Assembly (NCBI GenBank): GCA_965223855.1
Contig: CBDCXM010000008.1
Location: 32,001-96,000 of the forward strand
Origin: Candidatus Multivoradales bacterium
GTDB lineage: Bacteria; Acidobacteriota; Thermoanaerobaculia; Multivoradales; JAHEKO01
DNA: 64,000 nt
Direction of reading: 5' to 3'
Shown here: in pieces, positions 1-64,000 of the stretch
How positions within the stretch are numbered: position 1 is the first letter of the stretch
Layout: each line of letters opens with the position of its first letter
Notes under the pieces: model-generated
What the model saw: the letters and a program-made list of their open reading frames with translations, nothing else
The model's database searches: none
What the model was told of the DNA's origin: nothing
Program-made: the position numbers and the translations under genes

Positions 1-2
1 GG

Positions 3-215
3 CTCGAGACCGAGCATCTCGACGCGCTGAAGGACCCCCACCTGCTGATGCGACGGCTTCTCCTGTACGCCGGCCTCGGCGACTGGCGGGTGCTCGGCGA
101 CTGGCCCCGACGCCTCGGGTCGGTCACCCCCGAAGAGCTGTCCCAGGCGGCGCGCCGCCACCTGCGCCCGGATCGGCGCGCCATCGCCTTCTACCGGCCC
201 GAGGCGAGTCCATGA
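3..215 (+). CDS. C-terminal fragment of an M16 (pitrilysin/insulinase) family peptidase subunit, truncated by the window edge
   Basis: Manual translation LETEHLDALKDPHLLMRRLLLYAGLGDWRVLGDWPRRLGSVTPEELSQAARRHLRPDRRAIAFYRPEASP*. The 'VTPEELxxAARRHL' tail is typical of M16 C-domains. Its TGA overlaps the next ATG (ATGA). Confidence 0.7.
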   Translation, partial: LETEHLDALKDPHLLMRRLLLYAGLGDWRVLGDWPRRLGSVTPEELSQAARRHLRPDRRAIAFYRPEASP

Positions 216-1756
216 CGATTCGCACGGCGGTGCTCGCCCTGGCAACGCTGAGCGGCGTGGGCGCCCTGCCGGCACAGGAGGCTCCGCTTCCGGCGCACCC
301 GCGTGATCTCGTCTTCCCCGAGGCAACGTGGCGTCCTCCCGATGCCTCAGCCCTTCGACACGAACTCCCGGGGGGAGCCACCGCCTATGTCCTGACCGAT
401 CGCTCGCTGCCGCTGGTCGATCTGGTAGTGGTCGCCCGCAACGGCGGTCATCTCGACCCTCCCGGCCTTCGTGGCCTCGCCGAGATGACGACGACCCTGC
501 TGCGCAGAGGCGGAGCGGGCGACCGCAGCTCCGAAGCGTTCGACCGTCGCGCCGACGAGCTCGGTGCGCGCCTCTTCTCGGTACCGACGATGCTCTACGG
601 GGCCGCGGGCCTGAGATGCACCTCGGACGTGGTGCCCGAAGCGCTCGACCTGCTGCTCGACATGCTGGCCAGCCCCCGCTTCGAGGAGGCGCGGTGGCGC
701 AACACCGTGGCCAACACTCGCGAAGCGTTGTCGCGTCGCAACCTCGACTCCCGACAGGTTCTCGAGCGGGAGTTCGACTGGCTGCTCTTCGGCGAGCGGC
801 ACTTCTCCACCCGACCCATCCGCTCCTCGGACCTTCAGGCGATGACCCCCGCCGAGCTCGCAGCCTTTCACCGTCGTCACTGGGCGCCGTCGGGCTTCGT
901 CCTGGCGGTCGCAGGGGACATCGACGCCGAGCAACTGCGCGGGCACCTGGCATCTCGCTTGAGAGACTGGCCGGGCGAACCCGACGGCTCGGCCGCGCCC
1001 CCATGGCCGCCACCCGGCCCGGACGAACCGGCTCGGGCAGGCCTGTTTCACATCGATGCCGACATTCCTCAGGCGAGGTTCCTCTTAGGCCATCGTGCTC
1101 CCGTCCTCCCGGCGACGGTCAAGGAACGGGTGGAACTCGAGGTAGTGGCGGAGATTCTCGGCGGTCGCGGCGCGATCTCCCGCCTCGGGGGCAGGCTTCG
1201 ATCTTCCGAAGGGCTGGTCTACTCGATCGCTGCCGACTTCGACCCCGGCGACCTGTGGCCCGGCTCGTATCGCATCCGCTTCGACACGAGGGCCGACCAG
1301 GCGGCTCGCGCCCTCCAGGCGACCCTCCAGGAGCTGCGTCGCATGATCGACACTGTGCCGAAGCCCGGAGAATTGGAGACCGTCAAGCTGGAGCTCAAGG
1401 CTCGTCGTCGGCAGGAGTTCGACACGGCCGAGGAGGCGGTCGGCCTGCTGGTGCAGGACGCTCTCGTCGGCAGACCGGCCGAGTACCGGTCCGACTACGA
1501 GCGGCTGCTGGACGCGGTGACACCCGAGGCGGTGGCCGCTGCTGCCGCCCGCCATCTGAATCCCGACGCGCTGACGATCGTCGTCGCGGGCCGATGGGAC
1601 GAACTGGCAGGAGCGGTCTACGCCGACGGTCGAACGGAGCTCGAAAGGATCGCGGGCTCTTCCGTCGAGCCTCTGCCGACTCGCGATCCACTGACCCTCG
1701 CTCAGCCCGCGGGGACGGCGCGCAAGGCCGGGCCGCACTCCGGGCCGGACAGCTAG
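212..1756 (+). CDS. M16B family peptidase, probable non-catalytic partner subunit, secreted
   Basis: Signal peptide, 'LPLVDL...GLAEMTTTLLRRGG', 'SRL...LRSSEGLVYS' (R/Y pair) and 'VTPEAVAAAAARHL'. No HxxEH motif. Confidence 0.85.
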   Translation: MTIRTAVLALATLSGVGALPAQEAPLPAHPRDLVFPEATWRPPDASALRHELPGGATAYVLTDRSLPLVDLVVVARNGGHLDPPGLRGLAEMTTTLLRRGGAGDRSSEAFDRRADELGARLFSVPTMLYGAAGLRCTSDVVPEALDLLLDMLASPRFEEARWRNTVANTREALSRRNLDSRQVLEREFDWLLFGERHFSTRPIRSSDLQAMTPAELAAFHRRHWAPSGFVLAVAGDIDAEQLRGHLASRLRDWPGEPDGSAAPPWPPPGPDEPARAGLFHIDADIPQARFLLGHRAPVLPATVKERVELEVVAEILGGRGAISRLGGRLRSSEGLVYSIAADFDPGDLWPGSYRIRFDTRADQAARALQATLQELRRMIDTVPKPGELETVKLELKARRRQEFDTAEEAVGLLVQDALVGRPAEYRSDYERLLDAVTPEAVAAAAARHLNPDALTIVVAGRWDELAGAVYADGRTELERIAGSSVEPLPTRDPLTLAQPAGTARKAGPHSGPDS

Positions 1757-1763
1757 CCCGGCG

Positions 1764-4145
1764 CTACTCGGCGACGAGCTTCCGCGCGGCGGCGACCACG
1801 TCGTCCTCGCCCGGAAGGTAGTCGTGCTCGAGGGGGGGCGCGTAGGGAACCGGTGTGTCGGGCGCCGTGACTCTCCGGATCGGGGCGTCGAGGTCGTAGA
1901 AGAGGTCGTCGGCGATCCTCGCCGCCAGTTCTCCAGCGAAGCCTCCCCTGCGGGTGTCCTCATGAAGCACCAGCATCCTGCTGGTCTTGCGCACCGAGGC
2001 AAACAGAGCCTCTTCGTCCAGCGGCACGAGAGTGCGCAGGTCGAGCACCTCGGCCTCGATGCCCTCCTCCTGCAGCCTGCCGGCAGCCGCGAAAGCGGTC
2101 CAGACCATCGCTCCGTACGTGGCGATCGTCAGATCCTCGCCCGATCGACGCACGGCCGCCTTCCCGAGCGGTACCCGCACTGCGGAGCCGGTCGGTACCT
2201 CCTCGCGAAGATCGGTCCTGAAGAAGCCGTAAAGACCCTTCGCTTCGAGGAAGAGAACCGGCCCTTCGTCGTCGATCGCCGCCAACAGGAGGCCTTTCGC
2301 GTCTGCCGGCGTCGAGGGAGCGACGATCTTCCACCCCGGCGTGCGGACGAACCACATCTCGGGACACTGGCTGTGGAAAGGCCCCCCACCCAGGAGCGGC
2401 GTGTGCGTACCGGTCGCTCCGCCGTAGGGCAGCCGGACGACCATCGGCACCTCTCTCCCCCAGCGCCAGTAGACCTTCGCCGCGTTGTTGACGAGTGCAT
2501 TGAAGGCGGGCGCGAGGAAGTCGGCGAACTGCATCTCCACCACCGGTCGGAACCCCAGGAGCGCCGAGCCGACACCGCAACCGACGATCGCCGACTCCGC
2601 GAGCGGCGTATTGAGGCAACGCTCGGGGCCGAACTCCTTGGCCAGCCCGCGGGTCACACCGAACGCGCCGCCGTAGCGCCCACCGACGTCCTCTCCCAGC
2701 AGATAGACCCGCTCGTTCGCCCGCATCGCCTCTCGGAGCCCGTCCCGAACGGCTTCGTCGTAGGACATGCGCCTGGTCGCCGACCCGGCATCCGGCGCGC
2801 GCTCGGGAGGTGGCGGCGGGTAGACACGGGAACGATACTCGTCCGGATCGGGCCACGGTGCGGAAGCGGCAATCTCCGCAGCGGCCGCTACCTGAGCCTC
2901 ACACTCCTCGGCCATCCGGCGTTGGGCGTCGCGATCGAGCACGCCCGCCTCTGCGAGGCGATCGCCGAACAGGACCACCGGATCGACCGCCTCCCAGGCG
3001 GCAGCTTCCTCCGGGAACTCGTAGCCCGGGATCTTCGCCTCCGGGCTGCCGTGGAACCTGTCGTCGTCATGGTGAGCGTGTCCGGACCGACGGTAGCTGA
3101 CCAGCTCGATCAGAGTCGGTCCATGGCCGGATCTCGCTCTCTCCGCCGCCCAGGTGACGCCCGCGGCGATCTCCTCGGGGTCGTTGCCGAAGAGCGTCAC
3201 TCCGGGAATTCCGTAGCCGGCGGCGCGCAACGAGAAGCGGCGGGCCGCCGACTGCTCGCTGACGTGGGTCCCCAACGCCCACTGGTTGTTCTCGATGACG
3301 AACACCAGATTCAGCTTCTGCACCGCGGCGAAGTTGATCGCCTCGTGCCACTCCCCGAGGCTCGCGCCGCCCTCGCCGATGAAGGTCACTCCCACGCGGT
3401 CCTCGTCGGCAAGCCGGAAGCCGTAGGCGATGCCGAGCATCGTCTGAACCGCGACTGCCAGCGGCGCCGCAGGCGGAAGGACGCCATGATCGAAGTCGCC
3501 GGTATGAAGGTCCCGGCCGCCGACCGGCGTGCCGGTCTTCCCGTACTGCACGAGGATCGGATGCAGCGGATCCGGCAGGAACATGAGCAGCGCGCCCAGG
3601 TCGCGAATCAGCGGTGCAATGACGTCTCCCTGGTAGTCCGCACCCGGTGGATACGCCGGAGGGCGCCGGAGTCGCAGCGCTGCGCCGACGATCGCCTCCT
3701 GGCCGGTGGAACGGAACCCTTTCTGCGGTGACGGGTAGTCTCCCCACGCCACCTCCTTGCGGTCGAACGCCGTCTTGAGATGCCCGTCCACCGCTCGAGT
3801 GAGGAGCATGCCGCGCAGGAGCGCCTCGCGCTCCTCGGGCGCGAGGCTCCGCCGGATCCTCCGTCGCTCGAAGAAGCCACGGACTGCGACCTCGAGCGCA
3901 CCGCGCTCACCGGCAACCGCCTCGCCATGGGTGAGGCCGGGGTAGAGGGACACGTCCGAGTACCTCGGGCCCGTTCTGAAACGATGGTCGATGCGCTCGA
4001 CCAGCGCGGTCTCGAGCTCCTCTTCGCTCGCTGCACGCGGCAGATCGCGGATCAGAAAGGGGGCCTCGAGGCTCAGAAAGCCGTGGAGATCGCGCAACAG
4101 GGTCTCGGAGAGCATCGCTCCACCCGCTGGTGAGGGCTCGTTCAT
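1764..4145 (-). CDS. Fused E1 alpha/beta subunit of a 2-oxoacid (branched-chain/pyruvate-type) dehydrogenase
   Basis: TPP motif 'FIGEGG...IENNQWA', 'YRRSGHAHHDD', and beta-domain 'GEDVG..GGAFG', 'NTPLAESAI', 'EMQFADF'. Start moved to ATG 4145, which follows a TATACT -10 box. Confidence 0.9.
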   Translation of the reverse strand: MNEPSPAGGAMLSETLLRDLHGFLSLEAPFLIRDLPRAASEEELETALVERIDHRFRTGPRYSDVSLYPGLTHGEAVAGERGALEVAVRGFFERRRIRRSLAPEEREALLRGMLLTRAVDGHLKTAFDRKEVAWGDYPSPQKGFRSTGQEAIVGAALRLRRPPAYPPGADYQGDVIAPLIRDLGALLMFLPDPLHPILVQYGKTGTPVGGRDLHTGDFDHGVLPPAAPLAVAVQTMLGIAYGFRLADEDRVGVTFIGEGGASLGEWHEAINFAAVQKLNLVFVIENNQWALGTHVSEQSAARRFSLRAAGYGIPGVTLFGNDPEEIAAGVTWAAERARSGHGPTLIELVSYRRSGHAHHDDDRFHGSPEAKIPGYEFPEEAAAWEAVDPVVLFGDRLAEAGVLDRDAQRRMAEECEAQVAAAAEIAASAPWPDPDEYRSRVYPPPPPERAPDAGSATRRMSYDEAVRDGLREAMRANERVYLLGEDVGGRYGGAFGVTRGLAKEFGPERCLNTPLAESAIVGCGVGSALLGFRPVVEMQFADFLAPAFNALVNNAAKVYWRWGREVPMVVRLPYGGATGTHTPLLGGGPFHSQCPEMWFVRTPGWKIVAPSTPADAKGLLLAAIDDEGPVLFLEAKGLYGFFRTDLREEVPTGSAVRVPLGKAAVRRSGEDLTIATYGAMVWTAFAAAGRLQEEGIEAEVLDLRTLVPLDEEALFASVRKTSRMLVLHEDTRRGGFAGELAARIADDLFYDLDAPIRRVTAPDTPVPYAPPLEHDYLPGEDDVVAAARKLVAE

Positions 4146-4242
4146 CGGCGGGCTAGTATACGGACGGAGTCGGCGATGCCGCCGGGCCGGTCGCGACCCG
4201 GTGATAGCGTCCACGACTCGCCATCCTCCGCCGGTATCCTGC

Positions 4243-7089
4243 GTGAAGTCCTCGACTCAAATCCTGAGCTCGTTTCTGCGCGGCGTTCGTTTCCTCTTCG
4301 ACTCCGCTGCTGCGGCCGTCTTCGTGCCTCCTCCTTCCGACGGCAGCCTCGAGCCGATTCTGGTGCATGACGGCGATCGGGACGCCTTGCACGAGTTCCG
4401 GTCGGTCGAGGCCGCCCAGAGCACGGTGGAGCAGCTGATGGCCGGAGGGCGGGTCGCAGACAGGAGACCCGCGGGCGACTCCGGCGGCGTCTGGATCCTG
4501 CCGATGGTCTCCGCCCCTCCGAAGCCCGCGGATCCACCCACGACCTCTCGACGCGCGGCCGACAACGATCCCGCCAGAAGGCCTCGAGCCTACCTCGCCG
4601 TCCACATCGACTCCGGCTCCGGGCAGGTGGACGATGCCGGGACGTCCGACCCGCGATGGCAGTGGGTGCGGGAGTTCGGAGCCGATCTGGCCGAGCAGGC
4701 GATCAGGGTCCACAGCACCCTGCGCGACCCGGTAACCGGCCTGGCAGACCGCATCGGCTTCCAGGCACTGCTCTCGGACCAGGTGGAGAGGGCGACGCAG
4801 GCAGGCACCTGGCTCTCTCTGGTCCTCATCAACCCTCACAACTTCGGTCAGGTCAACGAGCGCTTCGGCAGGTTCTCGGGAGACAAGGTGCTGCGCGAGG
4901 TCGCAGAGCTGATCTGCGACACGCTGCGGGAATCGGATCCGGTGTCTCGCTACGGCGGTGCGATCTTCGGCGCGCTGCTCCCTGCCACCCCTCCCGAGGA
5001 CGCCACGACCGTGGCGCACAAGCTCGTCCATACCGTGCGCGACAGCACGTTCCTGGACGGTGATGTCCGTCTCGAGCTGTGCTGCGGCGTCGCGTCCCTC
5101 GACCCGGGCGACCAGCCCCTCGGAGACCCTCTCGACCTCCTCAGGAGGGCCGACCTCGCTCTCAACCGGGCGCGGCGCGAGGGGGAGGGTGCGGTGGACG
5201 TGTGGGGGAAGGCTGGAGGTGAGGCAGAGGAGGGTCGCGTCGAGTCGGGGAGGATCAGCGAGCTCTTCAGCGGTGATCTTGCTCGCGACTACCGGAACAT
5301 GGCGCTGCTGCGGGACGCGGTCGACCTCGTCGCCGACACCCACGACCTCGAGACCCTGGCCGGAGCCGTCGTCGAACGGCTCTACTCCGCCTGCAAGGCC
5401 GAGCGGGTCGGGCTGTTCCGTCGCGCCGACGGTCAGCCTCAGCTGGTGCGCGGAATCGCTCGCCCCTCGACTCCGGTCGGAGCGCGACGGGAGACGTTCG
5501 AGCTCGAGCCCGCACCCGCCGCTCTCCTCGCCTCCGCCATGGAGCAGGCTTCCGTCCAGAGCCGGCCCGTGGAGATCGGAGACGGGCGGACTCACCTCGC
5601 CTTCGCAGTGCCGATCGTGGCCGGCGGCGAGGCGATCGGCGGCTTTTACATCGACGGAGCCGTCGAGTCGATCGACGTCGATGCAACCGACCTGATCTTC
5701 TTCAAAGCACTCTCTTCCCAGCTCTCGATCGCCCTCGAGCGAGCGCAACTCGAATCGAGCCGCAGCTCGAGCAGACTCGAGGAGGAGCTCCTCGAGCTGC
5801 GCACCGCAGTTCAAGAGAGCCAGCTGGTCCACACGTCAGAGTCGATGGCCCAGCTCCTGGACGCGGTCGATCGGGTCGGGCCGACCGAAGCTACGATCCT
5901 CATCACCGGCGAGAGCGGCACGGGCAAGGAGATGATCGCTCGCCGGCTTCACGAGTCGAGCGCACGCCGTCGCCGCGGCCTGACGGTCGTCGATTGCGCC
6001 GCCATCGCGCCGACTCTGATCGACAGCGAGCTGTTCGGCCACGACCAGGGTGCCTACACGGGCGCCCAGAGGCGCCGTTCCGGCAGGCTCGCCGAGGCCG
6101 ACGGCGGGACCGTCCTGCTCGACGAGGTCGGCGAGCTTCCGGTCGAGGTCCAGAGCCGCCTGTTGCGGTTCGTGCAGGAGAAGCAGATCACCCTGGTCGG
6201 CGAATCCCGGCCGCGCAAGATCGACGTCAGAATCCTCGCTGCGACGAATCGCGATCTCGAAGAGGAAGCGCGCGCCGGTCGGTTCCGGGAGGATCTCTAC
6301 CACCGTCTGAACGTCGTGAGGCTGGACGTGCCGCCTCTGCGCGACCGCCCGGACGACGTCGTCTTCCTCGCCGAGCACTTTCTCTCCCAGTTCTGCGATC
6401 AATACGGCAAGGTGGGCGCCCACCTCACCGCGGACGCCAGGGAGGCTCTCGTGCGCTACGACTGGCCCGGCAACGTCCGGGAGCTGCAGAACCGGATGCT
6501 GCAGGCGGTGATCCTGCTCGAAGGTCGCGCGCTGGCGGCAGCCAGTCTCGGGCTTCCTTCGGAACCGGCGCCACGAGTCGTCCAACGTTCTCGACCGGAG
6601 AAGGCTCCGAGAGCCGGCGCGACCGTCGAAGAGGCGCTCGACGAGTTGAGGCTCATCCTGCGCGGTCAGATCGAGGCGATCGTCGATCGCAGCCGGGCGG
6701 TCCATCTCCCGCTCGGGAAGTGGCTGGCGGAGGACCTTCTCGCCGAGGCCGACCTGGCCGAGGGAGGCACCGCCAGAAGGGCCGCGCAGCGTATCGGGCT
6801 GGCTGAGACGACCTACCGGCGTCGCCTTGCCCAGGCACAGGCCCGCGAACGCGCCGGGCTCGCTCCGAGGCCCGACGGGTGGCTGGACGTTCGCGAGGCG
6901 TTGACCCGACTCCTGCACGCCTCCGATCGCGACGGAAAGCCGCTGCTGAAGCTGGCCGAGGCGGCACTGCTCGACGAGATCGTCTCGCAGCTCGAGGGGG
7001 ACGAGGTCACGGGAGCCGCGCTCCTGGGAGTCACTCTACCGACGTACCGACGGCGCATCGAGAGTTGGCTGGACAGCGCCGGCACCTGA
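4243..7089 (+). CDS. Sigma-54 enhancer-binding protein with degenerate GGDEF, GAF, AAA+ and two C-terminal HTH-like segments
   Basis: 'GESGTGKE', 'ELFGHDQGAYTGA', 'LLDEVGE', 'FREDLYHRLNV' and 'WPGNVRELQN'. GGDEF-like 'RDPVTGL...LRESDPVSRYGGAIF'. Start uncertain (GTG 4201 or 4243); the 3991 start overlaps the opposite-strand E1 gene. Confidence 0.9.
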   Translation: MKSSTQILSSFLRGVRFLFDSAAAAVFVPPPSDGSLEPILVHDGDRDALHEFRSVEAAQSTVEQLMAGGRVADRRPAGDSGGVWILPMVSAPPKPADPPTTSRRAADNDPARRPRAYLAVHIDSGSGQVDDAGTSDPRWQWVREFGADLAEQAIRVHSTLRDPVTGLADRIGFQALLSDQVERATQAGTWLSLVLINPHNFGQVNERFGRFSGDKVLREVAELICDTLRESDPVSRYGGAIFGALLPATPPEDATTVAHKLVHTVRDSTFLDGDVRLELCCGVASLDPGDQPLGDPLDLLRRADLALNRARREGEGAVDVWGKAGGEAEEGRVESGRISELFSGDLARDYRNMALLRDAVDLVADTHDLETLAGAVVERLYSACKAERVGLFRRADGQPQLVRGIARPSTPVGARRETFELEPAPAALLASAMEQASVQSRPVEIGDGRTHLAFAVPIVAGGEAIGGFYIDGAVESIDVDATDLIFFKALSSQLSIALERAQLESSRSSSRLEEELLELRTAVQESQLVHTSESMAQLLDAVDRVGPTEATILITGESGTGKEMIARRLHESSARRRRGLTVVDCAAIAPTLIDSELFGHDQGAYTGAQRRRSGRLAEADGGTVLLDEVGELPVEVQSRLLRFVQEKQITLVGESRPRKIDVRILAATNRDLEEEARAGRFREDLYHRLNVVRLDVPPLRDRPDDVVFLAEHFLSQFCDQYGKVGAHLTADAREALVRYDWPGNVRELQNRMLQAVILLEGRALAAASLGLPSEPAPRVVQRSRPEKAPRAGATVEEALDELRLILRGQIEAIVDRSRAVHLPLGKWLAEDLLAEADLAEGGTARRAAQRIGLAETTYRRRLAQAQARERAGLAPRPDGWLDVREALTRLLHASDRDGKPLLKLAEAALLDEIVSQLEGDEVTGAALLGVTLPTYRRRIESWLDSAGT

Positions 7090-7205
7090 CAGACCGGACC
7101 TGACAGACCGGGCAGCGCAGAGCCCTCTCCCTCGAGGGGATACCGTCCCACCTCCACCCGCCGGCCACTCGGGTCCGAGGGCTCGGAGGGAGCGTGTTCC
7201 GACCC

Positions 7206-7225
7206 GCCTCGCCGCCCGGCGAGGC
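7206..7225. terminator. GC-rich hairpin between the convergent sigma-54 activator and peptide genes
   Basis: GCCTCGCCG-CC-CGGCGAGGC inverted repeat. No clear U-tract. Confidence 0.4.
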
Positions 7226-7286
7226 AGGGACTGAAGGGTGACTTCATCTCATCCGGCGCAGTCCTGTTGTCTCAGGGCCGGGACAG

Positions 7287-7457
7287 CTAGCCGCGGGAAG
7301 GGTCGACCAGAGGGGCCGGCGGCTCGTCGTCGCCGGTATCACCCTTCTCGTCGATGTAGTCCGAGGGACGGGCGAGGAATCCCTGATCGGCGCCCGTATC
7401 GGTCGCGGGGAGAACGGGGAGGACGGTCAGCATGAGGGCGAGAATCAGTCGAAGCAT
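7287..7457 (-). CDS. Small secreted acidic peptide, copy 1 (56 aa): MLRLILALMLTVLPVLPATDTGADQGFLARPSDYIDEKGDTGDDEPPAPLVDPSRG
   Basis: Manual translation. AAGGA RBS upstream of ATG, Sec-like hydrophobic N-terminus, paralogous to two neighbours. Below the ORF-track length cut-off. Confidence 0.88.
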   Translation of the reverse strand: MLRLILALMLTVLPVLPATDTGADQGFLARPSDYIDEKGDTGDDEPPAPLVDPSRG

Positions 7458-7539
7458 GGGTAGGGTCCTTTTTCAGAGGTTGAGCGCCTCCGGCGTGGGA
7501 AGGAGGCTCGTTCCAGCGGTGTCCTGACGGGAAGCTGGG

Positions 7540-7710
7540 CTACCAGGAACGGTCGTCGCGCAGCGGCGCAGGCGGCTCGTCGTCGCCCGTGTCGCCCTTC
7601 TCGTCGATGTAGTCCGAAGGCCGGGCCAGGAAGCCCTGGTCGACATCGGTATCGGTCGCGGGGAGGACGGGGAGGATGGTCAGCATGAGGCCGAGAATCA
7701 GTCGAAGCAT
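7540..7710 (-). CDS. Small secreted acidic peptide, copy 2 (56 aa): MLRLILGLMLTILPVLPATDTDVDQGFLARPSDYIDEKGDTGDDEPPAPLRDDRSW
   Basis: Manual translation. AAAGGA RBS. 47/56 aa identical to copy 1, with only synonymous changes in the 25-aa core. Confidence 0.88.
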   Translation of the reverse strand: MLRLILGLMLTILPVLPATDTDVDQGFLARPSDYIDEKGDTGDDEPPAPLRDDRSW

Positions 7711-7767
7711 GTGGATGTTCCTTTGTCGTGAGCAGGTTCGTTAGGGAAGGTCGCGATGCAGCTCTCG

Positions 7768-7941
7768 CTACCAGGACCGGTCGTCGCGCAGCGGCGCGGG
7801 CGGCTCGTCGTCGCCGGTATCACCCTTTTCGTCGATGTAGTCCGAAGGACGGGCGAGGAAGCCCTCGTCGGCTCCGTCGGTCGTCTGTGCCGGCAGCACC
7901 GGCAGCACGGTGAGAATCAATGCGATCATCCATCGGAACAT
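7768..7941 (-). CDS. Small secreted acidic peptide, copy 3 (57 aa): MFRWMIALILTVLPVLPAQTTDGADEGFLARPSDYIDEKGDTGDDEPPAPLRDDRSW
   Basis: Manual translation. GAGGAG RBS and the same invariant core. Confidence 0.88.
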   Translation of the reverse strand: MFRWMIALILTVLPVLPAQTTDGADEGFLARPSDYIDEKGDTGDDEPPAPLRDDRSW

Positions 7942-8191
7942 GGCGTTCTCCTCTTCTGGTCGTTCCGTTGCGTTGAAGTCGAAGCGACCTCATGATCGCT
8001 CCGACGGGTAGACACTTCTTGACACCCGGTCTTCGACGTTCGAGCGGCGTAGGGACCGCGCCGGGTCAACGATCGGCGGCCGAGACGGCGAAAAAACGGA
8101 GCAGCGGAAGCTCCGCAAGTGCGCATGCGGGGATGCGGGTCTTGCGACCCTCTCACTACAACCACCTGGTGTCCCTCAGCCATCGTTCGGT

Positions 8192-8220
8192 TTCGAGCCC
8201 CCCCGGGCCCGACGTATTAT
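8192..8220 (+). promoter_or_regulatory. Possible sigma-70 promoter for the sensor diguanylate cyclase
   Basis: TTCGAG-N17-TATTAT in a locally AT-rich patch about 70 nt before ATG 8293. Confidence 0.3.
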
Positions 8221-8292
8221 GTATCAGCTTTTAGCGCACACCCTCCGTCGCCGCAAGGGAGTCCGGCACAACGTCCGACTGGTGGAAGCCCG

Positions 8293-17559: not shown

Positions 17560-18771
17560 TCAGCCTTCGAAGACGATCTGCCAGCGACCGTCCTCGAACA
17601 GCCAGTACTGGCGCTTCTTCTTCGACCCGCGAAAGTTGTCGCTCTCGTAGCGCTGCAGGAAATCCACGACGACCATCGCGTCTTCGCCCGGATAGCCGAA
17701 GATCGAGAGATCCTCGAGAGCGACCCTGATGTAGCGCTTCGACGGGTTGACCCTTCTCTTGTGAGCTGCGAAAGCGGCGCGATTCATGTCGCTCGTCCGG
17801 AAACTCGAGGCGTAGTGCCCGAGGTAGGAGTCGGCGTCGCGGCTCTCCCAGTCGAGCCTCCACTGCTCGATCGCCTCGCCCACCGACTCGCGGACCGAGC
17901 GCATCGAGTCGGGCGACACCCAACGAACGCCGCGGGTGAGGACGACCGGAGTCGAACCGACATCCACCTGCTCCCTCAGCGTGGCGAAATCTTCGTTGCT
18001 GAGGGTGACGCACCCGCGGCTCGACAGGGGCGGGCGGCTGTACCGTTCGGACTCGGTACCGTGAATCCAGATCCCACTGCCGGTGCGTCCCTGCAGACGA
18101 TCCCATTCGTTGGGATAGTCGATCGGGAACGCCCCGAGGCCGTAGAGATCCGGCAGCGTCTCGCCCGGCAGATAGGAGGAGACGCGGTAGAGACCGGTCG
18201 GCGTCTTCTCGTCCCCCTCGTAGCGCTTGTCCGTGCCCCCCTTGCCGATCGAGACGTAGAAGTCGAGCACCCTCTCCGGCCGGTCACCGACCAGGGAGAA
18301 GAGGTACAGCCGGTAGGCTTCGGTATCGACGAGAATCACGTTGCGAGTCTTCTCGGGGAGCTGCAACAGCTCGGCAGGGACGGCCTCGGACGGCGGCCCT
18401 TCGAGATACCGGGCCAGACGCGCCTGAGCCTCCTCCCGAAGTCCCGAGACGCTTTCCACGCCGGCGGCTTCTCCACCGAACGCGGCCAGCGGCTCTCGCA
18501 TCGCCTGCAGAAGGTCTCCTCGCACCAGCTGCGCGAGTTCGAAGTCCGGACGACGCTCGAGAATCCGCGAGGTGTGATCCAGAGCGTCCTCGAGACGACC
18601 GGCCTGGATGTCCAGGAGCGTCCAGATGAGGCGTTCCTCGATCGACGAGGTCGCCTGCCCCGAAGCCCCGATCTGGTGCCCGGCTTCGTCGAGTGCCTCG
18701 ACGCTTCCCGAGCCCAGAGCACAGAGCGAGGCCGCCAGAACAGCGATCCCGAGGTGCCGGCGTCGGCTCAC
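17560..18771 (-). CDS. L,D-transpeptidase (YkuD) with C-terminal NTF2-like domain
   Basis: 'EGDEKTPTGLY', 'GIWIHG...SSRGCVTL'. GTG start overlaps the upstream stop; signal peptide follows. Confidence 0.88.
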   Translation of the reverse strand: MSRRRHLGIAVLAASLCALGSGSVEALDEAGHQIGASGQATSSIEERLIWTLLDIQAGRLEDALDHTSRILERRPDFELAQLVRGDLLQAMREPLAAFGGEAAGVESVSGLREEAQARLARYLEGPPSEAVPAELLQLPEKTRNVILVDTEAYRLYLFSLVGDRPERVLDFYVSIGKGGTDKRYEGDEKTPTGLYRVSSYLPGETLPDLYGLGAFPIDYPNEWDRLQGRTGSGIWIHGTESERYSRPPLSSRGCVTLSNEDFATLREQVDVGSTPVVLTRGVRWVSPDSMRSVRESVGEAIEQWRLDWESRDADSYLGHYASSFRTSDMNRAAFAAHKRRVNPSKRYIRVALEDLSIFGYPGEDAMVVVDFLQRYESDNFRGSKKKRQYWLFEDGRWQIVFEG

Positions 18772-19781
18772 GACTCGGTCGACTCCTCTGCATCGATGCG
18801 CCAGGAATCTCCGGATCGGACGAGATCGAGCACCTTGACGACCGTGTCCTGAAAGCTGTCCGAGCGGTAGCGCTGCAGGAATCTCACCTGCACTCGACCG
18901 GAGCCGGCGGGACGTACCGCGATCGACTCGACGGCGACTTCGATGAACCTCGGCCCTTCGATCCTCTGCCTTCTTTGCCGTTCCCACTCCGCCCGACTGC
19001 GATCGGCCGGGGAGAAGTCCGGCGAGTAGTAGCCGAGATAGGCATTCACGTCCTGATCGGACCATGCCTGTGCCCAGGCGCGGACGAACCCCGCCACGGC
19101 CGCCGCATCGAACTGCGCCCTCGGCTCGTCGGCGGCGGGGCCGGAGGCATCACCTTGCCCGCCGGTGGGAGTCGGGTCTCCGAGCGGCTCGGCCGGAGCG
19201 ACCCGCTCGGTGAGAGGAGCCTTGACGGCAACTCTTCCCGACGAGGGAGCCGCCGTCTGCGGGACGGCTTCGCCCCCGTCGCTCCCGGACTCGAGGCCGC
19301 CGAGCAGCCGAAGATCCGGGCCGGCCGTCCCATCGCTCGACTCCTGACCGAGCGCGCGGTCGTAGGCACGACTCGCGAGCTTCCCGTAGACCTTCGTGAG
19401 GTTGTCGTAGGCGGTGCCGTAGCTCGAATGAGTGGCGAGCGCCAGCTTGAGGATCTCGACGGCACGCTCGTACTCGCCCCGCTCGGCGTAGAGGACAGCA
19501 AGGTTGTTGAACGGCTCCGGGTAGTCAGGATGGCTGCGCGTCAGTTCGAGGAAGATCTCCTCAGCCTCGGCCTCCCGGCCCGATCGAGCGAGCACGACCC
19601 CCTTGACGAACTGCGCTTCGGCGGAACCGTTGCCCTCGATCTCCGCATCCAACAGGCTGAGAGCCTCCGGTAGCCGGCCCTCCGACGCTGCTCTCGTTGC
19701 TCGCTCGATCGCCCCCTCCTGCGCCGCCAGTCCGCCGGCGAGCAGAGCGGCCGCAACCGCCGCGCACACCCGTCTCGTCAT
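18768..19781 (-). CDS. Secreted TPR protein with C-terminal NTF2-like domain
   Basis: 'PEPFNNLAVLYAERGEYERA' TPR, C-terminal 'WAQAWSDQDVNAYLGYYS...FLQRYRS'. Confidence 0.8.
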   Translation of the reverse strand: MTRRVCAAVAAALLAGGLAAQEGAIERATRAASEGRLPEALSLLDAEIEGNGSAEAQFVKGVVLARSGREAEAEEIFLELTRSHPDYPEPFNNLAVLYAERGEYERAVEILKLALATHSSYGTAYDNLTKVYGKLASRAYDRALGQESSDGTAGPDLRLLGGLESGSDGGEAVPQTAAPSSGRVAVKAPLTERVAPAEPLGDPTPTGGQGDASGPAADEPRAQFDAAAVAGFVRAWAQAWSDQDVNAYLGYYSPDFSPADRSRAEWERQRRQRIEGPRFIEVAVESIAVRPAGSGRVQVRFLQRYRSDSFQDTVVKVLDLVRSGDSWRIDAEESTES

Positions 19782-19883
19782 TGCCTCTCCTTCACGCTTT
19801 CCTCAGGCTTCCTGCCGCCAAAGCCGAGTCAAATGCTAGCACGGCTCCGGGCGGCCCGAACTGCGCGACAATGGCTCGAAATC

Positions 19884-19908
19884 GGAACTTTTTCCGGCTT
19901 CGGGCGTT
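19884..19908 (+). promoter_or_regulatory. ECF sigma-type autoregulatory promoter
   Basis: GGAAC-N16-CGTT, 10 nt upstream of the ECF sigma GTG. Confidence 0.7.
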
Positions 19909-19918
19909 GGAGCTAGAC

Positions 19919-20503
19919 GTGGAGACGGCCGTTCACCATACGCATGAACCGGACGACGCGGAACTCTTCCGTCGGGCGCGTGCCGGTGACCACCAGGCCC
20001 TCGGCGACCTGGTCGACCGGCACAAGGACGCGCTGGTCAACTACCTCACCCGGATCAGCGGCCGCCGCGAGACCGCCGAGGACACCGCGCAGGAGACCTT
20101 CCTCAAGCTCCTTCAGCACAGCGACCGTTACGTCGAGCGCGGACGCTTGCTCCCGTACATTTACCGCATCGCCACCAACCTCGTGCGCTCGGAGCAGAGG
20201 AGAAACCAGCGCTGGCGGCTCCTCCATCCCCGGCTGCTCGCAGGGAGCGAGCGCTCGGCCCCTCCGGCTCAGCATCACGGGATGGAACGCCGCCAACTCG
20301 GCAAAGTGCTGACCGGTGCGCTGGCTCAGCTGCCGTCCCGCTATCGGGTCCCTGTCGTCCTGCGAGACATCGAGGGCTGGGCCTACTCCGAGATCGCCGA
20401 CGTGCTCGGGGTCAGGCCGGGCACCGTCAAATCCCGCCTGCACCGGGGTCGCGCGCTCCTGCGCGACCTCGTTCGTCCTCACTGGAACGGAGTTTCGTCA
20501 TGA
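19919..20503 (+). CDS. ECF RNA polymerase sigma factor
   Basis: 'AEDTAQETFLK', 'YIYRIATN' and 'LRDIEGWAYSEIADVLGVRPGTVKSRLHRGR'. Confidence 0.92.
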   Translation: METAVHHTHEPDDAELFRRARAGDHQALGDLVDRHKDALVNYLTRISGRRETAEDTAQETFLKLLQHSDRYVERGRLLPYIYRIATNLVRSEQRRNQRWRLLHPRLLAGSERSAPPAQHHGMERRQLGKVLTGALAQLPSRYRVPVVLRDIEGWAYSEIADVLGVRPGTVKSRLHRGRALLRDLVRPHWNGVSS

Positions 20504-20934
20504 ATCGAGAACGCTCACCCTCGACCGAGGACGTGCGCAGAGCCCTCGGCTCGCTGCCACGCCACGCAGCGAGCGCAGGATTCACAGCGCGGCTGCTCTC
20601 CAGACACGCCGCCGCAGGGAGGCCCTCACCCCGACCGGGAATCCCGCGACTCGCACTCGCGATCGCGGCTGGCCTGATCGTGGTCTTCGGCCTGTTCGCG
20701 GTTCGCGGCCGGGTCACGCAGCAGCGGGAGGCCCGTCTCGCACGCGAGCATGCCGCTCTCTCGCTGGAGCTCGAGGCTCTCGATCGCCGCCTGCGGCAGG
20801 CCGAGACAATCTACGTCGGCAGCGATGCCGAGACCGATCTCGTGCTCTCGGTCGATGCCCTGGCTGCACTTTCCTCGACACGCAACTCGACCCTCTCCCC
20901 CGCCCTGTCCCAGCGTCAGGGTCCCCGACACTGA
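20500..20934 (+). CDS. Putative membrane anti-sigma factor
   Basis: Overlaps the sigma stop. 'ALGSLPRHAASAGFTARLL' followed by one TM helix and a short coiled coil. Confidence 0.65.
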   Translation: MNRERSPSTEDVRRALGSLPRHAASAGFTARLLSRHAAAGRPSPRPGIPRLALAIAAGLIVVFGLFAVRGRVTQQREARLAREHAALSLELEALDRRLRQAETIYVGSDAETDLVLSVDALAALSSTRNSTLSPALSQRQGPRH

Positions 20935-20984
20935 GAAGGCCCGGTACCGCCCGCACCGGCTGCGATTCACCTCAAGGAGTCATC

Positions 20985-21719
20985 ATGGTTCGTCTACCCG
21001 CCCTCGTCGCCGTCCTCGCCTCACTCGCCGTCCCGCTCGAGGCTCAGCACCGGACGGAGGAGTTTCGCAGCGAGAAGGTCTTCGTCTTTCGTGGCGGGCC
21101 GGGGGCTGCGCTTCGCCTCTCGACCTCCCATCTCGAAGGCGCGCACCTCGGCGTGACGACTCTCGACATGACCGAAGAGTTGCGCGCCCATTTCGGTGTC
21201 AGCACCGATCGCGGCGTGCTCGTCTCTTCGGTCCTCGAGGACTCGCCTGCCGGGCGTGCCGGTATCCGGGTCGCCGACATCGTCGCCCAGCTCGACGGGC
21301 AGCCTGTCTCCGGCTCGCTGATGCTCGCCGCCGCGATCGGACACAGACAGCCGAGCGACAGAATCGAGTTGGTGGTCGTGCGCGACGGCACCACGATCTC
21401 CTCGACGATCGAACTCGGCGAGGCGACGCGACGCCGGCTCGATCTCAGCCCGCTGCTGCTCGAAGCGCCCGTCGTCGAGGGTCGCTTCCAAGCGATGCGA
21501 GGCGAGCCGGCACCGGTGCTGCGCGAGGTGGAGACCGAGTTCGCCGCACCTCTCGGCCTGGACGCTCTCCTCACCCGAGTGAGTCAGCAGCTCGAAGATG
21601 AAGCCGTTCGCCAGCAACTCGACCTGCTCCTCCAGGAGCGCGATCTGCTGAGGCTCCAGGTCGAGAAACTGGAGACTCGCCTCGAGAGACTCGAGAGCGA
21701 TCTGTCCTCGCGACGGTGA
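20985..21719 (+). CDS. Secreted PDZ-domain protein with C-terminal coiled coil
   Basis: AAGGAG RBS, signal peptide and 'GVLVSSVLEDSPAGRAGIRVADIV'. Confidence 0.82.
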   Translation: MVRLPALVAVLASLAVPLEAQHRTEEFRSEKVFVFRGGPGAALRLSTSHLEGAHLGVTTLDMTEELRAHFGVSTDRGVLVSSVLEDSPAGRAGIRVADIVAQLDGQPVSGSLMLAAAIGHRQPSDRIELVVVRDGTTISSTIELGEATRRRLDLSPLLLEAPVVEGRFQAMRGEPAPVLREVETEFAAPLGLDALLTRVSQQLEDEAVRQQLDLLLQERDLLRLQVEKLETRLERLESDLSSRR

Positions 21720-21827
21720 TCCGCCACGTCACCCGACCGCGCCGGCCTGCAGCGAGGACGGCTCCGAGATCGGGGCTTTGCGACTTCCTACGACAAGACC
21801 TCGTGAAGTGCACGCTAGACTGGCGAC

Positions 21828-22427
21828 TTGCGCATCGCCATCCTCCCGGCCGCGGGCCGCTCTTCGCGGCTCGGTCGCCCCAAGGCCCTGATCGCCTGGC
21901 GTGGACGTAGCGTCGTCGAGACGATGCTCGGCACGCTGAAGACCGCAGGCGTCACCCACCAGGTCGTCACCATCGCCACCGGAGAGCTCGGGCTCGCTCG
22001 AACCCTCGAGTCGCTCGGGGTGCTCTTCTGCCTGCAGTCGAAGCCGCGTCGAGGCATGCTCGCTTCCATCCAGTTGGCGCTCGAGGCGGCCGCTCCATCG
22101 AGGCAAGACACCGTTGCGATCTGCCCGATCGACGTTCCGGCTCTGTCGAGCAGCACGGTCGGTCTGCTGTTCGACACCGTGGAGAGACCGGGAGGGCCCG
22201 GGGTGGCAGTGCCGCTTCACGATGGCCGTCGCGGACATCCGGTGGTGCTACGCGGCAGCCTGGCGAAAGAGATCTTCGCCCTCGATCCCGCGATCGGTCT
22301 GCGGGACCTGTTCCGGACTCATTCCCCCGAGCCGGTACGGTGCGACGATCCCGGGACGGTTCTCGATCTCGACACATGGATCGACCACCTCCAGCTCGAG
22401 GAGCTCTCCGGGCCCGTCGAGTCCTGA
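21828..22427 (+). CDS. NTP transferase, MocA/MobA-like
   Basis: 'ILPAAGRSSRLGRPKAL', 'PIDVP', 'GRRGHPV' and 'DLDT'. Confidence 0.85.
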   Translation: MRIAILPAAGRSSRLGRPKALIAWRGRSVVETMLGTLKTAGVTHQVVTIATGELGLARTLESLGVLFCLQSKPRRGMLASIQLALEAAAPSRQDTVAICPIDVPALSSSTVGLLFDTVERPGGPGVAVPLHDGRRGHPVVLRGSLAKEIFALDPAIGLRDLFRTHSPEPVRCDDPGTVLDLDTWIDHLQLEELSGPVES

Positions 22428-22455
22428 CGCGAGAGACCCGGAGACTTCGAGTTCT

Positions 22456-23283
22456 CTACACACCGACGGCGCGCCGCTCCAACTCGGCAGCGACGTGCCC
22501 CCCGACCAGGATCGACAGCGCCGTCAGGTAGAACCAGACGAGCAGCAGCATGCCGCCCCAGACGTAGCCGTACGGGGTGTAGTCCGACAACCCCCTCACG
22601 TACAGCCGGAAGAGCACCGACACTCCGGCCCAGGCGGAGGTACCGACCAGAGCGCCGACGAGGATTCTGCGCTTGGAGCGACTCTGGTCGTGGAAGGGCA
22701 GGAAGTAGTAGATGAGCCACAACATCGAGAGCGCGACAAGGAAGAGGACGGGCCAGCGCAATCCGCTGGCCAGGGACTCGAGGCCGGTGAGACGGCTCAG
22801 CTCGGGCCCGGCGAGGAGCGCCACTGCGCTCCCCAGCATTGCACCGAGAGCGAGCAGCAGGAAGACGACCGCCATCGCCCGTTTGCGCCACCACTTCCTG
22901 CGTCGGCGGACGCAATAGGCCATGTTGAGGCCGTCGAAGAGCGCTGCGAAGACGTTCGAAGCGAAGATGAACGTGAGGACGACGGATACCGAGAGCACAC
23001 CCGGGCGCCGTTCGATGGTCACCTCGGCGACGAAGTCTTCCAGCACCCGATACGCCTCCCCGGGAAGGGCGCTGCCGAGCTGCCGCATGACCCAGTGGAA
23101 GGCATCGTCCCCGCCGACGAGCCCGGTCAGGGAGAAGAGCGCAAGAAGAAAGGGGAAGAGCGAGAGGAACCCGTAGTAGGCGACACGCGCCGCCTCGGCG
23201 GTGACTCGATCGCGTCGCAGTGTGCCGACGATCGCCCGGCCGACCACGTCGAGCCAGTTCCACGCTCGGGAGAGAAGGCTCAC
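22456..23283 (-). CDS. YihY/BrkB family membrane protein
   Basis: 'AARVAYYGFLSLFP', several TM helices and 'YG...LLVWFYL...ILVGG'. Confidence 0.88.
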   Translation of the reverse strand: MSLLSRAWNWLDVVGRAIVGTLRRDRVTAEAARVAYYGFLSLFPFLLALFSLTGLVGGDDAFHWVMRQLGSALPGEAYRVLEDFVAEVTIERRPGVLSVSVVLTFIFASNVFAALFDGLNMAYCVRRRRKWWRKRAMAVVFLLLALGAMLGSAVALLAGPELSRLTGLESLASGLRWPVLFLVALSMLWLIYYFLPFHDQSRSKRRILVGALVGTSAWAGVSVLFRLYVRGLSDYTPYGYVWGGMLLLVWFYLTALSILVGGHVAAELERRAVGV

Positions 23284-23996
23284 AGGTGCCCCCGCAACCA
23301 CGAAGCACGCTCCATCCTGCGCTCGATGCGCTCGACGGCGACCAGAAGCGAGGGCTCCTGACCGTCCGCCCGCCAGCTACGCGGCCGGGGTAGGACGGCC
23401 GCGAGGCGCGCCGCCTCACGGCGAGTCAGCGAGGACGCCGACTTGCCGAAGAAGTGACGGCTGGCCGCCCCGCACCCGAAGACCCCTTCGCCGAACTCGA
23501 CGATGTTGAGGTAGACCTCGAGGATCCTCCGTTTCGACAGATGCTCCTCCAGCTGTCTCGTCAGCAGGAACTCCCGTGCCTTTCTCAGCGGTGACCTGGA
23601 CGGGGAGAGCCACAGGTTCTTCGCCAGCTGCTGTGTGAGCGTGGAAGCGCCACGCGGTGCCTCCCGTCGCTCGATCGCATCGTCGATCGCATTGCGCACT
23701 TCTCCCCAATCGAAGCCGGAATGAGAGAAGAAGTTGATGTCCTCCGACACGACGACGGCTCGCTTGAGCGACTCGGCGATACGCCCGTACTCCACCCACG
23801 ACAGGTCGACCTCTTCCCCGCTCTTCTCCTCCCAGCGACGAACGAAAGCGCTGTCGCTCGGATTCGCCCCGGCGACTGCCGCCACGTCGGGCCACCGCCA
23901 CCACTCGAAGCCGGCCCAGAGCACCAGCGCCGCGAGGCCCGGGACGAGCCAGCGGAAGCGATTCGAGCGACGCACGGGAGTTTCCTGAGAGTTCAT
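23280..23996 (-). CDS. mtgA: Monofunctional peptidoglycan transglycosylase
   Basis: 'SEDINFFSHSGFD', 'RGASTLTQQLAKNL' and 'KRRILEVYLNIVEFG'. Confidence 0.92.
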   Translation of the reverse strand: MNSQETPVRRSNRFRWLVPGLAALVLWAGFEWWRWPDVAAVAGANPSDSAFVRRWEEKSGEEVDLSWVEYGRIAESLKRAVVVSEDINFFSHSGFDWGEVRNAIDDAIERREAPRGASTLTQQLAKNLWLSPSRSPLRKAREFLLTRQLEEHLSKRRILEVYLNIVEFGEGVFGCGAASRHFFGKSASSLTRREAARLAAVLPRPRSWRADGQEPSLLVAVERIERRMERASWLRGHL

Positions 23997-24155
23997 CCGA
24001 CGGCTCGAGGGAAGTAGCCAGATGGGGCGGGAGATCGCGGGTTAGGATAACGCCTTACCGGCTCCCCGGGCATCGCTTCCGGATCGAACTCTGGATGCCT
24101 CGAGCGCCGGACAACCTTCCTCAAGACCTCTGACCCTCCCGTCACGGAGCGATCC

Positions 24156-25403
24156 ATGAAGATCCGAGCGTTTCACGGCCTCCGCTTCAGCGGCGATGCA
24201 CCGCAAGCCGGCTCTCTCGCAGCGCCGCCCTACGACCAGGTCGACGAGGAACGGCGCGACGCCTTCCACCGCACACCAGGGCACTTCGTCCATCTGACCT
24301 GTCCGGTGCCCGGAACCAGCGGCAGCGCTCACGAGAACAGCGCGCATCTCCATCGAGAGTGGCAGGCCGAGGGCCGTCTCCTGCGGGACGACGAACCGGG
24401 CCTGTACCTCAACACCATTCTCACCCCGCGGGGAGGGGTGAGACATGGACTGACAGCGCTCGTCGACATCGAGCCGTCCGAAGCCGGCGTCATCAGGCCT
24501 CATGAGTTGACCGTCGAGAAGACGGTCGAAGAGCGACTCGGTCTGCTCAGAACGACCGGCATCGACTACGAGCCGATTCTGCTGCTGTCCGAGGATCGCG
24601 GCGAGCTAGAGCAACAGCTCACCGCCGACTACGAAGACTCGGAGCCGCACGCCGTCCACCGTGACGAGGACGGCAACGTTCACGAGAGTCGGCGTATCAC
24701 CGGAAGCGAACAGATCCGGGCGTACCGTTCGATCCTCGACGGCGCGGCGGGCCTCATCGCCGACGGTCACCACCGCTACCGGACGGCCGGCCTGTTCGCC
24801 CGGGAGATCGATGCCGTTCGAGGCACCGGCGCCGCTGCGAAACTGGCGGTGATCACGAGCCTCGAGTCGAGCTCGCTCACCATCGATCCGATCCACCGCG
24901 CATTTCCCCAAGCCGTCTCCCGCGATGCCGTCGCCGACTGCATACTCCGCGCCACGGCCATCGAGGCCTCCACGGGCGGCGAGCTGGCGAGTACGGTCGC
25001 CGAGGCGGCGAGTGCGGGAGGCGACTCCCCCGCCCTCGCGCTCCTCACGGCGGGCGAGGCGCAGCTGCTGGAGCTCGATCCCGCCTGCGGTCCCGACTCC
25101 CTGCCCCGCGCGGCCTCCGACCTCGCGGTCGTACTCCTGCACTCGGCGCTCCTTCCCGGTTGGGGCTTCGAAGCCGCGGCGGCGACCGACGGCACCCTGG
25201 CCTACCGGTCTGACGTCGAAGTGCTGTGGCGGCAGGTGATGGACGGCACCTTCCCGGCCGGCATCGTGCTGCCGCCGATGACCGCTCCGGGATTCGCCGC
25301 AGCGATCGCCAACGGCGACGTTCTGCCGCCGAAGTCCACCCGCTTTCTGCCGAAGGTGGTCTCCGGCCTGGTCTGGGCCGACCACCGCGACCCGGTCTTC
25401 TGA
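24156..25403 (+). CDS. DUF1015 family protein
   Basis: 'APPYD', 'PHELT', 'IADGHHRY' and 'LPPKSTRFLPKVVSGL'. Confidence 0.88.
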   Translation: MKIRAFHGLRFSGDAPQAGSLAAPPYDQVDEERRDAFHRTPGHFVHLTCPVPGTSGSAHENSAHLHREWQAEGRLLRDDEPGLYLNTILTPRGGVRHGLTALVDIEPSEAGVIRPHELTVEKTVEERLGLLRTTGIDYEPILLLSEDRGELEQQLTADYEDSEPHAVHRDEDGNVHESRRITGSEQIRAYRSILDGAAGLIADGHHRYRTAGLFAREIDAVRGTGAAAKLAVITSLESSSLTIDPIHRAFPQAVSRDAVADCILRATAIEASTGGELASTVAEAASAGGDSPALALLTAGEAQLLELDPACGPDSLPRAASDLAVVLLHSALLPGWGFEAAAATDGTLAYRSDVEVLWRQVMDGTFPAGIVLPPMTAPGFAAAIANGDVLPPKSTRFLPKVVSGLVWADHRDPVF

Positions 25404-25408
25404 GGGCG

Positions 25409-25777
25409 ATGCCCACCTTCCGGCAGCGTGACGAGACTCCGGTCGTCGTTTTCGACGCCGCGCTGGAGATCTCCCCGTTCACGCTCTTCCGGAGGCTGAG
25501 CGACGGGATCGAGACGACGCTGATCGACGTACGCCCGGAACGCGGCGGCAGGGAACTCGCCGGCGCCCTCTCGATCGACGACCTGCCGGACGATCGCCAA
25601 CAGCCGATAGTCTTGTTCGACGACGACGGGAGCCGCGCCCTCGAGCATGCCCGAAAGCTCCAGGAGGCCGGCTACCCGTTCGCCAAGGCGCTCTTCGGCG
25701 GCCTCGACCTCTACGAGTTCTCTCTCGACCCCGAAGTGGTCGGCGCCGAGACCTTCCTCGTCAGGAACCCTGACTGA
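25409..25777 (+). CDS. Rhodanese-like protein without active-site Cys
   Basis: 'LIDVRP...LAGAL...IVLFDDDG...LQEAGY...LFGG'. Confidence 0.7.
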   Translation: MPTFRQRDETPVVVFDAALEISPFTLFRRLSDGIETTLIDVRPERGGRELAGALSIDDLPDDRQQPIVLFDDDGSRALEHARKLQEAGYPFAKALFGGLDLYEFSLDPEVVGAETFLVRNPD

Positions 25778-26793
25778 CCGAGCCGTCGGCGCCAACGGTC
25801 CACAACTCGCCCGAGTAGAGGAGCTCTTCCAGGGTGCCCTGGCCGCGAGATTCGATCTCGCCCTCGATCTGCCCGACCACACCGCCGTCGTAGCTCGGCT
25901 CATCGATCGCCCGCATGATCCCCACGGGGGTGGGGAATGCCGGCGGCACCATCTGCGCCATCATGAACGCGGCGGTCGGGTTGGGGTTCGTCTCGTCCCA
26001 GACCAGGCAGTCGTCGGCCGTGAACCCGTCAGAGAACTTCACCACCTCGAGCTCCGTTCCCACCAGCCTCACGCCGCGATCCTTCTCCTTGCCGAAGACC
26101 ATCGGTTGACCGTGCTCCAGGAAGAGCGTCTGGTCGTCGCGCACGTCCTTCTCCGTCATGTACGCGAAGGCCTTGTCGTTGAAGATGTTGCAGTTCTGGT
26201 AGATCTCGATGAACGCGGTCCCCTCGTGCTCGGAGGCGCGCATGAGCGTGTCCCTGAGGTGTGCCTGGTAGATGTCCACGCTGCGAGCGACGAAAGTCGC
26301 CCCCGCTCCGACAGCCAGCGCCAGCGGGTTGAAGGGAGTGTCCAGCGAGCCGACCGGTGTCGACTTGGTGCGCTTCCCCACCTCGCTGGTCGGAGAGTAC
26401 TGCCCCTTCGTGAGGCCGTAGATGCGGTTGTTGAACAGCAGCACTTTCACGCCGACGTTGCGGCGGAGGAGATGGATCAGATGGTTGCCACCGATCGACA
26501 TCGCGTCGCCGTCGCCGGTCGCGATCCACACCTGGAGGTCCGGTCGGGTGATCTTGAGCCCGGTCGCTACGGCAGGCGCCCGGCCGTGAATGGCGTGAAA
26601 GCCGTAGGAGTCGACGTAGTACGGGAAGCGGCTGGAACAGCCGATGCCCGAGACGACGACGAACTTCTCCTTCGGCAGACCGAGCTTCGGCATGATCGTC
26701 TGCATCGCCGAGAGAATGGCGTAGTCGCCGCAGCCGGGGCACCAGCGAACCTCCTGATCGGATTGGAAGTCCTTCTTCGTCAGCGTCGGGGTG

Positions 26794-26804
<11 letters not shown>
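25761..26804 (-). CDS. korB: 2-oxoacid:ferredoxin oxidoreductase beta subunit
   Basis: 'WCPGCGD', 'GIGCSSR', 'GDGD' and 'NNRIYGLTKGQYSPT'. Confidence 0.92.
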
Positions 26805-28689
<1,885 letters not shown>

Positions 28690-28748
28690 GGGCGGATCTC
28701 CGCGAGAAATGGCGACTCGGTGAGTCGGTCCCGAAAGAAGGGGTCTAG

Positions 28749-28804
28749 GGGAAGGAGCTCGGGAAGGAGTTCGGGAAAGGGTTCGGGACAGGATGTTCGG
28801 GAAC
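28749..28804. repeat. Degenerate ~12-bp tandem repeat (GGGAAGGAGTTC-like, about 4.5 copies)
   Basis: gggaaggagctc gggaaggagttc gggaaagggttc gggacaggatgttc gggaac. Confidence 0.7.
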
Positions 28805-29010
28805 CGACGCTGCTGCGGGCTCGGCGGTCGTGCCCCCTCGCCCGAGCGTAGGCTCCCGGATCGGGAATCTTGGCGTCTAGGTGCGTTCTCGGATCGGCGG
28901 CCGAACGTAGGGACCGGTCATGGGCGACCGGGCCGGGGAAAGGGCGGAGCGACAGCAACGCGGCGTTTCCGGTGGCTCGAAGGCGCCCGGCTCGCAGCGC
29001 TGACGTTAGG

Positions 29011-29038
29011 ACTTTAGCAGACGCCCGGGGCCTCTCAA
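29011..29038 (-). promoter_or_regulatory. Probable sigma-70 promoter for korAB
   Basis: TTGAGA-N16-TAAAGT with extended -10 TGn; about 320 nt upstream of korA. Confidence 0.45.
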
Positions 29039-29173
29039 AGAGGCGCTCCTCCTCGCTTTCGACCCTCGAATCGAGCCGTCTGTCACGGCAGCGAACGGCG
29101 GGTGGCGTAGGATCGAGCGGTTCGACTCCGCCCGCCAACGTAGCTGCTGAGTCGCACCTCGAACCCGGTCGAT

Positions 29174-29198
29174 GGAACTCGGGGCGAGACTCAGCGTA
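29174..29198 (+). promoter_or_regulatory. ECF-type promoter upstream of the SpoIIE phosphatase
   Basis: GGAAC-N16-CGTA, same architecture as 19884-19908. Confidence 0.45.
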
Positions 29199-29244
29199 GG
29201 TAACGGGGACGGGCGGTGCTTCTGCGCCGCCACGTCAACGATCG

Positions 29245-31194
29245 ATGCGCTCGCCGACTCCAGCCCGAATCTTCTGGCTCACGCTCGTCGTGGCCGGGCT
29301 CGCGCTCGGGATCGGCGGATGGCTACTCGAACCGTCGCTGCAGCGCACGATGGTTCGAATCGCCTTTGTCAGCGTTGCCTGTCTCGCTCTCTTTGCCCTC
29401 AGTCTCAGGTTCCTTCGCTGGTATCTGTGGCGTGTCGGCCGCCGGCTCGCGTTCTCCTACTTCCTGATCGGTGTCCTGCCGATCCCGATGGTCGCGGCCG
29501 TCGGGGCGATCTCCCTATATCTGCTCTCCGGCTACTTCCTGAGTCACCAGTACCGAACCGCCGTCGCTACGCTGCACTCGGACCTCGAACGGGAAGCCCG
29601 CACAGCCCTCGCTCACTTCGACAGCCGTGTCGCATCGCTCTATCGCCAGCCCGAGGAAGGCCTCGCCCTCTACGTCTCCGGGCGCCGGGTCGGCGGAGGC
29701 AGCCAGGCCCCCGAGAGCTGGCCATCCTGGGCCGAGCCCGGGGACGGCGATTCCCCTCGAATGTGGCTACTCGAGAACGGGGGCCTGGCCATCGCTGCAA
29801 CCGCGATCGACGGCTCCAGAGCCGCCCTCGCCTACTTCGACGGCCCACTCGGACCGGAACTGGCGCGACGGAGCGGAGTCTGGGTCACCTTTGTCGATCC
29901 CTCCAAACGCGCGCCGGGCTCCTCGGTCACCCTGCAGCTCGGCTCGGGAGAGTACGCACTGGCAAACATGTCCGCCGGCACCGACCAGCAGGCGAGGGAC
30001 CGGTTCCTCGGCATCGACGGCACCGAGACGTGGAAGGAAAGGCCGATTCTGTGGTGGGGCGAGGTCGCCGGACCGTTGCTGCGGCTCGCCGACGGCACGG
30101 AGATCAGCGAATGGATGACGGCTTCTCTCAACGGCACGGTGGCGTCGCTGGAGGAACAGATGTTCTCGACCTCGGCGGAGCTCAATGCCGCCGTGTGGGC
30201 GAGCCTGATCGGCGTCACCGGGCTGCTGTCGTCGATCTACCTCATCGCCGTCGCGATGGCGCTGTTCATGATCTACAGCCTGAGTCGTGCGGTGAACCGG
30301 CTGAGCCTCGCCACCGACGCCGTCCGCTCGGGTGACTTTTCGAAGCGGATTCCCGTACGACGCAAGGATCAGATCGGAGATCTGCAGCATTCGTTCAACG
30401 ACATGATCGGCAACCTCGAGACGCTGGTGGACACGGCGGCCCAGAAGGAGCTGATCGAGAAGGAACTCGTGCTGGCGCGCGACCTCCAGGAGAGCCTGCT
30501 ACCTGCCGAGCTGCCGGCGACCGAGAGGGTCGAGTTCTCGACGCTGTTCGAACCGAGCGCGGCGATCGGCGGCGACTATTTCGACATCCTGCGCATCGAC
30601 GCCGACAGGCTGGCGATCGTCATCGCCGACGTCTCGGGACACGGTCTCCCGACCGGACTGCGGATGGCGATGCTCAAGGCCGCCCTCGTCATCCTCGTCG
30701 AAGAGCAGAAGCCGCCGAGCGAAATCCTGCGTCGGTTGAACTCGATGGTGCGGGCGGAAAAGCAGCAGCGCTTCTTCGTGACCGCCACGATCGCGGTCGT
30801 CGATTTCTCGGCCGGCACGCTGGAAATCACCAACGCAGGACACCCGCCGACCTACCTGCTGCGCAACGGCGAGGTTCAGGAAATCCTCCTCGCCGGAAGC
30901 CCGCTGGGTGCCCTCGACGAGAACTACCGCCACGAGCGGATCGATCTCGAGGCGGGCGATGTGGCCGTATGGCTCTCCGACGGACTCATCGAGGCGACCA
31001 ACCCCGAGGACGAAGTGTTCGGCTACGACGCCACGGTCGCTGCGCTCGAGGGATCGGCGGAGTCCGCGACAGCGGTGCGGAATCGACTCCTGGACGCCGT
31101 GCGAGCCCACACCGCCGGTCGATCGGCCGACGACGACCGCACCCTGGTGGCCATGCACTACTTCCCCGGCCGGGCGACCTCGACCGATTCCTGA
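29245..31194 (+). CDS. Membrane HAMP-SpoIIE (PP2C/RsbU-like) phosphatase
   Basis: TM helices, HAMP, 'ARDLQESLLP', 'IGGDYFD', 'IADVSGHG', 'NAGH', 'SDGLIEA' and 'DDRT'. Confidence 0.9.
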   Translation: MRSPTPARIFWLTLVVAGLALGIGGWLLEPSLQRTMVRIAFVSVACLALFALSLRFLRWYLWRVGRRLAFSYFLIGVLPIPMVAAVGAISLYLLSGYFLSHQYRTAVATLHSDLEREARTALAHFDSRVASLYRQPEEGLALYVSGRRVGGGSQAPESWPSWAEPGDGDSPRMWLLENGGLAIAATAIDGSRAALAYFDGPLGPELARRSGVWVTFVDPSKRAPGSSVTLQLGSGEYALANMSAGTDQQARDRFLGIDGTETWKERPILWWGEVAGPLLRLADGTEISEWMTASLNGTVASLEEQMFSTSAELNAAVWASLIGVTGLLSSIYLIAVAMALFMIYSLSRAVNRLSLATDAVRSGDFSKRIPVRRKDQIGDLQHSFNDMIGNLETLVDTAAQKELIEKELVLARDLQESLLPAELPATERVEFSTLFEPSAAIGGDYFDILRIDADRLAIVIADVSGHGLPTGLRMAMLKAALVILVEEQKPPSEILRRLNSMVRAEKQQRFFVTATIAVVDFSAGTLEITNAGHPPTYLLRNGEVQEILLAGSPLGALDENYRHERIDLEAGDVAVWLSDGLIEATNPEDEVFGYDATVAALEGSAESATAVRNRLLDAVRAHTAGRSADDDRTLVAMHYFPGRATSTDS

Positions 31195-31908
31195 TCAGCC
31201 CTGATCGGGCGGTGGGTCGATGCCCAGGAAGCCGTAGATCCGACGGATGTAGTTCCGCGTCTCGGTGTAGGGCGGCACACCGCGATACCTCTCCACAGCC
31301 CCCTCGCCGGCGTTGTAGGCGGCCAGCACCAACGGCAGATCGGACGAGTACTGTTCCAGCAGCCGACCGAGATAGCGCACCCCGGCGCTGATGTTGATCT
31401 CGGCGTCGAAGAGTTCCTGAGGAGCCACACCGAGGCTCCTCCCGGTCGCCGGCATCAGCTGCATCAGCCCCCGGGCGCCCTTGGGCGACACCGCCTGAAC
31501 ATCGAAAGCGGACTCGGCTCGGACGATCGCCACCACCAGCCTCGGATTGACGTCTCTCTCCTGCGAAAAGCGGTGAATGAACTCTCCGAACGGAACATCC
31601 GGGACCGGAGCATCCTCGGGAAAACCGAGGTCGATGGAAGCGTCTTCTGGAAGGTCGAGCACAGGAGCCGCTACGGCACTCGAGATCTCGTCCTCGATGA
31701 TCCGCTCGATGCGGGTCACCGACAGCACCAGCTCTCCTCCCCGGTCCAGTTCGAGCCTCATCCGCTCGCCTTCGAGGTGGTAGGCGGAGACGGTGAGGAA
31801 GCGACCGTTGTCGAGAACGACGATCTCGGCCGGGGACGCCGAGGCCCACAGGACGAACAGGCAGAACAGGCCCCGAGGGACGGCCGCCAGGCCCGGTCGA
31901 CAACTCAT
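31195..31908 (-). CDS. Lytic transglycosylase (SLT domain)
   Basis: 'AESAF...AVSPKGARGLMQLMP', 'LAAYNAG' and 'ETRNY'. Confidence 0.9.
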   Translation of the reverse strand: MSCRPGLAAVPRGLFCLFVLWASASPAEIVVLDNGRFLTVSAYHLEGERMRLELDRGGELVLSVTRIERIIEDEISSAVAAPVLDLPEDASIDLGFPEDAPVPDVPFGEFIHRFSQERDVNPRLVVAIVRAESAFDVQAVSPKGARGLMQLMPATGRSLGVAPQELFDAEINISAGVRYLGRLLEQYSSDLPLVLAAYNAGEGAVERYRGVPPYTETRNYIRRIYGFLGIDPPPDQG

Positions 31909-31918
31909 CTGCGCCCTC

Positions 31919-32833
31919 TCATCGCTCGGACCTGGGGTGGTGCCGGTCGTAGACCGAGCGCAGACGATGGGCGTGGATGTGCGTGTAGATCTGAGTCGTC
32001 GAAACGTCGGCGTGGCCGAGCATCATCTGTACCGCCCTCAGATCGGCTCCATGCTCCAGAAGGTGTGTCGCGAAGCTGTGGCGAAGCACATGGGGTGACA
32101 GTCGGGGCACTCCCGCCTGAACGCCGTAGCGACGCAGGTTCTTCCAGAAGCCCTGCCTCGTCATGCCGCGCCCGAGCCTCGAGACGAAGACCGTCTCGTG
32201 CCTCCCGGCAGTGAGGTTCGGTCTCACTTCTTCCAGATAGGACTCCGTGTAGCCGACGGCCCGGTCGCCCACCGGTACGACCCTCTCCTTGCGCCCCTTG
32301 CCGAAAGCGATCAGGAAACCGGCTTCGAGCCGGAGCTGCGTCAGCGTCAGCGTCACGAGCTCGGTAACTCTCAGACCTGTGGCGTACAGCAGCTCGAGCA
32401 TCGCCCGGTCGCGGCGACCCAAGGGCTTCGAGAGATCGGGAGCGGCCAGCAGCGCTTCGACCTGGTCCTCCGAGAGAGTGCGTGGGAGTGTCTTCCATAC
32501 TCTGGGTGATACGAGGTCCGCCGCCGGGTTGTCCTGTCGTTCGCCGATTCTGACCAGGAAGTCGAAGAATCCTCGGAGCGTGACCAGAGCGCGTCGTATC
32601 GTGCGCGGCGACAGACCCGCCTCCCGCAGAGAGCGGAGATGCTCCGTCAGCAACGACGGGTCGACTTCCTCCCACGTGGCCCCGAACTCCTGCAGCTGCG
32701 ACGCCAGCCTTCGCAAGTCCGAACCATAGGCTGCGACGGTGCGCGGCGAGAGACCTCGCTCATCCGCGAGGGAATCCAGATAGCGCCCGGGCAGCCGATC
32801 GGCTCGAGTCACCGGCCTGGCCGGCATCGGCAT
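31919..32833 (-). CDS. xerD: Tyrosine recombinase XerD
   Basis: 'LYATGLRVTEL', 'GKGRKER', 'TRQGFW', 'SPHVLRHSFATHLL' and 'MLGHADVSTTQIY'. Confidence 0.92.
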   Translation of the reverse strand: MPMPARPVTRADRLPGRYLDSLADERGLSPRTVAAYGSDLRRLASQLQEFGATWEEVDPSLLTEHLRSLREAGLSPRTIRRALVTLRGFFDFLVRIGERQDNPAADLVSPRVWKTLPRTLSEDQVEALLAAPDLSKPLGRRDRAMLELLYATGLRVTELVTLTLTQLRLEAGFLIAFGKGRKERVVPVGDRAVGYTESYLEEVRPNLTAGRHETVFVSRLGRGMTRQGFWKNLRRYGVQAGVPRLSPHVLRHSFATHLLEHGADLRAVQMMLGHADVSTTQIYTHIHAHRLRSVYDRHHPRSER

Positions 32834-34089
32834 CAGCTCCCTGGGTCGGAGCCGCCCTCCTCCACCCCGGCAAGCTGGAGAATCTCGGCGTCGGTGAGAA
32901 GGCGATCGGATTCCTTGGCTCGCGCGAAGACCCTGTCGACCGTCGCCTCGGTCGGCTCGACACCGCGATCACGAAGCCAGTAGACGACGTTCGAACGCCC
33001 GCACATCGGTCCCACCTCGATGCGCTGCCGCCGCCCGACGAGGGCCGCAGGAACTCCGGAATAGATGCGGTCCGCCAGCCAGTCCTCGCCCTTCTCCCGA
33101 GCCTTGATGATCGCCGCGGCGTGGACGCCGGTGCCGGTGCGAAAGGCATCCCTGCCGACCACGGGATAGTTGTCCGGCAGCGGCACGCCGGTCGTCTCAG
33201 CGACGAGACGGCAGTACTCGGGAAGCGAGGTCAGCTCCCGATCGGACCACCCCATCAGCTGCAGATTGATGAGAAGGAGGTCCATCGCGGTGTTGCCGAC
33301 CCTCTCGCCGATGCCGAGAGCGGTGCCGTGCAGACGGTCGGCGCCCGCCGCAGCCGCAGCGAGGGAGTTGATGACCGACAGGCCGCGGTCGCGATGCCCG
33401 TGCCAATCGACGGCGACTTCCTCTCCGGTGGCATCGACGACCCCCCTGAGGAAGCTGACGATGCGCGCCACCCCGTTGGGCGTGGCGTGCCCGACGGTGT
33501 CGGCGATACAGACCCTGCGCGCTCCGGCCTCCACGGCCGCCGTGTAGAGGGCCTCGAGGTCCCGCGGCCGCGCTCGAGTGGTGTCCTCGGTCACGTACAT
33601 CACCGGGAGACCCTCTCCGACAGCGAGAGAGACGGCATCGCGGGTCAGGGCGAGCAGCCGCTCGAGGTCCCAGTTCTCCGTGAACTGACGGATCGGGCTC
33701 GAGCCCAGGAAGCAGGCGACTTCGATCGCCACACCGGTCCGTTGGGAGATCTCCACGATCGGCCGGATATCAGCCTCGAGCGTCCGAGCGGCGCAATTGG
33801 GGGCGATCGGCAGACGCTGGTCGACGATCTCCCGGGCCAGGCGAGTGACGTCTTCCACGACGTGGGCCCCGGCACCGGGAAGACCGATGTTCGCCGACTC
33901 GATGCGGAGATCGGCGATCAGGTGGAGGATTCTGAGCTTGTCGTCGATCGACGGGCTGCGGACCGAAGGGGACTGCAGCCCGTCGCGCAAGGTCTCGTCG
34001 TCGAGTTCGACGGTTCCACGAGCCGGACGCATCTCGCCGTCCCCGGCGAGATTCCAGTCGTAGATGAGCTCGGATTCGGAGAACGCCAC
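32833..34089 (-). CDS. DRE-TIM synthase of the 2-isopropylmalate/homocitrate synthase family, without regulatory domain
   Basis: 'DETLRDGLQ', 'ADTVG', 'HGHRDRG' and 'GIGERVGN'. Confidence 0.85.
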   Translation of the reverse strand: MAFSESELIYDWNLAGDGEMRPARGTVELDDETLRDGLQSPSVRSPSIDDKLRILHLIADLRIESANIGLPGAGAHVVEDVTRLAREIVDQRLPIAPNCAARTLEADIRPIVEISQRTGVAIEVACFLGSSPIRQFTENWDLERLLALTRDAVSLAVGEGLPVMYVTEDTTRARPRDLEALYTAAVEAGARRVCIADTVGHATPNGVARIVSFLRGVVDATGEEVAVDWHGHRDRGLSVINSLAAAAAGADRLHGTALGIGERVGNTAMDLLLINLQLMGWSDRELTSLPEYCRLVAETTGVPLPDNYPVVGRDAFRTGTGVHAAAIIKAREKGEDWLADRIYSGVPAALVGRRQRIEVGPMCGRSNVVYWLRDRGVEPTEATVDRVFARAKESDRLLTDAEILQLAGVEEGGSDPGS

Positions 34090-34143
34090 GAAGCGATTAT
34101 AGGGGGGCGGCGGATGGAGGGCAGGAAACGCCGGGCGACCCTC

Positions 34144-35238
34144 TCAGAGCCCACCTTCCGAAGCCACGGCAGCCGCCAGTCGGTCGCCGACTTCCGAGGT
34201 GGTCGCCTCGCCGCCGAGGTCCGGAGTCGAGATGCCCGCCCGGATCAGATCCCCGATCGCACGGTCGAGCGTACGCGCCGCCTCCGCGTGCCCGAGCTCC
34301 TCCAGCAGCAGGGCTACGGAAGCGGCCGCTCCCACCGGATTGGCACGCCCCGACCCGGCGTACTTGGGTGCCGAACCGTGCACCGGCTCGAACATCGAGA
34401 CCCGCCCCGGGTGGAGATTGGCCGATGCGGCGACACCCAACCCGCCCTGCAGCGCGGCGCCGAGGTCCGTCAGGATGTCGCCGAACATGTTGTTGGTGAC
34501 GATCACGTCGAACGACTCCGGCTTGCGGACGAGCTGCATCGCCAACGCATCGACGAAGTAGTGACTCGTTTCGACGGTCGGGTAGTCCTCGGCGACTTCG
34601 AGGAACGCCCGCTGCCAGAGATCGTGGCCGAACTGCATGACGTTCGACTTGTCAGCCATGCACACGTTCGGGCGATCGTGCTCGACCGCCCAGTCGAAGG
34701 CCGCCCGTAGGATCCTCTCCACCCCCTTGCGGGTGTGAATCTCCTCCTGCACCGCGACCTCGTCGGCGGTGCCCTTCTTGAAATTGCCGCCGACGCCGAC
34801 GTAGGCGCCCTCGGTGTTCTCCCGGAAGACGACGAAGTCGATGTCGGATGCCCGCTTGTCGACGAGCGGGCACAACTCGTCCGAATAGAGCCGGATCGGC
34901 CGGTAGTTGATGTAGAGATCGAGGCCGAAGCGGATGCCGAGCAGGATGTCGGCGGCATGCTTCATGTCCGGGACCCGCGGATCGCCGTAGGCGCCGATGA
35001 AGATCGCCGCGTACTCGTCGCGAAACGTCTCGAGCGCCCCTTCCGGCAGGGTCTCACCCGTCTCGAGGTAGCGGTCGGCGTCCCAGGGCAGCGAGACCAG
35101 CTCGAGCGGCAGGTTCCAGCGCTCCTTGGCGGCCTCCAGGATCTTGACCGCCTCCGCCGTCACGTCCTTGCCGATGCCGTCTCCGGCCAGCACGGCGACC
35201 TTCTGCGGCCTCCGGTCTCTTGGAGGTGTCCGGTTCAC
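34144..35238 (-). CDS. Isocitrate/3-isopropylmalate dehydrogenase family enzyme
   Basis: 'GDGIG', 'RENTEG', 'DKSNV', 'NMFGDILTD' and 'EPVHGSAP'. Confidence 0.9.
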   Translation of the reverse strand: MNRTPPRDRRPQKVAVLAGDGIGKDVTAEAVKILEAAKERWNLPLELVSLPWDADRYLETGETLPEGALETFRDEYAAIFIGAYGDPRVPDMKHAADILLGIRFGLDLYINYRPIRLYSDELCPLVDKRASDIDFVVFRENTEGAYVGVGGNFKKGTADEVAVQEEIHTRKGVERILRAAFDWAVEHDRPNVCMADKSNVMQFGHDLWQRAFLEVAEDYPTVETSHYFVDALAMQLVRKPESFDVIVTNNMFGDILTDLGAALQGGLGVAASANLHPGRVSMFEPVHGSAPKYAGSGRANPVGAAASVALLLEELGHAEAARTLDRAIGDLIRAGISTPDLGGEATTSEVGDRLAAAVASEGGL

Positions 35239-35561
35239 GAGCCGCGCACCTCGCAGGATCGGCGCGACGAGCGCGGATGGAACCGTCCCTTCATCCGCGG
35301 CAAGATATCAGAGCCTCCAGACTCGCCCGCCTGGCGTCGAAGGTTGGGTCAATAGCCCTCTCGTCTTCGCCTGTTGCTGGTCCCCTTCCGTGATTCCACA
35401 GGCATGGCGAAGGGCTTACGGGTACGACTTCACTGACCGTCGTCTGGGGCGGAGCGGCGGCCATCCTCTACCCGCCTCCTGCCGGTTCGGGCTCCCGCTG
35501 CTTCCGCAGGGCGAAGCCGCAGCCGTCGAAGCTCTCGTCGGTCGACAAGGTCCGGAAACTG

Positions 35562-36293
35562 CTAGCCGGGGGCCGGCAGACGCCGATCGATCGCCTCGCG
35601 GCCGGCGGAATCGACGACGAAGCGCATCGGCATCTCCGGACAGATCCAGGCCGAATGCAGCTCCGGCGGTCGGCCCGGGAAGCAACGTCGCAACATCCCG
35701 TCGCGATGGATCTCAACCCTGGCGGGATGCAGTTCAGTCGCCTCGTGGCCGGTCTCCACGCGCGTGAGGCCACGCGGACCGAGAATGTAGCCCCGGTCAC
35801 GTCGCCGGACGTAGTGACAGGTCGCCTCCCAGGAGCCGAAGTCGGGGCTGCCCATGAGGGTGGGAGAGGCGACTTCGGCCGACAGGTCGAGTCGCCCCTC
35901 GGCGAGGACTCGCCACCTGCGTCTTCCGGTAGGCGCCGACGCTGTCTTCGGAAACGTCATCGCCGCAGGCCTCAACTCCCGCCGGCCTGACAGGCGGGCC
36001 AGAGCCGTCACCCACGTCGGTGCCATCAGGCGATGAAAGGCCACCGCAGGAATGCCGTCGCCGTCGGTGACATAGAAGCGGACGTTGCACTGGGGGTAGC
36101 TCAGGCGCACGAGGGGGAACGACTCGAACCGGAAGCCGGTCTGGCGGAAGAGAAGGGTCGAGACGAGCGCGCAGCGCCCCTCGGACCCCTCGTGGAGCTC
36201 GTAGGCGAGAGGTTCCGGCAAGGCTGGCAGAACCGAGGCCTCGACCGTCCAATTGACGTAGAGGCAGTCCCGAACGACGGTACGGAGGATCAT
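35562..36293 (-). CDS. DUF2071/YqjF-like protein
   Basis: 'DCLYVNW...LPEPL...YPQCNVRFYV' resembles DUF2071. Confidence 0.55.
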   Translation of the reverse strand: MILRTVVRDCLYVNWTVEASVLPALPEPLAYELHEGSEGRCALVSTLLFRQTGFRFESFPLVRLSYPQCNVRFYVTDGDGIPAVAFHRLMAPTWVTALARLSGRRELRPAAMTFPKTASAPTGRRRWRVLAEGRLDLSAEVASPTLMGSPDFGSWEATCHYVRRRDRGYILGPRGLTRVETGHEATELHPARVEIHRDGMLRRCFPGRPPELHSAWICPEMPMRFVVDSAGREAIDRRLPAPG

Positions 36294-36341
36294 TGGCCCT
36301 AGGGTAGAGTGCGCGCTCTCGCAACCTATCAGGAGGTCAGG

Positions 36342-38042
36342 ATGCCACTCAATCCGCCACGTTCTCTCGTCACACTCGCCCTCGTGTTGCTCTCAGGCTG
36401 CACCTCCCCGGTTCCCGAGAATCCGCCCGCAGAGGACGGAGCGAGCATGGAGATTCCCGAAGAGGTGCGCAGCGCCGCCGAGGCCGTCTCCGCCGCCGGA
36501 TTACGAGAGACCATCGCCGAACTGGCGAGCGATGCGTACGGCGGCAGGGGGCCGGCGAGCGAGGGCGACCGGATGACCCAGCAGTATCTCGCTGCCCGTC
36601 TCGAGGGACTGGGGCTTTCTCCCGGCGCCGCCGACGGCGGCTGGTTCCAGCCGTTCGACATCGTCAGCGTGACCGCCTCCGCCCCTGCCACCTGGACCTT
36701 CGAGGGCGCCGATACCACCGTCGATCTGGCGCACTGGGACGACTTCATCGCCGCTTCCGGCGTCCAGAGCGAGACTGCGCGGATCGAAGACGCCGAGTTG
36801 ATCTTCGTCGGCTACGGCATCCAGGCACCCGAGTACGGGTGGGACGACCTCGGAACCGCCGATCTCGCCGGCAAGGTCCTCGTGATGCTCAACAACGACC
36901 CGGACTGGGACGACGAGCTGTTCGAGGGCGACCGGCGGCTCTACTACGGACGCTGGACCTACAAGTACGAGACGGCAGCCCGGGTCGGCGCGGCCGGTGC
37001 GATCATCATCCACACCACTCCGTCGGCCGGCTATCCCTACCAGGTGGTGCAGACTTCCTGGACGGGTCCGCAGTTCGAGCTGCCGGCCGACGCCGCCGCC
37101 ACGACCCAGATCGAAGGCTGGGTCACGGAAGCTGCGGCGCGTGAGGTCGTCGCCGCAGGCGGTCACGATCTCGACGAACTCGTCGAGGCGGCCCGGAGTC
37201 GTGACTTCCAGCCGGTGCCGCTGGGCGTGAGCACTTCGCTGACGCTCACGAACGAAGTCTCGAGGGTCGAAACGGCGAACGTCCTCGGACTTCTCGAAGG
37301 GGCCGATCCCGACCTCGCCGACGAGGTCGTCGTCCTGACCGCGCACCATGACCACCTGGGCGTCGGTCAGCCCGATGCCGACGGCGACACGATCTACAAC
37401 GGCGCGCTCGACAACGCCGCAGGTGTCGCTCAGATACTCGAAGCGCTGAGGGCGCTCCAGGCGGTCGGCGAGCGCCCCCGCCGCTCGGTGCTCGCGCTCT
37501 TCGTCGCCGCCGAGGAGCAGGGGCTTCTCGGCTCCGCCTTCTATGCCCGCAACCCGACCTTCCCGGCCGGTGCGATCGCAGGCAACGTCAACCTCGACGG
37601 CGGCAACATCTGGGGGCGGACGGAGGACGTCACCTTCATCGGCTACGGCAAGTCGTCCCTCGACGCCGTCGTCGAGCGGCACGCGGGGAGCCAGGACCGC
37701 ATCGTCGTGGGCGACCAGTTCCCGGATCGCGGCTTCTTCTACCGCTCCGACCAGTTCAACTTCGCCCGGATCGGCGTTCCCGCGATCTACCTCGACGTCG
37801 GCTCGCGCTTTCGCGACCGTCCCGAAGGGTGGGGCCAGGAGCAGATCGAAGCGTGGGAGCGTGACATCTACCACCAGCCGAGTGACGAGCTGGAGGAGGA
37901 CTGGAACTTCGACGGCATGGTCGAGGACGCCCGCCTGGCGTTCCTGTGCACCTACGAGATCGCCAACGACGACGAGCTACCGCGCTGGAACCCGGGCGAC
38001 GAGTTCGAAGCAGCACGGCTGGCGGCGCTCAGCTCACGTTAG
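36342..38042 (+). CDS. M28 family aminopeptidase, lipoprotein with PA domain
   Basis: AGGAGG RBS, lipobox LSGC, 'AHHDHLG', 'NGALDNA', 'AAEEQGLLG', 'RSDQFNF' and 'YHQPSD'. Confidence 0.9.
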   Translation: MPLNPPRSLVTLALVLLSGCTSPVPENPPAEDGASMEIPEEVRSAAEAVSAAGLRETIAELASDAYGGRGPASEGDRMTQQYLAARLEGLGLSPGAADGGWFQPFDIVSVTASAPATWTFEGADTTVDLAHWDDFIAASGVQSETARIEDAELIFVGYGIQAPEYGWDDLGTADLAGKVLVMLNNDPDWDDELFEGDRRLYYGRWTYKYETAARVGAAGAIIIHTTPSAGYPYQVVQTSWTGPQFELPADAAATTQIEGWVTEAAAREVVAAGGHDLDELVEAARSRDFQPVPLGVSTSLTLTNEVSRVETANVLGLLEGADPDLADEVVVLTAHHDHLGVGQPDADGDTIYNGALDNAAGVAQILEALRALQAVGERPRRSVLALFVAAEEQGLLGSAFYARNPTFPAGAIAGNVNLDGGNIWGRTEDVTFIGYGKSSLDAVVERHAGSQDRIVVGDQFPDRGFFYRSDQFNFARIGVPAIYLDVGSRFRDRPEGWGQEQIEAWERDIYHQPSDELEEDWNFDGMVEDARLAFLCTYEIANDDELPRWNPGDEFEAARLAALSSR

Positions 38043-38090
38043 GGGCGGCGCCCCCGCAGCGCCCGAAGTGCGATGCCGGGCCGAGGTCGC

Positions 38091-38342
38091 TCAGGCGTCC
38101 TCGGCTGCCAGTCGGGAGTGCGAGCCGTCGCACATCGGAGAACCGTCCGTATGCTTGCAGCCGCAGAAGGCGACGTGACGCCGTTCCTCGACCTCGAGCA
38201 TCACCGGGCGGAACTCCGTCCCCTTGTGCGAGCCGTCGCAGTAGGGCTGATTCTGCGACTCTCCGCAGGAGCACCAGAAGTAGCGGCCGGGCTCGACCTC
38301 TAGGACGTAAGGGGTTCGCTGGGGGATCTTGGGATCGGGCAT
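38091..38342 (-). CDS. Double CDGSH iron-sulfur protein (MiNT-like)
   Basis: Two C-x-C...CDGSH motifs. Confidence 0.92.
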   Translation of the reverse strand: MPDPKIPQRTPYVLEVEPGRYFWCSCGESQNQPYCDGSHKGTEFRPVMLEVEERRHVAFCGCKHTDGSPMCDGSHSRLAAEDA

Positions 38343-38359
38343 GACGCCTCCGCTCTCGT

Positions 38360-39387
38360 TCAGGACTGCGTGACCTCGGCTACCGCTCGCTCGAAGCGTT
38401 CGAGATACCGGGCCCGCTCTTCTTCCGACAGGAAAGCGTGCTCGAAGGCCGCCCTCGCGAGCTCGATCATCTCTCCGGCACTATAGCCGAAGGCCTCTGA
38501 GACGGATTCGTACTCCGCAAGGAGGGTCGTTCCGAAGAGGGGTGGGTCGTCGGAGCTGATCGAAAGGGCGACCCCCTCCGCCACAGACGATCGAGCGGAT
38601 GCTCGGCGATCGACGGGGCATATCCGAGCCGGACGTTCGACGTCGGGCACACCTCGAGCGGCACTCGCTCCGCGACCAGCCGGCGGATCAGTGCCGGATC
38701 GCCGACCGCCGAGATTCCGTGGCCGATCCGCTCGGGAGAGCAGATGTCGAGCACCTCGCGCACGGCGTCCGGCCCGGTCTGCTCACCGGCGTGAGCCGTC
38801 GTCGCCAGACCGGCACTGCGAGCCTCCTCGAAGTGCTCGCGGAAAGGGGCGACCGGGTGTCCTTCGATCCCCGCCAGCCCGAGTGCCACGACGAGCCCCC
38901 CCTGGTGCCGGAGCGCCCACTCGAGCGTCCGGTCGGCACGCTCGACCTCCAGATTGCGCACGATGTCGGGGATCAGCCTGACCTCGACCCCGCGCCGACG
39001 GCCGGCGTCGAAGGCGGCGCTCAGCGCCTCGGCGATCTCGTCCCCGCAGAGACCGCGCGCCAGATGGGTCGAGATCGTGAAGTGCACCTCGCTGTAGACG
39101 ACGTTCTGAGCCGCCTGCGCATCGACGAACGCCTCCGCCAGCCGCCCGAAGTCCTCCGGTTCACGGAGGCAGTCCGAGCAGGCGAGATAGATCTCGACGA
39201 AGTGCTCGAAGTCGCGAAAGACGAACCAATCCCGGACTCCCGCCAGGTCGGCGGCCGGCAGCTCCACGCCGTGGCGCCGAGCCAGCTCGAGGAGCAGCTC
39301 CGGCGGCATCGCCCCCTCGAGATGGACATGGAGCTCCGCCTTGGGGAGCGCTCGCAGAAGGGCCGCGATCGCCGGCGACTCAGCCAG
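38360..39387 (-). pseudogene. add: Adenosine deaminase with a 1-nt frameshift near 38579 (probably an assembly error) and probable CTG start
   Basis: 'LPKAELHVHLEG', 'HAGE', 'RIGHG' and 'EVCPTSN' in one frame; 'SSDDPPLFGT' in another. Adding one G restores 'LWREGVALSISSDD'. Confidence 0.8.
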
Positions 39388-39880
39388 GAAAACGCTCGCT
39401 TCGGATCCGAGCCAGCTTCTCGAGGACTCTCGGCGGCACCAGCCCGGTGAGATCGCCGCCGAGCATGAACACCTCCTTGACGAGACGACTCGAGAGGTAG
39501 ATGCAGTCCTCGCGCGGCATCATGAACACCGTCTCCACCTCAGGGTTGAGCCGCCGGTTCATGAGAGCCATCTGAAACTCGTACTCGAAGTCCGACACGG
39601 CGCGAAGGCCACGCACGATCGTCCGCGCGCCGACCGAATCCATGTAGTCGACGAGCAGGCCCGAGAAGCTCTCCGTTCGGCAGTCGTCGTAGCCTTCGAG
39701 CTCGGCGTCGATCATCGCTACCCGCTCCTCGGTCGAGAAGGAGGGCACTTTCTCCTCGTTGCTGAGGACCGCAACGATGGTCTCGTCGAACACCTTCCGG
39801 CAGCGTTCGACGATGTCGAGATGGCCGTTGTGGATCGGATCGAAGGAACCCGCGTAGACGGCGATCCTTGAGTGGCTCAC
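39380..39880 (-). CDS. coaD: Pantetheine-phosphate adenylyltransferase
   Basis: 'YAGSFDPIHNGHLDI', 'RGLRAVSDFEYE' and 'SSRLVKE'. Confidence 0.95.
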   Translation of the reverse strand: MSHSRIAVYAGSFDPIHNGHLDIVERCRKVFDETIVAVLSNEEKVPSFSTEERVAMIDAELEGYDDCRTESFSGLLVDYMDSVGARTIVRGLRAVSDFEYEFQMALMNRRLNPEVETVFMMPREDCIYLSSRLVKEVFMLGGDLTGLVPPRVLEKLARIRSERFPG

Positions 39881-42079
39881 GGCGTCTCCTCCCGCACCTC
39901 GAAGGTCGTCGAGTTGAACGCGGCGTCCATGACACGAAGCAGGACGAGACCCGCATCGGGCTGAGGCTCGACGACCAGAGTCTCCGACTTGCCGTCGAGC
40001 AGGCCGTCCTCGGACCTCGCGGGCGACCACTCTCCCGCATCGATCGACACCTCGGCGCTGCGAATCGGGCTCAGCGCGTCGGCCACCCGGACCGTTCGCC
40101 CGGTGACGAGGTCGAGACTCGGAGGTGAGTGATCGACCACCACAGGCGCCGAGGTCATGGCCACCTCTCTGCCCTCCGACTCGTCGTTGGCGCCTCCGTC
40201 GCTGGCCGTCAGCTGGAATCGGTAGACGCCGTCGGGCAGCACCGTGGCATCGAAGCCGTAGTAGGTCTCGTCGATACCCTCAGCGAGGGGAAACCACCGC
40301 TGCGCGCCACGGCCTGGCTCGGGACGGAAGTGAAGGTCGTACTCGAGCGGGTCGCCGTTCGCGTCCTCGGCCTCCCAACGCAGGGTCAGGTATCCCTTTC
40401 GCCAGAGTGTCTTGAGCCTGCCGTTCGAGCCTCGCTGCGTCGGCTCGAGGACGGTGAACATCCCTTCCCGGTCCGGATGAGCCGGCTCGTAGATCTGGTC
40501 TCCGGGGTTGAAGGACGACGGCACCAGCACCTGCCCTGGAGCCATCGCTTCGAACGAGCGAATCGTCGGCGCACGATTGTGCTGCCGGTACGAGACCTCG
40601 ACAGAGGTCACCGCCGCCTGCTCCCCGAAGCCAGGGCTCGAGCTGGAGACGCCACTGCACGTAGCGCCCTGCCGGCACCTCGGCGAGGTCGATCTCGCGA
40701 CCGCTCCGCGCTGCGCTCCAGCCCGACCAGGTTCGATCGGGAGTCGAACTCGAGCCGCTGCGAACGCTGAAAAGGACGGCGGACTCGTCGTCGGCCGATC
40801 CGAGCCACCGCAGACGACCGAAGCGGGCGGTCGCCTCGGCATCGAGCGGCTGGCTGAGGTAGGTGCCGCCCTGCCCGCGGCCGGCGGCGGTGTAGACCGC
40901 AGCGCCGTTCGTCGTCACCAGAGACGCCGGCTCGCCCCCGAAGAGGGCGACGACCTGCCGGTCTCCGGCCGTCGCCTCCAGCGACAGCCCCTCCGGATAG
41001 AGAGAGTAGACCTTCCCTTCGACGCCGGTGCCGAGCCAGACCCGCCCGTCGATCCAGGCCAGGGCATAGCCGGTCTCCTCGTCGAGCCTGGCGACCTCCT
41101 CCGCTCCGGTGGCACCGCGACCCGCGAGGAGGATCGTACGTGGAGTCGACGCGGCGCTGTCCACACTCTCTGCCGGTTCCACCGAGACCTCCACGGCAGG
41201 CTCCTGAGCCGAGCCCCCGTTCGCGCCCTGCCGCGGCGCCGAAAGCGAGGCTTCCGACGACACCGCTGCCGCGAACCACCGTCCCTCCGGTGAGGCTGCG
41301 AAACCGACGACCTCCGGCAGGTCGGAGTCGTACACGGTGCGGACCGAGCCGTCGGCGGTGAGCGAGAGAACGCGCCCCTCACCGGACGTGCCAACGAGAA
41401 CCTGGTCGCCGACCGCGAGCAGACTTCGCAGGTGGGGTTCCTCGCTCTCGTAGAGCAGGGTCGAGGCGCCGTCGCCGTCGATCGCGTAGAGATGCCCCGG
41501 ATCGCCGGTCGCGACGATCAGTTCGCCCCAGGGAGCGCGGGCGATGGACCAGACGTAGGTCGCCTCGGGATCGAAGATCTTCTCCGCCTCCCCGTTCTCG
41601 AGCCCACCGGATTCGAGTTCACCGGACTCGAGTTCATAGACTCCCCCTCGCGGCGACGAGCCGACGTAGACCGCCCCCTCCTCGGCATGGAGCGCGAAGA
41701 TCTCCGGCTCGGGAGCCGTCCACGCGGTCCGGACACTGCCGTCGTCGCCCACTTCGAGAAGACGGCCGGCGTTCCCGGTTCCGAGCCACCAGCCGTTGGG
41801 CGAACGCACGGCGGAGAAGACATAGGGCTCCTCGATTTCTGCACCGCGCTCGAAGCGGGTCGCGGGCCGTAGCGCACCTTCCGCCGTGAGAGCCAATCCC
41901 TCCAGGGTTCCTCTCGAGAGCTCCGCGCGCGTTCGCTGCCGGAAGATCCTCGTCTCCGTTGCCTCGAGAAGTCCGGCCAGGGTCGAGAGCGTCACCACCC
42001 AGATCCAGATCGCCCTACGGCCCCGGCGGTTGCCCTTGCGAGCTCGAGTCGTGTTCATCGGTTGTTTCCCTCTCGTCAT
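39877..42079 (-). pseudogene. Secreted beta-propeller / FN3-like protein, frameshifted near 40635 (probably an assembly error)
   Basis: The ORFs 40280..42508 and 39877..40842 join at 'RYVQWRLQLE|PGFGEQAAVTSVEVSY' within a CCC run. Confidence 0.7.
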
Positions 42080-43938
42080 CGTCGCCCCGCCGAGGAGGCG
42101 TCCCAGTTCGGCTCGCGGCGCACGTCGAGATCCACACGCAGCAGGCCGGCCAACGGCCTGCCGGCGTCCATCGACGCCTTCTGCCGCACCGCCGCGCCGA
42201 TCGGCTTCGAGGCCCCCGAGGGAGCCCGCCAGAGCGAGCGGATCGATCCGGGGAGTCGCGCCAGCGGCTCGCCGTCGACGACCCATCCAGCCTGCGGCGA
42301 GACTCCCAGCAGAGCCAGGCGCTGCCGACTCTCGAGCCCGTCGAGAAACTCCAGAGCCTGATCCAGCGTCCGGGGCACTGAAGCTTCGAGTTCCAGCCGC
42401 GCGGCGTCGATGCTCGCTCCATCTCCGACGAGCACGAAGTAGCGTCCCGTCTCGAGATCGTCCGGCACGGTGACCTCCATGGAACGGCGTATCGACTCGC
42501 CCCGCCACGGCTGCAGTTCGACGTGGATTCGGGTCGTCTCGCCCGGCGCGAGCAGCGGGCGTGATGCGTGAGCCGCCACGATCTGAGCGGCTCTGCGCTC
42601 GAGTTCGACATCGATCTCGACCGCGATCCGCTCCAGACGGGCTTCCCCGAGGCCGTTGTTCTGCAGATAGACGATCACGTTGAGCAGGTGCACAACCGCT
42701 TCCAGGCTGGCGACGGGGCCGTCGAAGACCTGCTCGATCTCGAGCGACCGGCGGTCGGCGATCTCGATCGACGCTCGCAGCGCGACACTACGCTCGCCTC
42801 CGGCACCGATCGTCGTGTCGATCGCACCGAGGACGGAGGTCGCCGCCAGCGAACCGGTGATGGCGGGAACCGACGCCAACCGCATCGAATAGCTGCGCTC
42901 GACGCCTGCATCGACCTTCACCTCGAGCGGGATCATCGGGGTCTCCCTACCCACGGTGCCGCTCACGCCGGGGGGTCGGTCACGGTCGAAGGCCCCCACG
43001 ATCCTCCCGAGGTTCCCGATCTTGAAGGAACTCGCGATCGACGGGATGACGGTGACGATCTCCGCCTCCGCCATCGGTACCTCGATGTCGCCAAGGCCGA
43101 GGAACGGGTGCCCGAACGCGAGCACCGTGTCTCCGGAACGCTCCGTGACGGTCCCCGTGGCCGCGAGCCTCAGGTCGCCGTCGACGAGGACGGCTGCGAC
43201 CGCGCTTCCTCCCTCGAGGGCCGTCGCTCCGGGTTCGGCCGATTCCATGCGGCCCGCTGAGGCGACGGGACCGACCACCTCCTCGAGCAGCTGAGTCACC
43301 CGTCCGCCGAAACCGGCCGTCGTCCACAGGAGTCCTCTGCCGCGCTCCGGGGTTCCGACCCCGGTTCCAGCCCCGGTTCCGGCCAGCGGGCCCATCGCTG
43401 CGGTCAGCCGCTCGCGCAACTGCACCTCGGACCCTTCGAAGGCGACGAGGTCCTCCATGGTGACCTTGCCCGTCGGCGGCCCCGCCGTCGCGGGCTGCAG
43501 CGCCCCCGGCCCACCGGCCGAGATCGCGCGCATGCTCTCGATCGGCGTCACTCCGGCGATCGGCTCCTTGGCGAACGGCCAACTGAAGGCCACCGCACCG
43601 ACCAGCCTGCCGTCGATGTAGACAGGGCTGCCACTCATGCCGGCGATGACACCGCTCTCCTCGAGACCTCGACCTTCGAGGCGCGCGAGAACGTAGGACG
43701 AGTCGGGACTGATGTCGCGCCACACGCCGAGCAGCTCGACCTCGAAGCGCTCCGGCTCGTCCCCGGCGAACACCGACCATCCTTCGCCGCGCTGGCCCCG
43801 CTCCACTTCCGCGAGCGGCAGGATCTCGGCCGGTTGCGTCGCTCCCGCCGAGGCGACCGCGAACGCCACTGCCGCCGCCGCGACGACCCGGCGCACGGCG
43901 CCGGGCGCCAGCTCGAGAGTGCACAGTTTCGGTTGCAT
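42076..43938 (-). CDS. SpoIVB-like S55 peptidase
   Basis: 'GVIAGMSGSPVYIDGRLVGAV' and 'AFGHPF'. Confidence 0.88.
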   Translation of the reverse strand: MQPKLCTLELAPGAVRRVVAAAAVAFAVASAGATQPAEILPLAEVERGQRGEGWSVFAGDEPERFEVELLGVWRDISPDSSYVLARLEGRGLEESGVIAGMSGSPVYIDGRLVGAVAFSWPFAKEPIAGVTPIESMRAISAGGPGALQPATAGPPTGKVTMEDLVAFEGSEVQLRERLTAAMGPLAGTGAGTGVGTPERGRGLLWTTAGFGGRVTQLLEEVVGPVASAGRMESAEPGATALEGGSAVAAVLVDGDLRLAATGTVTERSGDTVLAFGHPFLGLGDIEVPMAEAEIVTVIPSIASSFKIGNLGRIVGAFDRDRPPGVSGTVGRETPMIPLEVKVDAGVERSYSMRLASVPAITGSLAATSVLGAIDTTIGAGGERSVALRASIEIADRRSLEIEQVFDGPVASLEAVVHLLNVIVYLQNNGLGEARLERIAVEIDVELERRAAQIVAAHASRPLLAPGETTRIHVELQPWRGESIRRSMEVTVPDDLETGRYFVLVGDGASIDAARLELEASVPRTLDQALEFLDGLESRQRLALLGVSPQAGWVVDGEPLARLPGSIRSLWRAPSGASKPIGAAVRQKASMDAGRPLAGLLRVDLDVRREPNWDASSAGRR

Positions 43939-44027
43939 TTCAGAAACGTCTCGCCACCACTACGTCAACGCGCTGATTCCTCAGAGATTTCCACAGAAAC
44001 TGCGGAAAACCGCCCGCGCACAATAGC

Positions 44028-44645
44028 TCACTCTGTCGGGTCGAAGTCGTAGCGACCCCGCCGCAGCACCTGCCAGCCACCCTCGTCATGTCGAACCAGA
44101 GTCGATGGAGCGCCTCCGGGCAGGACACCGTCGTCGAGGATCCACGCATCGGCGCCTCGAAGCAGAGGCTGCAGGGCCGTCGGCTCGAGAATCGCGGGTT
44201 GCCCCGACCGGTTGGCACTGGTCGCTGTCAGCGCGAGGTCGAGTTGGAGCAGCAGCCCTCGTAGTGCGGCATGCTTCGGGACCCTCACGGCCAGAGTCTC
44301 CCCTCCGCCCGCGGCCGCGACGCGGCGCGTGAGCGGCGCGATCAGACTCAAGGCTGCGGGCCAGGCGGCGATCACCGGTTCGAAGGCTGGATCATCGAGT
44401 TCGACGCCCAGAGACTCGAAAGCGGTGCGGTTCCCGCCGACGACCGGAAGCGGTTCTCCCTCCGGACGGCGTTTCAGATCGAAAACCTGCCGCACGGCTC
44501 GCTCGTCGTCGGGCCGCACCGCAAGGCCGTAGCTCGACTCGGTCGGGATCGCCAGCACGCCACCGCGATCGAGGCACGCCCGAAGGGGCTCCACGGGATC
44601 GCCCCAGCGCCAGGTTCGCGTTTCCCGGACCCGCCCGACGGCCAT
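44028..44645 (-). CDS. tsaC: L-threonylcarbamoyladenylate synthase (YrdC/Sua5)
   Basis: 'PTESSYGL', 'LKRR', 'ATSANRSG' and 'PST'. Confidence 0.88.
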   Translation of the reverse strand: MAVGRVRETRTWRWGDPVEPLRACLDRGGVLAIPTESSYGLAVRPDDERAVRQVFDLKRRPEGEPLPVVGGNRTAFESLGVELDDPAFEPVIAAWPAALSLIAPLTRRVAAAGGGETLAVRVPKHAALRGLLLQLDLALTATSANRSGQPAILEPTALQPLLRGADAWILDDGVLPGGAPSTLVRHDEGGWQVLRRGRYDFDPTE

Positions 44646-44749
44646 GGCGGTAGCTTAGCCTGAGTTCGCCGACTCTCCACCGACGCCGGCAGACCCCAAC
44701 CCGCTACCCTGCCCGGACCGTCCGCGCCGAAGGCCCTGACAGCCCGGCT

Positions 44750-45805
44750 TCAGCGAATCTCGACGAGATAGCTCTCGACGACCGTCGATTCACCCTCGCC
44801 ACCCAGGCGGCCGATCAACTCGATGGTGTAGGAGCCGGCTTCGAACGTACCGGTCGGGACCGACACCGTGAAAGTGCCGAGTTCGTCCCGCAGCGGCGCT
44901 TCCCTCGACGCCCACACTTCCGCCCCGGCCGCGTCGACGATTCGCATTCGCTCGAGCCGGTCGTCTCCGGCCGCGCCCGAGTTGAGGATCAGAGCTACCG
45001 CTCCGGCCGACCGCTCGAGGACGGTGGCGCTGTCCGAAGGCGTCTCCCCCCGCAGCACCATGTCACCGGGGTAGAGATCGATGACGGGGAGGTTGGCTCG
45101 AGGCTGCTCGAGTGCCGCGATCTGCTCGCCCAGCCGTACGATCTGCTCCTCCTGTCTGGCCACCTGATCGACGAGGTCGCTCTTGCCGGCGGCGAGCTGC
45201 TCGTTCTCGAGACGCAGCTCTTCGATCTGCTGACGCGCCTCCTCCCCTCCCTCGCCCGCCGGCTGCGGCGCGGGGTCGCGCTCCTCGAGCGCCTCTTCGA
45301 GGCGAGACTCGACGTCGGCGAGACGCGCCTCACCCTCGGACAGTCGGCTCCACTGCCACCCGGCGAGGGCGAGGGAAGCGGCACCTACGATCGACGCTGC
45401 GAGGGCAAGTCGCCTCCACCCGCTCGCCGCTGCGGTCGCAGGGGCGAACCGTCCGGCGACGACATTGCCGTCGGCGGGAGCCTCGGCGCCACGGCTCCGG
45501 TCGAGAGCGTCACGGCTCTCCACCAGCAGCTCGTACTCCTCGCGCGCGCCCGGGGACGCTGCCAGATGCCGCTCGATGAGATCCGCCGGCAGCCCTTCCG
45601 TCACGCCGTCGAAGACGTAGGAGACCAGCGCTTCGGCCGGCAAGCGATGCCCGAAGATCCGCGCTGCTTCGCGAACCTGCTCCAGCTCGGCGCGCAGCTC
45701 TTCGGATCGGGCGAGTTCGCGCTCGACCTCGAGCCTCTCGTCCTCCGACAGCGTGCCGTTCAGGAAGAACGGCAACTTCTCGATGATGGATCTTGGAATC
45801 GACAT
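44750..45805 (-). CDS. Membrane anti-sigma factor: two degenerate zf-HC2-like repeats, TM helix, coiled coil and extracytoplasmic domain
   Basis: 'LPFFLNGTLSEDERLEVERELARS' and 'ALVSYV...IERHLAASPGAREE'. TM 'WRRLALAASIVGAASLALAGW'. Directly after the ECF sigma gene. Confidence 0.75.
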   Translation of the reverse strand: MSIPRSIIEKLPFFLNGTLSEDERLEVERELARSEELRAELEQVREAARIFGHRLPAEALVSYVFDGVTEGLPADLIERHLAASPGAREEYELLVESRDALDRSRGAEAPADGNVVAGRFAPATAAASGWRRLALAASIVGAASLALAGWQWSRLSEGEARLADVESRLEEALEERDPAPQPAGEGGEEARQQIEELRLENEQLAAGKSDLVDQVARQEEQIVRLGEQIAALEQPRANLPVIDLYPGDMVLRGETPSDSATVLERSAGAVALILNSGAAGDDRLERMRIVDAAGAEVWASREAPLRDELGTFTVSVPTGTFEAGSYTIELIGRLGGEGESTVVESYLVEIR

Positions 45806-45849
45806 GGGAGTTCAACCTCTCGGATGGATGTTTCCCCTCGCCTCAAACG

Positions 45850-45874
45850 GGCGTCCGAGACCGCGGATTGTTAC
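45850..45874 (-). promoter_or_regulatory. Possible ECF promoter overlapping the sigma stop codon and driving the anti-sigma gene
   Basis: GTAAC-N16-CGCC on the minus strand. Confidence 0.3.
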
Positions 45875-46431
45875 GCCCCCTCGTCCAGCAATTCGTCTCT
45901 CACTTCGATCGCCTTCTTGCGACACCGAAGAACCCTCACCCGCAGCGCCCCCTCCTTGACGTCCAGGGCGTTGCTCATCTCGCGGTAGCTCAACCCTTCG
46001 ATCAGCATTCGCCACATCTCCTTGCACTCCTCCGACACCCGCTCGAGGACCCGAGTGACGAGATCGGTCGTCGCCAGAGACGGGCGTTCCTGCTGCCTTC
46101 TGAGATCGACGATCTCCTGCGCTTCCGTGGACTCCTCGACATCGGTCCACATCCAGCGCGAAACTTTCCTCACCTGGTCCAGGCAGGAGTGGTTGACCAC
46201 CCTCCAGACATAGGTCTTGAGGTTGGCCTCGCCGCGGAACTGACCGCTCGAGAAGACCTTGAAGACCTCGAGCCGGACGTCCTGCAGCACGTCGTCCCAC
46301 TGCGAGGACAGACGGCGGAAGAAGGGGCGCGCCGCACTCTGGATCCACTGGTCCACCTCGGCGACGACCTCGGGGTCGCCGTCCAGATAGGCCCCGATCC
46401 TGCTGTCCCTCTCGCCACTCAAGCGGTCCAC
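45871..46431 (-). CDS. ECF RNA polymerase sigma factor
   Basis: 'WDDVLQDV', 'FRGEANLKTYVWRVVNHSCLD' and 'EGLSYREMS...GALRVRVLRCRKK'. Confidence 0.88.
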   Translation of the reverse strand: MDRLSGERDSRIGAYLDGDPEVVAEVDQWIQSAARPFFRRLSSQWDDVLQDVRLEVFKVFSSGQFRGEANLKTYVWRVVNHSCLDQVRKVSRWMWTDVEESTEAQEIVDLRRQQERPSLATTDLVTRVLERVSEECKEMWRMLIEGLSYREMSNALDVKEGALRVRVLRCRKKAIEVRDELLDEGA

Positions 46432-46530
46432 CCCCCTCTGGTGTATCGTTCTGGACGCGCGCCAATGCTGTCCGACGGTCAGGGTGAAGTCAATGAACAG
46501 CGGGGCGAGGCGTCTCTGCAACCACGGCTC

Positions 46531-49500
46531 ATGATGTCGTCCGGGGCTCGGGAACCGCTCCAGACGCAGGCGCGTACCTGGTCCGTCATGGCATCACTGG
46601 CGGTCGTCATCGCCTGCGCGGGAGCCCGGCCTGTAGAGAAGTCCGACGTTCCAGGGGCAACCCTGGAACCGGGTGCAGCGGTCGACCTCGACCTCGATGC
46701 CGGAGGTCGTTGGTCCACTCGGGTGATCGTCGACGTCGAGAGCTACGCAGTGGTCGTGGCCGAGCAGCTAGGTATCGACGTCGCCGTTGAGTTGATCGAT
46801 GCAAAAGGAACGGTCCTCGAGCGCGTGGACGGAGACTCCGGCATCGGCGTCGAGGAACGCCTCGCCGCACGACTTCGGCCCGGGCGGCACCAGCTAAGGC
46901 TGACCGCCTACGACGGGGGTCCGGAGCGAGGACGGGTCCGCCTGCACCTGGAGACCCTTCGGGGTTGGGAGACCGACGACGATCGAAGGATCCAGCTCCA
47001 GAAGATCGCTCAACGTGCGAACCACCTCGACGGGCAGAACTCCAAAGTGATGTGGGAAGAGGCGCTGGATCTCAGCCTTGCCGAGGTCGCCGGCTGGCGG
47101 GCCCTTGGCGACGAGCGACCGCGGATCCGAGCCCTGCTCAGATTGATGACCCTCGAGAGGGAGCTGACCTCGATCTCGGACTCGCTGCGGCACGGAAGGG
47201 AGGCCCTCGCAGCGAGTCGCGCTCTCGGTGAGCCGTACCTCGAGGCACTGAGTCAGTACTGGTTGGGCGTCGGCCTCTCTACCGCCGGTCGACAAGAGGA
47301 AGCTGTGGAGAGACTGGAGGCTGCCCTGGCCCTTGCTACGGCCGGCCGACACCATGCTCTGGCAGGCATGACCCTCAACTACCTGGGGCGAGTCGCCACG
47401 CGCCGCGGGCTGCTGAGCCGAGGCCACCGCTACTACGAACAGGCCCTCGAAGAGGCGAGAAAGGGGCAGGACCTGCGCCGAGTCGCCTCCATCCTCAACA
47501 ACCTCGCCCTTGCGGCACGACGAGGGGGGAACTTCCAGCAGGCTCTCGCAAGCTACGAGGAGTCGATCAGAATCTCCGACCTCACCGGCATCGCGGGCGA
47601 CGAGTTCTCGGCGCTCTCGAACCTTGCCTACCTGTACTTCGCTCGAGGACAGTGGGAGGAGGCCCTCGATACCTGGCGTGACGGTCTGCGGCGAGCAGAA
47701 GCACTGGCAGACGAACGCAAGGTGGTGACTCTCAGCCGCGCCCTCGGCGAAGCGCTTTCGAGCCTTGGTGACACGGAAAGGGCACGGCCCCTGCTCCAAC
47801 GAGCCGCAGAGATCGCCGGCCGCAGAAACGATCCCACAGCCGAAATGGGAGCGTTGACATCCCTGGCCTGGGCGGAGGTCGCAGCGAGACGGCTCGAGGC
47901 CGCCAGGGCTACGTTCCTCTCCGCGATCCTCGTAGCGCAGTCTGCGGATCTCAACGAGACCCGTTGTCAGGTGGGACTTGCCACCGTCGCCCTTCTCGCT
48001 AACGACCCTCTTGAAGCCTCCAGGATCGTCGAATCGGCAATGAACTCCGGCGTCGAACTCGTCCCTGAGGCAAGAGCCCGGCTGGCCCTGATCGCGAGTC
48101 GCGCGACGTTGGCCCAGGGGCTTCTGGCACCTGCAACGCAGTGGCTGACCCGGGGGGTCGAAGCTCTCGGTCCGGGATCCACGCCGCGTCTGCGATTCGA
48201 ACTGGCGCTCCACCAGGCGCACCTGGAGCGAGCGCGCGGACAGACCGAGGAGGCGCTCAACGCCGTCCTCTTTTCGCTGGAGATCCTCGAGTCTCTTCGC
48301 TCCGGCCTCTCCGATGCCGACCTCAGAGCCACCTACCTCGGAAGAGTCCGGGAGGCCTTCGACCTGGCGGTCGAGATCCGTCTCGAGCTGGCACAGTCTC
48401 AGCCGAGCGCCGGCCACGAAGAGGAGGCTTTCCAGCTCGCAGAACTGGCGAGAGCCAGAAGCCTCGCAGAGTTGCTCAGAACAGCCGAGTCCGGAGCCCA
48501 GAACCGCGTTCCTCGGGCTCTGATCGACCGGGAGCGAGACTCCCTGGCGGCAGTGGCCTATGCCCAGCAGGCTCTGACAGCGGCGATCGACACTCGAGCG
48601 GAGGCAGGAAGGCTCGACGAACTCCAACGAGCTCTGGACGCAGCACGCGACCAGCTCTCACGCGACGCAGCAGTACTCCGACGGGAAGCTCCCCGGTATG
48701 CCTCCATACGCTATCCGGACCCGATCACTGTTCGCGAGATCGCGGAAGTGCTCGACCCCGATGAGGCCCTTGTGCAATACGTTCTCACTGCGGACAGGGC
48801 TCTAGCCTTCGCTGTGACAAGCGACGGGCTAGTCTCCGTCGCGTTCCCTGACGCCGGCGAAGTCGGGCCGCTCGTGCATTCGATGAGAGCGGCTCTCGTC
48901 CAGCCCGCCCGTCGCTCGTTCGGGCGTCTTCAGGCACTGGCGAAGGAACTCGGGGCCGCGCTCGTCGATCCGCTGCTCGAGTCAACCGCAGGACGCACAC
49001 GCTGGATCGTCATTCCCGACGGCCCTCTCCACTACTTGCCTTTCGAGGCCCTCATGGTCCGGCTTCGCGGTCTGCCCGACTCAGAGCCAGGCTACTTCGT
49101 CGAGTCTCACTCCGTCGTCTATGCACCCTCGGCCGGCGTTTGGCGAGAGCTTCGTCGTGAGGTCCGAAGCGCCAGGAGTGCGCGAGGACACTTCGTCGCG
49201 TTGGCGGATCCCGACACTACCTACCTGAGATCAGGTGGGAAGACCGCGACCAGCTGGCGTCGGCTACCTGGCGCCAGGCGAGAGGTTCAAGAGATCGCAG
49301 CAGCCATCCAAAGACCCGCTCATCTCTGGATCGGGAGCGAGGCCACCGAGGACGCCTTGAGATCACGGCTCGATCTTGTCGAGACCGCACAGTGGATTCA
49401 CTTCGCCGCTCACGCCCAAGTGTCGGAAAACCGTCCAGCGGACTCATCAATCATTCTCGGATCCAGCGAGAGCCTCGGCGCCAGCGACGGCTATCTGTCC

Positions 49501-49836
49501 GTAGCTGAGGCGTTCGAACTCACTTTGCAGGCTGACCTCGTCGTGCTCTCCGGTTGCGAAACAGCACTCGGCAGGAACGTCCGAGGGGAAGGCCTACTTG
49601 GACTGACGCGCGCCTTTCTCTATGCCGGCGCTCGGGCGATCGGAGTCAATCTGTGGAAAGTCGCGGATTCGACCTCACCTCAGCTGATGATCGACTTTTA
49701 TCAGGGGCTCTCCAAGGGAGAGTCGGCAGCGAGTTCTCTGCGCGGGGCAAAACTGCAGGCCCTAGAAGATCCTGCGCGGGCGCATCCGTTCCATTGGGCG
49801 CCGTTCGTCCTGATCGGAGCACCGGAAGCGGGCTGA
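46531..49836 (+). CDS. TPR-CHAT (caspase-like) protease, probable lipoprotein with N-terminal PPC-like domain
   Basis: Lipobox-like 'AVVIAC', many TPRs ('ILNNLA', 'ALSNLA'), 'ARARSL', 'IIPDGPLHYLPFEAL'-like 'VIPDGPLHYLPFEAL', catalytic 'HFAAHA' and 'LSGCETALG', and 'HPFHWAPF'. The 45793 start overlaps the sigma gene and is rejected. Confidence 0.9.
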   Translation: MMSSGAREPLQTQARTWSVMASLAVVIACAGARPVEKSDVPGATLEPGAAVDLDLDAGGRWSTRVIVDVESYAVVVAEQLGIDVAVELIDAKGTVLERVDGDSGIGVEERLAARLRPGRHQLRLTAYDGGPERGRVRLHLETLRGWETDDDRRIQLQKIAQRANHLDGQNSKVMWEEALDLSLAEVAGWRALGDERPRIRALLRLMTLERELTSISDSLRHGREALAASRALGEPYLEALSQYWLGVGLSTAGRQEEAVERLEAALALATAGRHHALAGMTLNYLGRVATRRGLLSRGHRYYEQALEEARKGQDLRRVASILNNLALAARRGGNFQQALASYEESIRISDLTGIAGDEFSALSNLAYLYFARGQWEEALDTWRDGLRRAEALADERKVVTLSRALGEALSSLGDTERARPLLQRAAEIAGRRNDPTAEMGALTSLAWAEVAARRLEAARATFLSAILVAQSADLNETRCQVGLATVALLANDPLEASRIVESAMNSGVELVPEARARLALIASRATLAQGLLAPATQWLTRGVEALGPGSTPRLRFELALHQAHLERARGQTEEALNAVLFSLEILESLRSGLSDADLRATYLGRVREAFDLAVEIRLELAQSQPSAGHEEEAFQLAELARARSLAELLRTAESGAQNRVPRALIDRERDSLAAVAYAQQALTAAIDTRAEAGRLDELQRALDAARDQLSRDAAVLRREAPRYASIRYPDPITVREIAEVLDPDEALVQYVLTADRALAFAVTSDGLVSVAFPDAGEVGPLVHSMRAALVQPARRSFGRLQALAKELGAALVDPLLESTAGRTRWIVIPDGPLHYLPFEALMVRLRGLPDSEPGYFVESHSVVYAPSAGVWRELRREVRSARSARGHFVALADPDTTYLRSGGKTATSWRRLPGARREVQEIAAAIQRPAHLWIGSEATEDALRSRLDLVETAQWIHFAAHAQVSENRPADSSIILGSSESLGASDGYLSVAEAFELTLQADLVVLSGCETALGRNVRGEGLLGLTRAFLYAGARAIGVNLWKVADSTSPQLMIDFYQGLSKGESAASSLRGAKLQALEDPARAHPFHWAPFVLIGAPEAG

Positions 49837-49867
49837 CAGGCGAGTCCTGTCAAACCGCCTGTCAGCC
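49831..49867. terminator. Perfect 12-bp inverted repeat between the convergent CHAT and micropeptide genes
   Basis: GGCTGACAGGCG-N13-CGCCTGTCAGCC, with an alternative inner arm CCTGTCA. Confidence 0.6.
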
Positions 49868-49874
49868 AGGTTCT

Positions 49875-49937
49875 TCAGCTTCCGGTTCCACCTCCGGTGG
49901 TACCTTCGTCGTCCTCTTCGTCGCCTGGCATTCTCAT
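49875..49937 (-). CDS. Putative 20-aa acidic micropeptide MRMPGDEEDDEGTTGGGTGS
   Basis: GAGGAGG RBS 5 nt before ATG. Stop lies just before the hairpin. Internal start within the 63-aa ORF of the track. Confidence 0.55.
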   Translation of the reverse strand: MRMPGDEEDDEGTTGGGTGS

Positions 49938-50062
49938 GGTTGCCTCCTCTCGGCTTCCGATTGATGCCCTTGCCCTCGCGTCTTCGCGGTCCCGCAGAGC
50001 CGGGCCTTGGGAGGCCGGCACGACGCCGGCCGCTACGTCCGGCGTCATTCTAGACCGTGTGA

Positions 50063-51781
50063 TCACGCAGCACCGCGTTTCGAGGATTCAATCAACTCCT
50101 CCGCGTGGGAACGTGCCGTCTCCGTCTGACGGTCGCCGGCCAGCATCCGGGCGATCTCTTCGGTACGCGACGTCTGATCGAGGCGCTCTACAGTCGTTCG
50201 CGTTCGACCGTCGGAGGCCGCCTTGCGCACTCCGAGATGCACGTCGGCGAAACTCGCCACCTGCGGCAGATGCGTCACCGCCAGAACCTGCGACTCCTCT
50301 GCCAGCTCCTGGAGCTTGCGCCCGAGCGCTGATGCCGCTTCGCCGCCGAGGCCTGCGTCCGCTTCGTCGAAGACCATCGTAATGGTCCCCTCGCCGCGAG
50401 TTCTCGCGGCGAGCCTGAGGGCAAGGAAGATGCGGGAAAGCTCGCCCCCGGAAGCGCTGGTGGCGAGAGGGCGCGGCTCTTCGCCGGGGTTCGCAGCCAG
50501 GAAGAGCTCGACGTCGTCGTATCCGAGCGGGCCGAACGCCACGGGGTTTCCTTCGACCCTCAGCGGGCTCGCGGCCTCGCTCCGACGGCGAAGCTCGACG
50601 GAGAGCCGGGCGCGATCGAGTGCCAGGGACGCGAACTCGCGTTGGGTCGCCTCCACCAGCTCCTTCGCCCAGGCCTTGCGCTGCTTCGACAGCCGGGTCG
50701 CAGCCTTCCTGTAGGCCTCGAGGGCCGCCGTCACCTGGTCCTCGAGCGCGGAGCCGTCTTCGAGGTCGGCTTCGAGCCCCTCGAGCTCGGTCGCCGCTTC
50801 CCTGCGATAGTCGAGCACGTCCGCCACCCGCTCCCCGAACTTACGGCGCAGTCTGTCGAGGACCGACAGTCGCTCCTCGACCTGATCGAGCCGGCGCGGA
50901 TCGGCGGCGACCGAGTCGAGCGCGCGCCTCATGCCGTCGGCCGCTTCCTCGAGGCGGATCCTCAGCTCTTCGAGTTCCCGCGACCACGCCTCGGCCTCGG
51001 GCTCCCATTCGGCGATGGTGCGCAGGGCGTTCTCGGCGCGCGCGATCCTCTCGACCGCAGCGCCGTCCTCCTCGGCCAGTTCCAGATGCCCGCGCCCGAG
51101 GACCGAGGCGATCTGCTCGCTATGCCGCAGCCGTGCGCGCTCCGCAGCGAGTTCATCGTCCTCCCCGGCGGTCAGCCCGGCGGAGTCGATCTCACCGATC
51201 TGGAAGCGCAGCAGATCGATCCGCTCCTCGTGCAGTCGGCGGTTGCCGCGCACGCGCTCGAGACGCGTCGCCAGTTCGCGATAGAGCGCGTGCTTGGCAG
51301 CCACCTCGTCGAGCAGAGCCCTCCCCTTCTCGCCGCCGCGCCCGTCGACGAAGTCGCGCTGCGTCTCTGCGGTGGCAAGAGTCAGCTCCTCACGCTGCGC
51401 GTGAAGGTAGAGGCACTCCTCGGTCAGAGCCCGCAGCAGCCTCACGGTTGCCGGTTGATCGTTGACGAAGACGCGATTGCGCCCCTCACGACCGATCTCG
51501 CGCCGGACGACGCACTCGTCGCTCTCTCCTTCGACTCCGGCGTCGTCGAGCACCTCCCGCATCGCGGTCGTCAGGGTGAAGCGACCGATGACGACGAGAC
51601 GGTCGGCTCCGGTCCGCAGCAGGTCGCCCGACGCCCGCGCCCCGCGCAGCAGCGCGAGCGCATCGACGACGATCGACTTGCCGGCTCCGGTCTCGCCGGT
51701 CAGGACGTTGAGACCGCGGTCGAACTCGACGGTCGCCCGCTCGAGAACGGCGAGATTCCTGACGTGGAGGTCGAGGATCAT
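50063..51781 (-). CDS. recN: DNA repair protein RecN
   Basis: 'LTGETGAGKS', 'ASGGELSR', 'FDEADAG' and 'VTHLPQVA'. Confidence 0.95.
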   Translation of the reverse strand: MILDLHVRNLAVLERATVEFDRGLNVLTGETGAGKSIVVDALALLRGARASGDLLRTGADRLVVIGRFTLTTAMREVLDDAGVEGESDECVVRREIGREGRNRVFVNDQPATVRLLRALTEECLYLHAQREELTLATAETQRDFVDGRGGEKGRALLDEVAAKHALYRELATRLERVRGNRRLHEERIDLLRFQIGEIDSAGLTAGEDDELAAERARLRHSEQIASVLGRGHLELAEEDGAAVERIARAENALRTIAEWEPEAEAWSRELEELRIRLEEAADGMRRALDSVAADPRRLDQVEERLSVLDRLRRKFGERVADVLDYRREAATELEGLEADLEDGSALEDQVTAALEAYRKAATRLSKQRKAWAKELVEATQREFASLALDRARLSVELRRRSEAASPLRVEGNPVAFGPLGYDDVELFLAANPGEEPRPLATSASGGELSRIFLALRLAARTRGEGTITMVFDEADAGLGGEAASALGRKLQELAEESQVLAVTHLPQVASFADVHLGVRKAASDGRTRTTVERLDQTSRTEEIARMLAGDRQTETARSHAEELIESSKRGAA

Positions 51782-51787
51782 GGTCGA

Positions 51788-52159
51788 TCAGGCCGAGGGG
51801 ATGAAGTCGGGGTCCTCCTGAGCCCGACGCTCGAAGCTCAGAAAGTCGTAGTAGCCGCAGCGAGTGCTGCCCGGGTACTCACGGCAGATCCCCGGACGGG
51901 CGTCGTAGATGGTGCACTGCCGGGTCTCGCGGTCGAGGAAGCGGCAGACCGAATCGTAGATGTGATCGTGCCGGTGCCGCAGCACCCTCTCGCCCTTCTC
52001 CTCGCCGTCTTTGGTGAAACGCTCTCTGGCCTGCTCGAAGGTCAGTTCGAAGCGTTTCGCCAGCCTGCGGATATCAGCACGCGTCGTGACGATCCGCGGG
52101 TAGGAGCAACAGTACGCCGGGCACTTGTCGCAGTTGTAGAAGACCGGCCGCTTCGCCAA
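51788..52159 (-). CDS. YkgJ family cysteine-cluster (CxxCxxxCC) protein
   Basis: 'CDKCPAYCC', 'CRFLD' and 'CTIYDARPGICREYP'. Confidence 0.85.
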   Translation of the reverse strand: MAKRPVFYNCDKCPAYCCSYPRIVTTRADIRRLAKRFELTFEQARERFTKDGEEKGERVLRHRHDHIYDSVCRFLDRETRQCTIYDARPGICREYPGSTRCGYYDFLSFERRAQEDPDFIPSA

Positions 52160-52171
52160 CGGTCGGCCCGG

Positions 52172-52867
52172 CTACTGGAAGCGGGCGATCAGCGCTTCCG
52201 GATCGTGGAGGCTGATCCGGTGCGTCGGATCGACCGAAATGAAGCCGCTTTCCTTGAAGTCGACGATCACCTGGTTCACCCGCTCGCGGGAGGCTCCGAC
52301 CAGTGAGGCGACGTCCGTCTGGGTGAGGCGCAGCGGGATCCGCATTCCGCGAGGCTCGATCGGCTCGCCGTACTGCTGGGCGAAGGCGACGATCTGGCGA
52401 GCCACCCGCCCCCGGACGTCGAGCGTCGAGAGTGCCTGGATCTGCTCATTCGCCAGCCGCAGGCGGCGGGCGGTGAGCCGCACGAGGTTGTAGGAGAGCT
52501 CGTTGAACTTCTTCAGGCAGCGGTGGAAGGAATCGCGGTCCATCACCAGCGTTTCGCACTTCTCGAGCGTCACGACATTGGCCGACCGGCCGGCGCTGCC
52601 GACCATGCCCATCTCACCGAAGGTGTCACCGGGGCCGAGGAACGCCAGGATGACCTCCGAGCCGTCGATCTGATCGACGAAGATCTTGACGGTGCCTTCG
52701 AGCAGGATGAAGACGAGCTCGCCGCGATCCGCGACCGTGATCACGTTCGTCCCGGCCGGGAAAGACTTCCTGTGGAGCAGCCCGTTGAGTTCCTGCAGAT
52801 CCTCTTTCCGCGCCCCCTGAAACAGTGGGATGTTGGAAAGAATGCCTAGATCTTCGACCGCCGGCAT
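52172..52867 (-). CDS. Crp/Fnr family transcriptional regulator
   Basis: 'FGEMG...RSANV' and 'LTQTDVASLVGASRERVN'. Confidence 0.92.
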   Translation of the reverse strand: MPAVEDLGILSNIPLFQGARKEDLQELNGLLHRKSFPAGTNVITVADRGELVFILLEGTVKIFVDQIDGSEVILAFLGPGDTFGEMGMVGSAGRSANVVTLEKCETLVMDRDSFHRCLKKFNELSYNLVRLTARRLRLANEQIQALSTLDVRGRVARQIVAFAQQYGEPIEPRGMRIPLRLTQTDVASLVGASRERVNQVIVDFKESGFISVDPTHRISLHDPEALIARFQ

Positions 52868-52938
52868 GGTCCTCCTCCTCTCCTCCTCGCGACCAAGCGT
52901 CCCGCCGGCATGTTAGCAGCTCCGGATGGCGCTTCCGG

Positions 52939-53838
52939 TCAGCTCCTGCCGAGGGTCGCGCGCACGACATGGCTGGCAACCTCGGGGTTCTCGCGCATGC
53001 GTCTCATGGAGTACTCGTACCAGTCCGGCCCGTAGGGAACATAGACGCGCAGCCTGTGGCCCTGGTCGACGAGAATCCGGCGCAACGGGTCGTCGACGCC
53101 GAGCAGCATCTGGAACTCGTACTGCGAACGGTCGAGTTGGTAGCGATCGATCAATGCGACCGCCGCACACGCCAGGTACTCGTCGTGGGTTGCGATGCCG
53201 ACGTAGACGCCATGGTCGAAGAGCTTCTCGAGCGCCGCGACGAAGGCGAGGCGCACCGTCTCATACCCTTTCCATGCGGTCTCGCGGGGCTCGATGTAGA
53301 TCCCCTTGCAGATCCGCACGTTCGCCCCCTCTTCCGGCAGGGCGGCGATGTCGTCGAGGGTCCGCCGCATGTAGGCCTGGAAGACGACGCCGAGATTGCC
53401 GTGCCGCTCCTGGAGTTCGCGATAGATCGCGATCGTCGCATCGGTGGTCGTTCGATCCTCCATGTCGATCCGAACGAAGTTGCCGTGTCCCTTGGCGGCC
53501 TCGGCGATGCGCTCGACATTGTCGCGACAGAAACCGTGATCGATCTCCAGCCCCAGCATCGTCAGCTTGATCGAGACGTTGGCATCGACCCCGCGCGCCG
53601 CGATGTCGTCCAGCAGCGCGACGTACTCCCTGGTCGAGGCGAGCGCCTTCTCCCGCTCGGTGACCTCTTCACCCAGAAGGTCGAGCGTCGCCATGCACCC
53701 TTCCGAGTTGAGCCGCTCGGCGACGTCGAGCGCGGCGGAGCGGTCGGAGCCGGCGACGTACTTGCCCGCCACTTTCCCCACCAGCGCCCTCGGCACCAGC
53801 GGCAGCGTCAGCAACACCAGGCGGCTGAAGACGCTCAC
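52939..53838 (-). CDS. Monofunctional proline dehydrogenase
   Basis: 'SIKLTMLG', 'RIDMED', 'RICKGIY', 'IATHD', 'EFQMLLG' and 'YVPYG...RRMRE'. Confidence 0.9.
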   Translation of the reverse strand: MSVFSRLVLLTLPLVPRALVGKVAGKYVAGSDRSAALDVAERLNSEGCMATLDLLGEEVTEREKALASTREYVALLDDIAARGVDANVSIKLTMLGLEIDHGFCRDNVERIAEAAKGHGNFVRIDMEDRTTTDATIAIYRELQERHGNLGVVFQAYMRRTLDDIAALPEEGANVRICKGIYIEPRETAWKGYETVRLAFVAALEKLFDHGVYVGIATHDEYLACAAVALIDRYQLDRSQYEFQMLLGVDDPLRRILVDQGHRLRVYVPYGPDWYEYSMRRMRENPEVASHVVRATLGRS

Positions 53839-53856
53839 CGACGCTCTCGGATCGCC

Positions 53857-55182
53857 CTAGTTGCCGTTGACTGCGGCAGCCGAGTCGTCCGCGACCCAGC
53901 GCACCGACTTGGAGCAGGGGCAGGCGCCGCCGACTCTTCGCAGGGACGGCATTTCCCGGGCCGCGTCGGCCGCTGTCAGCTCACCGCTGTCGATGCGCTC
54001 GAGCTGCTCGGCATAGTCGCGGAAGTCGCTGCTCGCGCGGTAGGCGTCCGGCAGATGCTTGCGCAGGTGGTGGAGATAGGAGCTGGCATCGCCGAAGGAC
54101 TCGCCGTCCCAGCCGGTGAGCTCGAAGGCCGGTTCGCCGCGACGCCGGAAGAAGTGCCGGTGCGGCATGTGCACGAGATCGCTCCAGGCGATCCCGCGAA
54201 CGGTGTCGCCGTCGGTGAGGATCCTCTCGAGGACCTCTTCGGCCTCAGCGAGCTTGAGTTCCGGCAGGCGGGCACGGACGTAGCGCATGTTGAGATCGCG
54301 AATCAACTTGCCGATCTCCTCGATGTAGAGGTCCTGCGCCTCGCGATTCTTCAACGGCTTGAGGCCGTAGCGAACGTTGGTGCCGCCACCGCGCTCGTCG
54401 CCGAACATCTCGAGGCCCCGCGGCAGCCACTTGTTGAGCGTCCGCTGAATGTCCTCGGTGGTGACGTAGACACCGCCGCGCGCCGCGTCCTCCATCCACC
54501 GACGCAACGGCACGACGCCCGCCGCCAGGTGGAACGCCTCCTCGCGGAGCATCTTGGGCATCGACTCGGCGTACGGCTTGTAGGCGCTGATCTTCTGCAT
54601 GTCGAGCTGGTACTTGCCGACCCGGTCGATCAATGCGCAGAAGACGGCGTTGTCGACGAAGGAATCGAACTCGATGTTGAAGGCGCCCAGCACGTGCGAG
54701 CCGGTCGTCATCGAGAGAATCTCTTCGACGAGATCGGGGCCCTTGGTATCGGACACGCTGCTCCAGTCGTCCTCCAGGAGCAGATGCAGCATCTGGTAGC
54801 CGTGCCGGAGCTCTTCCGCCATCATGCGCAGAATCCAGATCTGGTCCTTCTCGCTCTGCGCCCGCGCCAGAGTCAGGCGGTGCTGCTGAATCGAGCCGAA
54901 CTCGGTGCTCGCCTGGGCGGTGATCGCTCCGAGAAGATGGGCCGCCTGCTTCGGGTCCAGGTCGGCGGCGCGGGTGAACTTCGGCTGCCCCTTGAGGTCG
55001 CCGCATTCGATCTCGTCGCAGATCCCGAGCTCGCGGTAGGCACACGCCTCGAAGCGCGGCTCCTTGGGGAAGTGCTTCTCCCAGTTGTCCATCAGGAAGC
55101 CGTAGTCGGGCAGGAACGTGTCCCGCCACTTGATCACGGCGTCGTGGTATTTCTTCGGCAGGTGCGTCTTACTGGTCGCCAT
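53857..55182 (-). CDS. BoxB/PaaA-like ferritin-fold diiron protein (aromatic-CoA epoxidase-like)
   Basis: 'QASTEFGSIQQ', 'EELRH', 'VLGAFN', 'IDRVGKYQL' and 'MLREEAFH' parallel the BoxB diiron motifs. Confidence 0.7.
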   Translation of the reverse strand: MATSKTHLPKKYHDAVIKWRDTFLPDYGFLMDNWEKHFPKEPRFEACAYRELGICDEIECGDLKGQPKFTRAADLDPKQAAHLLGAITAQASTEFGSIQQHRLTLARAQSEKDQIWILRMMAEELRHGYQMLHLLLEDDWSSVSDTKGPDLVEEILSMTTGSHVLGAFNIEFDSFVDNAVFCALIDRVGKYQLDMQKISAYKPYAESMPKMLREEAFHLAAGVVPLRRWMEDAARGGVYVTTEDIQRTLNKWLPRGLEMFGDERGGGTNVRYGLKPLKNREAQDLYIEEIGKLIRDLNMRYVRARLPELKLAEAEEVLERILTDGDTVRGIAWSDLVHMPHRHFFRRRGEPAFELTGWDGESFGDASSYLHHLRKHLPDAYRASSDFRDYAEQLERIDSGELTAADAAREMPSLRRVGGACPCSKSVRWVADDSAAAVNGN

Positions 55183-55636
55183 CGATGGCTCCTTTGCCGA
55201 GCGACTTGAAGAAAGGCGTCAGGCCGGCGTGCTCGAAGCCGAGCGCCTTGAAGAATTCCGCGATCCCCGGGGCCTGCTCGTCGACCATCGTGCGCACGCC
55301 GGTGGCGCCGCGACTCTCGAAGTACTCGAGCATCGCATCCGCCAGGCGACGCCCGATCGCCTGCCCCCGGACGTCGGGATCGACGCCCATCACTTCGATC
55401 CACCCGGTCGCCTCCTCGAGTCCGAACTCACCGGAGCGGACCTCGCCCAGCATGAAACCGACGATCTTGCCGCCGGCCTCCGCGACGAGCGAAGCGTCCG
55501 GGTCGCGACGCAGGTAGTAGCCCAGGCGGGTCTCCCAGACCGTTGGCCGGTACTCACCGAGAATCTTCTCGTCGAGACCGGTGATCGCACCGAAATCGGT
55601 GTCTTCGAGCGGACGAATCTTCACTTCGGTCGTCAT
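55169..55636 (-). CDS. GNAT family acetyltransferase
   Basis: 'WIEVMGVDPDVRGQAIGRRL...FFKALGF'. Confidence 0.85.
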   Translation of the reverse strand: MTTEVKIRPLEDTDFGAITGLDEKILGEYRPTVWETRLGYYLRRDPDASLVAEAGGKIVGFMLGEVRSGEFGLEEATGWIEVMGVDPDVRGQAIGRRLADAMLEYFESRGATGVRTMVDEQAPGIAEFFKALGFEHAGLTPFFKSLGKGAIDGDQ

Positions 55637-56649
55637 GAGGGATCCAGCAACTCTCTGTTCGGGGATGCGCCGGAAGGTGTTGCCCGGCGCTCTTCGATTG
55701 TAACGGCCGTCTCGGCGCGGCGCAAAGGCGCTGCAGCCGAGGCCGGCTCGTTGCCGACGTGCTCGTGGGCATGGTAGCTGCTGCGGACCAGAGGCCCGGA
55801 CTCGCAGTGCGTGAAGCCGAGCTCGAGGGCCAGCCGCCGGTAGTCGTCGAACTCCTCCGGCGGGACCCAGCGATCCACCGGCAGATGTTCCCGGGTCGGC
55901 TGCATGTACTGACCGAGCGTCATGACCTCGACCCCGGCGGCTCGAATCTCTGCGAGAACCGTCTCGACCTCTTCGCGTTCTTCGCCGAGGCCGAGCATGA
56001 TCCCCGTCTTGAGGACTCCGTCGTACTCGCCCCGCGCTTTGCTGGCCGCCGCGTCGGCGAGGAGGCCGAGGGACCGGTCCCACCGGCTCCCGGGACGCGC
56101 CTGGCGGTAGAGGCGCGGCACCGTCTCCATGTTGTGAGAGAAGACCTCCGGCCCGGCGCCCAGCACGATGTCCAGAGCCTCCGGCACACCGCGGAAGTCG
56201 GGCGTCAGCACCTCGACCGCGCAGCCGGCGACCCGCTCGTGAATTGCCCGGATCACGTCGGCGAAGTGCCGCGCGCCGCCGTCCGGCAGATCGTCGCGAT
56301 CGACCGAAGTGATCACCGCATGCCGCAACCCCATCGCCTCGACCGCCTCGGCCACATGAGCCGGCTCCAGCTCGTCGACCCCGGGGTTGGGTCGCCCGGA
56401 AGTCACCGCGCAGAAACCACAGCGACGGGTGCAGATGTCCCCGAGGATCATCAACGTCGCGGTGCCGTGCTCACCCCAGCACTCGTAGATGTTCGGGCAG
56501 CGCGCCTCCTGACAGACCGTGTGGAGATCGAGCCGCTCCACGAGCTTGCGCACCTCGTGATAGCGCCGAGGCGTCTCGAGGCGAATCTTCAGCCACTCCG
56601 GCCGCGGCTCGCGCCGGCTCCGGCCGATCTGTACCAGCCCCTCACTCAC
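55633..56649 (-). CDS. lipA: Lipoyl synthase
   Basis: 'CQEARCPNIYEC', 'CTRRCGFC' and 'VRSSYHA'. Confidence 0.96.
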   Translation of the reverse strand: MSEGLVQIGRSRREPRPEWLKIRLETPRRYHEVRKLVERLDLHTVCQEARCPNIYECWGEHGTATLMILGDICTRRCGFCAVTSGRPNPGVDELEPAHVAEAVEAMGLRHAVITSVDRDDLPDGGARHFADVIRAIHERVAGCAVEVLTPDFRGVPEALDIVLGAGPEVFSHNMETVPRLYRQARPGSRWDRSLGLLADAAASKARGEYDGVLKTGIMLGLGEEREEVETVLAEIRAAGVEVMTLGQYMQPTREHLPVDRWVPPEEFDDYRRLALELGFTHCESGPLVRSSYHAHEHVGNEPASAAAPLRRAETAVTIEERRATPSGASPNRELLDPS

Positions 56650-56684
56650 GGACCCAGTCTATCGGGAGCGGAGGTCCGACGGCA

Positions 56685-57545
56685 TCACCGTGGGACCAGA
56701 TCGAAGCCGACGTCGAATGACGGCGAGCTGTGGGTCAGCGCTCCCACCGAGATCAGATCGACACCGCTGGCGGCGATCGCGGCGATCGTCTCGGAGTTCA
56801 CCCCTCCGGATGCCTCCGTCACCATCCGCCCGGCGACCCGTTCGACCGCCTCCCGCAGGATTTCGGGGGCCATGTTGTCGAGCAACACCGCATCGCCGCC
56901 GGCGGCGATCACTTCTTCGAGCTGCTCGAGGTCGTCGACCTCGACTTCGATCGTCACCGTGTGACCGACCGCGGAACGCACACGTTCGATCGCGGCCGCG
57001 ACCGAACCCACTGCAGCCAGGTGGTTGTCCTTGATCAGGACGGCGTCGTCGAGAGCGAAGCGATGATTCCCGCCACCGCCGACCCGCACGGCGTACTTCT
57101 CGAGCGCCCGAAGCCCAGGGGTGGTCTTGCGCGTGTCGATCACCCGCGCACCACTCCCCTCGACCTTGCGGACGAGCTCGCGGGTCGCGGTCGAGATCCC
57201 GGAGAGCCGGCCGACCAGGTTGAGCGCCGTGCGCTCCGCGGCGAGAAGCGCCCGGGTTCTGCCCTCGATGCGAGCGAGCACCGTGCCGGCTTCGACGTCG
57301 TCGCCATCGGCAGCCAGCGCCGTCCACGCCGCCTCCGGGTCGAGACGCTCGAAGGCAAGGCGGGCCCCCTCGAGCCCGCACACCCTGCCCTCCTCGCGGG
57401 CGACGATTTCTCCGGCGTCTCGCTGAGCGGCCGGCAGCAGGCTGTCGCTCGTCAGATCGCCAGCCCTGCCGAGGTCTTCCTCGAGGGCGCTCTCGATGAC
57501 GCGGATCGCCGCTCGAAGGGGCAGGCTCAGTTGTAGCGAGTTCAT
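56685..57545 (-). CDS. nadC: Nicotinate-nucleotide pyrophosphorylase
   Basis: 'EDLG..GDLT', 'DTRKTTPG', 'KDNH' and 'EASGG'. Confidence 0.95.
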   Translation of the reverse strand: MNSLQLSLPLRAAIRVIESALEEDLGRAGDLTSDSLLPAAQRDAGEIVAREEGRVCGLEGARLAFERLDPEAAWTALAADGDDVEAGTVLARIEGRTRALLAAERTALNLVGRLSGISTATRELVRKVEGSGARVIDTRKTTPGLRALEKYAVRVGGGGNHRFALDDAVLIKDNHLAAVGSVAAAIERVRSAVGHTVTIEVEVDDLEQLEEVIAAGGDAVLLDNMAPEILREAVERVAGRMVTEASGGVNSETIAAIAASGVDLISVGALTHSSPSFDVGFDLVPR

Positions 57546-59128
57546 CTGCCCACCGCCACGGATCGGGAAGGAGCGAGGTGGGGCTCGAACTCCGGCTGCC
57601 ACGGCGCCGTCGCCATGCTTCCGGCCCAGCGAACCTCGTCTTCCGCCACGGACGCGGGGCGGTCGCGGCGGAAGTGGCTGCCGCGAGACTCGGCGCGACG
57701 GCGTGCCCAGGCGGCCACGAGACTCGCCACCGTCCACAGATTGCGGGTCGTCGGATGAGCGCTGTCCGCCCTCTCTTCGAGCCTCGCCAATCGGGTCAGT
57801 GCCTCGTCGAGCCCGGAGGCGCTCCGAATCACTCCCAGGTGCTGGCTCGCGAGGGCACGAATCTCCTCCTCGAGACCGAAGTCACGGGCAGGGAAGTCGG
57901 CGCTGGCGGGGAGCGCGACGAGCGGCACGGGGGCTTCGAAGGCTCGGGCGACGAGATCGGCGGCCACGCGATCTCCGGCCACCAGGCACTCGAGCAGCGA
58001 GTTGCTCGCCAGCCGATTGCCGCCGTGGAGCCCGGTCGAGGCGACCTCCCCCGCCGCCCACAGGCCGGCGAGCGAGGTGCGCCCGTCGAGATCGGTCGCC
58101 ACCCCACCCATGTGGTAGTGCGCTGCCGGTCGCACAGGCAGAAGGTCGCGCCGCGGGTCGAGACCGTGTTCGCGGCAGGACGAAAACGCCGTCGGGAAGC
58201 GAGTCGGGAAGTCCTCGGGAGCGACCGATCGGGCATCGAGGTACACCTCGTGCCCTTCCTCCAGCTGCCGGGCGATCGCCCGCGCGACGATGTCTCGAGG
58301 TGCCAGCTCCGCCCGTTCGTCGATCCCGGTCATGAAGCGTCGACCCTGCTCGTCGACGAGGAGGGCGCCGGCCCCTCGCAGCGCCTCGGTCAGCAGCGGG
58401 CGCGGGTCACGATCGACAGCCAGCGCCGTCGGGTGAAACTGCACGAACTCGAGATCGATCAGCTTCGCTCCGGCCCGGGCCGCCATCGCCAGACCATCTC
58501 CGGTGGAGGTCGAGGGGTTCGTCGTATCGGCGAACACCTGGCCGATACCTCCGGTGGCGAGGACTACTGCGGGAGCGCTGTAGATGACACGTCCGACCTT
58601 GTCGTGCTCCGCTTCGACCCCCGCCACCCGCCCGTCACGCACCACCAGATCGAGGGCTCGCGCCGGCGCCACGGTGACGTGATCGCTCGCTGCGACGGCA
58701 CGACCGAGCGTCCGAGCGACCATCGCACCCGTGCGGTCGCCGCTCGCGTGAACGATCCGAGCCGCCGAATGCGCCGCCTCCCGCCCCAGGCTGAGGGCAC
58801 CGTCGGCGCCACGATCGAAACGTGCCCCAAGCTGCTCCAGACGCCAGATCCATTCGGGAGCCGCCGCCGTGACCGCATCGACGACCGATCGGTCAGCCAG
58901 GCCCGCCGCCGCGGCCACGGTGTCTGCGGCATGCGCGGCCGTTGAGTCGCCGTCGCCGATCGCTGCGGCGATGCCGCCTTGCGCCATCGCGGTCGAGCCG
59001 TCCGCCCCACCCTCGACCCGCGCCAGTACTCGGACGTCGAGCCCCCTGCAGCCGAGCGCCGCGGCGAGGCCGGCGGCGCCGCCCCCGACGATGACGACAT
59101 CCGCCGGAACCACCTTCATCGCGGTCAT
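57542..59128 (-). CDS. nadB: L-aspartate oxidase
   Basis: 'AQGGIAAA', 'QFHPT', 'TEALRG', 'AHYHMGG' and 'GNRLASNSL'. Confidence 0.93.
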   Translation of the reverse strand: MTAMKVVPADVVIVGGGAAGLAAALGCRGLDVRVLARVEGGADGSTAMAQGGIAAAIGDGDSTAAHAADTVAAAAGLADRSVVDAVTAAAPEWIWRLEQLGARFDRGADGALSLGREAAHSAARIVHASGDRTGAMVARTLGRAVAASDHVTVAPARALDLVVRDGRVAGVEAEHDKVGRVIYSAPAVVLATGGIGQVFADTTNPSTSTGDGLAMAARAGAKLIDLEFVQFHPTALAVDRDPRPLLTEALRGAGALLVDEQGRRFMTGIDERAELAPRDIVARAIARQLEEGHEVYLDARSVAPEDFPTRFPTAFSSCREHGLDPRRDLLPVRPAAHYHMGGVATDLDGRTSLAGLWAAGEVASTGLHGGNRLASNSLLECLVAGDRVAADLVARAFEAPVPLVALPASADFPARDFGLEEEIRALASQHLGVIRSASGLDEALTRLARLEERADSAHPTTRNLWTVASLVAAWARRRAESRGSHFRRDRPASVAEDEVRWAGSMATAPWQPEFEPHLAPSRSVAVGR

Positions 59129-60126
59129 CGGTAGCTCCTCACGGCGAGCATCCGCTCGACGGCGATGCGCGCGCGCTCGGCCACCTCGACGGGCACCTCG
59201 ATCTGCGGCGTCATCGACTCGAGAGCCGCAGCGATCTTCGGCAGGGTCACCCGCTTCATGTGCGGGCAGAGGTTGCACGGCCGATGAAACTTCACGTCCG
59301 GCAGCTCGACCGCGACGTTGTCGCTCATCGAGCACTCGGTCACCATCAGCACCTCCTGCGGCCGGACGGTGCGCACATGATCGATCATGCGCGCGGTCGA
59401 GCCGACGAAATCGGCTTCCGCCAGCACCTCGGGCGGGCACTCCGGGTGGGCGACGATCTCGATCCCCGGGCGGTCCTGCCTGTAGGCCCGCAGATCCTCC
59501 GCCTCGAACCGCTCGTGAACCTCACAGTGCCCGTTCCAGAGGATCACCTCGACGTCGGTCTGCGACGCGACGTAGCGCCCCAGATATTCGTCGGGCAGGA
59601 AGATCACCCTGTCCGAGCCGAGTGACTCCACCACCGCCACGGCGTTGGCCGAGGTGCAGCAGATGTCCGACTCCGCCTTCACCGCCGCCGACGTGTTGAC
59701 GTAGGTGACGACCGGAACTCCGGGATGACGCGCTCGGAGCGCCCGGATGTCCGCCGCGCGAATCGACTCCGCGAGCGAGCATCCCGCCGCGAGATCGGGC
59801 AGCAGTACCGTCTTCTCGGGGCTCAGAATCTTGGCCGTCTCGGCCATGAAGTGCACCCCGCAGACGACGAGCACCTCGGCCTCCGTCTCGGCTCCGGCAT
59901 AGGCCATGGCGAGCGAGTCGCCGGTGAAGTCGGCCACCCCGTGGAAGATCTCCGGAGTCTGGTAGTTGTGCGCCAGGACGAAGGCGCCGCGCTCGCGCTT
60001 CCAGCGTTCGATCTCGGCGATCCAGGGCTCGTGGACCGCCCACTCGAGGGGCGGGACGACCCCGGCGAGGCGATTGCCAAGATCGGCGGTGCGAGATGAG
60101 ACGGCGGCGGCTTGCGGTGCGGGCAT
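59125..60126 (-). CDS. nadA: Quinolinate synthase
   Basis: 'LAHNYQ', 'CGVHFMAETAK', 'GCSLA', 'CEVH', 'AHPEC' and 'CPHMK'. Confidence 0.95.
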   Translation of the reverse strand: MPAPQAAAVSSRTADLGNRLAGVVPPLEWAVHEPWIAEIERWKRERGAFVLAHNYQTPEIFHGVADFTGDSLAMAYAGAETEAEVLVVCGVHFMAETAKILSPEKTVLLPDLAAGCSLAESIRAADIRALRARHPGVPVVTYVNTSAAVKAESDICCTSANAVAVVESLGSDRVIFLPDEYLGRYVASQTDVEVILWNGHCEVHERFEAEDLRAYRQDRPGIEIVAHPECPPEVLAEADFVGSTARMIDHVRTVRPQEVLMVTECSMSDNVAVELPDVKFHRPCNLCPHMKRVTLPKIAAALESMTPQIEVPVEVAERARIAVERMLAVRSYR

Positions 60127-60138
60127 GATCGACCTCCG

Positions 60139-60159
60139 AAATGCTCGTTTTGAGAATTA
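60139..60159. promoter_or_regulatory. NadQ/NrtR operator, proximal copy
   Basis: AAATGCTCGTTTTGAGAATTA, an imperfect ATGCTC-N5-GAGCAT palindrome next to the nadA RBS. Confidence 0.7.

Positions 60160-64000: not shown

What the first reader, a model, noticed from the sequence alone, without database searches (positions are those of the whole stretch)
7287..7941. Hidden tandem array of three secreted acidic micropeptides with an invariant 25-aa core
Seen in sequence: three minus-strand ORFs of 56, 56 and 57 aa, absent from the ORF track. Each has its own RBS and a Sec-like N-terminus ending in the invariant LPVLPA. All share the identical core GFLARPSDYIDEKGDTGDDEPPAPL. Copies 1 and 2 differ at 10 core codons, all synonymous, while the 82-nt and 57-nt spacers are unrelated, which indicates selection on the peptide rather than on a DNA repeat. 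Variation is confined to the signal, a short linker and the C-terminal tail (VDPSRG vs RDDRSW). Inference: an exported signalling peptide, RiPP precursor or metal-binding peptide kept at triple dosage. I do not recognise the family.
Basis: partly seen in the sequence, partly recalled or inferred. Interest (0 to 1): 0.92.

Follow-up and report, generated by a model that had tools for sequence, protein, structure and literature searches.

The report
Tandem exported micropeptide genes, unnamed family
Three neighbouring genes for small, acidic, probably exported peptides are real and under strong selection; they belong to an unnamed family known only from a few uncultured Acidobacteriota, always next to the same signalling genes, and their function is untested.

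Summary
Three minus-strand ORFs (7941..7768, 7710..7540, 7457..7287; 57, 56 and 56 aa) share an identical 25-aa core. All 23 pairwise core differences are synonymous third-position changes.

They are real genes of an unnamed family. There is no Pfam, NCBIfam or PDB match. A profile search of 1.84 billion representatives found 17 further ~60-aa peptides. All five genomes of the genus carry 1-3 copies. Divergent members sit in the same slot in two more genera.

Members share an N-terminus that reads as a signal peptide and an acidic mature part. 25 of 29 have a two-Cys loop; the window's copies lack it.

The array lies between a sigma-54 activator with a degenerate GGDEF domain and a periplasmic propeller/Y_Y_Y diguanylate cyclase. 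Other genera have this gene pair with no such ORF found between them.

My best guess, at about 0.35, is an exported species-specific ligand or modulator of that cyclase. Binding is untested, and the complex prediction gave no verdict.

The RiPP reading is weakened: a radical-SAM cluster 6-9 kb away has its own conserved precursor. No RNA data were available.

The parts
7768..7941 (-). Copy A, 57 aa: MFRWMIALILTVLPVLPA | QTTDGADE + 25-aa core + RDDRSW. The RBS GGAG lies 8 nt before the ATG.
7540..7710 (-). Copy B, 56 aa. It has the same core and the same tail RDDRSW as copy A. Its 5' (signal) part is nearly identical at DNA level to copy C.
7287..7457 (-). Copy C, 56 aa. It has the same core and the tail VDPSRG. 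Metagenome contigs show one synonymous variant in the core (7311) and one non-synonymous variant in the tail (7294); the codon reading is mine.
8228..8259 (-). Conserved promoter-like element CCCTTGCGG-N17-TAAAAG (TTGCnn-N17/18-TAnAnA), about 280 nt upstream of the ATG of copy A. It is conserved upstream of the arrays of G002, G003 and G004. In G003 no cyclase match lies on the contig that carries the array. Its role as a promoter is inferred.
8096..8116 (-). Terminator-like hairpin plus T-run inside the presumed 5' leader of the array. It was not seen in the relatives' aligned leaders, and its role is unknown.
7203..7228 (-). GC-rich hairpin (about 11 bp stem, loop GGGC, no T-run) between the end of copy C and the convergent activator gene. 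Coordinates are approximate and read by eye.
   Evidence: read from sequence; not reported by the scan
3991..7089 (+). Convergent neighbour: GGDEF-GAF-sigma54 AAA+ activator. The GGDEF motif is degenerate (RYGGAIF) with RESD at the spacing I recall for a c-di-GMP I-site. The true start is probably near ORF residue 80-90.
8293..11640 (+). Divergent neighbour: a signal/TM segment, a periplasmic Reg_prop propeller region of about 750 aa with a Y_Y_Y domain, a TM segment, and a GGDEF domain with intact GGDEF. The start is at 8293 (ATG) or 8359 (TTG).
11640..13391 (+). Receiver-GGDEF-EAL protein following the cyclase. It was seen beside the cyclase in the seven peptide-bearing genomes, on another contig in G001 and G003.

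Best explanation
The three ORFs are real genes for pre-peptides of 56-57 aa.

Export (inferred). A short Sec-type signal peptide (residues 1 to about 18) is probably removed by signal peptidase I. This would release an intrinsically disordered, strongly acidic peptide of about 38 aa into the periplasm or medium.

Family (shown). They belong to an unnamed, fast-evolving family confined, as far as searched, to three genera of one family of Thermoanaerobaculia (Acidobacteriota) plus uncultured relatives.

Locus (shown, with one inference). The family occupies one fixed slot, on the opposite strand between the two genes of a c-di-GMP signalling pair. One gene is a sigma-54 activator with a degenerate GGDEF domain that I read as a c-di-GMP receptor. 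The other is a membrane diguanylate cyclase with a large periplasmic beta-propeller/Y_Y_Y sensor. I infer that the pair is older than the peptide genes.

Proposed mechanism (inferred, not shown). The exported peptide acts on the periplasmic sensor domain of the neighbouring cyclase as a self-made, species-specific ligand or modulator. It would thereby set c-di-GMP output, which the activator reads.

Pattern of constraint. The conserved block from the S(R/H)D motif through the acidic/Cys loop to PPxP(F/L) would be the active part. The hypervariable tail after it would be dispensable or specificity-tuning.

The confidence of 0.35 is for this mechanism. That these are selected genes for a new family of exported-looking peptides I hold at about 0.9.
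For: Coding and selection.
- In the 25-codon core the three copies differ only synonymously: 10, 7 and 6 changes against 0 non-synonymous.
- In all seven paralogue pairs from four genomes and one metagenome contig, the mature part up to PPxP(F/L) has pN 0.03-0.12 against pS 0.13-0.72. In the five pairs whose tails differ in protein, tail pN is 0.34-0.85.

Family.
- A profile search of 1.84e9 representatives gave 21 hits at E<=1e-3. One is the window's own protein, 17 are peptides of 59-69 aa with the same N-terminus, and 3 are long repetitive proteins.
- All five genomes of genus g1 carry 1-3 copies.
- Divergent members lie in the same slot in G012 and G016.

Export signal.
- 29 of 29 aligned members have R or K at position 3, an uncharged run of 13-22 residues and a (-3,-1) site at residues 17-20.
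- 29 of 29 have a net negative mature part, and 25 of 29 have exactly two Cys.
- The AF2 model has a confident helix at residues 2-15 and little order elsewhere.

Linkage.
- The activator lies convergent next to the array in 10 of 10 loci with DNA on that side: G000-G004, G012, G016, L044, L046 and L048.
- The cyclase lies divergent upstream in 7 loci: G000, G002, G004, G012, G016, L044 and L045.

The pair also occurs without the peptide.
- Activator and cyclase are directly adjacent in 7 of 20 fetched loci of other genera. In six of these, no small ORF with a hydrophobic N-terminus was found in the gap.

Circuit.
- The cyclase has an intact GGDEF motif and about 750 periplasmic residues.
- The activator has GGAIF with RESD at the spacing I recall for a c-di-GMP I-site (read from sequence).
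- Among the genes of the locus that I examined, the cyclase is the only one with a large extracytoplasmic domain.
- It is also the most diverged neighbour compared within the genus: 52-55% identity against 82-87% for the receiver-GGDEF-EAL protein and 61-77% for the activator.
Against: - No binding, expression or secretion data exist. No RNA run was listed.
- In G003 the peptide pair stays with the activator, while the cyclase block lies on another contig. Adjacency to the cyclase is therefore not obligatory.
- Reg_prop/Y_Y_Y sensors that have been studied bind glycans, not peptides. This is recalled; the listing only shows the glycan-sensing context.
- Periplasmic domains often evolve fast anyway, so the cyclase's divergence is weak evidence.
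- Signal-peptide cleavage rests on rules of thumb, not on a predictor or an experiment.
- Gene neighbourhood alone is a weak predictor of physical interaction.
Confidence: 0.35

Rival explanations
1. The exported acidic peptide has a function of its own, unrelated to its neighbours. Examples are buffering or binding of Ca2+ or other cations in the periplasm, or acting as a small component of the cell envelope or biofilm matrix.
For: All 29 members are net negative in the mature part, from -1 to -8. The window copies are the most acidic, at -7 to -8, with runs such as DYIDEKGDTGDDE. The peptide is disordered in the model. Copy number of 1-3 fits a dosage-type product.
Against: No match to any metal-binding or other family was found. 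The charge varies widely between members. The very tight and lineage-wide placement between the two signalling genes is not explained. Species-specific cores under strong constraint suggest a specific partner rather than bulk chemistry.
Confidence: 0.2
2. The peptides are the output of the circuit rather than its input. They would be a secreted product whose transcription is controlled by c-di-GMP through the neighbouring sigma-54 activator.
For: The activator is the most constant neighbour, in 10 of 10 loci. It stays with the peptides in G003 when the cyclase does not.
Against: No -24/-12 (GG-N10-GC) element with 9 or more of 12 consensus matches lies at a conserved position upstream of the arrays in G000, G002, G003 and G004; G001 has no upstream DNA. 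The conserved upstream element looks sigma-70-like, TTGCnn-N17-TAnAnA. The genes are convergent, not divergent, with the activator.
Confidence: 0.1
3. The N-terminus is an uncleaved membrane anchor. The protein would be a small membrane protein that modulates a membrane sensor from within the membrane, working like MgrB on PhoQ, with its Cys pair in the periplasm.
For: The N-terminal segment is more conserved than the rest. Five of 29 members give weak hits (best E 0.03) to NapE, which I recall as a single-pass membrane protein. 25 of 29 have a periplasmic Cys pair. MgrB is a 47-aa membrane protein that inhibits PhoQ (abstract starts in the listing: PMC8404706, PMC10576120).
Against: The strongly hydrophobic stretch is only about 15 residues, with a Pro at position 14. 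It is followed by small residues in a (-3,-1) pattern, which is typical of cleaved signal peptides and short for a stable transmembrane helix (rule of thumb).
Confidence: 0.12
4. They are RiPP precursors modified by the nearby radical SAM/SPASM enzyme before export.
For: A cluster lies 6-9 kb away in the window. It holds an S24/S26-like protein, an HprK-like protein, a PqqD-like protein and a radical SAM/SPASM enzyme. It is found beside the cyclase block in the seven peptide-bearing genomes, running to a contig end in G001 and G002. Most family members carry two Cys. RiPP precursors with Sec signal peptides have a precedent in the bufferins (abstract starts in the listing: PMC11626156).
Against: That cluster has its own 54-aa precursor-like gene next to the radical SAM gene (15338..15174). 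Its conserved part, LSRERLEALAVVC plus a Cys-containing core, was seen in 7 of 7 genomes examined and is unrelated to these peptides. The cluster also occurs in G009 and G017, where no peptide of this family was found. The window's three copies have no Cys at all yet are under strong constraint.
Confidence: 0.07
5. They are secreted antimicrobial, bacteriocin-like peptides whose fast divergence reflects an arms race.
For: The peptides are small, exported, mostly disulfide-looped, tandemly duplicated and fast evolving.
Against: They are acidic rather than cationic or amphipathic. There is no double-glycine leader (read). No immunity-like, ABC-exporter or C39 peptidase gene was seen among the ORFs I scanned between 212 and 21719; not every ORF in that stretch was scanned. 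The fixed position inside a signalling locus is unexplained.
Confidence: 0.08
6. They are chance ORFs in a DNA repeat and not genes.
For: The genome is about 68% G+C, where long spurious ORFs are common.
Against: Differences in the core are synonymous only. RBS motifs are present. The spacers are unrelated. Homologues with the same frame occur in ten further loci and 17 metagenome clusters.
Confidence: 0.01

Closest known systems
YfiR-YfiN (DgcN) of Pseudomonas aeruginosa: a periplasmic protein that represses a membrane diguanylate cyclase
   Same: A self-encoded periplasmic polypeptide, encoded beside the cyclase gene, controls a membrane GGDEF enzyme from the periplasm (abstract starts in the listing: PMC4887326, PMC4655355). 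The window's cyclase gives a sub-threshold NCBIfam hit to DgcN/YfiN through its GGDEF part.
   Different: YfiR is a folded protein several times larger (size recalled) with no sequence relation to these peptides. YfiN senses through a different periplasmic domain (recalled), not propellers. Here the peptide is about 38 aa, disordered and hypervariable. Regulation is only hypothesised.
MgrB-PhoQ: a small protein that inhibits a sensor kinase
   Same: A protein of similar size (47 aa), with an N-terminal hydrophobic segment and a periplasmic Cys pair, acts on a membrane sensor (abstract starts in the listing: PMC8404706, PMC10576120).
   Different: MgrB stays in the membrane, whereas these peptides look cleavable. 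There is no sequence similarity. The target class here would be a diguanylate cyclase.
Phr pro-peptides of Bacillus (Rap-Phr) and other Sec-exported peptide pheromones
   Same: Short pre-pro-peptides with a Sec signal, fast species-specific divergence, and a gene beside that of the signalling protein they act on (recalled knowledge; no paper was read).
   Different: Phr peptides are re-imported and bind cytoplasmic TPR receptors. Here no RRNPP-type receptor or Opp genes were seen among the ORFs scanned. The candidate receptor is periplasmic and the organism is diderm.
Bufferins and other RiPP precursors with Sec signal peptides
   Same: Small Cys-containing precursors that carry a Sec signal peptide (abstract starts in the listing: PMC11626156, PMC12452194).
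   Different: Bufferin genes sit with MNIO (DUF692) enzymes. No such gene was seen among the scanned neighbours. The nearby radical SAM cluster has its own precursor.

Membership tests
Sec/signal-peptidase-I signal peptides | A positively charged n-region, a hydrophobic h-region of about 10-15 residues, and small residues at -3 and -1 of the c-region | tested here: met
   29 of 29 aligned members have R or K at position 3, an uncharged run of 13-22 residues and a (-3,-1) site at residues 17-20. A helix at residues 2-15 is modelled. This is a rule-of-thumb test, since no SignalP was available.
Sec/signal-peptidase-I signal peptides | Actual cleavage and export | not testable with these tools
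   It needs expression with mass spectrometry or N-terminal sequencing.
RiPP precursor of the neighbouring radical SAM/SPASM cluster | Leader shared with the cluster's recognised precursor, and co-occurrence with the maturase | tested here: not met
   The cluster's own precursor (15338..15174) has a conserved LSRERLEALAVVC part that is absent from these peptides. The cluster also occurs in G009 and G017, where no peptide of this family was found.
RiPP precursor of the neighbouring radical SAM/SPASM cluster | Conserved modifiable residues (Cys) in the core | tested here: inconclusive
   25 of 29 members have two Cys. The window's three copies and P0022 have none.
Class II bacteriocins with a double-glycine leader | A non-hydrophobic leader ending in GG or GA, with a C39-peptidase ABC exporter and an immunity gene nearby | tested here: not met
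   The N-terminus is hydrophobic and no GG leader is present. No such genes were seen among the ORFs scanned between 212 and 21719; not every ORF there was scanned.
Phr/RRNPP-type peptide pheromones | An adjacent cytoplasmic TPR (RRNPP) receptor gene and re-import through Opp | tested here: not met
   The neighbours are a GGDEF-GAF-sigma54 activator and a Reg_prop/Y_Y_Y-GGDEF protein. No RRNPP-type receptor was seen. The TPR protein at 18768..19781 carries a Cds6_C domain and lies 11 kb away.
MgrB-like small membrane regulators | A stable single transmembrane helix that keeps the protein in the membrane | tested here: inconclusive
   The hydrophobic stretch is about 15 residues with Pro14. Weak NapE hits occur in 5 of 29 members, best E 0.03. 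This is short for a transmembrane helix, but the topology was not measured.
Any described protein family (Pfam, NCBIfam, PDB) | A significant profile match | tested here: not met
   There were 0 families at E<=10 for the three window proteins in Pfam and NCBIfam. Over all 29 members only sub-threshold hits appeared. There were 0 PDB chains at E<=10. Public names, where present, are 'hypothetical protein'.

The most novel reading that the evidence does not exclude
The peptides are a species-specific, self-produced extracellular signal that is read directly by the periplasmic beta-propeller/Y_Y_Y domain of the neighbouring diguanylate cyclase. This would be a peptide-pheromone-to-c-di-GMP circuit in Acidobacteriota, a phylum for which I know of no peptide quorum signal (recalled). 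It would use a sensor fold so far tied to glycan sensing (recalled). Peptide and sensor would co-evolve, which would explain cores that are frozen within a genome but about 70% different between species.
Probability: 0.15. Interest if true: 0.85.

Novelty: new variant of a known kind. Interest (0 to 1): 0.5.

Why it matters
Small exported peptides are among the least annotated gene products in uncultured bacteria. Here an entire family, known only as 'hypothetical protein', shows clear purifying selection and a fixed place inside a c-di-GMP signalling locus.

If the peptides prove to be ligands or modulators of the neighbouring periplasmic sensor cyclase, three things would follow. A signal would be identified for a large class of orphan propeller/Y_Y_Y sensors. 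It would be an example of peptide-based control of c-di-GMP. It would also give a handle on cell-cell or self-signalling in Acidobacteriota, an abundant phylum.

If they are only acidic periplasmic peptides, the finding is a modest new family.

Tried and rejected
Searches and predictions that gave nothing usable:
- Rfam scan of 6900-8700 at E<=10: only two chance-level hits, so no known riboswitch or sRNA in the leader.
- Sigma-70 consensus scan of the same stretch: 0 promoter-like sites, 1 terminator-like site.
- Sigma-54 -24/-12 scan of five loci: nothing at a conserved position.
- ESM Atlas look-up of P0007: best feature score 0.77, below the 0.9 that counts as more than a lead. The Atlas model is disordered, with pLDDT 0.32.
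- Single-sequence searches are nearly blind to this family. One search found only the window's own three proteins. One search found only the G002 pair at E about 4e-4, among many chance hits at E 0.05-1.
- The profiles also missed the G012 and G016 members, which were found only by position. 'Not found' in other genera is therefore weak.
- Class-level sample: 401 genomes, and 5 of 401 at E<=0.01. These are G000 plus four marginal partial matches starting at profile position 19-23. I did not follow them up.
- Complex prediction of the cyclase periplasmic domain (750 aa, alignment A7) with the mature peptide (residues 19-56, alignment A6): no verdict, score 0.06 against a mark of 0.32. It is neither evidence for nor against binding.
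- The look-up of sequencing runs: no RNA holder listed. There were four DNA-type holders from one study, which may be the source. Expression is therefore untested.
- Literature: five keyword searches. I saw only the listings and the first lines of abstracts and read no paper. None concerns this family. Keyword searches cannot find a sequence family, so 'not in print' rests only on these searches and on the absence of names. No supplements were asked for.

Readings considered and dropped:
- A link to the SipW-like hit of the ORF at 13397..13879. That protein has Cys where I recall the catalytic Ser of S24/S26 peptidases (GACMEP), I saw no hydrophobic segment in it, and it belongs to the RiPP cluster.
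- A tree of the 29 peptides, to decide between independent duplications and concerted evolution. It was not built because the sequences are too short and diverged. That question stays open.

Unpublished genome: G005 was among the genomes searched and gave only one chance-level hit (E 0.52).
Full report
**1. The observation**

The stretch 7287-7941 holds three minus-strand ORFs:
- copy A, 7941..7768, 57 aa;
- copy B, 7710..7540, 56 aa;
- copy C, 7457..7287, 56 aa.

Each begins with M-(F/L)-R, a hydrophobic run and LPVLPA. Each then has a short variable linker, the identical 25-aa core GFLARPSDYIDEKGDTGDDEPPAPL, and a six-residue tail (RDDRSW in A and B, VDPSRG in C). A GGAG or AAGGA lies 6-10 nt before each ATG. 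The spacers of 82 and 57 nt do not align with each other.

Within the 75 core bases, B and C differ at 10 positions, A and B at 7, and A and C at 6. All 23 differences are third codon positions and all are synonymous. Only about a quarter of the core sites are synonymous. Ten of ten by chance is therefore of the order of 1e-6 (my arithmetic).

The own genome (4.52 Mb, 9 contigs, 92% complete) has no further copy. Short-read contigs of four runs from one study, possibly the source, carry the array. One spans the whole stretch and one spans 7216-8086 without a difference.

**2. It is a gene family, not a private repeat**

Known libraries gave nothing:
- Pfam and NCBIfam gave no match at E<=10 for the three proteins.
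- The PDB sequence search with the family profile gave none.
- Scanning all 29 collected members against Pfam gave only sub-threshold hits. The commonest was NapE in 5 of 29, best E 0.03.

A single-sequence search of 5.8 billion proteins returned only the window's own three. A search of 61 related genomes gave one credible extra, two tandem hits in G002 of the same genus at E about 4e-4. That locus is syntenic and holds two tandem ORFs with the same N-terminus and a different mature part containing two Cys.

Profile searches then reached further:
- A profile of the five sequences found members in all five genomes of genus g1. In the other 19 genera of the family it gave only one marginal hit (E 0.009) inside a long frame in G017. 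In total 6 of 45 genomes matched at E<=0.01.
- A profile of ten sequences was run against 1.84 billion cluster representatives. It gave 21 proteins at E<=1e-3, of which 8 were at E<=1e-10.
- Of the 21, one is the window's own and 17 are peptides of 59-69 aa with the family N-terminus. Three are long repetitive proteins matched only in the mature part. I read 19 of the 21.
- Wider genome samples added nothing credible: 5 of 300 genomes and 1 of 89 genera in the order, and 5 of 401 in a class-level sample, four of them marginal partial matches.

These profile searches are not sensitive enough for this family. When I looked by position instead, I found divergent members in two further genera. These are G012 (genus g9, L100:5174-5326:+) and G016 (genus g13, L125:4678-4818:-).

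Titles of two relatives' records name them as Acidobacteriota and Thermoanaerobaculia MAGs. Where public sources name these proteins, they are 'hypothetical protein'.

**3. Anatomy of the family (alignment A6, 29 members)**

Invariant positions are M1, P14 and one Asp in the mature part. R3 is nearly invariant.

- The N-terminus reads M-(F/I/L)-(R/K)-L-I-x-x-I-x-x-I-x-M-P-I-(I/V)-S-V-(S/A)-T-G.
- All 29 members have a basic residue at position 3, an uncharged run of 13-22 residues and a (-3,-1) small-residue site at residues 17-20.
- The hydrophobic stretch of about 15 residues, with a Pro near its end, is typical of a cleaved Sec signal and short for a membrane anchor. This is inference from general rules; no signal-peptide predictor was available.
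- The mature part has a variable linker and then a hydrophobic-x-(S/T)-(R/H)-D-(I/L)-x-(D/E) motif.
- In 25 of 29 members a G-C-x(3-9)-C loop follows.
- Next come a Pro-rich PPxP(F/L) motif and a variable tail.
- All 29 mature parts are net negative, from -1 to -8.

The window's three copies are atypical. They and one metagenome member have no Cys, and the loop is replaced by DTGDDE. An AlphaFold2 model of copy B with this alignment has mean pLDDT 66.7, a confident helix at 2-15, a short helix at 34-38 and no fold otherwise.

**4. Selection**

All seven paralogue pairs, from four genomes and one metagenome contig, show the same pattern:
- From the signal end to PPxP(F/L), pN is 0.03-0.12 against pS 0.13-0.72.
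- In the tail, pN is 0.34-0.85 in the five pairs whose tails differ in protein. That is at or above pS in four of the five. Copies A and B share an identical tail.

The paralogues are therefore old enough to be half-saturated at silent sites, yet identical or nearly so in the mature core. Between species the core is only about 20-36% identical.

The copies in the window are mosaics:
- B and C are almost identical at DNA level in the signal part (pS 0.06) but not in the core (pS 0.58).
- A and B share the tail.
This suggests recombination among copies.

Whether the duplications are independent in each species, or older and homogenised, is not settled. Two population variants were seen in contigs. 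By my codon reading, one is synonymous in the core of copy C (7311) and one is non-synonymous in its tail (7294).

**5. Context**

The array lies between two plus-strand genes.

Downstream and convergent is a GGDEF-GAF-sigma54 activator (3991..7089). Its GGDEF motif reads RYGGAIF, preceded by RESD at the spacing I recall for an I-site (read). I read it as a degenerate, c-di-GMP-binding domain. This is inference.

Upstream and divergent is a protein (start 8293 or 8359, end 11640) with this layout:
- a signal/TM segment;
- about 750 periplasmic residues of Reg_prop propeller repeats and a Y_Y_Y domain;
- a TM segment;
- an intact GGDEF domain.
A receiver-GGDEF-EAL protein follows it (11640..13391).

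Linkage across loci:
- The activator is the neighbour in 10 of 10 peptide-bearing loci with DNA on that side: G000-G004, G012, G016, L044, L046 and L048.
- The cyclase is the upstream neighbour in seven loci: G000, G002, G004, G012, G016, L044 and L045.
- In three loci the contig ends there (G001, L046, L048).
- In G003 the cyclase block lies on another contig.

Orthologues of the activator occur in most genera of the family: 39 of 45 genomes at E<=1e-20. Of 20 loci fetched from other genera:
- 7 have the activator directly followed by the cyclase, with a gap of 224-606 nt;
- 6 of those 7 show no small ORF with a hydrophobic N-terminus in the gap;
- the seventh is G012.

I therefore infer that the activator-cyclase pair is ancestral and that the peptide genes are a later insertion between its two genes, in one sub-lineage.

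**6. Regulation**

No sigma-54 -24/-12 element stands at a conserved place upstream of the arrays. A conserved element, TTGCnn-N17/18-TAnAnA preceded by TGTG, lies about 280 nt upstream of the first ATG (window 8259..8228, minus strand). It is also conserved in G002, G003 and G004. Because no cyclase match lies on the G003 contig that carries the array, I assign the element to the peptide unit. In the window the presumed leader also holds a terminator-like hairpin at 8116..8096. That hairpin was not seen in the relatives' leaders. Rfam finds nothing there. All of this is sequence reading and no transcript data were available.

**7. The RiPP option**

- a small S24/S26-like protein (13397..13879) with GACMEP, that is Cys where I recall the catalytic Ser;
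- an HprK-related P-loop protein (13810..14790), with weak ScmC and HprK-rel-A hits;
- a PqqD-family protein (14787..15065; Pfam E 4e-14);
- on the other strand, a radical SAM/SPASM enzyme (17001..15397, true start probably near ORF residue 171);
- directly after it, a 54-aa ORF (15338..15174) ending ...YRKPRTLSRERLEALAVVCDTGKTDPLSCTVGPIQS.

That small ORF is conserved in 7 of 7 genomes examined: G000, G003, G004, G009, G012, G016 and G017. It has the look of the cluster's precursor. Its conserved part has nothing in common with the peptides of the finding. The cluster also occurs in G009 and G017, where no peptide of the finding's family was found. I therefore rate the RiPP reading of the three peptides low.

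**8. What it most likely is**

Shown: these are selected protein-coding genes of a new, narrow family at a fixed locus.

Inferred with good support: they are exported through Sec and probably cleaved.

Hypothesis:
- The released acidic peptide acts on the periplasmic sensor of the neighbouring cyclase.
- It thereby acts on a c-di-GMP circuit read by the neighbouring activator.
- It is species-specific because peptide and sensor change together.

The support is contextual only. Among the locus genes I examined, the cyclase is the only one with a large extracytoplasmic domain. It is also the most diverged neighbour compared: 52-55% identity within the genus, against 82-87% for the receiver-GGDEF-EAL protein and 61-77% for the activator. 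A complex prediction gave no verdict (listed under Tried and rejected). I put this mechanism at 0.35.

The rivals, with my odds, are:
- an acidic cation-binding or envelope peptide (0.2);
- a membrane-anchored small regulator (0.12);
- an output of the activator (0.1);
- a bacteriocin-like peptide (0.08);
- a RiPP precursor (0.07).

**9. Comparison with known systems**

In working principle the closest are three systems. One is YfiR acting on the cyclase YfiN from the periplasm. Another is MgrB acting on PhoQ. The third is Sec-exported Phr-type pheromones. For the first two I saw only listings and abstract beginnings. The third is recalled. Membership in any of these families is excluded by sequence and by the missing defining partners.

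**10. Verdict**

The finding is real and the family is new, but the function is unproven. The interest lies in the chance of a peptide input to a c-di-GMP sensor in Acidobacteriota.

Noticed in passing
window 13397-17001: An unmentioned RiPP-type cluster. It holds an S24/S26-like protein with Cys where I recall the catalytic Ser (13397..13879 +), an HprK-related P-loop protein (13810..14790 +) and a PqqD-family protein (14787..15065 +). It also holds a 54-aa precursor-like ORF (15338..15174 -) and a radical SAM/SPASM enzyme (17001..15397 -). The precursor-like ORF (...LSRERLEALAVVC...C...) matches no NCBIfam or Pfam model. It is conserved in 7 of 7 genomes examined.
   Followed up: partly
window 3991-7089 (+): The sigma-54 activator carries a degenerate GGDEF motif (RYGGAIF) preceded by RESD at the spacing I recall for an I-site. 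It may therefore be a c-di-GMP-sensing enhancer-binding protein. The neighbouring cyclase has an intact GGDEF. This was read from sequence only.
   Followed up: partly
window 8228-8259 (-); also L035, L032 and L033 upstream of the arrays: A conserved element, TGTG...CCTTGCnn-N17/18-TAnAnA, lies about 280 nt upstream of the first peptide gene in four genomes. It is followed by a poorly conserved long leader.
   Followed up: partly
window 8096-8116 (-): A terminator-like hairpin with a T-run lies upstream of copy A, inside the presumed leader. It could be an attenuator, but it was not seen in relatives.
   Followed up: no
window 7287-7941 (-): The three copies are mosaics. B and C are near-identical at DNA level in the signal part (pS 0.06) but not in the core (pS 0.58), and A and B share the tail. 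This suggests recombination or gene conversion among copies.
   Followed up: partly
L129 (G007:C279): In G007 the activator gene is followed directly by the S24/S26-like and HprK-like genes, without cyclase or peptide. The activator may therefore be linked to the RiPP-type cluster as well.
   Followed up: no
window 7294 and 7311: Two single-base variants occur between metagenome contigs of one study. By my codon reading, 7311 A>G is synonymous in the core of copy C, and 7294 C>T is non-synonymous (R to H) in its tail.
   Followed up: no
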